Part shown: in pieces, positions 1 through 64,000 of the stretch
Numbering within the stretch: the first letter of the stretch is position 1
How the letters are laid out: each line of letters starts with the position of its first letter
Assembly (NCBI GenBank): GCA_003971905.1
Contig: RSEE01000110.1
Location: forward strand, 1 to 64,000
Origin: Moniliella sp. 'wahieum'
Lineage: Eukaryota
Reading direction: 5' to 3'
Length of the DNA stretch: 64,000 nucleotides
Made by a program: the position numbers and the translations under genes
Notes under the pieces: generated by a model
The model's input: only the letters and a program-made list of their open reading frames with translations
Told to the model about the DNA's origin: nothing
Database searches by the model: none

Positions 1-429
1 GGGACGGGACGGCAGATGCCGCCACGGCACTGGAAGCTCGGTTGCCTTATTTAGGCCGGCCCACTTGGACTTGGGCGGGGGGCGACTATTGTCGCACGGA
101 GCATGGCCCTTCGGCCACGATACTTAATTTAGCCAACCATCATCACACTCGGTTGGCCTGCGGAGCACGCTCTACTGGGCATGTGCGGAGCAAGCGGGCC
201 TTAGCTTCGGTCGGACCATCTCGAGTCCGCCGCAGCCCGTGACAGGAGGTGGCCGACTCCTGGCAAACGGGTTGAAGCACAATGCATGAAGCCGAGAGCG
301 GAAGGCGGGCTCATCGCTCACACTTCTAAATAACCCTCACAAAGTGTCTCACTGACCATAGAGAAGAAGGGCTAACGGGACCGGTCCTGCTGTGTAACGG
401 GGAACAATCACAACAACAACCAAAATACC

Positions 430-1777
430 ATACCTAAAAGCCCAATCGCTGCTGGAAAGCCAGATCCTTGATCAGCTCTTCCCCCGAGCGAGACTTGGGT
501 TGTTTCTTGGCTTTGGGCCTCGATCCGAGGCCAGGCCGTTCATGCGAAGAGCAAGTCGAGCCGGAGGAAAGGGCAGAGGGGGACGATGGATGCATCACTG
601 AAGAGCAACTCTTGATGGGCTTATGGAGTGCGCCACAGCCGATGCGGGAGGAGGAGGGTTGGCTCGCAAGGCCGAGGCTACCTTGTGGTGAGTATCCTGC
701 TCCTTTATATCGCCCACTTGCTGAGACGGCTGACCAAGAAAAGTGCTGCCGAAGTGCTGCCGAGGAACATACCGTGGGCGAGGGCGCCGGCGATAAGGGA
801 GAGAAAGGCCGCGTCCGTAGCTACCAGGGAGAACGTGTAGCCGTAGGTGTCGGCCGGCTGGAGAAAGCAGGCTGGCTCTTTCGTCCATTCCGTCGTCGAC
901 ATTCGAGTCATGGTACGATCCTGAGCCCAAGATGTTCCAAAAGTGGTTCCTCGTCGGTCCACCACCTCTGGCTTCCATGCCTTCTTCATCTCCCGTCTCC
1001 ATTCTCGACCCTTCTCGCCTATCCTGTCTGACCCCTGCCGTTTTCCAGCCAATTGATCCAGTGCAGGCAGCCTCCTCTTTTGTTTGCTCCCACCTCCTCT
1101 TCCGACCTCGTCCTCCAGGTCTCCATCCGTCCAGTCAAGCGAGCCTTCCTTCCACCGCGCCGGTTCCCCGTACCAGCTCCTCGCGTTTGGGTTTCGGTCC
1201 ACAGCCACGTCGACAGCCGTGCCTGTCCACAGTCTCAGTTCTGGCAGTGTTTGTCCGCCTCCTCCCTGGAGGATTCAGACACGTTTTTACTATGGCACAA
1301 GCAGGTGGATGTGCGGATCTGTAACACATGGGCCGCCTCGGCTTCGTGCCCAAATTAAGGAGCCTCCCCTCGTCCCTAGCTCCGCTCGGATCCACTAGCT
1401 AGCCCAAGCGCGAAACTACCGTGAATCGACCTACTGTCTCCTAAGAGCTTGTACCCCATAAACCCTGGGCGAGCTCCCTGGCGGGGCCGGCCCATGACAG
1501 AGAGGTGGGGAGAAGACGGAGTGTTGGGGAGTATCACATGAGGGCCAAAGTTAGCCGCTAGGCCATTGAATGGTCGCGTAGAGACCGCTGGTGTTGGTTT
1601 GGGACGAGGCATACGGGCAGTGTGCATGCGGTGGCTCGGGGCGCAGTGCGCAAGCCACCCCTTCCGCACGGGGCCACTCTTGTTGCTGTTGCCCTCACTG
1701 GCTCCCCCATGGCCACGAGACCCCAAGGTGGGTCTGGGATGTCCGATGCCAGAGCATCTTGGCCAGCCATTCGTCAT
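430..1777 (-). CDS. Hypothetical protein with a possible membrane segment; frameshifted, may continue toward the window start
   Basis: Overlapping minus-strand ORF pieces (1376-1777, 705-1208, 595-1002) with a hydrophobic stretch AAFLSLIAGALAHGMFLGSTSAALFLV and a donor-like AG|GTATGG near 433; no family recognised. Confidence 0.3.
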
Positions 1778-2151
1778 CCGTCCTCCTATATATCCCTTTG
1801 CAGTTCAACATACTCAGGGATGCACATGAGCAGTGCGACGTCTACTCACTACGCACTCCACTCCAACGACGGGCAGTCCCCCGTAAACGTACTAAACGCC
1901 TGCTCAGGCTGAGCCGTCAGCGCATCAGCACAGCGACATTAACGCAAAGCACGCAGTCGCCCTTTCACGCGTGTTAGGGTTCGCCCTGGCCTACTCGATT
2001 TCAATCTTCAACCTCCGATCAGCGGCTCAGCGCTGACGCTCAGCCCGAGCGCTCAGCCTGAGCCGCTCGGCCAGAGAGAGCGTCGCCTCTGTCCATCCAT
2101 CCCTCTCTCCTGCCGCCGCCCCCATCCCACCTGCGCATCCCCGCACGACCC

Positions 2152-3020
<869 letters not shown>

Positions 3021-3701
3021 GACTTCTTTCTCTGATCCAAGTTCTTTAGAGGTGTCGACATTTTGGCCGGCGCATGGAGGGAGGAGGGGGAAGGAGAAGG
3101 GGGAAACGGGTGTATGTGTCTATGCTTGCCACCGAATTCGATGTCGGGTCCACCAGATGTACTATGCCTAGCTGTTTTTGTCTGTACAACTCAGCCAAGA
3201 GACTGGAGATAGAGGTGAGGAGAGGTGGCTGCCATCCAACATTGGGCATTATGCATCGTGGGTTTGTCCCTGGCTACGCATGATGTGCTTTGGTACCATA
3301 TGGACAGAGAGGTGGGAGGTGTGGGGCCTCTGTTTCGGGCGGTGGAAGCCAACAGCCGATTGACCGCCGACTGAGATGACCGATGAAGATAGGGCGGGCT
3401 GACGTTGACGCCCCTGACGAAGTAACGCAAGGCCATGCTTCAATCCCACGCCACGGACCGGTGATAAATCCTGGCGGGCCGGCGGTGTCCGTTTCATGCG
3501 GCTCACGTGACGCATGACGCGTGGTTACGCAAGCGAGCGGGCGCAGATGACAATATCATTTATTTTTTGTGTCGCAGCTGTTCGATTTTTTTGAGCCGAG
3601 TTGGGCCATGTACGCTAGCGTTGCCCCTTCTAGTCCTGCCTTCGTTCCATCACCCCCATTGCTGCACTCAATACTCACTCCTTGCCGTGTGATACGTCAA
3701 A

Positions 3702-5126
3702 ATGGGCAAGAAGGACGTTACTTCCGCCGAGTAGGTAAAGGCCAAGGCCGACCAGAAGGAGGAGGCGAAGGCTGCCAAGAAGGCTGAGAAGAAAGCTGCC
3801 AAGGAAGCTGAGAGAAAGCTGCCAAGGAGGGGAGAAGGCAGAGAAGAAGGCTGCCAAGGAGGCGGATAAGGCGGAGAAGAAGGCTGCCAAGGAGGCTGCC
3901 AAGGAGGCGGAGAAGTAGAGAGAAGAAAGCTGCCAAAGAAGCTGCCAAGGCCGGGGCCAAGGCGAGCAAGAAGAGCGAAAAGGAGAGCAAGAAGGACAAG
4001 AAGGAGAGCAAGAAGGACTTGCCCAAGTCCGACGAGGACTCTGACTCTGGATCGGACGAGGAGAAGAACGCAGTTACATTTACCTCTGCCTCTGCTGTCC
4101 CCAAGTCGGAGCAGGCCAAGGCAACATCCCCCTCGTCCAACGCTGAGTCCTCTTCGGACAGCTCCGACTCGGATTCGGACGCGACGTCGGCTTCTTCTTC
4201 GGACGAGTCTGAGTCGAAGAACCGCAAGCGCAAGGCTGAGGACGACACCGACGGACATGAAAGCAGTAGCAAAGCAGTCAAGCTGACCGAGACCGATTCG
4301 CCTGCTGCGCATCCCAGTTCTGACCAAGAGACGAACCGAAGAACATCTACGTGGGTCAACTGTCGTGGAACATCGACGACGAGTGGCTTGCTAGTATCTT
4401 TGCTGATGTGGGTACGGTGCAGTCGGCTCGGGTGCAAGTGGATCGCGACTCGCAACGGTCGCGAGGGTTGGATTTGTTGAGTTTGCCTCGGCATCCGAAG
4501 CCAAGAAGGCCGTAGAGACGTTGCAAGGGCACGAGGTCGACGGTCGTGCGATCCGGCTGGAACTAGCTACGCCCCGCGCACCTCGGGATGCGAACCAAAA
4601 CCAAGCGCGTGGGGCGGCGGGACCAGCGGCGCCCCGCCTCCGACCCTTCTCCCACTTTGTTTGTCGGTGGCTTGGCTTTCGCTGCGGAGGAAAACGATTT
4701 GCGGGCCGCGTTTGGCGAACATGGGTCGGTGAGCGTACGTTTGCCGACCGACATCAACACGGGCCAGCCCAAGGGATTTGCATACGTTGAGTTTGCTTCG
4801 GTCGACGAGGCGACCTCTGCTTGAACGCGTTGAATGGGGCTGAGATCAAAGGCCGAGCCATTCGCTTGGACTATGCACCTCCTCGCGACCGCGACGGAGG
4901 CAACGGTGGTGGACGGGGTGGCTTTGGCGGTGGCGGACGTGGTGGCGGACGTGGTGGGTTTGGTGGTCGTGGTGGGGGACGTGGCGGTGGACGGGGAGGG
5001 TTCGGTGGCCGTGGAGGGTTTGGTGGGGGGGGTCGTGGCGGGTTCCAGGCGAGTGACAATGGGTGGGCTCGTCGGTCTGGAGCAGCTGCGCCGGCGGCAG
5101 GCAAGAAGATGACATTTGACGACTAA
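3702..5126 (+). CDS. NSR1: Nucleolin-like protein (Nsr1/Gar2): K/E/A repeats, Ser/acidic tract, two RRMs, RGG tail
   Basis: RRM motifs IYVGQLSWNIDDEWL and TLFVGGLAF...KGFAYVEF; GGRGG repeats; C-terminal GKKMTFDD*; several frameshifts and one in-frame TAG. Confidence 0.9.
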
Positions 5127-6168
5127 AAAGTACCGCAACACCTGCGTACTACAGTGAACTCTGCATGGTCTACGTGCGTTTCACTTGTTTTCCAGTTCCA
5201 TTTTACTACTCTAAAATGCGTCCGGAGCTTCGTCTCTCGTCTTTCCCATTGTCCGACCGCCCTTTGCATCTAGCCCCCCTTGGCCCATTTTTCACTTCCC
5301 ACATTCTAGTTCAGGGACGATTCGCATACAATGAATCTACTGGGCATCTCCCGCCTCCCCGAAAAGAACCCACTTCTGCCTTGGTTCGCAGTGAACGTTG
5401 AATGTGATGAACACATTCATTGCACTTGGCACGAGCTCACGATTCTGAGCCGGACTTATTGCCATGTAGAAGATAGAGACGATGCTTCTTGAACGTCGCC
5501 AACGCCGAGATTGTCCTTTTTGTGCCAGCACGGTATCGTCTCGAGAGAGCGGGGCTATCTATAACTTATCTGCCATGAGAGGAGTGTGCCAAGTGCACAC
5601 ATACTACCCGAACTGCCGGTCTGAGGATCTCACGCCTCCAGCTTCAATCAGACTCACTAACGCACTGGGGCCCACTAGAGCGAGCTTGAGCTTTGACGAG
5701 TTTGATGGCCCCATGGGCCTTGGGCGGGCCATGGAGCAAAAGGCTGCTCGGGGTAAATAAATAAATCGAACGCGGAAACGCCGCTGCCAGCCGCGATCCG
5801 CGACGAAACCGCCGCGGCGGGAAGGGGACGGGAGGGTGGCGTGGGCGGGGGCGCGGGGTAATTGATTTGCCTGGCCGAGCGCTGATTAGGTTGGGGCTGG
5901 GCCTGGCGCGGCGCGGCGCTGGCCAGCCTTTGCGTCCAATCAGCAACCATAATCACCGCTCATCCATCCCCACGCCGCCGCTCCTCGGCGCACTGATACG
6001 TGCAAGCATGTCCAGCAGGACAGAATCGTACCTGCGCTACCAGACGCAGTCGGTCGCATAAAAGGAGGAGCGGGGGAGCGTCTCTCTTGGTCTTTCTCCC
6101 CCATATCCCCAACCCGCTTTTCCTTCTCCCCCCCACCAGTTTCTGGTCCATTTTACATCTCTGCTCCC

Positions 6169-7314
6169 ATGGCATCCAAGCAACCCATTCCTGGCGGCGC
6201 CTACGTCCCCATCCTGACCCCCTTTGACGCCGAGGCGCAAGTGGACGTTGCTGCGCTCAAGCAGCTCGTCGCGCGCATTGCCCAAGCCGGGTGCGGGCTT
6301 GTGCTGCAAGGCACGAACGGGGAAGCAGCGCACCTAAGCCGTGCGGAGCGGTCGTTGATTACGCAAACGGTGCGCGCGAGCGTCGGTGCGTCGGTCCCGA
6401 TTGTGGTGGGTACCGGGGGGGGTCGTTGCAGGAGACCAGTTCGTTTTGCCAAGACGCTGCGAAGGACGGGGCAGATGCGGTATTGGTCTTGACGCCGCCG
6501 CATTTTGCCGGTGCGATGTTGCAGGATCCGCAGGCGTTGGTGACGTTCCACAAGGCCGTGGCGGATGCGTCTCCGCTGCCCGTGCTCGTCTACAACTTCC
6601 CGGTGCATCGGCGGGAATTGACTTGAACAGCGACGCATTGATTGAGATTGCTCAGCATCCGAACATTGTCGGAGCCAAGGTACGTGCTATCTCATTCCTG
6701 ATTGGGTGCGGCGGGGTGCCTGGGTGCTGGGAGACAGTGGTGGCTATGTGCAAAAGGCGAAGTGAAGCGAAGCAAAACATTGGACTATCTACTGACTTCC
6801 TTTTTCCACACTTGTTTTGGTGCGCTTTGGCATTCTACAGCTTACCTGTGGGCAAGTGGGCAAAGGACAGCGAGTTGTGACGGCGCTGAAAAAGCGCGGT
6901 GCACCATTCCACGTCTGGCCTGGCTTTGCCGACATTGTCCTTCCGGCTACGTGGTGGGGATGGACGGAGTGATCGCGGGAACGGGCAACGTTGCCTTACA
7001 CCCTTGCCAAACTCTGTACCTTATCCGCCCAAGCTGCGGCGGGGGACAGCGCGGCGCTTGCTGAAGCGCAGCGCCTCCAAGCTCTTGTCGCCGAGGCGGA
7101 TTGGGCGTGTGCTAAAACAGGCATCCCAGGCACCAATGGGCCACCAGCCATGTGTGGGGGATTGACTTGGGCGCGCCGCGTCAACCTCTCCAGCCCTTGG
7201 CAGAGGAGAAGAAGGTTTACCTCCGCACTGCGCTCAAGGAGGCTGTTGCGTTCGAGGCCCAACTGGCCCACGAGGCCGGGTCCAAGTGGACGCCGACGCT
7301 ATAGCGGTAAGTAG
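6169..7314 (+). CDS. DHDPS/NAL-family class I aldolase (DapA-like)
   Basis: GAYVPILTPF, GLVLQGTNGEA, PVLVYNFP, HPNIVGAK (Schiff-base Lys); intron ~6680-6840; frameshifts. Confidence 0.88.
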
Positions 7315-7548
7315 CGTTTCAGTTCTCTATCGAAAGTACCGCGATCAATGCAGCAAATGTCATCCATGTCTCATGTCAAAGGCACAAGGAGTAAGCGCGG
7401 GCAGGATATAGGAAAAAGAAACTAGTTCACACCCCGCGAGCAAAATGGGGGAGTCGCCTGAGCGAAGAAGAAAGGAGGTGGAACGAGTTGGAATGAGGTA
7501 GGACGAGGGAGAACAAGAGTGAACGAGGAAAACAAGAGAGAACAAGGG

Positions 7549-10500
7549 CTAACGAGGTAGAACAAGGGAGAACGAGGGAAGAGCTACCGCGGGGGGTAGA
7601 AGCGCGCGGGGGCGGATCGGCCGAATCAAACCCGTAGACCGACGAAACAGTTGAGTCGGTGTTAAGCATTTCCGGGTGCTGGAGAACACGAGCCATGACT
7701 GAGTCGATGCCAATGCCGCTGAGGTGAACCGTTGTGTCCTCCTGGACGCCTCGCCTCCGCCGACGCAGACGCCGATGCAGGTCGGGGCGGGGAGGGGTGG
7801 TAGGGCAACGAGTCTTTGCGCGCCTGGACAAACGCGCTGACATACGCCGGGACAAAGCGGGTTCCTGGTCCGGGTGTGGGTGCGGGTAGACAGGGTATGC
7901 GGATTGAGCGAGGGTCGAATGGGCGTGGGGGAGCGGGGGAGCTGGTGGAGCCTGCGGCGGAACGGGAGGGGAAAAGTAGGGTGGAAACGGCAGGTGAAGT
8001 GGGCGTAAAGGGAATTCGTCGGAAAGAGCAGGCCAAGGCGAACCGTTCCTCGTCGGCATCTGAAAACCGGCCATCGTCCAGGGAAGCTCGTTGGAAAGAC
8101 CAGGGGTCGAACCAATACCAAACGAGTCGTCCTGTGGTTCAGGCAAGGGCACTTGATGTGCCTCCAGAGCCGTGGCACTGTGCCGCCGGTCTGAAGCGAC
8201 GGTGAGCTGGCTCCCAGGCCTCCGTGGGCGCGAAGGGGAAACGTACGACTGGGGGGGAAATACGGGGGCCAAATGTCCCTGGGGGCCTACTTGTCCCCCT
8301 GCCAAAGCGGTGGCGATAGCTGCTGCAGCACTAGGTGGGGTACGGGAGCGCACATGATTCCGTCCCACATGCTTGTACAAGTTGTACCCGCCCTCGACTG
8401 AGTTGGACGGGCTAGAGCTGGACGGGATCAAGTCGTCATCATCTTGGTGTTGGTGTGGTGTGGGTGTGGGCGATGAACAAGCTCTTCGTGGCCAAGGCTG
8501 TACCGTCAATTCCCGCTTGCAATCCCGGGTCGAACGGGGCGAGATGGGCAAGAGGTCAGCTTGGCTCGCAGCCAGCGGGGGGGAGGCAAACCAGTACTCT
8601 TTCCTCCTTCGGGACCGACAAATTTCCATCCACTTCCATCGTTGTGCCAAAACCCAGTATGCGCCGCCGCATGCACAAATCGGCATCCAACTCGTCATCC
8701 GACAATCCATCTCCTCATCCTCGCTTCTCCCTCGCGCTCTTCCTCGCCCTCACTTCCGTACTCTCCGCCCGGAGTAGCAGACAAGAACAACTTGGCCCGA
8801 AACAGAGGTGCGCAGACCTGCACCGCGGTGCGAAGCGCCGCTCGAGATGGGTCGGCGATAAGATGCACCACTAGAGGTGGGAATCATTTTGCGCGCTGTG
8901 TTGGCTACTGTTGTGGGCACCGTATTGGAACTAGCTACTGACCGGGCCAGCTCGATAGGCGGTGCCCCCTGACCTAGTACGTCGGGTACGGTGGGGTTGT
9001 GGGACACGGAGGAGGAAGTAGGTCGGGAGGGGGTGCGAAGGGAGGTGGCCGTATTGGCGCGGGAACGTGGTCGTCGATGGAAGGAAAAGCGCTGCAAGCG
9101 TGAACGTACTGACGTAGTAGGCGAACCAGCACGGTCCGGTTCCCCCTGTCCCTGAGGTGTAGTCCCACTTGTAGTGCGGGCGAGGGTGGGCGTATAAGAA
9201 CGGGAGAGGATCTGGGCAGCGGCAGTCAACGAGGGTGCGGGGGAAGACTCGCACCTTCCGCCTGTCGTACCATCTAGGACACCCGCACCCGTTTCGTCCG
9301 CATTGTCCTGAATGCGGGGGTAGCGGGGCATATCGTGGATCGAAGGCAATCGGCGGAAGAACTTGCAATACTGCCGGCGCTCGGGTGGGAGCCATGGCCA
9401 GTCGCTACACTTTTTCGGACGACGAACGGTGGAAAGAGGCAGGGCGACCATCGCCATGCGACGTGGACGCTATACTGTTCGACCGGCCGTAGCTCGAAGG
9501 CGGCGGAACGGGGGGATGTCAATGGCGCTGCCTGCATGGCCGGCGGACATGCGCGAACGAAGCGAGGTAGTACTTTTCTGGCGTCGCAGTCTGAGCCGAC
9601 TAGGAAGAAACGAAGGCAAGTGACGCTGTTTGGTATTCGGGGGCAAGGGCGGTGCTGCTCCTCCGCTGTTCGAGGGTGTGGTAAGAGGACGGTAGTAGCG
9701 AGCGTATCGGCTGCGCTGGCAGTACTGGGCGTGACAAGGTTTGTAGAAGGGGGGTCGGCCAGCAAGTCGGGCACGGCAGGGGAGGGAAAATGAGGTTGGA
9801 CCGTTGCACGTCGCTGAGTACTGGGACGGACGGCGGGGACTGAGACTGGGTCTAGGTCACGATCAGGGATAGGGATGGAAGGGTGGCGGTCCAGCGCCAT
9901 GGCCGATGACGGCCGAAGAGATGCTGGGCGCGTACTTGTTTCCGAACCGGCTGGGTTGGTATCGGAGAGGGGTTGCGAGTCGCGCCCCCGTATCCTCTGA
10001 TCCCCATGGCCACTGTCGAGGGGAGCACTGAGAGCCGACATGGGTCGTGGGTGGGAAAAGATCTGGGCAAGGGAGGGACGCGCGTGGGTCCTGTGCCTTC
10101 CGAAGCAGGGGTGGTAAGCGGGAGCGAAGCAAACAAGTCTCTCCTGGGCGGGGGGCGCATCTCACTGTTGGCACCGACCGTTTGGGAGAGATGATGGGTG
10201 GCGGGGGTAGACCGTGGGGGGGGCGGGAGGTGGAAGAAGGATGATCGGAAGGGGTTGAGAAGGATTCGCGTCGATGGATCCGAGCTCGTACGCGACTCAC
10301 TTGGTTGCGTACACGGTTGCCTAAGTTGCTCCCCCCCGTATGGGACTCGGATCGTCGTCGTGTTCCCATTACTAGGGGTGTTGGGGAGTGGGCATTCTCG
10401 GAAGAAGATGGGCGGAAGCGGTGTGATGCTTGGCAAAGCTAAAGCCCATCAGTCCACCGGAGCGAGGCTTTTTGATCTGATTGGCCACTGTGGCATCAGG

Positions 10501-12239
10501 TACATCAGTGTAGTACACAGGCACGTATGGCCCCAGTTCGGGATCGTAGCATCAAGCCAGGCTTGTGGGTTGGACAGGCCCTTGGTAGTCCAAGGACTGG
10601 CCTTGACCGTCTCCAAGGCGGAACGAGACCCCGGATCTTTCTCCAGAGTGCCATCCAACAGCGCACGGAGCGCAGTCGCGTCCGAGTCCAGTTGATCCAG
10701 CGCTACATCGGGCTCGGCCAAGTGCGAATCCAAAGGGAATGTAGACGAAGCTGAAGGGAGGATCATGGACCGACCGCCGTCAGCTTGGAAAAATCGGCTG
10801 ATGGAGGAACTCATCTCTTGGTCGTGCACTGTGGCCTGCAACCGACCCGTGTCCCATCGCGGTGCGCGCGGACCGACCAGGACCTGGTCCGAGCCCATCG
10901 TGCGCGGCAAGGCATAGTCCGACCAAGGGATTACTGAAAACAGGGCAAACTCGCTGGGCGCATTGAACGGCAACGAGCCAAACAAGAGACAGTAGATCGT
11001 CACGCCAAAGGCCAGATATCAATTGCCTGGGTGATAACCCGACCGCCATGGGTGGGTGGGACGGGGGGTGGAGGCTGTCCCTCAGGCGGGGGTGTGCCCA
11101 GCTGTTGGCATTGTGCCGTCGTCAGTGGTTGTTCGCCCGACAAGCACAGTTCCGGCGCAAAAAACGCTGGGCTCCAGTGGTGTGAGCCAACTCGGTTTGG
11201 TCGCGCGCTTCGAGTTCGGCGTCGGTTTCTGCCTCGGTGTGACCAGTTGGCGAGAGGGGGCGAGACTGGGCATCGAGAGGAGCCTCTTCGCCTTCGAGGT
11301 ACTCGAGTGCCTGGCCGCGCCCGCGGCGAAAGAGCGGCAAGCTAAAGTGGCTGACGCCAAAGTCGGAGATCTTGACGTGGGTATGGGTTTGGTTCCAAAG
11401 CAGATTGGCGGGCTTAATGTCGCGGTGGATAATACCATTGTAGTGGAGGTACTGCAGGCCACACACCACGTCGCGAGTAATGTTGCGGACCGTGTCGACC
11501 GAGGAGCGGGCGAGCGTGCGTGTCTCTCCACTGCACCTCGCCTCCGGACATGTACTCGAGCACTTTGGGCGGCGGCAGGAAAGGTCAGCCAGCGATTCTT
11601 AACGGGCAGACCGACGCGCAGCGCAGAGGGCGCGCGCAGGACAAGAAGAAGAAGAAGCCGGGAGGAGGAGGCGTACCGAGGAAGATCTTTTTACTGAGGG
11701 GGTCATCAATGACCTCGAGCAGACGGACAATGTGGTCGCTGGCGCATTGCTTGAGGATGGCAATCTCACGGAGGACCTTGTCGTCGGTTGCGGCGGCAGC
11801 GTGGGAGTGGGAGGGGCGTGGGGTGCGGGGGAGGGGGCGAGGGCGGAGGTAAGCGCGGACGCGTGGCGCGGTCAACGATCTTGATGGCGACGGGTGGTCG
11901 GTGAGGGTGTCGGTGGCCTTGCGGACGAGTCCGTGCACGGCCGCCGAGCTAGGAGAGGACGAGGTAGGTTGAAATGGCGGCGGAGGGGGGGGTGTGGAGG
12001 GCGAGGGTGTGGGTCTCGCGCACGGCCGCGCGGGGGGGGGGCGGGGGGGGGCTGTGCGTGGCGGGGGGCATGGCCGGGAGCCAGAGGGCCAGGGCGCGCG
12101 GGCGGTGGGCAGCACGGCGGGCAGGGTGGGGTGAATGCGGGCGCGGGTGCGATGCTCGGCGGAGGTGGGTGTTACTGGCGGCGGGCTCTGCTTCGCTTCC
12201 CTCGGCCTCTGCCTCGGGCCATCCCCCAGGCAGGGCCAT
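7549..12239 (-). CDS. Ser/Thr kinase of the CaMKK/Sak1-Ssp1-Elm1 type with a long low-complexity C-terminal tail
   Basis: Across frames: VHGLVRKA...[19 protein letters not shown]...[22 protein letters not shown] (intron ~11563-11676), [51 protein letters not shown]; the S/P-rich tail below ~10450 may partly be a separate gene, so the 3' end is uncertain. Confidence 0.8.
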
Positions 12240-12329
12240 CCTCCGTGGCCTTTTCGCCACGCGCCCCGCACTAGGGTTGCACGCCTGCCTGCGCGTCTGC
12301 TAGGGTTGCGGCTACCTCCTCTGTTCCCC

Positions 12330-14127
12330 TACTATCCATCCATCCATCCAGTCACGCTACCAGACCGCACATGGGAGAGAATGCACGCTTCCCGCCGGGT
12401 AAGCTCGGCGGTAGTGGTGTTGGTCCACCAGTCGCGCAACTAGCCATGCTTGTCGTACAGGCGTCCCTGCGGGTCAAACGCATGGGTCAGTGACAGTTCG
12501 TGTCCGGCAGTCTGGCCAAACGCGCACCGTAGTTCATGTATAATCGGGCCAGCTAGCATCAAAGTACGGTGGCTGCAACAGGCCTGCCGGAACACGATTT
12601 CGTTGTCGGTCGGGTTGTAGTACGCATTGACCTCGGCTGGGAACATGTCCCACCGGGTGGGGTTGAGCGCACGGTCATTAATCATTGTACAGCCACTGGC
12701 GCAACTGCAAGCGTGTGGCCGAACGCAGCGCGTTGCCGAAAAAGTCGTCGGGCAAAACGAGCAGGTCGGTATAAACCCCAACCAGTGCCTGGGCATCGTC
12801 CGTGTCGGAGTACTTGTCCGGGTACCCATCAAATATGACTCCACTACCTCGTCTGACGTGCGCGACAACAAGTCGTCCAGCTTGTGAGGCCACTTGGGAT
12901 CGGTAAGGATATGACGACCCGAGGAGGCGGGTTGTGAGCGCACTAAAGTACGCGGTCCATTCGATGGATTTGAGCGCGGCCAAGAAGGTGGATAGGTTGA
13001 CGGGGTTTTGTAGAGCGCAATGAGGTCCACTTCGCCCTTCTCGTCCGACAAGGCAACCAAATCCGTTCGAACCCCCCACCGATTCGGCCACCTTGTTCGG
13101 TCCATCGTACGCCAACACCTCGAAAGTATCGCGGACCACATCGAGGTAATCACGCGGTCTTCCTCGTGCTCGTAATAACTCGCGTCAGGCAAGTCGAGAC
13201 CCGAAGTAGTCAAGGTCAGAGTGCCCAGCTGCGGGTTGTACCCCGAGTCCCCATCCACCGTCCATTCAAACAGCGCGGGCACGCCACGCGAATGGAGCCA
13301 CGTCAAAGTCCAAGTCGGACGGGCTTGACGCGACTGCGGTCCGCCCGGAGTAGGCGGGAGAACCCCCGGATCGCCCAAAGCGGGATGATTGATGGGCTTG
13401 CCGCGGCCGCATCAACCATAGCAAGCTGATCCGCTGACGAACGCGGTTCCATGTCCTTTTTGCCGTTGGCATTCTCCTTGCCCTTGCCCTTGCCCTTGCC
13501 CTTACCCGTACCCTTGTACTTGCCCTCGCCCTTAGCAAAGCGGGAAGTGACATTAGCCACTAGGTCCAAAAGCAGAGCGACGGCCTTAGTGTCCTGGGTA
13601 AGCGTGTGCATGCACGAGTCGTAGTAGGTGCGGAGCTTGACGAACGCCTGATTGTCCCAGATCGTCCCAGGTAAGTTTAGACGGGACGGAAGTCGGGACG
13701 TCTTGCAAGTATCTTACGTACCACCTCGGCATTGTGCGCCGCGACCCACTGTCCCACCACCAGACCAGCATCGTCCGGGACGGCTGGTCCGTATCGCGGA
13801 GCAAGTCGCTCGCAGCCAGAACGCAGAACGCAAGCCGGGGTGGTGCACACGTGCTCGATAGGAGGCGGCGGGGGCGGCAGCCACGGGTCAAGGTCGTCTG
13901 GCGGGAACGGCGGTGCTGGGGTGGGCGAAGGGGAAGGGGAAGGGGAAGGTGGCCCGGGCAGAGACGGGAGAGGTGGAGGGGTTGGACATGCCAACAAAGA
14001 GAGCCATAAATACGGAGGACAAGAGGAAGAGAAAGAGGGCGAGAGCGAGGATGAGATGACCAGGACCTTTGGACTTTTTCGAGCGGCCAGAGCTGATGCA
14101 TGATGCGGGGTAAGCTAGTGTGGCCAA
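12330..14127 (-). pseudogene. M13 (neprilysin/ECE-like) zinc peptidase, apparently damaged and truncated
   Basis: N-terminal TM helix, CTTPACVL, WDMFPAEVNAYYNPTDNEIVF, GHELSLTHAFDPQGRLYD, LRDWWT; in-frame TAG at 12440-12442; no ExxxD region found downstream; could instead be an assembly error in an intact gene. Confidence 0.65.
13476..13531 (-). repeat. (GGCAAG)n-like coding repeat giving a Gly-Lys run in the M13 gene
   Basis: ccttgcccttgcccttgcccttgcccttacccgtacccttg on +; translates GKGKGKGKGK. Confidence 0.8.
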
Positions 14128-14685
14128 GGTGTGGCTATGCAGCGCTTGACCCGCGCCGAGAGGGACGGTGTGGGGCGTGGCCGTCAGGCCTCAGGCCTGA
14201 GGGTGGATAGGGAAGAGCAGCGGGTCACGTTCCCTGTCGGTAATGATGTGGGGGGGCGAAGGGGAGATGGTGGTGGGGGAGGGAACGAGGTGAATATATG
14301 TACGCATGAAGTCGACTGTCCAGCGCGGGACGCGAGGATGGAGGACAGAGGAATGAATATAGACGCGCCGTGTTTGGTGCTCTGGAGAACCGGGACGGTG
14401 GGGGGGGGGGCAGAGGGCACAGGCCCAGGCCCAGGGGCAGTCCAAGGCGCAGCGAGCAGCCCCACTTTTTCAACGTTCAATATCCACCACTCAGTAACTC
14501 AGTACCCATGGCAAATTTCCGGGGGCAGCAAGCGGGGCGGAATGCGGGGCGGGGAATGTACATTCCGCCGTGCTGCGGGCGTGTCGACGTTTGAGCCAGA
14601 CGGGGCCAACCGGATGGAGCTAAGCGAACCGCAGCGGGCTGGCACCGGACAGCTAAGTGCGAAGCCACCCCAGGACGCCGTGGCC

Positions 14686-16524
14686 ATGTCTCCATCTGCG
14701 TCTGGGTCTGCGTCTGGGTCTGGTCTGCGTCTGCGTCGGCTGAGCAGCAGACGTGTGAGCCCGAGGCCGAGCGCGGGTGGGAGCGCAGCATGCGCAAGCG
14801 CTCGTGGCGCTCGACGAGCTGCTATCCACAGGTGTGCGGCTCACTAAGCGTGGCCGACCTACTGACCGCGCAGCGGCGCCGCACCTACGCGCCTCGGTAC
14901 CCGAGAGCGCACTCTACACCCACCTGCGCCAGATGGAACGGCAGCTGGACTGGGCTGTTGCGCAACGACGTGCGCAGTTGCTTCAGGCGCTCCAACCGGC
15001 GCCCAAGTCCCGTCGTAAAGTACGTGTGTTTCTTTCCCACACGTGTGCGCACCAAGTGCCATCGTCGTCCGCGTCCACATCCTCGCCCCGTCCCGACTTG
15101 CCCGCCACGCATACGAATACGCACACGCACACGTCCCCCCCCGCTAGCTGGACGTTACGCATCGAAGGTCGTCTGCTGGATCCGACTGTACGTTCGCGTT
15201 CGAACCAAGCCGAAGGTGCACGCGGGACGGCCGCGCGCATTGGCGCCTACAAGTTCTCGAATTTGATTCGTCGTGTGCTTGGGTGGTTTGAGTATGAAGG
15301 CGGCAAGGCGGCTGAGGATGTACCTATTGCCGAGTGGGAGCAGCCTACGCCGATTCCTGTTCCGCTGGGCAGAATACCGGTGCGCATGGAGGACCTTCTG
15401 CTCAAGCGGGTGCGACGAGAGGGTTGGAACCGGGCCAGTTAACGTCCACCGCTGGACCGCTGGATGGGCTGGAGATTAAGCGCCTAGGTCATCGGACCGT
15501 CAAGGCGACCATCTTATTGTACCCTGCTTGCAATCCGGAACAGTTCCGTGTATCTGCGCCGCTGTGTACGTTGCTAGATCTGAGCACGGGCACGCGGGGC
15601 GAAGTAGTGCGGCGCTGGACGTACGTGCGGACCAAGGACTTACTTGATCCGAACGACCGACAACGGATCCTATGCAATTCGGCTCTGCAAGAACTGTTTC
15701 AAAACGCCTACGGTGCACTACCATCATCTCCCCGAGATGATCAACCGGTTCCTCTTGCCGGCCGAACCGGTGCGGATCGAGTACTGGATCCGCACGACCA
15801 AGCCGAGCACAAGTCTGAGTATGCGTACGACATTGATGTGGACCTGGACGACTTGGTCACAAACTACGTGGCCACGAGATCTTGACCCGGTTCGATGCCC
15901 AAGCCAGGTGCCGAGCGAGGTGGCGGATCTGGAGGAACGGGTACGTATTTGGCTCTTTGGCGCTGGAACGATGATCATCTTGTGAAAGTGGCTAACCATT
16001 GCTATGATTGATTAATCTACTGTGTTTTCTGCTTCCTTTCGACCTGGCTACGTACGTGTTGGTGTTCGGTCGTTCGGTCCTGACCGTTAAACGTTGAACA
16101 TGGATTGAACGGTCAGATTGCCGAAGCAGCGACGGCGGTACGCAACCACGCGGCAGTACGCGACTTTTTCCGCAGCTTTGCGCGCCAACCGAGGCAGCAC
16201 ATCCATTCGTGGATTTCAGCAGCATGCGAAAGAGTTGGCGACAGCTGCGGGCCAACCCTTGTTGGGGGGCAAGGGCACAGTGACACGTGGGGAGTGAAGA
16301 AGTGCGGGGCAGAAACGTTCCGTGGATCATGGGTGGAAGAAGCGTTGGTGGTAGCTGAATCGCATCGTAACGCGATTCGGTTTCGCAATTGCAAGCGCAA
16401 GCACCTCCTTCTACCACACCTACCCGACTCCCACTTCGTCCAGCCCGTATCGGCGTCCCAAGTCCCCCCGGCTTCTCAGGGGCCGACAAACCATCGCCAC
16501 GAGCTTCGTAGTACCAACCGATAA
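14686..16524 (+). CDS. SNF12: SWI/SNF-RSC subunit Snf12/Rsc6 (SMARCD/BAF60) with SWIB domain
   Basis: VPESALYTHLRQMERQLDW, KVRVFLSHT, WTLRIEGRLLDP, DGLEIKRLG, WTYVRTKDLLDPNDRQRILCNSALQELF, RDFFRSFA..P; frameshifts and an intron from ~15941. Confidence 0.85.
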
Positions 16525-16923
16525 AGCGTTGGGCACCTGCACTCCTACTTTCACCTATGCGTCTGGATCGTACATGTAGCTACCCAACGGGCGACTTGGC
16601 ATGAACATTGGACATCGTTGGCAGATGATGAAACGCGCGTAGCTTGCCCTACTCTGTACCCAGGAACACGACTGCATCAAATCAGATCTCAGATCAGACA
16701 TGTGAATGGTGAATGCAGCATGAAAGATGCAATAAACGGCCCGGGCCAACAGGCCCAAGGTACCAGAGACGGGGAGGGGAGGGGGGGGGGAGGGGGGTAC
16801 AAGCACACTCCGAGGCTTGCTCTCGGGCGAAAAAGGGGAAAAATGTGGTGTTTTTTTATTCGAGCTCTTCGCTACGACGGATAACGGACGAGGAGCTCAA
16901 GAAAGCCTAGCGGGACCAATCGC

Positions 16924-18385
<1,462 letters not shown>

Positions 18386-18452
18386 GGTGAACGATGGAGT
18401 GAACCTGGTGGGGAGAAAAGAAAACCCCCTGCCCGCGGCGCCAAGCAGAAGG

Positions 18453-18460
18453 TTTATATA
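18453..18460 (-). promoter_or_regulatory. TATA box of TEF1
   Basis: TATATAAA on the minus strand about 70 nt upstream of the ATG. Confidence 0.7.
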
Positions 18461-19135
18461 CCTTGGCGGCACATCGCCACCTGGGCTGCCACCGAAGAAA
18501 AAAAAAAAACGACCACGCTGCACCGCACAGGGCAGTGTATCTGCGCCCCCCCCCGCGCGCTGGGACACCGCCCGCACGACGCCAGTCTCCCTGCGTGGCG
18601 GCAGCAGCTTCCGCCCTGGTTCCGCCGGTGGGGGCCGGGTGGTGCCACGTCGAGGGCGGGCGTGGCTGCGGAGCAGCGCGGGGCTGTGCGCTGGTGGCTG
18701 GTGGCTGGTGCCGGTGGATGGGACGATCGCAGCCCACCCGTTCCGCCCCGGCGTATGCCCGCACCCGCAGCCGAGTTCATTAATCATTGCTCATTCCGCG
18801 CACCCGACCCACCCACCCAGTAACTAGTGACTAACCCACAGCGCCTCCTCCCTACCTGAACCTGAGGTCTGGCACCTGACAGCACACCAGGGACGCGGGA
18901 TGGTAAGTAGTACAATGCTGCCCAAGGGGCCTAACTAGCCTAAGCCTAAGCCTAACGCCAGGCAACGAACCGGCGCGTCTCGACGCCCCTAGTCCAAGCC
19001 CAGCCCAGGCGCCAGGCGCACATGCACCCACACGCATTGGTGCGTGGGTAGGCGGTAGGCAATAGGCAATAGGCAATGGATACGCCACGGCGTCCCCCGA
19101 GGCCTGAGGCCTGAGGCGGGGCCGAATCCAATGGA

Positions 19136-20332
19136 TCAAAATAGGTCCTCCAACGTTAGTTGCTTGGCGATCTGTACAAAAACAAAACGGACTACCAAGT
19201 AGCGGTGCCCGGCCACGCTGTCAGTCCACCTGGCCTCACACGTCACACATGGTAACTTGTCTTGCCCTTGCAACCCTCCGAGCACCCAGAGCACCCAGAC
19301 AAGGGGGGAAGGGAGAAACCAAAGGAGAAAGAGAAGGGGGGGGGGGGGGGACGTACATCCGTATTGGCCACCATGGCCTTGAACTCTTCGAAGTCAATTT
19401 TACCATCGCCATCCTTGTCGGCCTCCATGATGGTCTTATCGGTGATCTGTTGCAACTGCTGGTCCTTGAGGTTGTTACCGACCATCATCTTGAGAACGAG
19501 AAAGAGCTCGCCGTTGGAGATGTAGCCGTCTCGGTCCATGTCGTACACCTTGAAGGCAACTGGAACGCGCGGGGGCAACGTCCAAGTAGCACACGAGCGG
19601 GAGATTCAGAAGATTCAGATTCATCGTTAGTTCATCGTCCCCGGTCGTATGCGGAACGCGAAACGCGAAACGGCAACACCCATGCATCGCACGCACGCAC
19701 AACCACCACCACCACCAAAACCACATCCGAACTCGACGTACACTTCAGCTTCTCGTCCGAGCTGCCATTGTTGCTGAAAGCACTGAGTCCCTGACGAATT
19801 CCTTAAAATCGACCGTACCCGTGCCGCTAGAAGAAGCAGAGAAAAAAAGAATACAACAGTCAGCAGTCAGCTCCCACCATGCAAGAGAAGAGTAGGAGGA
19901 GGCAGCAGAGCTGGGGGTAGAGCAAGGGGGAGTGACCAACTTTTCGTCAAAGATGGAAATGAGGAGGAGGGCGAGCGGGTTGTTGGCGACAGTAGGGATC
20001 TGGAGAAACTCCTCCTTCTCAATGGATCCTGAACCGTTCGTGTCCAGCTTCATAAAGCGTTTCTTCAGCCGGCGGATCTCCGGGCCGGAGACTAGAGAGG
20101 GGGGGGACGGGAGGCCAGACAAGAGGTCAGTGGTCGGAACAGGACAAGACAGAACAGAACAGAACAGAACAGAACAGAACAGAACAAAACAGAACAGAAC
20201 AGAACAGAACAGAACAAAGAGCACAACCCCGCCTATCCAGGAGGGCAGGAGAGGAACAAAAGGAGGAGGAGGAGACATACAGTTGGTCGTGTGCTCAATC
20301 TCGTCGAGCAGTTGAGATCCTTGTTGACCCAT
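19136..20332 (-). CDS. CNB1: Calcineurin regulatory subunit B, multi-exon
   Basis: MGQQGS (myristoylation-type N-terminus), [88 protein letters not shown], last exon [11 protein letters not shown]. Confidence 0.96.
20147..20218. repeat. (AGAAC)n pentanucleotide microsatellite in CNB1 intron 1
   Basis: About 13-14 near-perfect AGAAC units read directly. Confidence 0.95.
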
Positions 20333-22025
20333 GATGAAGTGGCAGGATGGGGAGAGGGCAGCGGGAGGGGTGGTAGGCAAGACGCAAGACGGGCCCAGCA
20401 GTGTGGAGCAGCGGCTGGTGGCGTGCGCGGCTGGCGCCTGCTGTGGCCACTTTTGGAAATTGAACATTGCACCTTGAACAGCTTGAAGCTTGAACCTTGA
20501 ACGTGAACGTTAAACGTTAAACCTTGAAACGTGGCTGCTAGGCGTTGCAATTTGAAATGTGCATTGCAGGGGGGGGGGGCATGGAACGTTATCTAATCCG
20601 CCCACGGCTTCACCCAGTCGAGCGGCGTTTCGGGCGCAACAGTTCAGGCTGAACGTTGAGACTGGGTTATATACTTGTCACTTCCCCTCTGTCCTTCCCA
20701 CTTGCTCTAAGGCCTAAACGTAAACCCTTCAATCGTCCGTAGCCCACTGGGAGATAGCCCATGCATGCGCCCCTGATCTACTGCCACGGGCGGCGGGGGG
20801 GAGAGGGCCACTGTACATATACAGACCACAGCGAGCTTACTATACCGCGTTCCCGCATCCCGGTATAGTTTCTCACCCACCCACCCATTAGTTAGCCTAG
20901 TCGCCGCAGCAACTGCTCCACCACCGATCTCGAACCCACCTCGACGCAGACGCGCACGCGGACCTGGGTACATCCCGCCCCGCATCAGATCCCGTCGTAC
21001 TCGTACGCACGGCCCGTGGTCCATCCGTAGCAGTCAGATTGTGTGAAAAAGAGAAAAGAGATACAAGAGAAGCGGTCGCGGGAAGAGGGGGGGATACAAA
21101 CCGTGTACTAATTGCAGGTTGCACATTCAGGTTGTTGGCTCTTAGGCAGCCGATCGATCATAGTGCAATGGCATGGTTTAAGAGGATGAACCTTGGGGCG
21201 GGAAGTGGACGCCTGTGCCGGTGGTGGTTTGGTCGGGGGGGGGGGAAGGTCGCGGTTGAGAGGGCGGTTTGGTCAAGACTAGAGGTTTAGGGCGGGACAC
21301 GGGACGAGCGCCTTGACCTCCCTCGTTTCTGGAGCCACAAGAGCAGGCCCACTAGGAACAGGAACAGGCAAAGAAGCTGGAATAAGAGTCTGCGTAGGGG
21401 CACCGTCTGCTTCGGCAGTGGGGACCATATCGAGGCTACACGCCCCCTAGGGGAGAAGAATTAAAGAACCTGAAGCAAACACCGAAGTGGGCACTAGAGG
21501 GGCGGGAGGGAAAAGGCGGACGCAGGCACGGTGTGGCTACCAATCCCACGACGGTGAACTTTTGCGTATATATAAAAGTGGACGGTGCGGGGAGAAGAGT
21601 GACCTCCGCCGGCCCTCTTCGTCCTGTGTGCTGGGAAAAGTGCCTTGCACTGCGCGTCCACGGCGTTGTCTCGAGGCAGAGGGTAAGGAGATCCCGTGCT
21701 CGAAGTGGCCGGAGGAGGCTGTCACAGACAGTCTGGAGCTAAGGCGAGGGAAGCTAGAGTCTCGAGACAAAAAGTAGACGGAAGTACTAAAAATCATTCA
21801 CAGGGGGGGGGGGGCAAGCAACAGCAGTAGAGGACATTATGTGGGGCAAAACAAAGGACAGGAAATTCAACCGTCCTCTAACTGATGAGACTGGGAGTCC
21901 AGATGGTCCTCGAGGGTGATGCAATCGCACTAGTGGTGGTGGTGTTGGTCTAAGCCAACCAGCAACGCCTATGTCAGACTCACGCCGTGCTAGGGGGCCC
22001 TTGGCCACTAGACCCGTATGGGCAC

Positions 22026-22207
22026 TGTCACAGTCGGGGCTAAGGCGAGGGAGACCAGGATCAGACTAGGCCAAGGGGTGTAGCAATCGTTCGTGGGGGG
22101 AGAAGCAAGAACAGAGGACATGGTGCGAAGTGGAAGGAACAGGGAAGGAGCGAGACGCTCGAGACGAAGAAATTGGAAATGGGAGCGAGATCGGCCAAAC
22201 TATGACA
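22026..22207. mobile_element. Solo LTR (182 bp) with 5-bp target-site duplication
   Basis: Starts TGTCACAGT and ends ACTATGACA (8/9 inverted match); GGCAC on both sides (22021-22025 and 22208-22212); related partial copy from 21720 (TGTCACAG...GCTAAGGCGAGGGA). Confidence 0.75.
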
Positions 22208-22471
22208 GGCACTATGGCGTGATTCTTATCAGTTGGGAGATCCTGTGTCCACCTCTCGACTGTGCCCCCTTCCTGAGGAGGTACATATACCTCCTGTGCG
22301 TCCATAGATGTATGCAATCCATCTGCGCCCTTTCCCCCATCTCCGTCTCCTGACAGCCTACGGAGGAACATCAAGCAGCGAGTCGCCACCAGGGGCTAAA
22401 CTGCGGAACAAGGAAAAACAGGAGAGAAAAACAACGGAACTCCTAGGCCTGAGGAGGACCTGAAGGGACAT

Positions 22472-22964
22472 TGTTGGCCAAAGCACGAGCCACCTGATGG
22501 CTCAACATTAACCCAACTCCGTAGTGCACTCTCTCTTCCTCACACTCCCATCCTTCATGACATCTCTCTGATGGCTCTGAGTTGAGAGTTAACATTCCCG
22601 CTTCTGCGTTTGGTTGCAACCATGCATCAATTTGCTGTTGATCTCACATCGTTGAAGCAAAACATCCTTGGCTAAAAGTCCTTCCTAGTAGCCACAAAAA
22701 GGGATATATGCCATGGTGCCAAAGGGGGCTGATATCAACATGTTAACCTACCCCCCCCCGTGGCCAAAACATTGCACTCAACCTCCGCCGCAGGTCCATC
22801 CAGACTAATGCGATTGGCAGGAAATCAAATTGTGGGGGAAACCCAATGGCTTCAATGCTGGACAACAAAGTCGATGAAGTACAACAAGACGATGCAGGTC
22901 CTCGGATTAATATGGTACACAAAGGGTTGGCGGGGTGTATTCCCAGCTGGCAAATTGGCCGACA
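22472..22964. mobile_element. LTR-like relic (~490 bp) abutting the tRNA-Ala-like sequence
   Basis: Termini TGTTGGCCAA...TTGGCCGACA (9/10 inverted match, TG..CA); looks CpG-poor relative to flanking genes; no TSD found. Confidence 0.45.
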
Positions 22965-22966
22965 CA

Positions 22967-23038
22967 AGGGGAGATCTCAGGGGGTAGAGCGCTTGCTTAG
23001 CATGCATGAGGTCCGGGGTTCAATTCCCTGTTCGTCCA
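22967..23038 (+). tRNA. tRNA-Ala(AGC)-like sequence, degenerate (probable pseudogene)
   Basis: CTCAG..GGTAGAGCGCTTGC TT AGC AT GCATGAGGTCCGGGGTTCAATTCCCTG...CCA with a T-run terminator at ~23049-23055; acceptor and D stems are mismatched. Confidence 0.7.
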
Positions 23039-24540
23039 TTGTTTACTTCTTTTTTGTGCATCAGGCCAAGGGTTATACTATGACTGCCTAGTGCGGATCG
23101 CTCGCTTGTGGCCACCAGGGCTTAATGCCAATGCTCAAGCTCATCATGCATGCTTACTGCTTGGGCTGGACGGGGAGGAAGTAAGACTACGAGTGGTTAG
23201 CGCTGGCGCTTAGTCCGGTTAACGTTTCGCGTATTAGGGCTTGCTAGCTCTGACTAGGCGCTTACTATAAAGCTGACTGGGGTGGAGAAGGCGTAACGCG
23301 TAACGCGAGGACGAGGAAGCAAGAAAAAAACGCATCGTAAAGCTTAACGCCGCGTACGTATAGCGGAGGTGACTGGCGTGTGTGACAGGGCGGACGGGTA
23401 TGTGAGGTTGGTGTGGCAAGAGAAACTACGATACCTGCGAGAGAATGCAATCGGGCCGATCGACAGGTGAGCCCATGCTGCATCCCATCGGCCATCCTGC
23501 ATCCCATATCCATCGAAGATCGATATTCGATGCGCATTCCAAAGGGCGATTCATGATTGGGTACGCGGGGCATGTGCGGACGGACAGGCGGGGCAGCTGT
23601 CTGGTGGCAGACACTGGGACGCTCTAAACGCAGCGGCAAGCGGCAAGAGTTCAAAGCTGCGTCCAGTCCTAGTCACTAGTCAGGGCAGCCGGCGCGGCAG
23701 GAGAGAGCACGTGCGAGTGCTACGTACTAAAATGGCATGACGCGTGACGCGATGGTCGATGGTCGGTGACATGGTGACAAAGGGCAAGATGCGGGGGGCG
23801 CGGGGGCTGCTTGGCTGGTGGTTGGTGTTTGGTGCAGCCTATTCGAGACCTCGGCGTTTACGCTTAGCCTAAGCGCTACGCTAAGGCTTAAGCTTACGTG
23901 TCCTGGCGCAAGGCGCAAGGCGGAGCCCCAGCCGCAGCGCCGGCGCAGTGCCCCCCTGGTCGGGGGTTGTGGCAAAGTTTAAACGCGAACGCGGGTTAAA
24001 TGAACGGGCAACGCGTAACGGTGTCTCTCCCATCGCCCATCTGAGCTCACGGTGCATGGGCCTGGGCCGGGGACGGGCGCCTGGGGGTCTGAGTTCTGAG
24101 TCGGAGTCGGAGGCCTGGCATCGGGGAGCGCCCTGCAGAACGAAGCATCGAGCATCGATCATCCATCGTCCCTTGGTCTCGTCCGTACCATAAGCACACA
24201 ACACGGCCACCACAGGCGGAGCGCCAGGACGCGTCAGTGTGGGTTCGTTGGGTGTAGCTACCCTGGGACCTTAGACCTGGCGTGCTGCCACTGTGCGGTC
24301 CGTCGTCCAAGCCCGCTGCGGCCCCCTGCCGCCCGCAACTTTTCGTAGACACATCCATCCATGCCGAGCCCTGCCAGGCTTACGTCTGCCGCCGCCGCAC
24401 CGCCGCACTGGCCCACTCAGTACTCACCGCAGAGACTGACAGGGTGTGTTCGGCTGTGTTGCTAGTAGTACTATAAACACCACCGTCTTCTACCGCCGCA
24501 TCTCTACCCCCCCCCCGTCTGTCCGCCTCCCCCACCCGGC

Positions 24541-26878
24541 ATGGCGTACTCCTCCTCGCTCCTCTCCTCGTCGTCCTTGCCCAGCATCCGTCCCCTGCCC
24601 GACGCACGCCCGCCCTCCGCCGCCCCCCGCGCCTACCGCCCAGCCCGCTCACCCAGCCTCTTGCGCACCAGCCCGACGACACCCACGCCCATCCCTACCC
24701 GCCCACCCCCTCGTCAACCGAGATGGATGGCTACTACCCTCTCCGCTCTGCCCCCGCACCCTTCGTGTCTGTTGCCCATGCGCCCGCCCGCCTACCCTTC
24801 TGGCAGCAGCTACGCCTACCCCCCCCCCGCCGGTCCGCCGTCGTCCTACTACCCGAGCTCTACTCGCTGCCATCCCTCACTGCGTCCGCCGGCCCCCGTC
24901 CCATGTCCGATCCCTTTGTCCCCCGCCCGCCCGCCGACACGGCTCCCCCTTTGGCCGAGCCCGCCTCTCCCTTTTCACCCACTGCCCCGCACCAGGGGGG
25001 CTACTACCCCGTCCCCTTCCCCCCGCGCGACCGCGGGTACAGTGTGCCCGAGATGTCCTTTGCGCCACTTGCGCCCTACCGAACCCGGCTGAGCAGTACT
25101 CCGCAAGTCAACTCAGCCACGGATGTCTCCCCCTCGATAATGGCGCTTCAGCTGTGCTGCGGTTGCCCGCTGTGCCGGCGCCTGTGTCCGTGTCTGCATG
25201 CGTATCTGGGTCCGGGTCGGGCCAAGCCTCTAGTACAGCCCTTCTTACCTCGGAACAAGCCCATTTCCAATTCCACCTATCGCATTTACGGCAGCAACCG
25301 ACCTATGTCGGTCTGATTCGTACCACCACCGAGGCGATCAAACTGCTTGCTGCATGTGACCTTCCCAAGGGCACGCCGAACCATCCACCACGTCGGATCC
25401 CACGTCGCCTGCTCGAATCCGAACGTGCGGCCTTGGTTGTTCGGGCAACGTGTTTGCCTGGACGAAGCGGAGACTGGGATTCGTCGTTGGACCGATGGAC
25501 GGGTCTGGTCTGCGAGTCGTGTGAATGGTGGGTTCTTGACCTACCGTGAACTTCTTGTGCGCAAGCAGTATGTCCTTCCTCCCTCCTCTTAGCTTCCCCC
25601 CTGGGGACCCTTTCCTTTCTTGCCTCTCATGTTGGTACCAGTGCGCTGACCTATAGGTTTGTTGGTTTGCTCTTTTGCCCAGTCGGAATGGGGCGGTAGG
25701 CTGTCCTACCCAGAACGAATATAAAGTCGATGGCTTGATCAAGCAATCGTTCACCATCACCACCACCTCAGGACGCAAGTTGCACGTTATTTCCTACTAC
25801 TACAAACGGGACTTGCAAGACGGTGGACAGTTCCGACGGGTGGACGAGGACGAACGGTTTTCCAATCCGCCGAACGGCTGGCCGGTCCATGTGGACCCGA
25901 GCGAGTACCCAGATCCTGATCCTGACGACTTGGCACTCCAAGCTCAAGCCAAGCAGGACGAAGCCAAGCGGACCCTGAGCGCACAATATAAACAACAGTC
26001 TACGCGTGTACCCAGTGGGACCAACAGCACTACTAGGTCAGCTCACCTTCCCAAACCGAGTCGAACTACGACCAAGCCCTACGCCACGGAAGCAAGGGCG
26101 TACTACCACCCCACCACCACCACCACCGTCCGCCCTGCTTCCCAACCAAAACGAAGACGCGTCGAACCGGTACCGGTACCGCTAGCAACAGGAACAGGCG
26201 GTACGAGCACCACCCCACCCAATACTAACTCCGCAACCATCACCAGTGGTTCCAATACGTACGCCAACTACATGGGACCGGTGCGGGAATCAATAACCGA
26301 CCCTTCGTCTCGCCGCACACACACTCCCACGCACATACACACGGGCACTCCCACACCCACTCCCACGCATACGCATACGCACACGCGTACGCGTACACGT
26401 ACCGTACCCCCTTCCCACGGCTCACCTCCCGTGCCTCCATCAGTAAGTTCGCCCGTTGCGCTGGGAGGTGCGTCTTACCTCGCCCAACAGTGCCCATCAA
26501 AGTGTAAATTCCCGAGCTACTACAACTACAACTACGACTAATCGGTGGACTTCTTATCCCACCCATTTGACCCATGGGTCCTCCTCGACCCATTTGACCC
26601 ACTGACCCATTCTTTGGTGAACACGCTTCCTTTCTAGTATCTCTGGGTGCAGCGTAACTGACCACGCTTCTACGTTTTCCTTGGGTAGGGGCAGGTACAG
26701 CAGCAGCAACCGCAATCCCTACCGCCAGCCCAACCGCAATCCCAAGCACAATCCCAAGCACAAGCACAAGCACAAATACAGGTCCAAGTCCAACCGCAAG
26801 CTCAAGCCCGACCAGTCGGCAGCAGGTGAACTCCTTATTGGCCAAAAAGATTAAGGACGAGCGTTGACCTCGCTCATA
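24541..26878 (+). CDS. Gti1/Pac2 (WOPR) family transcription factor, Pac2-like
   Basis: QPTYVGLIRTTTEAIKLLAAC, RIPRRLLESER, GIRRWTDGRVWSASRVNGGFLTYREL, YKVDGLIKQSFTITT..KLHVISYY; Pro-rich N-terminus; 3' end uncertain (26541-26910). Confidence 0.88.
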
Positions 26879-27004
26879 ACGCGTGATGGATGGCGAATGT
26901 GTGGAGTGGAGTAACACGTGTTGAGGTTGGAGTGCATACTAAGCCTCTTTTTGGTGGGCTGGTATGATGGGTAGGCAGAGCTTGTCTCCCCCGTAAGGGC
27001 GGGG

Positions 27005-27325
27005 AGGTGCGTGCGAGGTGCGAGGTGCGAGGTGCGAGATGTGGTTGTATTTGTATTTGTGTTGGTTGCTGTGTGGGAGTCGAGTAGATGGAGTGCGTTC
27101 AGCGAACTGCAGGGAAGTTTCCACAACTATACGTTTTGGAGACGTTGGTCGATAGATGGTTGCTTCGCGTCAAGGTTTTCGACGTGTATAGTGTAAGGCT
27201 GCAGTCTCAAGGTCTCAAGGTCTCAAGGTCTCAAGGTCTCAAGTTTTCTTACTTTGTGTACTATATCTGGCTTTCTCGTTCTGGGTGTTGTGATCCATTT
27301 CCATTTCCATTTCCATTTCCATTTC
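27005..27325. repeat. Cluster of short tandem repeats between convergent genes
   Basis: (GTGCGAG)x4 ~27011-27038, (GGTCTCAA)x4 ~27205-27243, (ATTTCC)x4-5 ~27295-27325. Confidence 0.8.
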
Positions 27326-27606
27326 TATCCATTTCTACCCGGTATGTCTGTCCACCAAGCCATCGTTCCACGTTCGCCCTGTTCACGTATCCTCAGTAAA
27401 CCTTTTCCCCCACAGCGAGAACACAACGTGATACACCTATATACGTATCCCCCCAGCCTTGCTACGTATCCTCATCGTCTTCCTTAGTTGCATTCCTCAG
27501 TGTGGTGCACCAAACGATAAACGACAAAAAAAGCGAGAAAGGAAACGCGATCCACCACGCGATCCACCACCCGATCCCACTCCCACTCCGACTCGCATCG
27601 ATCACT

Positions 27607-29511
27607 TCACACCCCAGCCAACTTGTGACCAACAAAGTCGCTCTGTCCAAACCGGAAGATTGACGTAGTGCCCTCATCCACGACGGCGACGACCATATTG
27701 CGCCGACCGGACTTGAGGGGTGGAAAAGGGTTGGGTGGGCGGGGCCGTGTCGGGCCATGAGCTTGAGCTTGAGCTTGAGCTTGAGCTTGAGCTTGAGCTT
27801 GGCCGTCCTTGCGGGCCGATACGAACCAAGGTAAAAAGAAGGTCCACCAAGACGGACGGGGGGAGAAGAGAGCGGTACAGGTGCAGGTCGACGGAAGGGT
27901 TCCTCTGGCGGAGGGAGACCTTGTTGGAGAGCCTTTGCGCGTGCTGCGGCCCAAGCTGCATGACGACCATAAGCCGAACGGTTTGTAAGCCCACAGCGTC
28001 AGCGCGGAGCTTATCTTCGCCATCGGTAGGTGGTAGAGGGACCTGTTCGAACATCTGAGCAAAGTCGGGGAGACTGAGCATGTCCCGTCAGCAGCGTTGA
28101 TGATAGCGATGCGGAACTCGGGCGGGGTGGGTCGGTACGTTTGTACGACGTAGCAGGACGCCAGGCGTAGAAGAACGGTTGGAGGTCCTGTGGCGGCGGG
28201 GAGGGTGGAGGGGTGTAGGTAGGGATGAATTGGAGTGCGGCAAACGCTTCGTCTGAGCAGAGGGAGGGGCAGTCAGCACAGGAAACCAAAAGCCCCCCAG
28301 AAAAACAGGAAAAACAGGGGAAAAAACAAGGTGGAAGGGTAAGAGAGCACAAGTAGGAGGGGGAGGAAGCAAGACGAACTGTACGACGTGGGAGAGGCAC
28401 CATGCAAACCAAGACGCAGTACTCCGCGTCCCCTGCACCGAGCTTGCGTCGATAGCGCCGCAACCCCCTGACAACACGATGGATCAGGTACGAAGCACTG
28501 TGGATTGGGAGTGCGATAGCGTGGCCCAAGACTTGGGCGGTCCACTGTACCCCTCGACCGAGGAAGAGCAAGGGGGAAGCCAGGACCCACACAACCTTTT
28601 TGCCCCACAGAGACAAAGAGAAGACGAGGGAGTCGTAGCTACCTCTGACAAAGGTAAGCTTCCCCCCCGCCGGGCTGTGCAGGTTGCCGAGCACGTGTAG
28701 CAGCAGCTGAGGCACGCAGTTCGTCCACCACATCGGCTCGTTGAACGATATACCCAAGCCGCTTGAGGTAGACGTAGACATGGTACTGTTCGCGGGTGCA
28801 TGCATAGCCCCGTGGGAGCGGTGGGAGCTTCAGCCCCCGTTGGCGCAAGCAGGAGGGCGGTAGCTTGCTCAATGCTGAGCGGGGCCAGTTCCTGTGACCC
28901 GCCTGGAGCTGTGAGGGAAGGTACAGGTAGATGACAGATAAGTGATCCCGTTCCAGTAGATACAGCGTTTCTTCCGGGAAGAGACGAGTCAAGCTAGGTG
29001 TGTTACGGGCCGTGGCTGTCGCGCCTGTGTCCCTTGTCGCTTGTCTCCCCTTCCTCGCCTTTCTCAGCCGGTTGGGACAAAGGCACAGACGGTTGGGGCA
29101 TGTGCGGAGGCCAAGCACGTACAGTGATGCCCGTCTGCTCGAACACCCTGCGCCGAGTAACAGTGAGAGTTGCGCAGCGCGAGACGGGGTCGAGAACGGC
29201 GTGGCCGAGGGTACGTGCGACGGCGACACGCTGGCCCGAAATGGCACGGTACATGGTAGCGCGAGACCGTGCGAGAGCCTTAGCTTGACCAGCAAAGCCC
29301 GTCGGTTCAAAATCCTTTTCGCCGCGTTTGGGCAGAAAGGCAGCGGCGGCCGTATCGGCAGCCGCCTGGTAGGTGCTGAACCACCTGCCGTACCAGCGCG
29401 CGCGTCCAGCAGCGCTTCCAGGTAGAGTAGTCGGGCATGTCGTCCTCATCGGCGTCGTCGGCGCCGAGGGCGAGGCGGGGCGCGGCGGAGCAGATCAGCA
29501 GCGTCGGCCAT
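27607..29511 (-). CDS. SEN54: tRNA-splicing endonuclease subunit Sen54
   Basis: DEDDMPDY, FLPKRGEKDFEP, LFPEETLYLLER, YHVYVYLKRLGYIVQRA, C-terminal PFPPLKSGRRNMVVAVVDEGTTSIFRFG; frameshifts and intron(s). Confidence 0.85.
27757..27800. repeat. (TTGAGC)n hexamer repeat within SEN54
   Basis: About 7 units, encoding QAQAQA or poly-Ser depending on frame. Confidence 0.9.
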
Positions 29512-29842
29512 GGCTCAGCTGTGGTGGCGGTGGGGCCGAGGCAGTCGGCTAAGACGCTGCTGGGCAAAACGTTTTCCTGTGAGTGACTCGTCACGCCGAA
29601 AAAGAAAGGCACAGGACGATGCATGCCCCAGTCAGTCGGTGCAACATGCCTGCGGGATTGAATGTTGAGTGGGCCAGCAGCTGGGATGTATGGTGGGACA
29701 CGTGACTGGGTCAGGCAGCTCGAGTGCCACGTGTGTGGGTGGCGTATCACGCCCATCAAACCCAATCACAGGCACATCACGCGTCAGTGATCGATCGCTT
29801 GTTTGATGGGAGTTGGCGGGGGAGGATGAGATTGGTCGACAG

Positions 29843-32800
29843 ATGGCTGTGCTGCCTGTGTGCCCGCCTTGCTCGGCTCCACAGCCGCCCGAAGATCCCA
29901 CCCGCGCTCTTGCGGCCGCTTGCTGGTCATTGTCGTCCTCTTTCCCACCACCACCTCTGCGCCCGCATGGATGCACCTGGCGCCGCCTCCGCCTGCGCTG
30001 CAGCCCGCGCCGCGGGGGACTTTATCAGTGAGTGCGCCGCGCTCGAGGCCCAGTACGCAGGGCCCTTACGTCCTGTGTCCAACGGCACGCACCAGCTTTG
30101 TCCGCCGCTGGCGCTAGCTGCTTTGTGCCCCTGCCCTCTCGCACTGGGCCGCATGGCCGATACGCATGCCACCCTCGCCATACACTCTCTACTTCTGTCC
30201 AACCCTTGGTCCATTCTTCCGCCCCCGACTCTCTCCACTGCAGCGCACAAGATGCACTCGGCCACCGAGCTGGCTGCACGCCAGCACCTGGCCTGCCTGA
30301 CTGCGCCTGCTTCAGCCCCTGCTTCCTCCTCGTACATCCCTCCGCTTCCGCCTCTGCTCTGCTTTCCGATGTTGCGATCGGAAAGAGTACCGAGCGGGAG
30401 AATGGGAATCAGAATCAGAATCAGAATGGGAATCAGAATGAGAAGAAGGACTTGCCCGCGTCTGTTGCCTCACAGCCTTTCGCACCCTCTTTACCTGAAC
30501 TTAACTTCCCCACTACTCCACTCATCGCGTCCCCACCTCAAAGTCCACGGGTACCTACCAAAGCCGTCTCTCCAGCCCCGAATGTGATGCAGCAGCCCGC
30601 TGCGGCCGCTTCGATGGGTCACCTGAGCTCAACAACGGACCACCATACTCATCCCCCTTCCCCTTCCCCTTCCCATCCCCATTCATATTCCCATGGCCAT
30701 TCCCATGGGCATTCACATGGGCATTCCCATGGCCACGCACTTCGTCCTTCGCGTTCCATCACGTCGCTGCGCGATCTGCATGACGACTATGTCAACCCGC
30801 TCAAGACGGCATTTAGTAAATTTGGCAAGGCCAGGCCGGTCGGGCGACGCGGGAGGTCGTGTGGACCTGACGAGGCACGTGGAACTTCCCATACCATGGC
30901 AACCACTGCTTCTGCACCTGGCGAATCTGCCAATCCAAATGTTCCAAATGTACCTTCTGTACCTTCTGTACCACCTGTACCGGACCACTCAAGCGCGCTT
31001 CCACCCTCAGCAGCTTAATGTCCCGGCGACGGAAAAAGTCCCAATCCATCTCCTCCAACGTGGGGGGTACAGGACCTGCACCTGCACCTGTCTCTGCACC
31101 TGCACCTGTACCTGCACCCGGACCTGGGTCTGGATCTGATGCTGGAACCCGTACGGGTCCCGCGGGTCCCACGGGCGTGCCGGTACCCGCCCTGCCCCGG
31201 TTCGATAAACGGGCATGCATCGAACCGGGTGAAGCAGGGTGGGAAGGCGTAGTAAGAGACGATACGTTACGCCAAATCTATCGTACCCACGGTACTGGGT
31301 CCATTGAAGTCCACAATCTGGCTTACCGCCTCACGCCGAAAAAGCCTAGCGCTGCTTCTGCTTCTGCATCTGCTTCGGCCTCTGCTTCGGCCTCTGCCTC
31401 AGCTTCCACTTCCGCATCCAACTCGCCGCTAGCCTTGCGTCGGCCCGATTTGGTCGCTGACATCTCCTTGCCCAGCAGCTCGGACGAGGAGGTAAACCAT
31501 CCTTCTCTTGTGCAGATGCCGTGGGGACCCAACCGGGGGATGACACCACCACGGGGCCGTACGCCGCCGCCGCCACCGCAGCCCGTGTTTGCAGAGGAAG
31601 TACGTTACCCCCCGACCATCCAAGACGGCGGCTGTGCTCAAATGGCGGGCCAGGCCAACTCCGTACGAAGCAGCGTAAAGGGAACCAAGGAATCCAGTAC
31701 CAAGGTGCTAGACAGTTTCTCTCTTCCGGGGGTCACGTCCCGCACGGCATCCGCTTCGACACCCTTGACCTTGCCCAGCGATGATGACCAAGCACCTGTA
31801 CGTCTTTCTTCTCTCCTGGTATCTCTGCAGAGTTTCTACATGGACCCACCCTTTACTAACTGCATGCCCTTTTTTTCTTTCCGTCCCTCAGGCTTCACAC
31901 CGACGTTCTACCCTCCACTTCGTCGCTCCCTAGGTCCTCGGTTACATCCGCCACATCGTCTCCTCTGGGGGATACGTTTGCCCCACCTCTTTCTTCCTCG
32001 CCATTGCGCCACGCGCCGGTCCCCCTGCCCCTGCCCCTGCCCCTGCCCTTCTCTGCGGCAGCAGGGAGCAATCCGAGACGCCTGCTGACCATCGAGCCCA
32101 GCGTGACAGAGACCGTGAACGCATTGGTTGCTGGCGCGCAGGTCCGGCGGCTGCTCATCACGGGCGAGGTACGAATCTCGATCGTTCCAGGGACAGATTG
32201 GCTGGAACCGCACTGGCACTCGGATCAGGCACAGGGGAAAAAGGCGATCGTACCGCTCCGCCTAACGGGGGGGGAGCAAGTGGACCGTCTCACGCCGCAT
32301 CCAGACTTTGTGCATGCTGTCCCAGCTTCTACCACAGGGAACGTGAGAGACACGAAGGATTACGATTACTTGTTGGACTTGAATGCGGTTTGGGAAGCTG
32401 CGCAGCGTGCGTCTATCGTGCACGCGTCCGACCAGCCCCAGCCTGGGGTACAACAAAAAGTCAGCTTGCCCTTGTTCAAGTACGTGGTTGTGCCCCGCTG
32501 CGAGGAGAACAGTGTACCGCTTCACGTGGGCGTGCATTGGCGTACCGAACCGGGCGGGGAAGCATGGTGATCCAGTACGCTCTCAATGGGAATTGCAGCG
32601 CTGGCCATGGCGGGTACGTTGGGAGTAGCGCGGAGGGTGGGGAGGAAGGGGAAGACCTGTCTACCTCGTCCTCGTCTATGCCTTTGCCGTTGGACCAACT
32701 GACGTTCCGTGCGCCCGTGGGCGTGCGGGTGGACGCTGCGCGGTCCAAGCCTTCCGGGCTGTGGGACGAAAAGAGCGAGACGTTAAGTTGGTCTGTACCC

Positions 32801-33045
32801 CCGCCTCAGGGGATCGAGACGCAGCGTATCCTTGCTCGTATCGATTCCCTCGTCCCGCCACAACCGCAGCCAGTTTCAGTCGGGTGGCGTATGGATGGAC
32901 GCACTTTATCCCCCTCCTTCTCACCCGCCTTGGCGAGCAAAAGGCTGCGCAGGCGTATGAGGCCGAGCAGGAGGAGGTGATGTGGATGCCCTGTGTGCGA
33001 TCGACTGTGGCAGGCAAGTATTTGGCTGTTGCTCCCTCGGCCTAA
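29843..33045 (+). CDS. SYP1: Muniscin / Syp1 (FCHo-type F-BAR plus mu-homology domain) endocytic adaptor
   Basis: N-terminal helical region DFISECAALEAQYAG; long S/P-rich linker; C-terminal ETVNALV...LLITGEVRIS, ARSKPSGLWDE..TLSW, ending VRSTVAGKYLA. Confidence 0.72.
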
Positions 33046-33642
33046 TTCGGTGAAGCTGGAAGCTTGAAGCTGGAAGCCGGTGAAGCTGGAAGCTTGACTA
33101 GCTTGACTGGCGCTCCTCTGCTACGTTTTGTTTACCTTTTTATTTACTGTTTGTCCTGGTGGGCCTGTTCGTTCCTCCCGTTCCGGTGTCGGTGTCTCTT
33201 ATTTTGTGGTTGGTGTGGGGGGGGTACTGTGTTACTGTCTTTATATATGTGTCGCGCCGTCCTGTCGCCTGTCCATGTCATTGGTTGCTTTCACTTGATG
33301 GTGTGGCGTACGTGGTGTAGAGTGCGGAAGGAGCGGCGAGCGTCGGAGGGTGGTGGTTGGGGGGCCAGGTGGTGGCGGGGAGCGGAGGGAGGATGGCCAG
33401 GGCGCACACCCTCCCATCTGGATCCCTGGGGTGTGCGTCTGCAGGGGGGCAGTCGGTGTGCGTGGCGGATGGCGGGTGCGCAGGCGGGCACGGGGCCGCA
33501 GTGAGGCGGGGCGGGGGAAATGCACGCGAAGAGCCGACGGAGGATCCAAGCGTCGCTTTTGCTTGCCCTGGGAGTAAGATTGCCCCTCCCCCTCCCCCGC
33601 CAATGCCACCCCGCCCGGCTGGAAAGAGCACGACACCATCCC

Positions 33643-36600
33643 ATGCCGCTCACCGCCACCCCACCGCCGCCTCCGCCTCCCGACACTGCCATGTCCTTGT
33701 CTGGGTCGCCTCCCCCACTGCCTCCCCCAGCCCCGTCACCTTCCCCCGGCCCCGCTTGCGCCACAGCATCCGCCGCCTCGTCACCGCCGCCACCAACCTC
33801 CTCTCCCTCCCGCCCTCACCCCCGCATGTCGACGGCATGGAGCATAGCCATCGTATGTCATCCCCTCTTTCGCTGGTGCACTCGCACTGACCATTGCCCC
33901 CCCTTGTGTCTTTCTCTGGCCACAGCGCTGCCCCATGGCCAGCTCAGGCAGCCGGGCGCTTGGCATCCGATCCAGCTCCACCTCCAAGTCGACACGTCAG
34001 GCGCAACGTTGCATGTACCCTACCCTGCGTCGGATCCCGACGACCCAAACCAGTTCCACCTCCCCCTTGGGCAGCTGTGGGAGTGGGAAGTGACGTGGGT
34101 AGATCCGTCGATGTTTTTGCTGCCCTATGTCTTGTCCGTATCAACACGTGTGGCGCAGGAAGAATACTTATCTTCTTCGTCCACCACCCGAAAGTCCCCC
34201 TCCACCACCTATCTCACGCCTCGTTCCTACCTTCTGTTTCCCCCAGGTCTTCCGGCCAGGGCACATTCCTATTTTCCTTCTTGACGCGCGCCAAGCTAAC
34301 CAAGTGGCAAGCCCTCCTTCGCGCCCACACCATGCCCGAACTGTATTATCCTCTTCCCTTGAAAGCATCTTCTCTTCCATCACCCTCTAATACGACTACG
34401 CTACGTCTTCCTCATCGCGTCTCCCTCATCTTGCTTCCGCAAAAGAAGTCCATCTGTCTCCTCACCGTCCTGTTAGCAGCAGTCCTTCCCCCGACCCCGA
34501 CCCCCTCGCCTCCGCCACCGACGACACCTCTTCCCGACTCAACAACAGCGCCATCCTGTCACCGTTTCCAGTCTACCGCTCGCTCCCGCTTGACAGTATA
34601 TGAAGCTCGAGGCACCAGCCTGACGCGTGCACCTTCCACCAGTTCCTCCTCCCAACCTGCCTCGCTCTCTCGTGTCTCCTCTGACCCATACCTCTTCCAT
34701 ACTGCCCACACAGCAGCTGCACCTCACCGAAGCCCTCTGCTACCTGCCCGCACGCTTGCCGATCCCGCTCTTCCGCCCGACTCGAGTGCGCCTGACCCTA
34801 TCGTGTCCCCCTCATTGCGTCCGAACACGCAACGGACACACCCTCTTCCTGGCAGCACTGCGTACCCTAGCTCACGTTCCACCTCTGTGTGGAAAAAGTA
34901 CGGATTTGACCTGGTGCCTGACCAAGCTTTGTTGGCTTACCGTGTATTCCTCGACGACACCTGGGTAGGTCGAAGCAAATTGTGCACCTTGGACGAAGGA
35001 CCGTTTTGGTTGCAAACGTTCTGCTTTGACGATGTGGGACCGCAGAGCACCATGCTTCGTGTTGAGGTGGTGTACCGTCTGGTCACACCGACGGGCATGA
35101 CGCTTCTTCATCCCATAGCTGGAACACAGATTCCTCTTTCTAAAGTATGGCAAGCTCAGCAGCACGATGCTGCGCCACTCAACCAGGTCGAAGGCTGGTT
35201 CGACCTCTATCCCGCTCCGCGTGCTACTAGCTTCTTTTCCTCCTCGTCGAAAGGGAAGAGGGAAGAGGGAGAAGGGGGATGCAACGAAGAAGGGAGGGGG
35301 TACCGCGTACCTCCCCCGCCAGATCCGTCTGTCACTTCGGGGTGTGCGCACCGCGTTGCTACCTACAGAAAACTATGCCCACCTCAAAGCAATCTTATCG
35401 GGTACGCAGCGGTCTAGGCTAGCCCGCACGCTCTCCGCGCAAGCACCAATCTTGACTCCGCTGCTGATGCAGTACTATGCCTGGGTAGGCGAGGCAGAAG
35501 CGGTATTGTTCGAATTGTTTCGCCAAGAGGAGTGAGCTCGATGGTCCGTCGCAGCTTTTGTTTCGGTAAGTGGCTCGATCCCCACCGTGCCCCCGGTTCA
35601 TCTTATATTGGAACTGACTCTTTATCGTTTCGCGCGCGTGAATTGTGGGGGGTTGGGGATGAGGTAGCGCCAACTCGCCCTTTACTCGTGCGCTGGACGA
35701 GTACCAAAAACTCGCATGCGAAGCGTGGCTCCAAGCTTCCCTTGGGCCCATTCTACGCCGCCTAGTCCATGGCGAATGGGAACTGGACCAAGCAGGGTTG
35801 TTGGCGCTCGGCCAAGCCGAAGCAGGTGGGGCTGCACCGCGGGAAGATGACAGGGCAGCTTCTGTGTCCGCTTCTTTCTCTGTTTCCGGACAAGCCAATG
35901 TGGCAGAAGCAGAAACAGAAGCTGAAGCTGAAGCAAAATCAAAAACCAATCGGCCCCTCACCCAGTTCCTCGCGTTGGTAGCTACGATCTGGGCGAGTTT
36001 ACAAGCGCACGCGGACAAAGTGCCTCGGTCGTTGTGTCATCTATTAGCTGACGTTCGGGCTTCCAGCGTGGCGCATACGGGCCAAGTCGAGGTGGGACGA
36101 CAATGCGTCAGTTCCTTTCTCGTGCTCCGTCTACTCGGACCGGCCCTGACCACACCTCATCGATTTCAATTGGTGGCCATGCCGCCATCTGGGGCCAACG
36201 AGACGCAACAAATCCTCACCCTGCTGGCCAAAGTGTTTTTGATGATGGCTCACCCGGACAACGGGCGCAAGGAAGGGAAGAGTGAGAGTAACAAGTCACT
36301 GCCGCTAGCACTGGGCTCGGGCGGACCTTCTTCCCTTGGATCCAAAGCGGCCATATTACACGCCTGCAAGCCCTTTATCAACGCCCAAGCTGGTGCTTAC
36401 AAGCTACTGATTGACCGTCTCTCCTCCTCACCTTCCTTCCCCTCTTTCCCCTCTTCCTCTTTTACGTCGGCTGTTCCAAAGGGGACCATCAGGACCGAGG
36501 AACGCAGTACCAGTTCCTACCCCAGTTCAGACGACGCTGAAAATGACGATGCATGGCGTCACCTACGGTTCCGTCCACTAGGGGGCCAAGACCCCCTCTT

Positions 36601-36894
36601 GCCTCCCCTCGCAGGATGGACGAAGAAAGTTTCCTTCGAAAAGAACGCATCTTGCTTGCCACTTTGGCCGAAGGGGTAACGGGCATGGAGAATAGCATTT
36701 CTTCTTCCTCATCTTTCACGCCTACTTCCAGCCCTGCTTCCACTGCGCTTCCCATCCCTGCTTCCACTGCGCTTCCCATCCCTGCTTGCACTGCGCTTCC
36801 CATCCCCGCTTCCACTTCTGCGGCTGCCTCGACTTCTACGTCTGCTTTAGGGTCTGCTTCAGCTCATTCTCCTTCCTCCTGCTTCTGGTTCTGA
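33643..36894 (+). CDS. Ras GTPase-activating protein with C2 domain (Bud2/Cla2-like)
   Basis: C2-like WVGRSK..GPFWLQTFCFDD..EGWFDL; arginine finger LLFR|ANSPFTRALDEY split by intron ~35566-35668; signature VSSFLVLRLLGPALTTP. Confidence 0.8.
36732..36815 (+). repeat. 24-nt tandem repeat (~3.5 copies) encoding PASTALPI
   Basis: ccctgcttccactgcgcttcccat repeated at the RasGAP 3' end. Confidence 0.9.
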
Positions 36895-37204
36895 TTCTGC
36901 ATTTATTTCCAATGCCCACCTAGAACGTCCTCCTCCACCACCCGATCCTTGGACCGAACTGTGTACCGTCTGCACAGGAATCACAACCCACGCACGTGGA
37001 CTCGAATCGCTTGCGCACCTCGACTCTTCTGGTCCAACGCGACCGCGACCTCGACGCTCAGAGTGGAAGGTACAACCGACGGTACGATCCCCTACGCTAC
37101 CTATCCCAACCCCGAGCACGGGGGACGACCTGCCCAGCCAAAAAAGTAGGCTAGTACGAACGAACAAGAAGAGACCAAGTTCCGATCCTCGTCATTGTGG
37201 TACG

Positions 37205-37979
37205 ATGAGCCAAGGCCAATTCTCCCTCGGTACCGAGGCACCTACCCACCCTGCATCCCACCGACCTCAATCGAAAGAAACAGGCGAGACACCTACCTCG
37301 ACCTCGTCCTCTGATGTGCGCTGGCGCTTGGTCCCTCCCACCGTACCACGGCAACGGGCAGGAAGCAAAAGCAACGGCGACGGACCTAGACGCTCTAGCG
37401 TATCGTTTTCTTCCCCTTACGCTCCTGCAGCTACTGCTACTGCTTCCTTGCCTATCCCGACGAGAGGAAGTACGCGTGATCCACCGCCACATCAGCCACT
37501 TCCTCCGATGCCCGTACGCCTGCCACGACGCAACCCCATTCACCGCGTTCGCGCACTGCGCCGCCCGGCCAGTGCGGGCGACGCGTTGTGACCGCGACCG
37601 TGACCGGTCAAGTGACCAGTGGCGAGTGACGAGTGTCCCTTCCGCGACGGATACTACGGTTTCAACATGTTCGACGTATTGGACGTTCATGCTCGTTCAT
37701 GCACGTTCATGGAGCAGAAATCTGATGGGTATATACTATTACCACTTACCTCCTGGCCAATCGCGTTCCCCTGCGTGCAATGCATCTCTCGAAATATGCA
37801 ATGTGCTCTACCAGTTTGAGCGTTTTGGGATGTGCCAATCGTACTTCGTAGCGTGTAGCGCGTCTAACGTCATCATGGCATTGAAGAAAGGAGGACGGAA
37901 CGCTCAGTGCGCAGCAGGTCTCACAGGGAAAAGAAACAGGAAGGGGAAAAAGAGCGCTACTACAAAACGAGTCTACTGA
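37205..37979 (+). CDS. Hypothetical protein with a Cys-rich segment
   Basis: Consecutive ORFs 37205-37591 and 37619-37819; CVQCISRNMQC resembles half of a Zn2Cys6 motif, second half not clearly intact. Confidence 0.3.
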
Positions 37980-38496
37980 GTACTGAGTAGCCTGGTCCGC
38001 ACTTGACCATCAGTAGGTTGATGGATCCACTCAGTACACAGTCTGAGTACTCACGCCCAGTTCGACTTGTCTGTTGGATGAGTCAACAGGAGCGTAAAAG
38101 GGTGATGAAAGAAATGCAAATGCATAGTATGTGAGGGTGTGACATGTGAAGCCTGAGCCTCAGGCCTCATGGCAGAGTATACTAATAGTTACGGTCTAAG
38201 GGTAAGGTCAAAAGGTAAGGTCAAAGGGGAAGGGTAACCGAGGTACCGTCGACAGCGTCTTTCAGGACTTTTCAGTACCTCAGTGTAGAACAGAAGAAAC
38301 CATAACCGTTCGTCAGAGGATCTCAAAATCCCATCAAAACCGGCTTGGGAAACGAGATCGATTGAAGGAGCCAAACGTTCGCGACGCCTCTCACGCAAAC
38401 ACCCGAGACACCAACAAAGGTCATCCACATCACGTAGGAAACTGATTTGAAAGCCCCTATATGGGCAACAGAACGAGTTGAAGAGGAAAACGAAAA

Positions 38497-41400
38497 CTAG
38501 GCTTCCTGTACCTCTTCGGTGTGCGGGGGCCGTGCACGCTCAAGGATCCCCAGGGGGACCAGGGACGGATCATCATCTGGGGGAAGGGGAGGCAGATTCT
38601 TCTCAGTACGCAATCCCATTTGATCTTGAGCCTTCGTTAGGACCGTAGCGTCAGGAGCGGCGCGAGGAGCCACGTTGGGTGGGGGAGCGGAAGGTGGACC
38701 CGAAGGTGGACCAAGGGGAGGTCCCCCTGGCCCAACACCCGCCTGAGCCGCTTTGCGCATCTGGATGGCTTTCTTTTGTTCGCGCCAAACCAAATAGGGA
38801 AAGAGGGCGAGGAGGAGGATGAGCCAAGCGGCCAAGATGACCCAACTGATGAAAATATCGATCCCTTTCCCTCGTAGAAGCAAAGCGAGAAACGCTTTAC
38901 GCAAGTTGTAAAAGGGCATAGCGTACGAGATGCGGTAAAACGTGTTGAGCATCGGGATTGGGTACCCGGCTCCCGAGACGTTGAGAATGACAAGAAAAAG
39001 TAACCCAAACGCAACGAATTTGGGTCCGAGGATCTCGAGGGCGACCTCAGTGCACAGTCCGAGGACCATCATGCCCGTGTACATAATGGCAAAAAAGGCA
39101 AAGAACCCACCCGCACCGTATCCCCGGAAAGAAACGTGGAAAGGGAGGTTAACCAAACTAAAGAGAAACGCTACCAAGAAGTTGGTAGCAAGAGGGATGA
39201 GCAAGCGCAGCAAAAGCAAGTGCTTGAACTTGAGAAAGGGAAGGATTGGTTGCCGAGCACCAAAGAGGGCCATGGTAATGTTGAATGCCAAGAGCAATAT
39301 GTAGATCAAACCAACAAAGGTGGTGGCAACCGTGACGGATTGATTAAACGGATTCACGTCAACCTCGGTAAAGTCAACCGCGTGGCCAATAGTCTGAGGC
39401 GCAGCGAGGGCCAAGTTGATATTGTTCCGTAGGGTCGTACTGTCATTGTCCGCTACTCTGTTGCCAAGCCAGGTGGCAGTGATGTTCAAGTTGAGCGCAT
39501 CCATACTCTCAACCAAGATCTTTTTCGTGGGGGCTACAATGCTGTCGTGCAAGGCTTGGTAGTTGCGTGCCGTAGCGTACCAAATGGTCACTACACCTTG
39601 GGGGTTCCAATTGCCATCACCAGTTGCTTGAGCGTTAAGCAGAGAGGTTGTTGCATTGTCCATAATTTGAACGACGATCCATGCCTTTTGGTCGGTCTTG
39701 AGGGTCTGAATATGCTTTCGTTGTTGGGGAACATGTTCCGTGAACGGCGCTCCCAATGGAGACGGTCCGGGTTGGACTTGTTATCACTGTTCAGAAAGGC
39801 GTTTTCGAATGTAGAACCAATCTGGTAGTCGTTTTGATCGCCGTTGATCACGAATCCTACCAGCTCGCGACTGGTGAGCTTGTACAACGATCCCCACTGT
39901 GTAGTGTGCAGAGTGTCAGTTTTCAAAACTTCATCCCACAAAAACAGTAGTACCAAGATGAAAAGGTGTATGCCCCATGGAAAGGAAACGATACTTACAA
40001 AGATGGGCACGATGCCCCATACGACAATGATGGAAAGCATGGCAATGAATGGTAGGTAGCCATTGAAGATGGGCCGAAAAAGAGGGCGTAACTTGGGGTC
40101 GAACAAGTCATGACTTCCAAACTCAAGAGGAGGTTTCCCCCCAGGTGGGCCGCCGGGGGGAGGAGTTCCTCCCATGGGAGCTCCTGGAGGGCCACCAACA
40201 AGCTTGGTGTCATCCGACATAGACTTCTTGTGCCCTGTGGGGGCTACAAGGGTGGCCATACTAGAACGATGGGTTGACATGAACGACTTGGGTTTGGTGC
40301 CCGGGTCCAAGAGAGAGGCCAGGGATTTGCGGTGAGAATCGACAAGTGTGGCTGTTGATGCCCGAGCATGAATGACTGACGAACGGAGGATCCCTCTGGA
40401 CTCTGTTGGGGTTGACACACCAGACCCGGGAGGGGAAGCGAATCCGAGAGGAGGAAGATTGATTGGATCCGTCTCACTGTGCTGGGGAGGGGGAGTCCCG
40501 GCCTCCTGCGGGAGAAAGTAGGAGACGCGCCTTAATGAACGTGGGGTTCCATGGGAAGCCGAAGAAGTAACTTTAGCAAGCGCTGACGCTTGCTGTCCCT
40601 CAGTACTTTCCAACGCATCATGCAGGGTATCAGTTGTGTGACTGTTGATTGCCATAGCACTCGGTACGTGTGGCATGGTTGAAGGATGGGGGCCTACAGA
40701 GGGATCGCGATTGTCAACCGCCCAAACATTTCTGGTCGAATCCGTGGTGGCGTGAAGGCGATCGTTCAAAGGTAACTGATGCTGGTGTTGGTTCGAAAAG
40801 ACGCCTTCGGATCCTTCGGTGAGATGTCGCTCAGTTTGCCCAAGGTGTGGGGTGAGAGAAGAGTAGTAGTGTTCTCTTCTGTAGGCCGCCCAGATGGGGG
40901 GAGAACGTAGTCCTTCCCGTGTTGTGCCCATGCGTGCGGGCCAGCGTGCGAGGTGGGCGAAGTCGCATAAAAGCCAGACGATCTGGTCCCAGGAGCAGAG
41001 GACCCTGATATGAGGGGCACATTTCTCACATCACCTTGACAAATGCGTTGCCCAAATGACTCGCTGTACTCAAAGCCAAGTTCGGTAGCTTCTTGCTGGG
41101 CGTCTGACGACGCTTGCACCGTCTCCAATTGAGGAGGGATGGACCGTGTCGGCATGATATTTGTTGCAGGGGACGGATGGGTCACCGCCGATTCGAGTGA
41201 CAAGTCCTCAATCGCCGAGGTGGGTGCCAGAGAAATGCTTCGTGGCGACAGAGGTGATGGCCGTTGGCGCTCGACATGGAGATCAGCCGTCTGAATGGCC
41301 GGTAGAGGAGCTGGCTCTTGTTGAGGCCGCCGCAGGGGCTCCGGATCAAGCGTCTCAGGGAGAGATGTGGGTACATGCTCATCTCTTATCTCATTGACCT

Positions 41401-41665
41401 CCGACAGAGATGAAGAAGTAGAAGAGGAAGGGAAGACAGTGCTGTGAGCGGCGCCCCAAAACACCGGGGGTGCGGGGGCACGTTCCTCTGCCGTACTAGC
41501 AGTGGCGTGGACCGGGCTGGGAGTGCTGGCGGTGCTGCTGGTGACGGTGGTAGTGGAGGAGCCGGATGAGTGCTGGTGGGCATGGGCACGCTGGACCGCT
41601 GCGGCTAGACTGGCAAGCGGCGACGGCACAGAGGCAGAGGTGGGGAGGGGAGCTGGACGGGGCAT
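38497..41665 (-). CDS. SNG1/DUF3533-family multi-pass membrane protein with a long disordered N-terminus
   Basis: WGSLY, AWIVVQIMDNATTSLL..WNPQGVVTIWYATARN, TFVGLIYILLLAF, ILNVSG..P..ML..FYRISYAMPFYN; intron ~39898-39997. Confidence 0.8.
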
Positions 41666-42377
41666 GGCGGCGTGCAAAAACGAGGTGGGGATGGTGTGGG
41701 TGAGGCAGAACATATGACCACCACCACCCAGCAGCCCAGGGGTGGGGGGTGGGTGCCGGACAAGTCACCAGCGTGGGTCTCCGGCGACAGCCGCCCGCAA
41801 GTGCTGCTCGATCCGTCCAAACGCCAAACGCAAGGCGTGGTGCGCAGCTCAGCTCGCTTATATTCTCCTCGGCGTGCTCGCGTATATATTGTCTGTGTCG
41901 GCGATCGGGGTTTGTGGTTGCCGGGGATGCGCGCGATGCGCTAATAGAGAACCTTTTTGCCATCCATTATTGCACCTGCCGGCGTTCCCCATCCATCCCC
42001 GAGATGCGCCCGGCACCCGCATGTGGGAGCAGAGAGCACCGATCGCAGGCTCGGTTGAGCAGGAGGCACTAGCACGCAGATCACTCCTCTTTCTCTGCTG
42101 CGTTGTATGCGAGCCACGCCAACTTCACTTCTTATCACTAACGCTTCCGTGGGGAGGAACCAAGTAATCGTGGACACAGCGAATGCAGCATGGCCTGGTC
42201 CATCGTCCACCACGCATCCGTGCATGTCCACTACGGCACAGGAGCACAGCAAGGGAAATCAGAATCAGAGAACGCTCCGTCTCAGATATCATAATTGCTT
42301 TTCCCTTCGAGCTTCATTTGGCTTCACTTGCTGCCAACAGACTCGTCCTTCTGCTAAATACTAGACTCCTCCTTGTT

Positions 42378-42960
42378 CTAGGGCTCCTTGGCCGGCTCAG
42401 ACTCCACTTGATTAGCGGAGTCCCCCACATTCTCCTTCCCTCATCCGCCTTGGATGCCAGGCGCGACTGCGGCAGAATAGTGTTCAATCGGCCTGATCAA
42501 TATGATCAATCACAAAGGTTAGCTTCGTATCTAGGAGCAACGAACACGAAGGAAAGCGAAAAACGTACGGTGAAGACTAAGGAAGCGTTGTTGACGCTGT
42601 CCATCGGCATCCACTTGGCGGGATTGCTCGATCCGGACCGACGCCTCGCAAGAGACAATATCGCCCACGTTCAACTTTGAACATGCTGAATCTGTGAATC
42701 ACCTTGGGTATAAATGCGGAAGAAGCTGCGTCTCGGCGAATCGCCTTGTTCAGGATGCTCGTTGGTGGCAACGGTGTAGAAGAGGTAGGGCCGCCCTTCA
42801 TTCGTGTGGCGCACTTCCGTAACCTTGGTAAGTTCCCCAATCACGTCGAGACGTGCGAATTGGTTGACAGGGCCGACGTGGCAAGCCCCCGCTGGAACGC
42901 AGCGCCGAGACGGGGTGCAGCAACACCTGTCGAGAGGGTGGAGCGGAGTGCGGCAAACAT
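42378..42960 (-). CDS. RIM1: Mitochondrial single-stranded DNA-binding protein (OB fold, Rim1-like)
   Basis: Presequence-like MFAALRSTLSTGVAAPRLGAAFQRGLATSA; FARLDVIGEL...GRPYLFYTVAT...SFFRI...LNVGDIVSCEASV; intron ~42493-42568; frameshifts. Confidence 0.65.
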
Positions 42961-43263
42961 GGTGGTGGTGGTGGAGGAACAGGAACAAGAGCGGGGACCA
43001 AAAAATGATGAAGTTGCCTTAGGAAGTCAGCAGTCAGCAGTCAGCGCTGAGGCTCAGCTGGGCCTAAACCTTCGCGCCGGCGGAATGATTGGGATGCCTG
43101 ACCATGACCATGCATGACCCGAACATGCTGGGCAGGGTGGAAGTACGGGCGGAATTGTTGTTCCACTTGGGTGATTTGCGCCACTAAACGTACTAAACCC
43201 TCGCTCCAATTTCCAATTCTGCATCCTGTGTCCTTCGCTCTTTTGCTTCTCTTCTCTGCCCGA

Positions 43264-43374
43264 GGCCTTCTCCACGTACCCCTGTTGGCTAAGAGCGCAG
43301 GTCCGGGCCTCTTGGTCATATTCCACCTTCGCTCCCAAGAGGTGGCTGACAGGTCCTCCGCCGTCTGTCACGAT
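43264..43374 (-). mobile_element. Ty1/copia reverse-transcriptase fragment
   Basis: VTDGGGPVSHLLGAKVEYDQEARTCALSQQGYVEK fits the copia RT segment DLG..S.FLG..I.......I.LSQ..YI.K. Confidence 0.65.
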
Positions 43375-44208
43375 AAGTCTGCACAGGCCGAGGAACATGG
43401 GTAAATGAGATTGGAACATGGATTGATGAGTCGACTGGATGAGCGGGTAGGGCTGGGGAGGCACATAGCAGAGAAGACGTCGCGGTTGTCGCGACAGCAA
43501 TTTGAGGCTGCAACCCACGCCTCACCCGGAGCCCTCTGAGTGCTGCTGCTGACTTGGCCAGCTTCTCCCTATAGTGCGCGCTCCCCTAACACTAACCTGC
43601 CATTTGCTGTGGGACTCACTGCTCTACTACGTTGTGGTGCTTCCGTCCTACGTCGCACCTAACTGTGGTTGCCGTATAATCGCTTCCCAGTTATCTTCGA
43701 ATACATTCTATACCTACAAGAATAACTCCCCTGCCTGTAATTTTCTACCAGTTCTGCATCGATGCCAGCCCCAACCAGCCAGTCGGTTAGAGAGCCTACA
43801 AGCACGCGCTCAAGCCAATCCTCCAACGCCCTCTCCGTCACGCCCTTCCCACACCTTCCGCCGTTCCCCCGCCACACGCTTCCCAAATAACAGTGTATAA
43901 GGATGCCGACGATGCAGATTATGACCATAGCGCCCTGTGTCCATACGAGCGACAGGAGGATACCCGAAGAAAGCGTGCACGAGAAAAAGTCCAAGTATGA
44001 GAAAATGACCCTCTTGTCCGGCAAGCGAACCCAAGGGTTAAGGAAAGGAGGGGAGGAGGAGGGAAGAATAAGGTGCATATGCAAGCACTGCATGACGCAC
44101 CAGGTCCAGCCCAGCGGGTCGTAGTCCATTGCATAGCATGGTGGGGAGAGATGGGGTTGAATAAACAAGAGCGAAGTGAATGAACGAAAGAGACCAACCG
44201 ACCGACGA

Positions 44209-47200
44209 TTAAAAGGAGAAGACACCTTTGGACCGGGTCCGCGACCCCCCAAACACGATAAAGTTGACTGCCGAAGCGCCAAACAAGCCCACACTCAACC
44301 CCATCGCAGTCGAGATGAGCGTTTCAGCGACCTGAAATCCGTTCTGGAACGTGGTGGCGGTCGTGGTAGAAGAATTGCTCTGGGCAAAAAGTAGTAGGCC
44401 TCCGCCGTTGCCCAACCCCGAAGGCAACTGGTACAACATCCCTGGCACACTCACCACAACACGCGTCCATCAAAGAAGCGACCATAGAGCGATGCCAGCA
44501 CACCCACTGCCAAGCTACTCAGCATGGCCAAAAAGTCCGAACGGTTGGACAATGCGGGCCGCTTGCCAGCAAAGTGACTCACCACCCAACCAATCGCCGC
44601 GATGGCTACCATCACGGGGAATTCTTTGCGGGTCGGCTTGGCTTGGTTGCGCAGCGAAACACAGATGCTGTATGCGGGTACCACGAGGAAGGCCCAGTAC
44701 AAACTTACCGTTTCCCGCCACGGCTGGCCGGGGTGGTCTTGCATCGCCTTACAGGTGGCCATGTTGGAGGGCAAGTTCATATCCTGGGACGAAACCAAAG
44801 TCCACATGCCGATCCGATCGAGAGTCCAAACCCTGGATCCGAGGAGGGGTTAGTACACTTGTCCACCCTACAGAAACAAAAGGAAAAAGACGGGTACGCA
44901 CCGAGAAGCATACTGTAAATGCATGCCCAGACCAAATGGACACTGCCAGCCATGACAGATTTGCTCTGCAGTTCCAACGCCGCCGTCAAAAATAGGAAAC
45001 CTGGTAGGATGAGCACGACGGCACCACCAGCCACGGCGCCATAACACCAGTACCCATTGCCATTGTTGAATGCGGCAGCAGCCACAAAGGAGGCGAGACA
45101 GGCCATCATGATTTCCACTCCGCTGGACAGCACGTCTGAGGTGAGGAATTGTTGGGCGATGACGACCAGTGCTCCAAGGGGTGCGGCGAGCAAGCCGTCA
45201 ATCAGTGACCCGTGGAAACCCATGTCCCCGACAGCCATCAAACCCGAGCACAAAAAGCCAAGGATGATCTGAGGGATGCGCCCAATCAAGGGTGGCTTGT
45301 GCATGAGTGCATCCAACTGTTTGCTTGCCTCTTCCACGCCAATCTTATCGTGAATAACGTTCCAGTAGATGGTGTGCATGTCGGTCAACTTGGCTACAAG
45401 CAAGAGGGTCAGCACCATTCGAAGGGGAAGAAGCAATAACGTACAGATATCCAGACCACCCCCCTGCTTGATGAAGCGAGTGTCGGACGTGCGGGTCATC
45501 TCATCTGTGAAGGAGAAGAGCATGACCGAGGGGAGGTAGATGCAGTGGCAGTTAACGTCCAGTACCTTGGCAGTGGATTGGATGTGTGACTCAATGCGAT
45601 GCGTCGGCGCGCCAAACATCATCAACGCGCGAGCCAGTTTCAGGAGAAAGTCTTGCCGCTCCAGAATGGCAGCAACGTGCAACGTGATCTGTTCGAGGTA
45701 AGTCAGTGGCCAGAACTCTCTATAGAGCGATGCGCCCAGCAGAGAGGTACTCACATAAATCTTTTCTCTCTTCCTGTGCTTGCGCTTCTTGAGCTTCTTG
45801 ACCCAGGCCCGGCGGGAGTCGGAGGTATCCCTAGCATGCTCCCCAAACGAGACGCCCAAATCAGAGCTATTGACCGCATAGGAGCCCGTGGTCGTTGGTG
45901 CACCTCCGTGATGAGGCCGGATCTGGAAATAATCCCCAAACTCGCTTGCCTCCTTAGCGTCCCCCCCTCTTGCAGCAAAGTGGCGGAAGATCCCGTCTTC
46001 CACTGAATCGACGAGTTGAGAGGCGCAGGCGTGATTTGTCCTGGTGTAGAAAGAAGGCTCCCACTTCCCATACGCTGATGGGGCGAGAAGGGTGCACTGG
46101 CATTGGCCAAAATCTTACGGTTTTGCTTGAGCGTTTTGGCATTAATCTCTGGAAGGAGGTAGCGCTGCAATTTGAACCCGGGTCGGCTTGGGTTGGGACC
46201 CAAGGTAGCATGGTTCGGACTCACAGCGCCGATCAAGTTGCCCGTGCTGGCCACCAAGGCACCAAACACACCTGCGCCATTGCGTGCGGCCTCAGGACGG
46301 TCAAATCCATCGAAACCATCATGGCCCATGATGGTACTTCCCTTGCCTCCGAGGAAGGAGAAACTGCTCTTCTTTTCGCTGGGGAAATGAAAATCACGCA
46401 TCTCGGGCGGAGTCGTTAACGGGCGGCGGACGACCCTTGGTGCCATGGAGCGAGGCGGCTCGTCCTCTTCACTGCTCTCTTCGTACAGAGGGGAGGACGT
46501 ATCCTGCCCCGGACGTTGGTGGGACCTAGCGTCCCTCTGTTGCTGCTCATAGAGAAGCAACAAGGACCCCAGCACGCCTCCCGGTAAGTTGGCGCGAGGC
46601 TCTCCTTTCCCCTCTCGCCGGTGGTCCAGGTTATGCGCCTCTAGCAAGGCGGCCGCACGACGTTGGTACTTGCTTGGTCGATAGGTGAGCTGGGCACCTT
46701 CCGAGCTACCATCTGCCTCGACATCGGCAGGTTGCTTCACACCAAACGCATCCCGGACCTTGGCCCAGCTTTTCTGTGCAGATTGAGGGGCAGCCGACTT
46801 ATCATCGAGGACCTCAGCCGACTCATCAGTGTCGTTGAGGTTGACATATTCTTTCGGAGGGGATTGGAAGGCACGGTACAGGAACGGGTCTTCCTCCCTC
46901 TGCACCGGCTGCATCTCCATCGCCTCGGGCGGGTCAAAGTGCAGGGGGCCGGGCTTGTTGGGCCGCTGCAGACTGGGCGAGTGGGGTGGGTGGGGGGTCA
47001 AGGGCGCAGCGTCGAGAGGAGCCGGGCGAGGCGGACCGAGGGACCCGGTCCCAGGGGAGAGGGCGTGCGTGACACCTCCTTCCCCTTGCCGGAGGAGGGG
47101 GGGGAGGCGTGCGTGGGGGGCACGAGCTCGGGAATGGGTGGAGCTGGCGCAGGTTGGCCGTGAGCTGAGCCGACCTGGGGTAGCTGACCTGGATCGGGGG

Positions 47201-47210
47201 ATGAACTCAT
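44209..47210 (-). CDS. PRM10: Prm10 / ThrE (DUF1212) family membrane protein
   Basis: ITLHVAAILERQDFLLKLARALMMFGAPTHRIE, VLILPGF...ALEL....MAGSV, GFGLSIG, MVSVPGML.QLPSGL..GG, GLSVGLF; several introns. Confidence 0.9.
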
Positions 47211-47895
47211 GCTGGGAGGTGGGGGCAAGAGGGAAGAGGGAGAGCGCACCCACACTAAGGAAGGGCGGGACGGGGGGTCCGCTGCGTTAATGAGGCTCTG
47301 GTATACATCGGCTGTCTCCGGCTGTGGCCAGCAAACGTGGAGGGGTGGGAGGAGTGGGGCGGCACAAAACACATTTTCTCTTCTTGTCCCTGGGCCCGCA
47401 CGGTGGGCACTGCGCAAGTGTGCGGCACGCGGGTGTCTCACGTGCATCAAATTTCAGTGCACTTAGTGCTCAGTGTTCGGCTTGGCACTCCCCCCGTCCT
47501 CCGCTGTCCTGCGCCCCCCACTCGCCACTTGCCACCGTGTGCAGGATCATCGATCATCATCCATCTCGATCAGGCCCACCAGCTTGCCGCCCGGCCGGTT
47601 GGTGCGTGGCTCTGGGCCCTGGTCCCGCCTGCCCCTCATCGATCATCCACTCTCCCCACAGAGCTGGGGTGCCTGCGCAGAAGGCCTGCTGCGCACTGTT
47701 ACCAGTGTTACCTACCCATTGTGTGCTACTGCCACGCCCCACCAGATCCACACACGCAAACCAAAGTTCGAGCCAGTCACGCGTCACGCACGCAACGCAA
47801 TGATCGGGTGTCGGGTACAGTAAGTCAGGCCTGAGCCTCAGGCCTCAGAGGAAAGAAAGTGGGCATGGGGGCAACGAATGAGGGCCCGCGATATG

Positions 47896-48773
47896 CTAAG
47901 CTTGGGTCCTATGCACCTCCGGCTCTTGGGGAAGGAACCCAGATGAGCCAAAACCAAAGTGGATCGGGGTCGGAGTGGCGGTAACTACAGGGATGGATGA
48001 AGGGGCTGCCGCACCAAAGCCCTTGCCCAAGAGGGGCTCTGGTTCTGGCTCTGGCTCAGGCTCGGGTTCAGGTTCGGTTGTAGGGGCAGGGGTGGACTCA
48101 GCTGAAGCAGCGATCCTGACGAAACGACATCCCATGACCCTGGAGTCAACCGATTGAGCCAATTGCTCGTGCTCGTCAGCAGAACTGTCCACGGCGTCGG
48201 ACTTCGGGGTAGGCTTGCCCTCGATAGCGTCCAGCTCAGTGTCCACCTCGATGAACTTGAGCACCAAGTCGTGTACCGCTTCCGGCACTGCTTCCGACAG
48301 GGCCAGCAAGAGCTGAAACGGGTTCGGGTGGACGCGTACGATGCGGGAAGAAAGCTGCTGCTGCAGGAAGGTAGGAGGCCTCGCCTTCCTTTAGCAACGT
48401 CTCTCCCTGCTGGGACTGAGACAGGAGGTAGCTCTCCAACTGGCCGGGGGAGGGGGCAAGAGACCCTGTTCAATTTCCCGTCGCACCGCCTTGACCTGAG
48501 CCAGAACGGCGTCCTTGAGGTGCTTCTCAGACTGGGCCTTTGCCTCGGCTTCCGAGCGGGCCTGGGCACGCCGTTGTTTTTTACTCTGCTGGTCCAGTTG
48601 TCGGCGGAAGGAGGTGGAATGGCGACGGCGGTAGTCAAAGAATCTGTGGCAGCAGGTCCCCGTCAGCGCGCGGCTCGCCGGCCTTACGTGAGAGATACGA
48701 CGTACAGCGCGTAGCTCGCCACAACCGTGGCGAGCGTCACGCCGGCAACGACGGCAAGGCTGGATGGTTTCAT
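47896..48773 (-). CDS. Hypothetical protein with an N-terminal signal-anchor and helical/coiled region
   Basis: MKPSSLAVVAGVTLATVVASYALY, then charged helix KKQRRAQARSEAEAKAQ, and EPEPEP repeat; frameshifted. Confidence 0.45.
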
Positions 48774-49161
48774 GCCCACAGGGCCATGCGATGGAAGTAG
48801 GCGAACGCGGTCGGTCGGGCGATGCGGAAAACTCCGCCTGGCTTGTCCGTTCGTGTGAACCCACGCCTTGTTGACTAGCGTGGCTGAGACGCTGAGGACA
48901 TGCGTGTCCTAACGGAGAAGCCCATGACATTTCCGCGGCGGAATCTTATCTGATCGCTTTGGTTTGGTTATACCCGGTAATGGACTCCATAGTTATACGG
49001 CCTCCGAGCGGGCGAATAGGATGTGAGGCTACATCTAACCAACAGTCGTCAGAGTGTATACTAGTCCACCGAGGAAGGAATGAGACTATAAATGCAAGTG
49101 TGCATAGATGCATATGCCAAGCGGCAGGCAGAGAAAGAGATGAGGTGGGGAGAGAGAGGGA

Positions 49162-50783
49162 TCAGCCAAAGAGGCGGAACCCCTCATCATTCGGCGCATC
49201 GTCCTTTTCTGGTTCCGAGGCAGACGAAGCGGCTCGTTGTCCAAATGGAGAGTCTGAGCGGCCCCGGCCAGCTGAGAAAAGAGTCGGTCGGTTTGGCCCT
49301 GGCCCCAGGTGGTACGAGGGATGGGGGGCATAAAGTGCAAAATTTTCTCGTGGGTTTCGTACCGCAACTTGCGGCCCTTGGAAGCCTTTTGGTCGCGTGG
49401 TGCCTTGGGGGCTTTGTCCCTTCCTAGGCCAGCCGGGGGGAGGGTGATTCCGGCCTCGCCCATCCCATTAGCCACAGCTGCCCCACCAGCTGCACGCGAC
49501 TCGATCAATTCACGCAAGAGCGAGTGATAAAAGTCGGTGTCGTCAAACGCATCCTGGCCGGAAGAAGAGACCTCCTCCTCCCCAGGCAAACGAACCCGCG
49601 CAGGTCCACGCCACGTATGTGCACGTTCGCGCAGGCGGCCAATGGCCTGCGGGTGCAAGGCACGTTCAATCTGCGCCGTGGCAGATTGGTTGATGGCTTT
49701 GAATCCGCCCGACGGTGCAAATTTGTCGGCTGCCCCACTGAGTGCAGGGTCCGCACGAGCACGGGACGACCATTTGTCGAGAACTTTACCATCATGCGCC
49801 CAGGCTGCTGACGCTAGTGGTGTCACATCCGTCAAGTGGCCCTCGAGTGCGTCTCTTGCGTCCGACAACGAGCTAAACTTGCGTTTCTTACCACGGTACT
49901 TGTCGGCGACGTCGGCCATGTTTTCGGAAGAGCCCCATTCTCGACATGAGTTCGGTGCGCAACTGAATAGCTCAGATGATACGTTGAGCAGTGCGCAGCT
50001 ACCTCGACCAATTTCCCTTGGAGGCGTCGCCGGACCCAGAGGCGGTCAGCAAGGAGAGCACGTTGCTCTGTATCATGGGTCAGCAAGACAACCCTTCACC
50101 AGCCAGTCACTTCTTCCATTGGAATCAAAGGTGACGGGCAGAAAGAAAAGGAAAGGAGGAAAGAACACGTACATCTACACCCTGCAATGGAGCCGTGACC
50201 TTTTGTGATCGGATACGCAGATCAAGCGCCAGCTCGTACGCAGCCGTTGCTTCTCCACGCTCTTTCCCCGCTTGGCGTCCTGCTCTCGTTGACTCGCCAG
50301 GCTTTTGGCCAACTTGTCCTCATCAGCTTGTTGGGCCAGGGTAGGCCCCTCACCAGCATCGCATCTTCGCCTTCGTTCCTCATCCCCATCTTCCTCCTCC
50401 TCCTCCTCCTCTTCGTCCTCGTCGTCCTCATCATCCTCATCCTCATCTGCCTCTTCCTCGGCTCCGACTCTTGTGAACTCGCATCCTCTGATGCGCTGGC
50501 ACCCTCCTCGTCTTCGTCCGACTCACTGCCCGCACCATCCTCCGAGCATCCCCAAACATCTGGGCAGACGTGGTGGGCACCCCCGCATAGCTCGTCTGCG
50601 GTCCCGACCTGCGCAATTTGGACGCCGAGTCGAGGTATCGCCATACGTCGCACGACCGAACGCAAGTCCTGCGCTCGCTGCTCTTTGCGGCTCGGCTCCT
50701 GCGCCGCTTGGGGCGACTGGGGCACCGACTCGTACTCGGATTCGCTCTCGGACGAAGATCCGGAATCGGCGTCGAGGCGGCAT
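49162..50783 (-). CDS. BFR2: Bfr2/AATF small-subunit processome protein
   Basis: Acidic N-terminal tract; VLDKWS, FDDTDFYHSLLRELIE, KASKGRKLRYETHEKILHFMPP, C-terminal GFRLFG*. Confidence 0.9.
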
Positions 50784-51124
50784 GGTCAAGGATGACAGTA
50801 GCGGTTGGGGTGGTTAAGGTCGTTGGAGTTGCTGGGGTTGTTGGGGTGACGCGGTCGGTCGATCCGGTTTTGATGAGGGAAGGGGAGCGGGAAAAAAAGT
50901 GGGAGCGTCTATAGCCAGCAGCGAGGCGGAAGGATCGGTGCAAAGGCCGGATTGAATATTGAGTACTCGAGCTTGCTCTCGTGTTTTTTATAGGGCCTGC
51001 GCCGTTGCACCGACCTACGTTTGGTAAGAGACGCTGGTTTGTGTCAAGGAGCATTTGGAGACTCGCAACCCTGCCCGACCTGCGCTGGACACGGGACGCT
51101 TGCAACGCAGGGTAGAACTCGACC

Positions 51125-52512
51125 ATGGCCACCAGCACAACGGGGACGTTTAGGATCATCTGTCGGCGCCCGAAGATGTATCCCTCGCCTCGTACAACTA
51201 CCTTTCGGGCCAAGCCCTGCCCGACGAAGATGCCGACATGGACGTCGACCGGGACGAGTTGGACGAGGCGGAGGATGGAGAAGGCGAGGCCAAGGCCGAC
51301 GACGCGTGGCGATGATGCATGCCAAAGTGGCCACGGCTGGTGAACATGTCGCTTCGTCAGCAACCTATATGCGGGACATGGAACGTACTTGGCACCTCCC
51401 CCGGTGCTCGTGCATCGGGACAACAAGATGCTCATGCGGAGGCTATGGCGGTTGATGTGGACGATGGCGCCGACCCTTCCCGTCCTGAAGACGAAGGGGA
51501 GAAGAGGTGGTGAACCTAATTTACTCTTCTCTTGCTGGTCCGGTGATTCGGACAAACAAACTTGTGTCGGTCCGGGCGCTCGGGCACGCTATGCGCCCGA
51601 GGTGGGCGATTTGGTTGTCGGCCGTGTGGTGGAAGTGCAACCTGGGAGCAAACGGTGGAAGGTGGATATCAACGGCCGATCTGAAGCTTCTCTCTTGCTC
51701 AGCAGCATCAATTTGCCCGGGGGCGTGCAGCGGAAGAAACTCGAGTCGGATGAACTGCAAATGCGTGCGTTCTTCAAAGAAGGCGACCTACTCGTGGCCG
51801 AAGTCCAGCAGTCAATCACGACGGCAGTGTTATCCTCCACACCCGCAGTCTTCGGTACGGCAAGCTACGGAACGGGCTTCTGGTGGCGGTCCAACCGCAG
51901 CTGATCCAACGGCTCAAGTCGCATTTTGTCACCCTCTCCAAGGCCCAGGTAGACCTAGTGGTGGGCATGAACGGATACACTTGGGTCGCGAAGCACATTG
52001 CGTTCGATATGGATCAGGCCGAAGCTGAGGGCAAGCCTACGGAAGAACCCCCTGGTCATGCGCAGGAGGCTGAAGGTCTCGGGGGGCGTGGGATCGGATT
52101 TGACATTGATGCCGGGGACGGTGTGTATGGCGACCAAAACGAGGTGAGTAGCCAAAATCCCCCTCCTCCAATGGAGATACTGACTTTTTTGATTGTGTAG
52201 TATACCCCCCCTGAACAAAGGGTGGCGATCGCTCAGGTGGCTCAACTCCTCGTCTTGCTCTCCGATCGCCACATTCCTATTTCAGAAACGATCGTTGAGC
52301 GAGCCTATGAACTGTGGACAAACCAGTTTGCTTCGCGCAAGTCCACGGGGGCAGTAGGACAAGCAGCATTTTACGATCCTGCGAACGATGCGGCATCCCA
52401 ACGGAGGGATACGCTTTTGGCTGCCGCACGGGAAGCCGAAGCATTGGTCGCTGGCCCAAAGGGCGATGAGTTGGTCCAAGGTCTGTATCGATCTGGCGTG
52501 CTGCGTGCATAA
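51125..52512 (+). CDS. RRP4: Exosome cap subunit Rrp4
   Basis: [24 protein letters not shown]...WKVDIN....[45 protein letters not shown]. Confidence 0.93.
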
Positions 52513-52627
52513 GAACCCATCCACTGTGACATGAAACCACGAGTGGGCTGCATTGGAGACATAGACATAAGACGGACAAGAAAGGGAACATGATGAGAAG
52601 GCAAATGGAGGAGTCCACATGGACGCT

Positions 52628-54932
52628 TCATGGCTCTGTCCGTACTGTTCGCCGGGCCGTTGCGGTGCCAATCTGAGTCGCATTGACCTTGGTAGCAAAG
52701 CGAAGCGAACAGAGTGTTTCGTTCTGGTGCTCGGCCAAGGGGGAGAGGTTGAGCAGCATGAGGCTTCAGGGGAGAAGGAAGGGAAAAGGTTAGTTGCCAC
52801 CTTGAAATGGGCGCACGGGGAAAGAGAAACACACGTCTTTGAGTTGCCTCCGAGCGAGTTCTTAAGCAGCCAAGTGAGCGTGAATTGCGATACGGCACAT
52901 GCTGCTCGGCCTTGGCGGAGCGGGAACCCGCTTTACCCAGCGCTGCAATCACGTCACCTAAGGCCGAAAGAGACTTGTTGATGCTCTGAGCCTCGCGCAG
53001 GCGCGCTGGATCGTCAGCCGAGCCTGAGTTGGACAGACGCTCTGAGCCTGCCAGGTCGACCAGGTTAAGCACCGCTTCCGTCTTTTCTGCCGTAGCCTCA
53101 TTGCGGCCTACCACAGCCAAGGTAAATACACTGTGGGAACGCGAGGAGCGGGCGTTCATGGCGGTAGCGGCGACTTGCCGCTTAGCCTGGGCTCTTGCCA
53201 AAAGAGTCATCACCTGGTCTGGGTTATGCAGTGCCACCTCTTCGGCCCCCACGACAATTGTACGTCCACCCTGACTGTCGTGGCGGATCTCGTGTCGCCC
53301 CATAGCCGATGCTGGATCGTCGGAGGTTGAGGAAAGAAGATCAATAATACCATCAAGATAGATCTCGACCATCTGGCCTGAAAGGTGTACTGCCATCCTC
53401 GGGCTTTGAGCTGATCGGCCACCGACCACAGCATCTGCACCGTTCGGGGAATAAGACCAGCTGATGGATCGGAGAGGTAGCACTAGTAGGCGAGCCAGAG
53501 CGAGGAGGACCTTCGAGTGTGTACGTCTTACCACTGCCCGTCTGGCCATAAGCAAAGATGCAAGTATTGTACCCGTCCAACACGCTCTGGGCCAGGTGTT
53601 CAACCTCGCCAAAAACATCGGTCTGGGACGCATGGGGGCAGGACCCGATCAAAGGAAAAGGAATGGAGAACGCTGGTGGGCGTACCGCTCGCACTCTCCC
53701 CCACGATGGCCACCTGCATTTCCCTTGCCTCCCGTGGGAAAGGCTCCGGATAGCGTATGTCCGCCATGGTGCGGTCCCCCGCGCCATTCTGGCTGCCAGC
53801 ATTAACAGCTGGTCGACGCGGGCGACAACTCGAATGTTACCGCGTAGCTCTTGGACTTGATTGTGAAGCTTTCGACGCAATCGCTCAGCCGCTCTCAGCT
53901 CCTCTTCTTTATCCTGGACCAGACGTTCTACCTCAGCCAACTGAGAGCGGAGGGAAGAAACCAACTGACGCTCATGATCCACTTCGTCCCGCAGACCATC
54001 CGCCTGGGATCGCAGCACACCCACTTGGGTCTCAAGTGCCAAGTGGCCTGCGGTTTGCTGAGCTAAAGCAGATTGAAGAGTGGAAATCGTCTGCCGCTCT
54101 CGCTCCAGCGCAGAGGCAGACTCGGAACGAACGCGGTCCAACTGGGCAGACCAATCGTCCCGGTCGCGCCGATGAGTGTCACGAAGTGCATCAAGCTGTG
54201 CCTGTAGCTGGATCTCACTGACGCTTGGCCCCGATACCGAGGGGGACGCGGATCCCCATTGGGCTTTGAGCTGGGCAAGCTCCTCCTCGTGCCGTTGACG
54301 GTCCTCTTCAAACCGAGCGATGAGGCCCTGCACCTGCCCCTCGAGAGCGTCAACGCGGTTTGCTCCTCGAGCACTGGCAGATGGTGCAGCAGTGCTAGCA
54401 GCCCTCAGGCTGCTGGCGGCCGAAGCCGAGACAGAGCGGGAGGGGAAGTAGTGGTGGGGCGTTTGGCGGGGCGACTCGAGGAATGCGTGGCTAAAGGCTC
54501 GCGCCGGGGCCCGAGACCGCGGCTGGCCTGAGTGCTGCTGCTGACGACGCGATTCGATTTGGTTTTCGGTTGTGGTTGAGTCTTGGTGGAAGCGGCAGCT
54601 CGGACGGGGTTCGCACGGCGCGGGGTGCGGGAAGAGGCGGGGGCGGGAATGCCCTTGGGGGCAGCAGCCGGGGGAGCGGGATGCGATGGCACAGGGAGAC
54701 GCGAGCCGCCAGGCATGATCCACGACGACTTGATGCACTTGCTCGACTCACTCGCTCAACTTGACCGACTTGATCGACTAGATGGCCTTGCTCAGGCTGG
54801 CCGGGACGCTGCGGAAGATACCAAACACGATGTGGGGGCACTTTCTCGGGCACACCAGTTGTTGCTTGCCTCTACGCGGAAATTGCATAGCGCGCAGCAG
54901 GTCACGTGCCGGGGTGCAGCGTGCTCCTGCAT
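52628..54932 (-). CDS. KAR3: Kinesin-14 C-terminal motor (Kar3/KlpA-like)
   Basis: Coiled coil then neck [66 protein letters not shown]; start codon uncertain. Confidence 0.92.
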
Positions 54933-55039
54933 GCTTACGTCATCCTGGCTACGTCCCAGCGTGGTCAGGTGGCGGAGCCAAGGAGAACGCGTTTCGTTAA
55001 TCGAGTTGATCAGAGCGTGATAAATGACACCATCCCCCC

Positions 55040-56706
55040 ATGCAACCAGACGCGCCCGGGGTCCCCGCGCCTCTTACCGACGCTCCTGCCCCCATCCCCC
55101 TGCCTTCTCTCCCCCATCCTCCCTTCGCGGATGCGGTACCCGGCCATGTGGCTGCTCCCCGGCGCGGTACTTTTGACTTGACCAGTCAGAACCATGCTGG
55201 CCTTTCTCCTCCCTTCGAACCCCCCTCCATTCCCAGCAAGCCGCGTCCGCGTCCCCGACCAGCACGTCCAGGTCCACCACGCGAAATTTCCCAAGGCACT
55301 ACGCCCTCGGCTTCCATCTCGCACCCACCTCGGCTCCCCCGCGCCACTCTTCACCATCCTTCCCCATCCACAACAGTTGCCCCCGTTCCCTCCCTTCCCC
55401 TCGCATCCCCCACCCAACTTCTATCTTTGCAACCTCCATCTATGTCACCCAGGATCAAAGACAAGTTGGTGCCCATCCCCAGCTCGGACCTGTCAGACGA
55501 GCCATCGGAGCCGCAACACGTCCAGCCCACCTCACCCAGGCCTGTCTCGCGTCCTTTGCGGAAACGTCCGATTGTAGCCGAATCGGAGGAAGACGACTAT
55601 CAACCGGGTACTTCCCGACGCGGTGGTACGAAGCCCGAAACGCGAATTTCATCGGAGGATGTAGCTGCGATCCAGGCGGCTCTGGGCCCCCAGAAACGGC
55701 AAACCCGGTCTGCGCGTAAACGCGCGGCTCGCATACCCGATCGCGACGAGGTGCCTGCATCCGATGAGGAACAAGTCTTGACCAAATCACCATCCACTCG
55801 TTCAAGGCCCAAACGCAGGACACCTTCCTCTTCCAAACGGGCACGCAAACCAGTTCACGTATTCGAATCGGACGATGAAGATAGCGGGAAGGAGGATGTG
55901 GTGGTGCCAGCATCCAATTTCGAGCAAGTACCACCCTCGGACGATGAGCCAGATTGGCTGGCTTCTCCCAGCCCCCCACCTCCCAAACGAGGACGCAAGG
56001 AAGCTACAACCAACAAGGGTACGCGTAAGAAGACGACGGCCAAATTATCTCAACCAAAAAACCACCTTCCAACAACAAGGGCAGGTCTGCCCCTCTATCT
56101 TTGGCTGATCATTCCGACCGTGATGAACTATCTCCTCTGCCGACTTCGGAAACTAAAGATTCCCATGCCCTCGGTCGGGAGACGTCGCCTCCAGCCATGG
56201 AGGATACAACGATCCTACCCGTCACCCCTGCTCCGGCCGGTGATGGAGCTCATTCTTCTTCAGGCACTTTACCCATATCTGCGGGCGATGTATCATTCGA
56301 TACGTCCCATGGCAACATTAGCATCACCTCTACCAGCTCCATATCAAAAAGGGAAGGCGATCCTTCTATGGAAAACGTGCGTATTCTCCTCTGCCTTCTC
56401 TATTTTCCTTTCGTTCTGTGCTGACTCCTGCGCTCAGCCCTCACGTCCGTCCTTTCTCCTGGTATGGCCCTCGAGCTGGTCTTACCCGACGGACTCGCAT
56501 CCCTTCCCTTCACCCCGTTTCCACTCGTAAACCCGCTCGTCCTCCCTCGCGCCGGTAGACCTTACCGCCAAGAAACCGGACAAAAAGGTGGGTCAAGCTT
56601 AGGCGCACATCGGGTCTACTCAGATTGTGATACAGAGGAGGAAGAGGAACGGTTGGCCGAACAGCGACGCAAGCAATTTGAAGAGGTCGACGAGGGCTAC
56701 CTTTAG
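55040..56706 (+). CDS. Low-complexity basic/acidic protein with a C-terminal RAGLTRR.RI.SLHP motif
   Basis: Long ORF with NLS-like patches (RKRP, PPPKRGRK); intron ~56377-56437; motif YGPRAGLTRRTRIPSLHP in a shifted frame. Confidence 0.6.
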
Positions 56707-58068
56707 GTTGCCAGCTCCCCACCTACTTCGTTGGTTAGATCCTATTATCTCAGGTCTTCATTTTTCTTTCATCATTACTACCACAGAGGGTTCAATGTTC
56801 CTGGGGCACTTTGATGCCGCCTTCAATGGATACATTGAAGCGGTACCATTGTCAATGTGGAAAATAGGATCGTTCAGAAATTACTGGGAAAAGGCACTGC
56901 GTGTTGCTGTTGCTACGTTTTCTATAACTCGCTGAAGGGACCACACAGCTCGGCGACAATCTCAGCCGCCGAGGAAATGTGATGGATGCCCCCGACGAGG
57001 AGGAGACGGTGATGTAACCACTGGCCACCAAATCCCCTCGTGCAGAGCCACCTGATAAGGACTCCGTGTCTTGTCTATGCTCTCCACGCCCTTGAGGGGA
57101 GGAATGATCCGCGAGGATTGTGTCCGTTATCGGAATGAGGACACGCTATGGATCATAGACACTCGTTGGCCCTTTGTAACCATTCCGGTTTCACACACCT
57201 CTGTGACACAGGGACGCCAATCTGCCATAGTTTGGCTGTTCTTGTTGCTTCTTCCCCACGAATGCCGATTGATACATTCCTTGACCTATTAGTCGCGACT
57301 CTCTGGTCTCCCTCCGACCCAGATAGCCCCGACAGTGTGACATCAAAACTCGAAGCTTCAAGCTTCATCCGATAGTCTTGTCGTGCATTTTTCCCACAAC
57401 GTTTCAATGGTCTGATGGTGACATCGAAATAGTAAGTTCACCTAGTCATATTGGCCACCTCAAGATCAAGAAGGCTCAGCGCTCCAGCGATCTATAGAAA
57501 ATTGTACCGCGACTTTAACACTACCAAGTAAAACCTGCTATAGTATATGATCAAAGAGAGCGCTGACAACAGTCACATGCAGTCTCACCCGCCGCGGTTA
57601 GCGAAATGTACCAGAGGCGCGTGTCGTCGAATCCGAAGTTGGGGAGGAGAGAAAGTCGACTGAGGGGGAGACAACAAGGTGCACGGATCGATAATGCATA
57701 GGCCAGGGCCGGAATCAACCGCACAGAAGGAGAGCGAAACAGAAACCCAGAGAGGTTATACTAACCAACACATCGCGGCTTCAACAAAAAGGGTGGAGAA
57801 ACCCTCCATAGCTGTGGTGGTGTTCGGTCTCTCTCCTATTCATTACAGGTTCAGGGATATAGCCGAATGCAGTATATAGAGATATACGACAGATACACCC
57901 TATAGCCGGACTCGCCTAGTAGAAATCACGAGGCGGTGAAACCAGGGAATTACAGCCGTGTGCGCCAGACACAGTCGCGGCATTATATCAGGATGCGCTT
58001 GGAATCCCCCAATCCCTGCAAACCCACATCATCTGATCCTCTCCGCTACTATACTACCATCAACATCC

Positions 58069-60253
58069 ATGATCGACCGCCTGCCCTTTGAGATCCTTCT
58101 TCATATCGCAGGCAGCGGCCACATATCTCCTCGTGACCTTATCCACCTGTCGTGGACTTGTCATGGTGCGCACAGCTCCCCGTTTGCATCACCAACTGCA
58201 TCACCCTACTCTGCTATGTTGGGGACGGCATCTGTAAAGTCTGGGCGGAAGTGTCGGATCCGCTGACTCTCTGTGTGCTCTTCGCAGATCTCCATGCTAC
58301 TGTGCAGGACGAAAATCTGTGGCGTTATGCCGCTCTACCTCTTCTCCACCTTCCATCCTTGGCCACCACTCCCCGAGGCCACCCAGTGCGCGGGTTTCGA
58401 GGTGGTGCCGCGCACGTGGCAGGGACTTCTCGTTGCCTGTGAGTTGTTAGAGGAACGGCTCGGGTGGACCATGACTGGGACCTCTCTACTGCTTACTGAT
58501 GAGGAGTCCTCATCCTCTCTCCTACGGAAGGTTAAACGTCCATCTTTGGCGACGACGCGCTCCGAAAACAGAACCCGATACATCTCCAGGTCCACATTGC
58601 CACGGGTCTCGCTAGTGTGCACTGCGATCTGTCGTTTGGCCTGTCCGTGTGGGCCCAGTTGCCCATCTACACGCATGCCCCAACAACGGTTATGCACCGG
58701 ATGCGCCGGAATCATATTAAAGAATTTGACGATCGCCGATTTAAGCAGAAGGGGAACATGGTTGTCATGAAGGGTGTGTTTGGATGTTCATCATCCAAAG
58801 CCCACTGGTCCTGTCGGGCGATGGAAGGCGAAATCTTTGACGGTGCGATGGTGCTGGAAGAGGGCTGGCTTTTGCTCCGGTGGTTCGTCGAAGTGCCCCC
58901 GCGACGTTATCGCGTGATGAAGCCCTCCAGTACCACCACCATCGCGTCGCGGTATATCGAGCAAGGGCATTCCCCTCTGGAGGCTTTCAAGCCCATGAGT
59001 GTCACGAATGGGACAAAGCCTATGACGTTGTACCTCAAGGAACATTTCGCGGCTGTCGTTCAATACCCTTACTTGTATACTTTGTGCGTGAATCCTCATC
59101 CTAAATTGAGAATCGTGCGCACAGCTTGTACCTGACCTGTGGGTGATCGGGGTGAATCTCATCAGAGTTATCCCCCAACTGCCGACGGCCAGGTTGAACT
59201 TGCCACGTGCAATCTCCTCACACAAGAGAGGAGGGAGGAAGTGGCACTAAAACTCGGCGATATGGCTCATGGTTTGCGTTTCCCTACTGCCATTCACATC
59301 AGCATTGATCGGGAGTGGGGCTATGTTTGGGACGAATGTACGTGGATCCTTTTCGAACATGCAACTGGCAAGTGCATCGGCAACTTTGCCCAGCTCATGT
59401 CGGCCCAAGCCGGATTAAGATGCGCCGGTTCTATTTACGCTTCAAGGCCCGGCCACCCCTCACGACCAAAGTCGCTCGTTCCCGACGCCCGCGCTACATT
59501 GCCAGATTTGGACAACATGAACTTCTGTGTGGTTTACTCCCTGGCCCTCATCGGATACCGGGTCTTCCGTTACTCCAGGCCACGACCACATGGTGCGTCT
59601 AGTGTTGGTCAAACATTACCGTGCCATATTAACCCGGGACTCTCGGGGCCCTCATCCATGGCTGGCAGTGATTGCATCCTTCCGTCACGGCTCCCTAAAG
59701 GGTGCCCGCCCTATTGGGATCGATCGCATGCCGCCGATTTCAAATGCGATTTTGTTATCGACGATGGCCGACGAGCCCTTCTCCCTGTTTTGATTCCCAA
59801 CTGGCACGTAAAACTGACCCTGGGGAACAATCACCGCGTGAATGGACAGTACAAAAAGTCGTTCGGTAGATTTTCCCTGTGGCCGTACCCTCGGTCTACA
59901 CCAGTGTTGGAATGTTGAGGATGGTTCTGATCGATTGGAAGCACGCGTCGCAGCCGGGTGATATTAACGTCGTGGACTTCCCCCTTCCTACTGTCGAGTT
60001 CGATGCGTCATCGTCAGAGCCTGAGGAGGAAACAATGTCGGACACGAAACTCTTCCCTTCCGGGTCGGCCCACGGAGGGGATGAAGTGGGGTTGAGCACA
60101 TGTGCACTGTACAAACAATTTCACCCCGCCAGTCTGCTCACATCGACCAGTGCCACGGTCGTATGCACCTCTTTTAGGGCATCACTGGAAGTAGCTTTAT
60201 CGCTAGTACGTCATACTCCTTTCCAACAGGCACCTGAGTGCAATTGTGGTTAA
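58069..60253 (+). CDS. F-box protein
   Basis: MIDRLPFEILLHIA...PRDLIHLSWTCH|DLHATVQDENLWR (F-box consensus across intron ~58166-58288); downstream ORF pieces joined across frameshifts. Confidence 0.75.
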
Positions 60254-61494
60254 CCCCCGCGGATGTCTATAGTGTGGGACGAAGGAGAAGGCGCGGCTGA
60301 ACACCATCCTCCGGAAAGTCTCTCCTCAGGACACCGATGGGCCTAGAGATGATGCACTGGGCAAAGAAGCCGACCATGCATGTGGTACACTGGGACTGGG
60401 GCAGACGGGCACGCGAGTGGCTGCTGACCCATTGAGGTAACTACAAGCGTCGCAATCGCCCGGAAAGTTGATGGTGCACACCCAAAGGAGTAAAAGTCGA
60501 TAACTAAGCGGCAAATTCTTCTACGCGCCCTCACCAACTTCTATACGAACACTCGCTACGGGTAAAGCAGCGCGAAGTCGTTTTGTTGAGCCACCGCGGG
60601 TGTGGCTCATGTGTTTTGGCCAACCTCCCTTCAGTCCCTCCTGAGGCCTATAGGAGTTCCGTTTTGTTTTCTCCCTTCTGTTTTCCTTGTTCCGCAGCCG
60701 AGGCGGCCACTGGCCGCTTGTTGTTCCTCTGTAGGCGGGTTGCTGGCTGGCTTAGATCGCCACCACCACCCCCTTTTGCCACGTAGTTGGCAATGTCTTC
60801 TACACAATTATAGCTTTACTTCTCGGAAGACTGTCTTTTGGTCTTGTAGTACTAGTACTAAGCAACGCCTGTATAGTAGTATGCCTCACCACAACCTGTA
60901 TCTCGCTCCCGCTTATGCTCGATACTCTTCTCGCCGCTGTATCCGCTGTCTGCATGATACTTAGAGACCTTGCGTCGCTACACCACCAGTGCGATTGCAC
61001 TCCCCCTCTCGCACCATCAGGACTTCAGGTCTCATCACGTCCTCTCACCTGTGGGTTACAGTTTCAAAGTCTTTCACCCTGTCAGTAACGAGATGTCCTT
61101 AGATCCTGTGAGCAGTAGGCAAAATGAAGAAGGGGGCAGCAGGGCTATCAGAAAAGGCACAGACGCGGTGCGTACCAACAGAGTGCCAGCTTGAATACTC
61201 CGTAAACTACCTGGCAAAACTATGCCTGTCTTTGCCGATGGGTTAATAAGCATGCACGAGGACACGCTATGGGAGCGCTTGCATAGGGACATGAAAAGGA
61301 GGCTTGACAAGGCCAGAGAGCAATATGATCAACGTCAGCGCAGGTGCTGACTGTCCTTGACAGTGCCCAAGCCCAGCACGTCAAGATAGGGTAGAAATAC
61401 TCTCCCCGAATTGGCCCCATCTTTGGCGGCGCCTGCACCAATCTCAAGGGAATGGACAAAGGCAGAGACCAGACAGATATATGCGGGGTCGCAT

Positions 61495-61961
61495 TTACTT
61501 CAGGACCTTCTTCTTGCGCAGCTGCGACGAATGGCCACACTTGCGCTTCCGGCAGTTGGTCGCACGGGGAGGAAGACGAGCGTAGCACTTGCGGCAGATC
61601 TGCTTTTCAACGTTGGTCTTCGAGGCGAGCACCTTGAGCGAGGGCTCAATGATACCACCGAGAAGGCTAAAGACATATAACGCGAAGTACGTCAGTACAC
61701 TTCAGAAGCAGATCGCTGCGCCCCTTGAGGTTGGGATCAAACATACCTCAGCGACATGTGCAACGTCGAGTCCTTCTGGATGCCGTAGTCGGCAAGGGTG
61801 CGGCCATCGGCGAGCTGCTTGCCAGCGTAGAGCAGGCGCTGCTCGGCGGCGGGGATGCCGTCACGCGCAAAGTTGAGAGCCTTGACCGACTCGACGGTAG
61901 CCTCGGGAGCCACAGCCAGGGTCAGGGTGTTGCCCCGAACAGAGTTGACGAAGATCTGCAT
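61495..61961 (-). CDS. RPL40: Ubiquitin-like leader fused to ribosomal protein eL40
   Basis: Exon 61961-61747, intron 61746-61667, exon 61666-61495; eL40 part [52 protein letters not shown]; 76-aa Ubl ending SLLGG. Confidence 0.95.
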
Positions 61962-62619
61962 CTCGAAAGACCTGGAATGAAAAGGAGAGGACAGCGCGTC
62001 AGTACATCAAGATCCCAACATGCGGCAAGAAGATGTGGCGAGAAGGGAACCCAAGTCACCGCCCTTGGCTGGGACAACCCTGGACCACCGAAGTAGAGGG
62101 TTCAGGACAAGAGTAGCCGCACCCATTCTGGATCCACATAGCCAAAGACGCAATTGCGTCTCATCTGGCCCAGAGCCGACTCAAGTTGGGACTCACCTCA
62201 GATCGCTTGGTGTGGTGGACAGCAAACCGCCAAGTCGGGCTTGCGAGAGCAGACAACGGGCATCCGGCCAAGCGAGCGCACCCCTGCGCTCAGAACAAGG
62301 CACTGCCCCTGTCCCAAATTGGCCTTCACGGCCGCAGCAGGACATCGGTGTGGTGCTCGCTCCCCCATGCGCAGATGTTTTATTGCGCCGGACCAAAAAG
62401 GGCGACCAACCCTAATACCATTTTGAAACGAATCTTTGACGCGCAATGTTTCTATTTGTCAACTCAGCTACTCGTCCGGCCGCGTGCTCTTAGCACGCTT
62501 ACGGAAGCGCGCGAGTATAAAACGCGACGCGAGAATGATGGTTCCCCCGATACGCAACTGATTGCACAGGCAGGAATAACAACAATGATATGCCAAACAG
62601 GTTACATCCTGGGGAGCGA

Positions 62620-64000
62620 TTAAGTCGCGTTTCAAGTTGGACTGTCAGCGTTCAGCGTCAATAGAAACCCTGGTCGCGATGGCTCCATATCACCACTGTT
62701 GCTCTCCAAAAAGTAGACAGGCTCTGTGCGTGTTCTTTGATACGGTTTCCAGATAGTTGAGTGACCAGTAGCAGGTGTGCTTTCGATGCCAACAGGAACC
62801 AAGATAACTTCGCCGGCAAAAGACACGACAGGTCCATCGGATGGAGCATTAAAACCAGAGGATCCTGATCTCCTGTGACGATTCTCCGCTGGTTCCTTAT
62901 TAAGCGGGGTTGGCGCTATCAACTATCTGAAGAGGAGTAAGCGTTACCTGAACTGTAACCCCAGCTTTTGCAGTGAAGTGTAACCGATGTTAGCCGTAAA
63001 TTCGTAAACGTGTAAAAGAATGAAGGAGGCAAGGGAGAGGTAAAAGGGTGGGTAAAGTAGTGCTGACCACTGAGAGTAGGAGAGAGGTTGGTGGCAGTGT
63101 TGGTAAGCAACAGCTAACCACACACAGCGAGCAAGCCTTAGCTGTCAAGCTGGTCGATCGATCAGGCCGCCTTAGGATAGGTATATGCATGCAGGATGTA
63201 GGGGCTTAGCGCTTATTCCAGAGAGGTAAAGACAGCAGTACGCAGCACATTGTTTGCTTTCAACAGCGCCACACAAAGTCGGACACAGCAAAATGAGAAG
63301 CGGATGAAGGGGTCAGCCAGACTGGGCGTAACAGAAGTTAGGAAGGTGCGGGCGGTTAAACCCGGAGCGATAGCTCCTGGCCATTCGCGGAAGGTGTCCG
63401 CAGTAATGGATAAATTGTCCAGAGGCAGTGGCACATGTGTTTGGATGGCATGAGACTAATACGACATGAGGAGCCCCGGGTCGTGCGTGATAACCGGATC
63501 GTTCCGAAATAAAAAGGCCAGAGCGATTGCGACCCCCTCAAAGGCCACCGCAGCAGCTCATCCATCACAATACTCTTAATGGGCCCACAGCCACTCGCGT
63601 GCCCGTGTGCCCCAGTCCCAGTGCAACACATAGGGCTGGTTAGCTTCCTTGCCCAGTCCTTGCAAGCCCCATCAGTGTCCTGCAGGATGTATTTTCGTAG
63701 GAAGGTTTCATCCGTGCCTTCTCCTTCTTCGTCACATACGGCTATAGACACTCGGGGTTAGCCACCTTGACGCATGGTCGCTTGTTGAAAAGGAGTACGT
63801 ACATGTTCTTTAAGCCATTGCAGCTCACGACTAAGGGGGTGCATGCAACGGTGGCACTAGTCGATGTGAGAATGCTGGAGGAGGAAAGAAATTGGTTGGA
63901 CAGTGCATGGTGCTCAGCCACTTGGCCCCCTCCGGAGACGGACCCTCAACAGAAAAGTCGGTGCCCAACATGTTGGCTCCGAAGAAGCGTCCACCCTCAC
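62620..64000 (-). CDS. 3' part of a hypothetical multi-exon gene entering from beyond the window end
   Basis: Chain of minus-strand ORF pieces (63356-63751, 63213-63434, 62632-62922) with intron-like signals; no family recognised. Confidence 0.35.

Follow-up and report, generated by a model that had tools for sequence, protein, structure and literature searches.

Structure of the locus

The window, i.e. the whole 64-kb stretch of DNA that was analysed, has a G+C content of 58.0% and carries on its minus strand a two-exon gene, the predicted product of which joins a ubiquitin-like leader to the ribosomal protein eL40. The features of this locus, in the order of transcription, are as follows:

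62196-61972, minus strand: putative intron in the 5'-UTR (GTGAGT ... TGTACTGAC ... CAG), proposed from splice-signal motifs only and ending 10 nt upstream of the ATG
61961-61495, minus strand: whole gene, from the ATG (61961-61959) to the TAA (61497-61495)
61961-61747, minus strand: coding exon 1 (215 nt), coding for leader residues 1-71 and ending in the AG with which codon 72 begins
61746-61667, minus strand: predicted phase-2 intron of 80 nt that interrupts codon 72; donor GTATGT, branch-like motif TACTGAC, acceptor TAG
61666-61495, minus strand: exon 2 (172 nt), third base of codon 72, LLGG, eL40 and stop
61666-61654, minus strand: start of exon 2, the third base completing AGC (Ser72), then leader residues 73-76 (LLGG) and the presumed cleavage site
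61653-61498, minus strand: the 52 aa of eL40 itself, recognised by PF01020 and tblastn and including the four cysteines of the zinc site
61497-61495, minus strand: stop codon TAA

Together, the two exons measure 387 nt, or 128 codons plus the stop, and read in frame through a 76-aa leader and a 52-aa eL40. Exon 1 matches the Pfam ubiquitin family PF00240 (E = 2.5e-21; 75.6 bits for a cut-off of 25.4) over positions 1-67 of the 72 of the profile, and the product of exon 2 matches PF01020, Ribosomal_L40e, with an E-value of 9.9e-29. The coordinates, the two-exon structure of 128 aa and the intact eL40, as proposed by a previous sequence-only reading of this DNA, were hence reproduced. In the eL40 part, 46 of the 52 residues (88%; tblastn over 52 aa) are identical to those of the eL40 of Cryptococcus depauperatus (P0125), and all four zinc-site cysteines are present. 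Some substitutions are unusual relative to the eL40s of the Ustilaginomycotina, the sequence otherwise matching the form present in named basidiomycetes. Within the 64-kb window, no second ubiquitin or eL40 sequence was detected by tblastn, the next matches having E-values of 1.3 and 0.072.

Concerning the intron, the sequence contains no alternative AG between the branch motif and the TAG acceptor, and use of the next AG downstream of this acceptor would break the frame. The GG pair stands directly before eL40, whose first residues are IIEPS, and the cleavage site is placed there by sequence only. An alternative splicing event restoring the canonical RLRGG was also considered and rejected, since exon 2 codes for LLGG and eL40 without interruption. 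As for the putative 5'-UTR intron, the stretch between its acceptor and the ATG has a similar counterpart in one relative (P0031).

Divergence of the leader from canonical ubiquitin

Ubiquitin is the textbook example of a near-invariant protein, and its fusions to eL40 and eS31 are nearly universal. The reference used here was the leader cut from P0125, the named Ub-eL40 of C. depauperatus, which we take to be the same as yeast ubiquitin. The window leader is identical to it at 42 of 76 positions, in line with the identity of about 55% put forward previously, and the 34 substitutions (45% of the sites) are scattered over the entire domain, without any frameshift. They affect four lysines (K6N, K11N, K29L and K33R), the three residues of the 8/44/70 patch (L8V, I44L and V70S) and two arginines of the tail (R72S and R74L), which becomes SLLGG. 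On the other hand, K27, K48, K63, R42, R54, H68, G47, I36, F4, L71, L73, G75 and G76 are unchanged. The loss of K6, K11, K29 and K33, the retention of K27, K48 and K63, the V/L/S patch and the replacement of RLRGG by SLLGG had all been pointed out beforehand, and each of them was found again. The same pattern of changes emerges from a gap-free HMMER alignment of residues 1-69 to human polyubiquitin in the PDB. Canonical ubiquitin is near-invariant, with an LRLRGG tail, an L8/I44/V70 patch and seven lysines, and by this standard the encoded leader does not qualify as one. R72 is the main selectivity residue of the ubiquitin E1, and NEDD8 carries an alanine at this position.

In spite of these changes, the ubiquitin fold is predicted to be kept. 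The best AlphaFold2 model of exon 1 reached a pLDDT of 93.0 and a pTM of 0.79, with strands and helix in the same order as in ubiquitin, although the 15-sequence alignment supplied included canonical ubiquitins, so that the model leans towards ubiquitin; the pLDDT values of the five models were 93.0, 92.4, 69.5, 63.6 and 60.7. The best 50 Foldseek matches in the PDB were all ubiquitin entries (51-59% identity), with query TM-scores of 0.92-0.98 in 49 of them and 0.29 in the remaining one. The predicted beta-grasp fold is thus superposable on that of ubiquitin.

Codon usage

The coding sequence as a whole has an effective number of codons (Nc) of 32.4, a GC3 of 0.81 and a fraction of A-ending codons of 0.01, and the leader alone gives values of 34.6, 0.82 and 0.00, respectively. 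For the 18 long ORFs of the window, Nc ranges from 47.8 to 57.1, GC3 from 0.54 to 0.67 and the fraction of A-ending codons from 0.12 to 0.21, it being noted that these ORFs were delimited mechanically, that only four of the 18 contain a Pfam family and that Nc runs low for short genes. In the window, the gene stands out by the strongest codon bias, which affects its leader as well as its eL40 part, and on this bias alone the gene looks highly expressed. A pseudogene was also envisaged, and rejected on account of the intact frame, the strong codon bias and the conservation of the sequence.

Close relatives and age of the divergence

A search of the protein collection with the exon-1 frame returned 382 matches with E ≤ 0.001 among 384 candidates, the best 120 of which were listed. 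In three of these, all of them ORFs of assembled read sets, identity to the window leader is 87-91% over exon 1; in the other 117 it is 43-63%. The three ORFs end in HMSLR, i.e. HMSL followed by an arginine produced by read-through, which indicates that the position of the intron is common to them and the window gene; this arginine is compatible with either AG or CG at the end of the exon. As a yardstick, the closest database relatives of a DUF3533 protein encoded in the window are 58-66% identical to it (five of 24 matches), these organisms being possibly different from those that provided the leader relatives. The best named matches of this DUF3533 protein come from Tilletiaria anomala (43%), Malassezia (39%) and Meira miltonrushii (38%). 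Together with the form of the eL40, they tentatively place the source among basidiomycetes near the Ustilaginomycotina, with no closely related annotated species. Taxonomic hints from protein clusters stayed at the level of the phylum and contradicted each other, Ascomycota being the most frequent for DUF3533 and Chordata or Ascomycota for a kinesin, and were set aside as uninformative.

The four sequences, i.e. the window leader and its three relatives, were compared over leader residues 1-70, all of them within exon 1. Over this stretch the window leader has 32 derived positions, 30 of which are derived in all four sequences and 21 of which bear the identical residue in all four. Pairwise, the four leaders share 57-63 of the 70 residues, while each of them has only 35-38 of 70 in common with canonical ubiquitin. 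Since 30 of the 32 derived positions are common to the four organisms, the divergence of the leader predates their common ancestor, the new sequence having since been kept. At the same time, residues differ among the four leaders at 17 of the 70 positions (one relative has R54N, for example, and another has L15H), which points to a constraint far weaker than that acting on ubiquitin.

These data bear on two other explanations of the locus. An assembly or sequencing error, or a wrong splice model, is barely conceivable. The window is raw sequence; no point supporting an error was found, and the same derived residues occur in three independent assemblies, without frameshifts and with substitutions across the whole domain. 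Moreover, the two splice sites leave no ambiguity and keep the reading frame, and LLGG adjoins eL40 within a single exon. The claim of the sequence-only reading that indel noise is not the cause is thereby borne out.

The second explanation, which we regard as unlikely, is that the function is carried out by a canonical Ub-eL40 at another locus and that the window copy is a redundant paralogue drifting under relaxed constraint. The search for another copy covered 64 kb of the genome. With 17 variable positions out of 70 among the four relatives, the leader changes much more rapidly than ubiquitin does, and the substitutions in eL40 that are unusual for the Ustilaginomycotina would also agree with drift. 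Yet the frame, the splice signals, the four zinc cysteines and the GG are all intact, the codon bias is the strongest of the window in leader and eL40 alike, and a state common to four organisms at 30 of 32 derived positions must be old and maintained. In addition, a resident canonical copy would be expected to homogenise the window copy by gene conversion, if the concerted-evolution model discussed by Dalhuisen et al. (2023, PMC10457151) applies here.

Orthology and eL40 leaders of other fungi

A second search, carried out with the eL40 part against longer proteins, gave 1117 matches among 1144 candidates, from which the best 120 were listed. This sample is biased, as it consists of 90%-identity clusters and of proteins of at least 99 aa only, with an over-representation of aberrant models. 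Among the best 120 of the 1117, eL40 is preceded by 76 residues in 78 and by fewer in 32, and the motif used is absent from 10. In 50 of the 78, the leader is identical to canonical ubiquitin at 72-76 of 76 positions; five are full-length and truly diverged, and 23 remain. Eight of these 23 score 66-71 (three full-length leaders with 6-10 changes and five with mis-modelled N-termini), and the other 15 are, from reading their sequences, mis-spliced or otherwise mis-modelled.

In the named Ustilaginomycotina among the matches listed, eL40 bears canonical ubiquitin. Identity of the leader to canonical ubiquitin is 74/76 in Parajaminaea and 75/76 in Malassezia globosa, and the leaders of Moesziomyces, Sporisorium and Pseudozyma are canonical wherever the gene models are intact. 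Several other Ub-eL40 models, from basidiomycetes or unplaced organisms (among them P0127, P0136, P0160, P0171, P0177 and P0201), read through an intron and display LVLR, a stretch of spurious residues and then SLRGG. These read-through models thus reveal a phase-2 intron in codon 72, exactly as in the window gene. In them, exon 1 must contribute CG to codon 72; in the window it contributes AG, and a single base change on this side of the codon would explain R72S.

With the canonical fungal Ub-eL40 (Saccharomyces cerevisiae UBI1/UBI2; P0130 and P0141), the window gene has in common the architecture, the GG junction, the eL40 part (88%) and the position of the intron; the difference resides in the leader, which is canonical at 74-76 of 76 positions in these genes, P0130 and P0141 being from named Ustilaginomycotina, vs. 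42 of 76 in the window. Having one ubiquitin-fold domain, a 52-aa eL40, a GG junction and the shared intron position, the locus can be assigned to the Ub-eL40 fusion genes of the RPL40/UBA52/UBI1 type, and it reads as an ordinary Ub-eL40 orthologue with an altered leader, not as a new fusion.

The five truly diverged leaders found among the listed matches compare with canonical ubiquitin as follows:

Microsporum canis, P0233: 41/76 identical
Pleurostoma richardsiae, P0147: 41/76 identical (ungapped count, with one short deletion)
Synchytrium endobioticum, P0188: 45/76 identical
Synchytrium microbalum, P0173: 46/76 identical
Metagenome protein, P0124: 55/76 identical

All five have GG directly before eL40. 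They are only 46-53% identical to the window leader and belong to unrelated fungal groups; because of this low identity and of their scattered origin, they look like independent events. Residues M1-F4, T12, K27, R42, G47, D52, L56, Y59 and T66 are invariant across the independently diverged fungal leaders, and L73 and the terminal GG are kept in the five that reach the junction as well as in the window. Among the best 120 matches listed, 110 junctions have six readable residues: LRLRGG occurs in 75 of them, and the tail of the window leader in none. The closest match to the window eL40 in this list has 92% identity with 89% of the query covered, and the peculiarities of the window eL40 recur in no listed protein.

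Comparison with known ubiquitin-like leaders

Ribosomal fusions with a divergent ubiquitin moiety are already on record. According to Dalhuisen et al. (2023, PMC10457151), divergent ubiquitin encoded by UbL40 was restricted to Giardia lamblia until two Plasmodium lineages (vivax and ovale) were added, with about 15% or more of the sites changed; such variants are termed extremely rare there, and a wider occurrence than realised is raised as a question. As in the window gene, the Giardia and Plasmodium moieties are fused to eL40, keep the fold and have escaped near-invariance (PMC10457151). In the Plasmodium variants, none of the seven lysines is lost and the 8/44/70 patch is almost complete, whereas the window leader lacks four lysines, V70, R72 and R74. 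With 45% of its sites changed vs. about 15% or more, and in a fungal host, the window leader is far more diverged than the printed Plasmodium UbL40. By the definition given in the same source, it would belong to the divergent ribosomal ubiquitin variants, its moiety having diverged while the fusion and the predicted fold were kept.

Divergent ubiquitin is also encoded by UbS27a genes, namely in Caenorhabditis (UBL-1/RPS-27A; Jones & Candido 1993, as cited in PMC10457151) in 12 further species (Catic & Ploegh 2005, as cited in PMC10457151) and in many protists (PMC10457151), and a structure exists for the UbS27a-type leader of Giardia (Catic et al. 2007, as cited in PMC10457151, PMC6721733 and PMC8122580). 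As in the window, a ribosomal leader has there become merely ubiquitin-like, and it is interpreted in PMC10457151 and PMC6721733 as acting in cis or as a chaperone; the partner, however, is eS31 of the small subunit instead of eL40.

The window leader had been described as FUBI-like, animal FUBI-eS30 being the precedent quoted. FUBI-eS30 (FAU) of holozoans does resemble it in having a ubiquitin-like leader with a diGly end before a ribosomal protein (PMC8354635, PMC10611586), and it must be cleaved for subunit maturation. FUBI shares 36% identity with ubiquitin, lacks two residues at its N-terminus and is processed by USP36 and USP16 (PMC10611586). By these published features the window leader is set apart, since it is joined to eL40 and not to eS30, is 55% identical to ubiquitin and has no indel; homology to FUBI was rejected on these three counts. 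The leader has its partner, its GG junction and the phase-2 intron of its codon 72 in common with the canonical Ub-eL40 genes of basidiomycetes, which argues instead that it derives from ubiquitin in place, and its 51-59% identity to ubiquitin structures is to be compared with the 36% of FUBI. The term FUBI-like would then be acceptable only as a functional analogy, the resemblance lying in the role and not in the descent. As for the precedent itself, closer ones are in print with the UbL40 of Giardia and Plasmodium and the UbS27a of Caenorhabditis and protists (PMC10457151).

Full-text literature searches, which largely leave out subscription journals, turned up no publication describing a diverged ubiquitin leader on a fungal eL40.

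The window gene as a probable ribosomal ubiquitin variant

The reading that we favour, with a probability of roughly two in three, is that the gene is the Ub-eL40 of its lineage turned into a ribosomal ubiquitin variant: the leader would help eL40 in cis and be cleaved off after GG, and would no longer be a source of conjugatable ubiquitin. It probably keeps the fold, the assistance to eL40 and the GG cleavage only. The intact anatomy of the gene, the old and maintained divergence, the codon bias, the predicted fold, the orthology and the other fungal cases all speak for this interpretation.

In such a scenario, the ubiquitin moiety would have escaped both the homogenisation and the selection that keep ubiquitin invariant. 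The 76-aa beta-grasp leader, translated first, would act in cis so that eL40, a very basic protein, is productively made and folded, after which a protease of the deubiquitinase type would remove it behind Gly76, before or as eL40 joins the pre-60S particle. Because R72, R74, V70 and four lysines are lost, the released leader would probably be a poor substrate for the ubiquitin E1 and for ubiquitin receptors, and conjugatable ubiquitin would be supplied by other loci of the genome (polyubiquitin and Ub-eS31).

Experimental support for a role in cis comes from yeast. According to Martín-Villanueva et al. (2019, PMC6721733), productive expression of eL40 depends on the ubiquitin part of Ubi1, SUMO partly substitutes for this part, and an uncleavable Ubi1 is lethal as the sole source; the Caenorhabditis leader is cited there in support of a chaperone role. 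These Ubi1 experiments, as far as they can be carried over, show that an in-cis role is sufficient for such a leader. With regard to cleavage, USP36 accommodates L71 and L73 in hydrophobic pockets and contacts R72 and R74 through glutamates, and its narrow channel limits cleavage to the terminal diGly (PMC10611586). The retention of L71, L73, G75, G76, I36 and F4 in the window leader would fit continued cleavage, and the loss of R72, R74, V70, K6, K11, K29 and K33 would fit lost conjugation and recognition. In contrast, the retained K27, K48, K63, R42, R54, H68, G47 and GG would be equally expected of a modifier that can still be conjugated, which counts against the ribosomal variant.

Along that line, the released leader could be a lineage-specific modifier, activated either by an E1 that accepts a small residue at position 72 or, with changed kinetics, by Uba1, conjugated through its GG and perhaps forming K48 or K63 chains, a proposal that we judge improbable. 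Besides the GG end and the seven residues just named, its conservation in a derived form in four organisms would agree with such a function. Furthermore, FUBI, which is also a ribosomal leader, has reported conjugates (PMC10611586), and residual modifier roles are left open for the Plasmodium UbL40 variants (PMC10457151). Against this, R72, R74, V70 of the I44 patch and four of the seven lysines are lost, the retained residues are largely structural and also invariant in the independently diverged fungal leaders, and R54 is replaced by N in one close relative. Neither the Pfam analysis of the 18 long ORFs of the window nor the ubiquitin/eL40 scan disclosed a dedicated E1, E2 or protease. More speculative still, and highly improbable, would be a new fungal modifier released at GG, with Ser72 diverting it from Uba1 to another E1 and K48 or K63 chains being possible; if true, the lineage would possess a private conjugation signal made stoichiometrically with its 60S subunits.

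The sequence-only reading had left the choice between a non-conjugated folding or assembly leader and a separate modifier processed by a protease of its own. Its first half holds, insofar as a strongly diverged ubiquitin is present and, given that residues needed by canonical ubiquitin are lost, a mainly in-cis role as a leader is the most likely one; its second half finds no support, the Pfam analysis of the 18 long window ORFs having returned no dedicated E1, E2 or protease.

Taken as a ribosomal ubiquitin variant, the window gene is of a kind already known, i.e. the escape of a ubiquitin from a ribosomal fusion, and it is the degree of divergence and the fungal host that are notable, together with a leader state that is conserved in at least four organisms. 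Along with the other diverged fungal leaders, it points to a wider occurrence of such escapes than the literature records, and diverged eL40 leaders in fungi look like a recurrent and, apparently, undescribed pattern. Fused copies that have drifted in this way separate the constraints of the role in ribosome production from the constraints of being ubiquitin. The positions invariant among the diverged fungal leaders (M1-F4, T12, K27, R42, G47, D52, L56, Y59 and T66), to which L73 and GG are to be added, would accordingly be a candidate minimal set for the in-cis and cleavage functions.

Diverged eL40 leaders in other proteins

Among the best 120 of the 1117 database matches to the window's eL40, diverged ubiquitin-like leaders were also found in Microsporum canis (P0233, tail LDLPGG), Pleurostoma richardsiae (P0147, tail SLRGG), two Synchytrium species (P0173 and P0188) and a metagenome protein (P0124, tail RLLGG). 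The GG is retained in all five leaders, which look like independent divergences; a literature search returned no description of them.

Many basidiomycete Ub-eL40 database models are mis-spliced at the intron in codon 72, either through read-through or through a wrong first exon (P0127, P0136, P0149, P0152, P0160, P0167, P0169, P0171, P0177 and P0201, among others), and look like eL40 proteins that lack the ubiquitin domain or contain a stretch of junk residues. In automated surveys, such models could mimic 'lost' or 'diverged' eL40 leaders.

Other features of the Ub-eL40 gene

61498-61653, minus strand: eL40 part with unusual substitutions relative to named Ustilaginomycotina eL40s
61972-62196, minus strand: putative 5'-UTR intron, 225 nt, predicted from splice-signal motifs only

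As for the eL40 part, the window has TNVEK where the named Ustilaginomycotina proteins usually have YNC(D/E)K, so that a non-ligand cysteine is gone, and its C-terminus reads LRKKKVLK vs. LRPKKKLK in the latter. The putative 5'-UTR intron would comprise, by motif reading, a GTGAGT donor, a branch-like motif TGTACTGAC, which is the same in the coding intron, and a CAG acceptor located 10 nt upstream of the ATG.

Remainder of the window

A Pfam family could be assigned to only four of the 18 long ORFs (ATG-to-stop, at least 250 aa) of the window, whose G+C content is 58.0%:

38500-39663, minus strand: DUF3533 ORF
44780-45622: ThrE ORF
49089-49919: TRAUB/AATF C-terminus ORF
52374-53633: kinesin motor ORF

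Each of the 14 others may be a gene specific to the lineage, a piece of an exon or a spurious frame such as arises in G+C-rich DNA. The source of the window tentatively looks like a basidiomycete close to Ustilaginomycotina that lacks near annotated relatives: the DUF3533 protein shares 43% identity with its best named match, and 58-66% with the closest assembly-derived matches.
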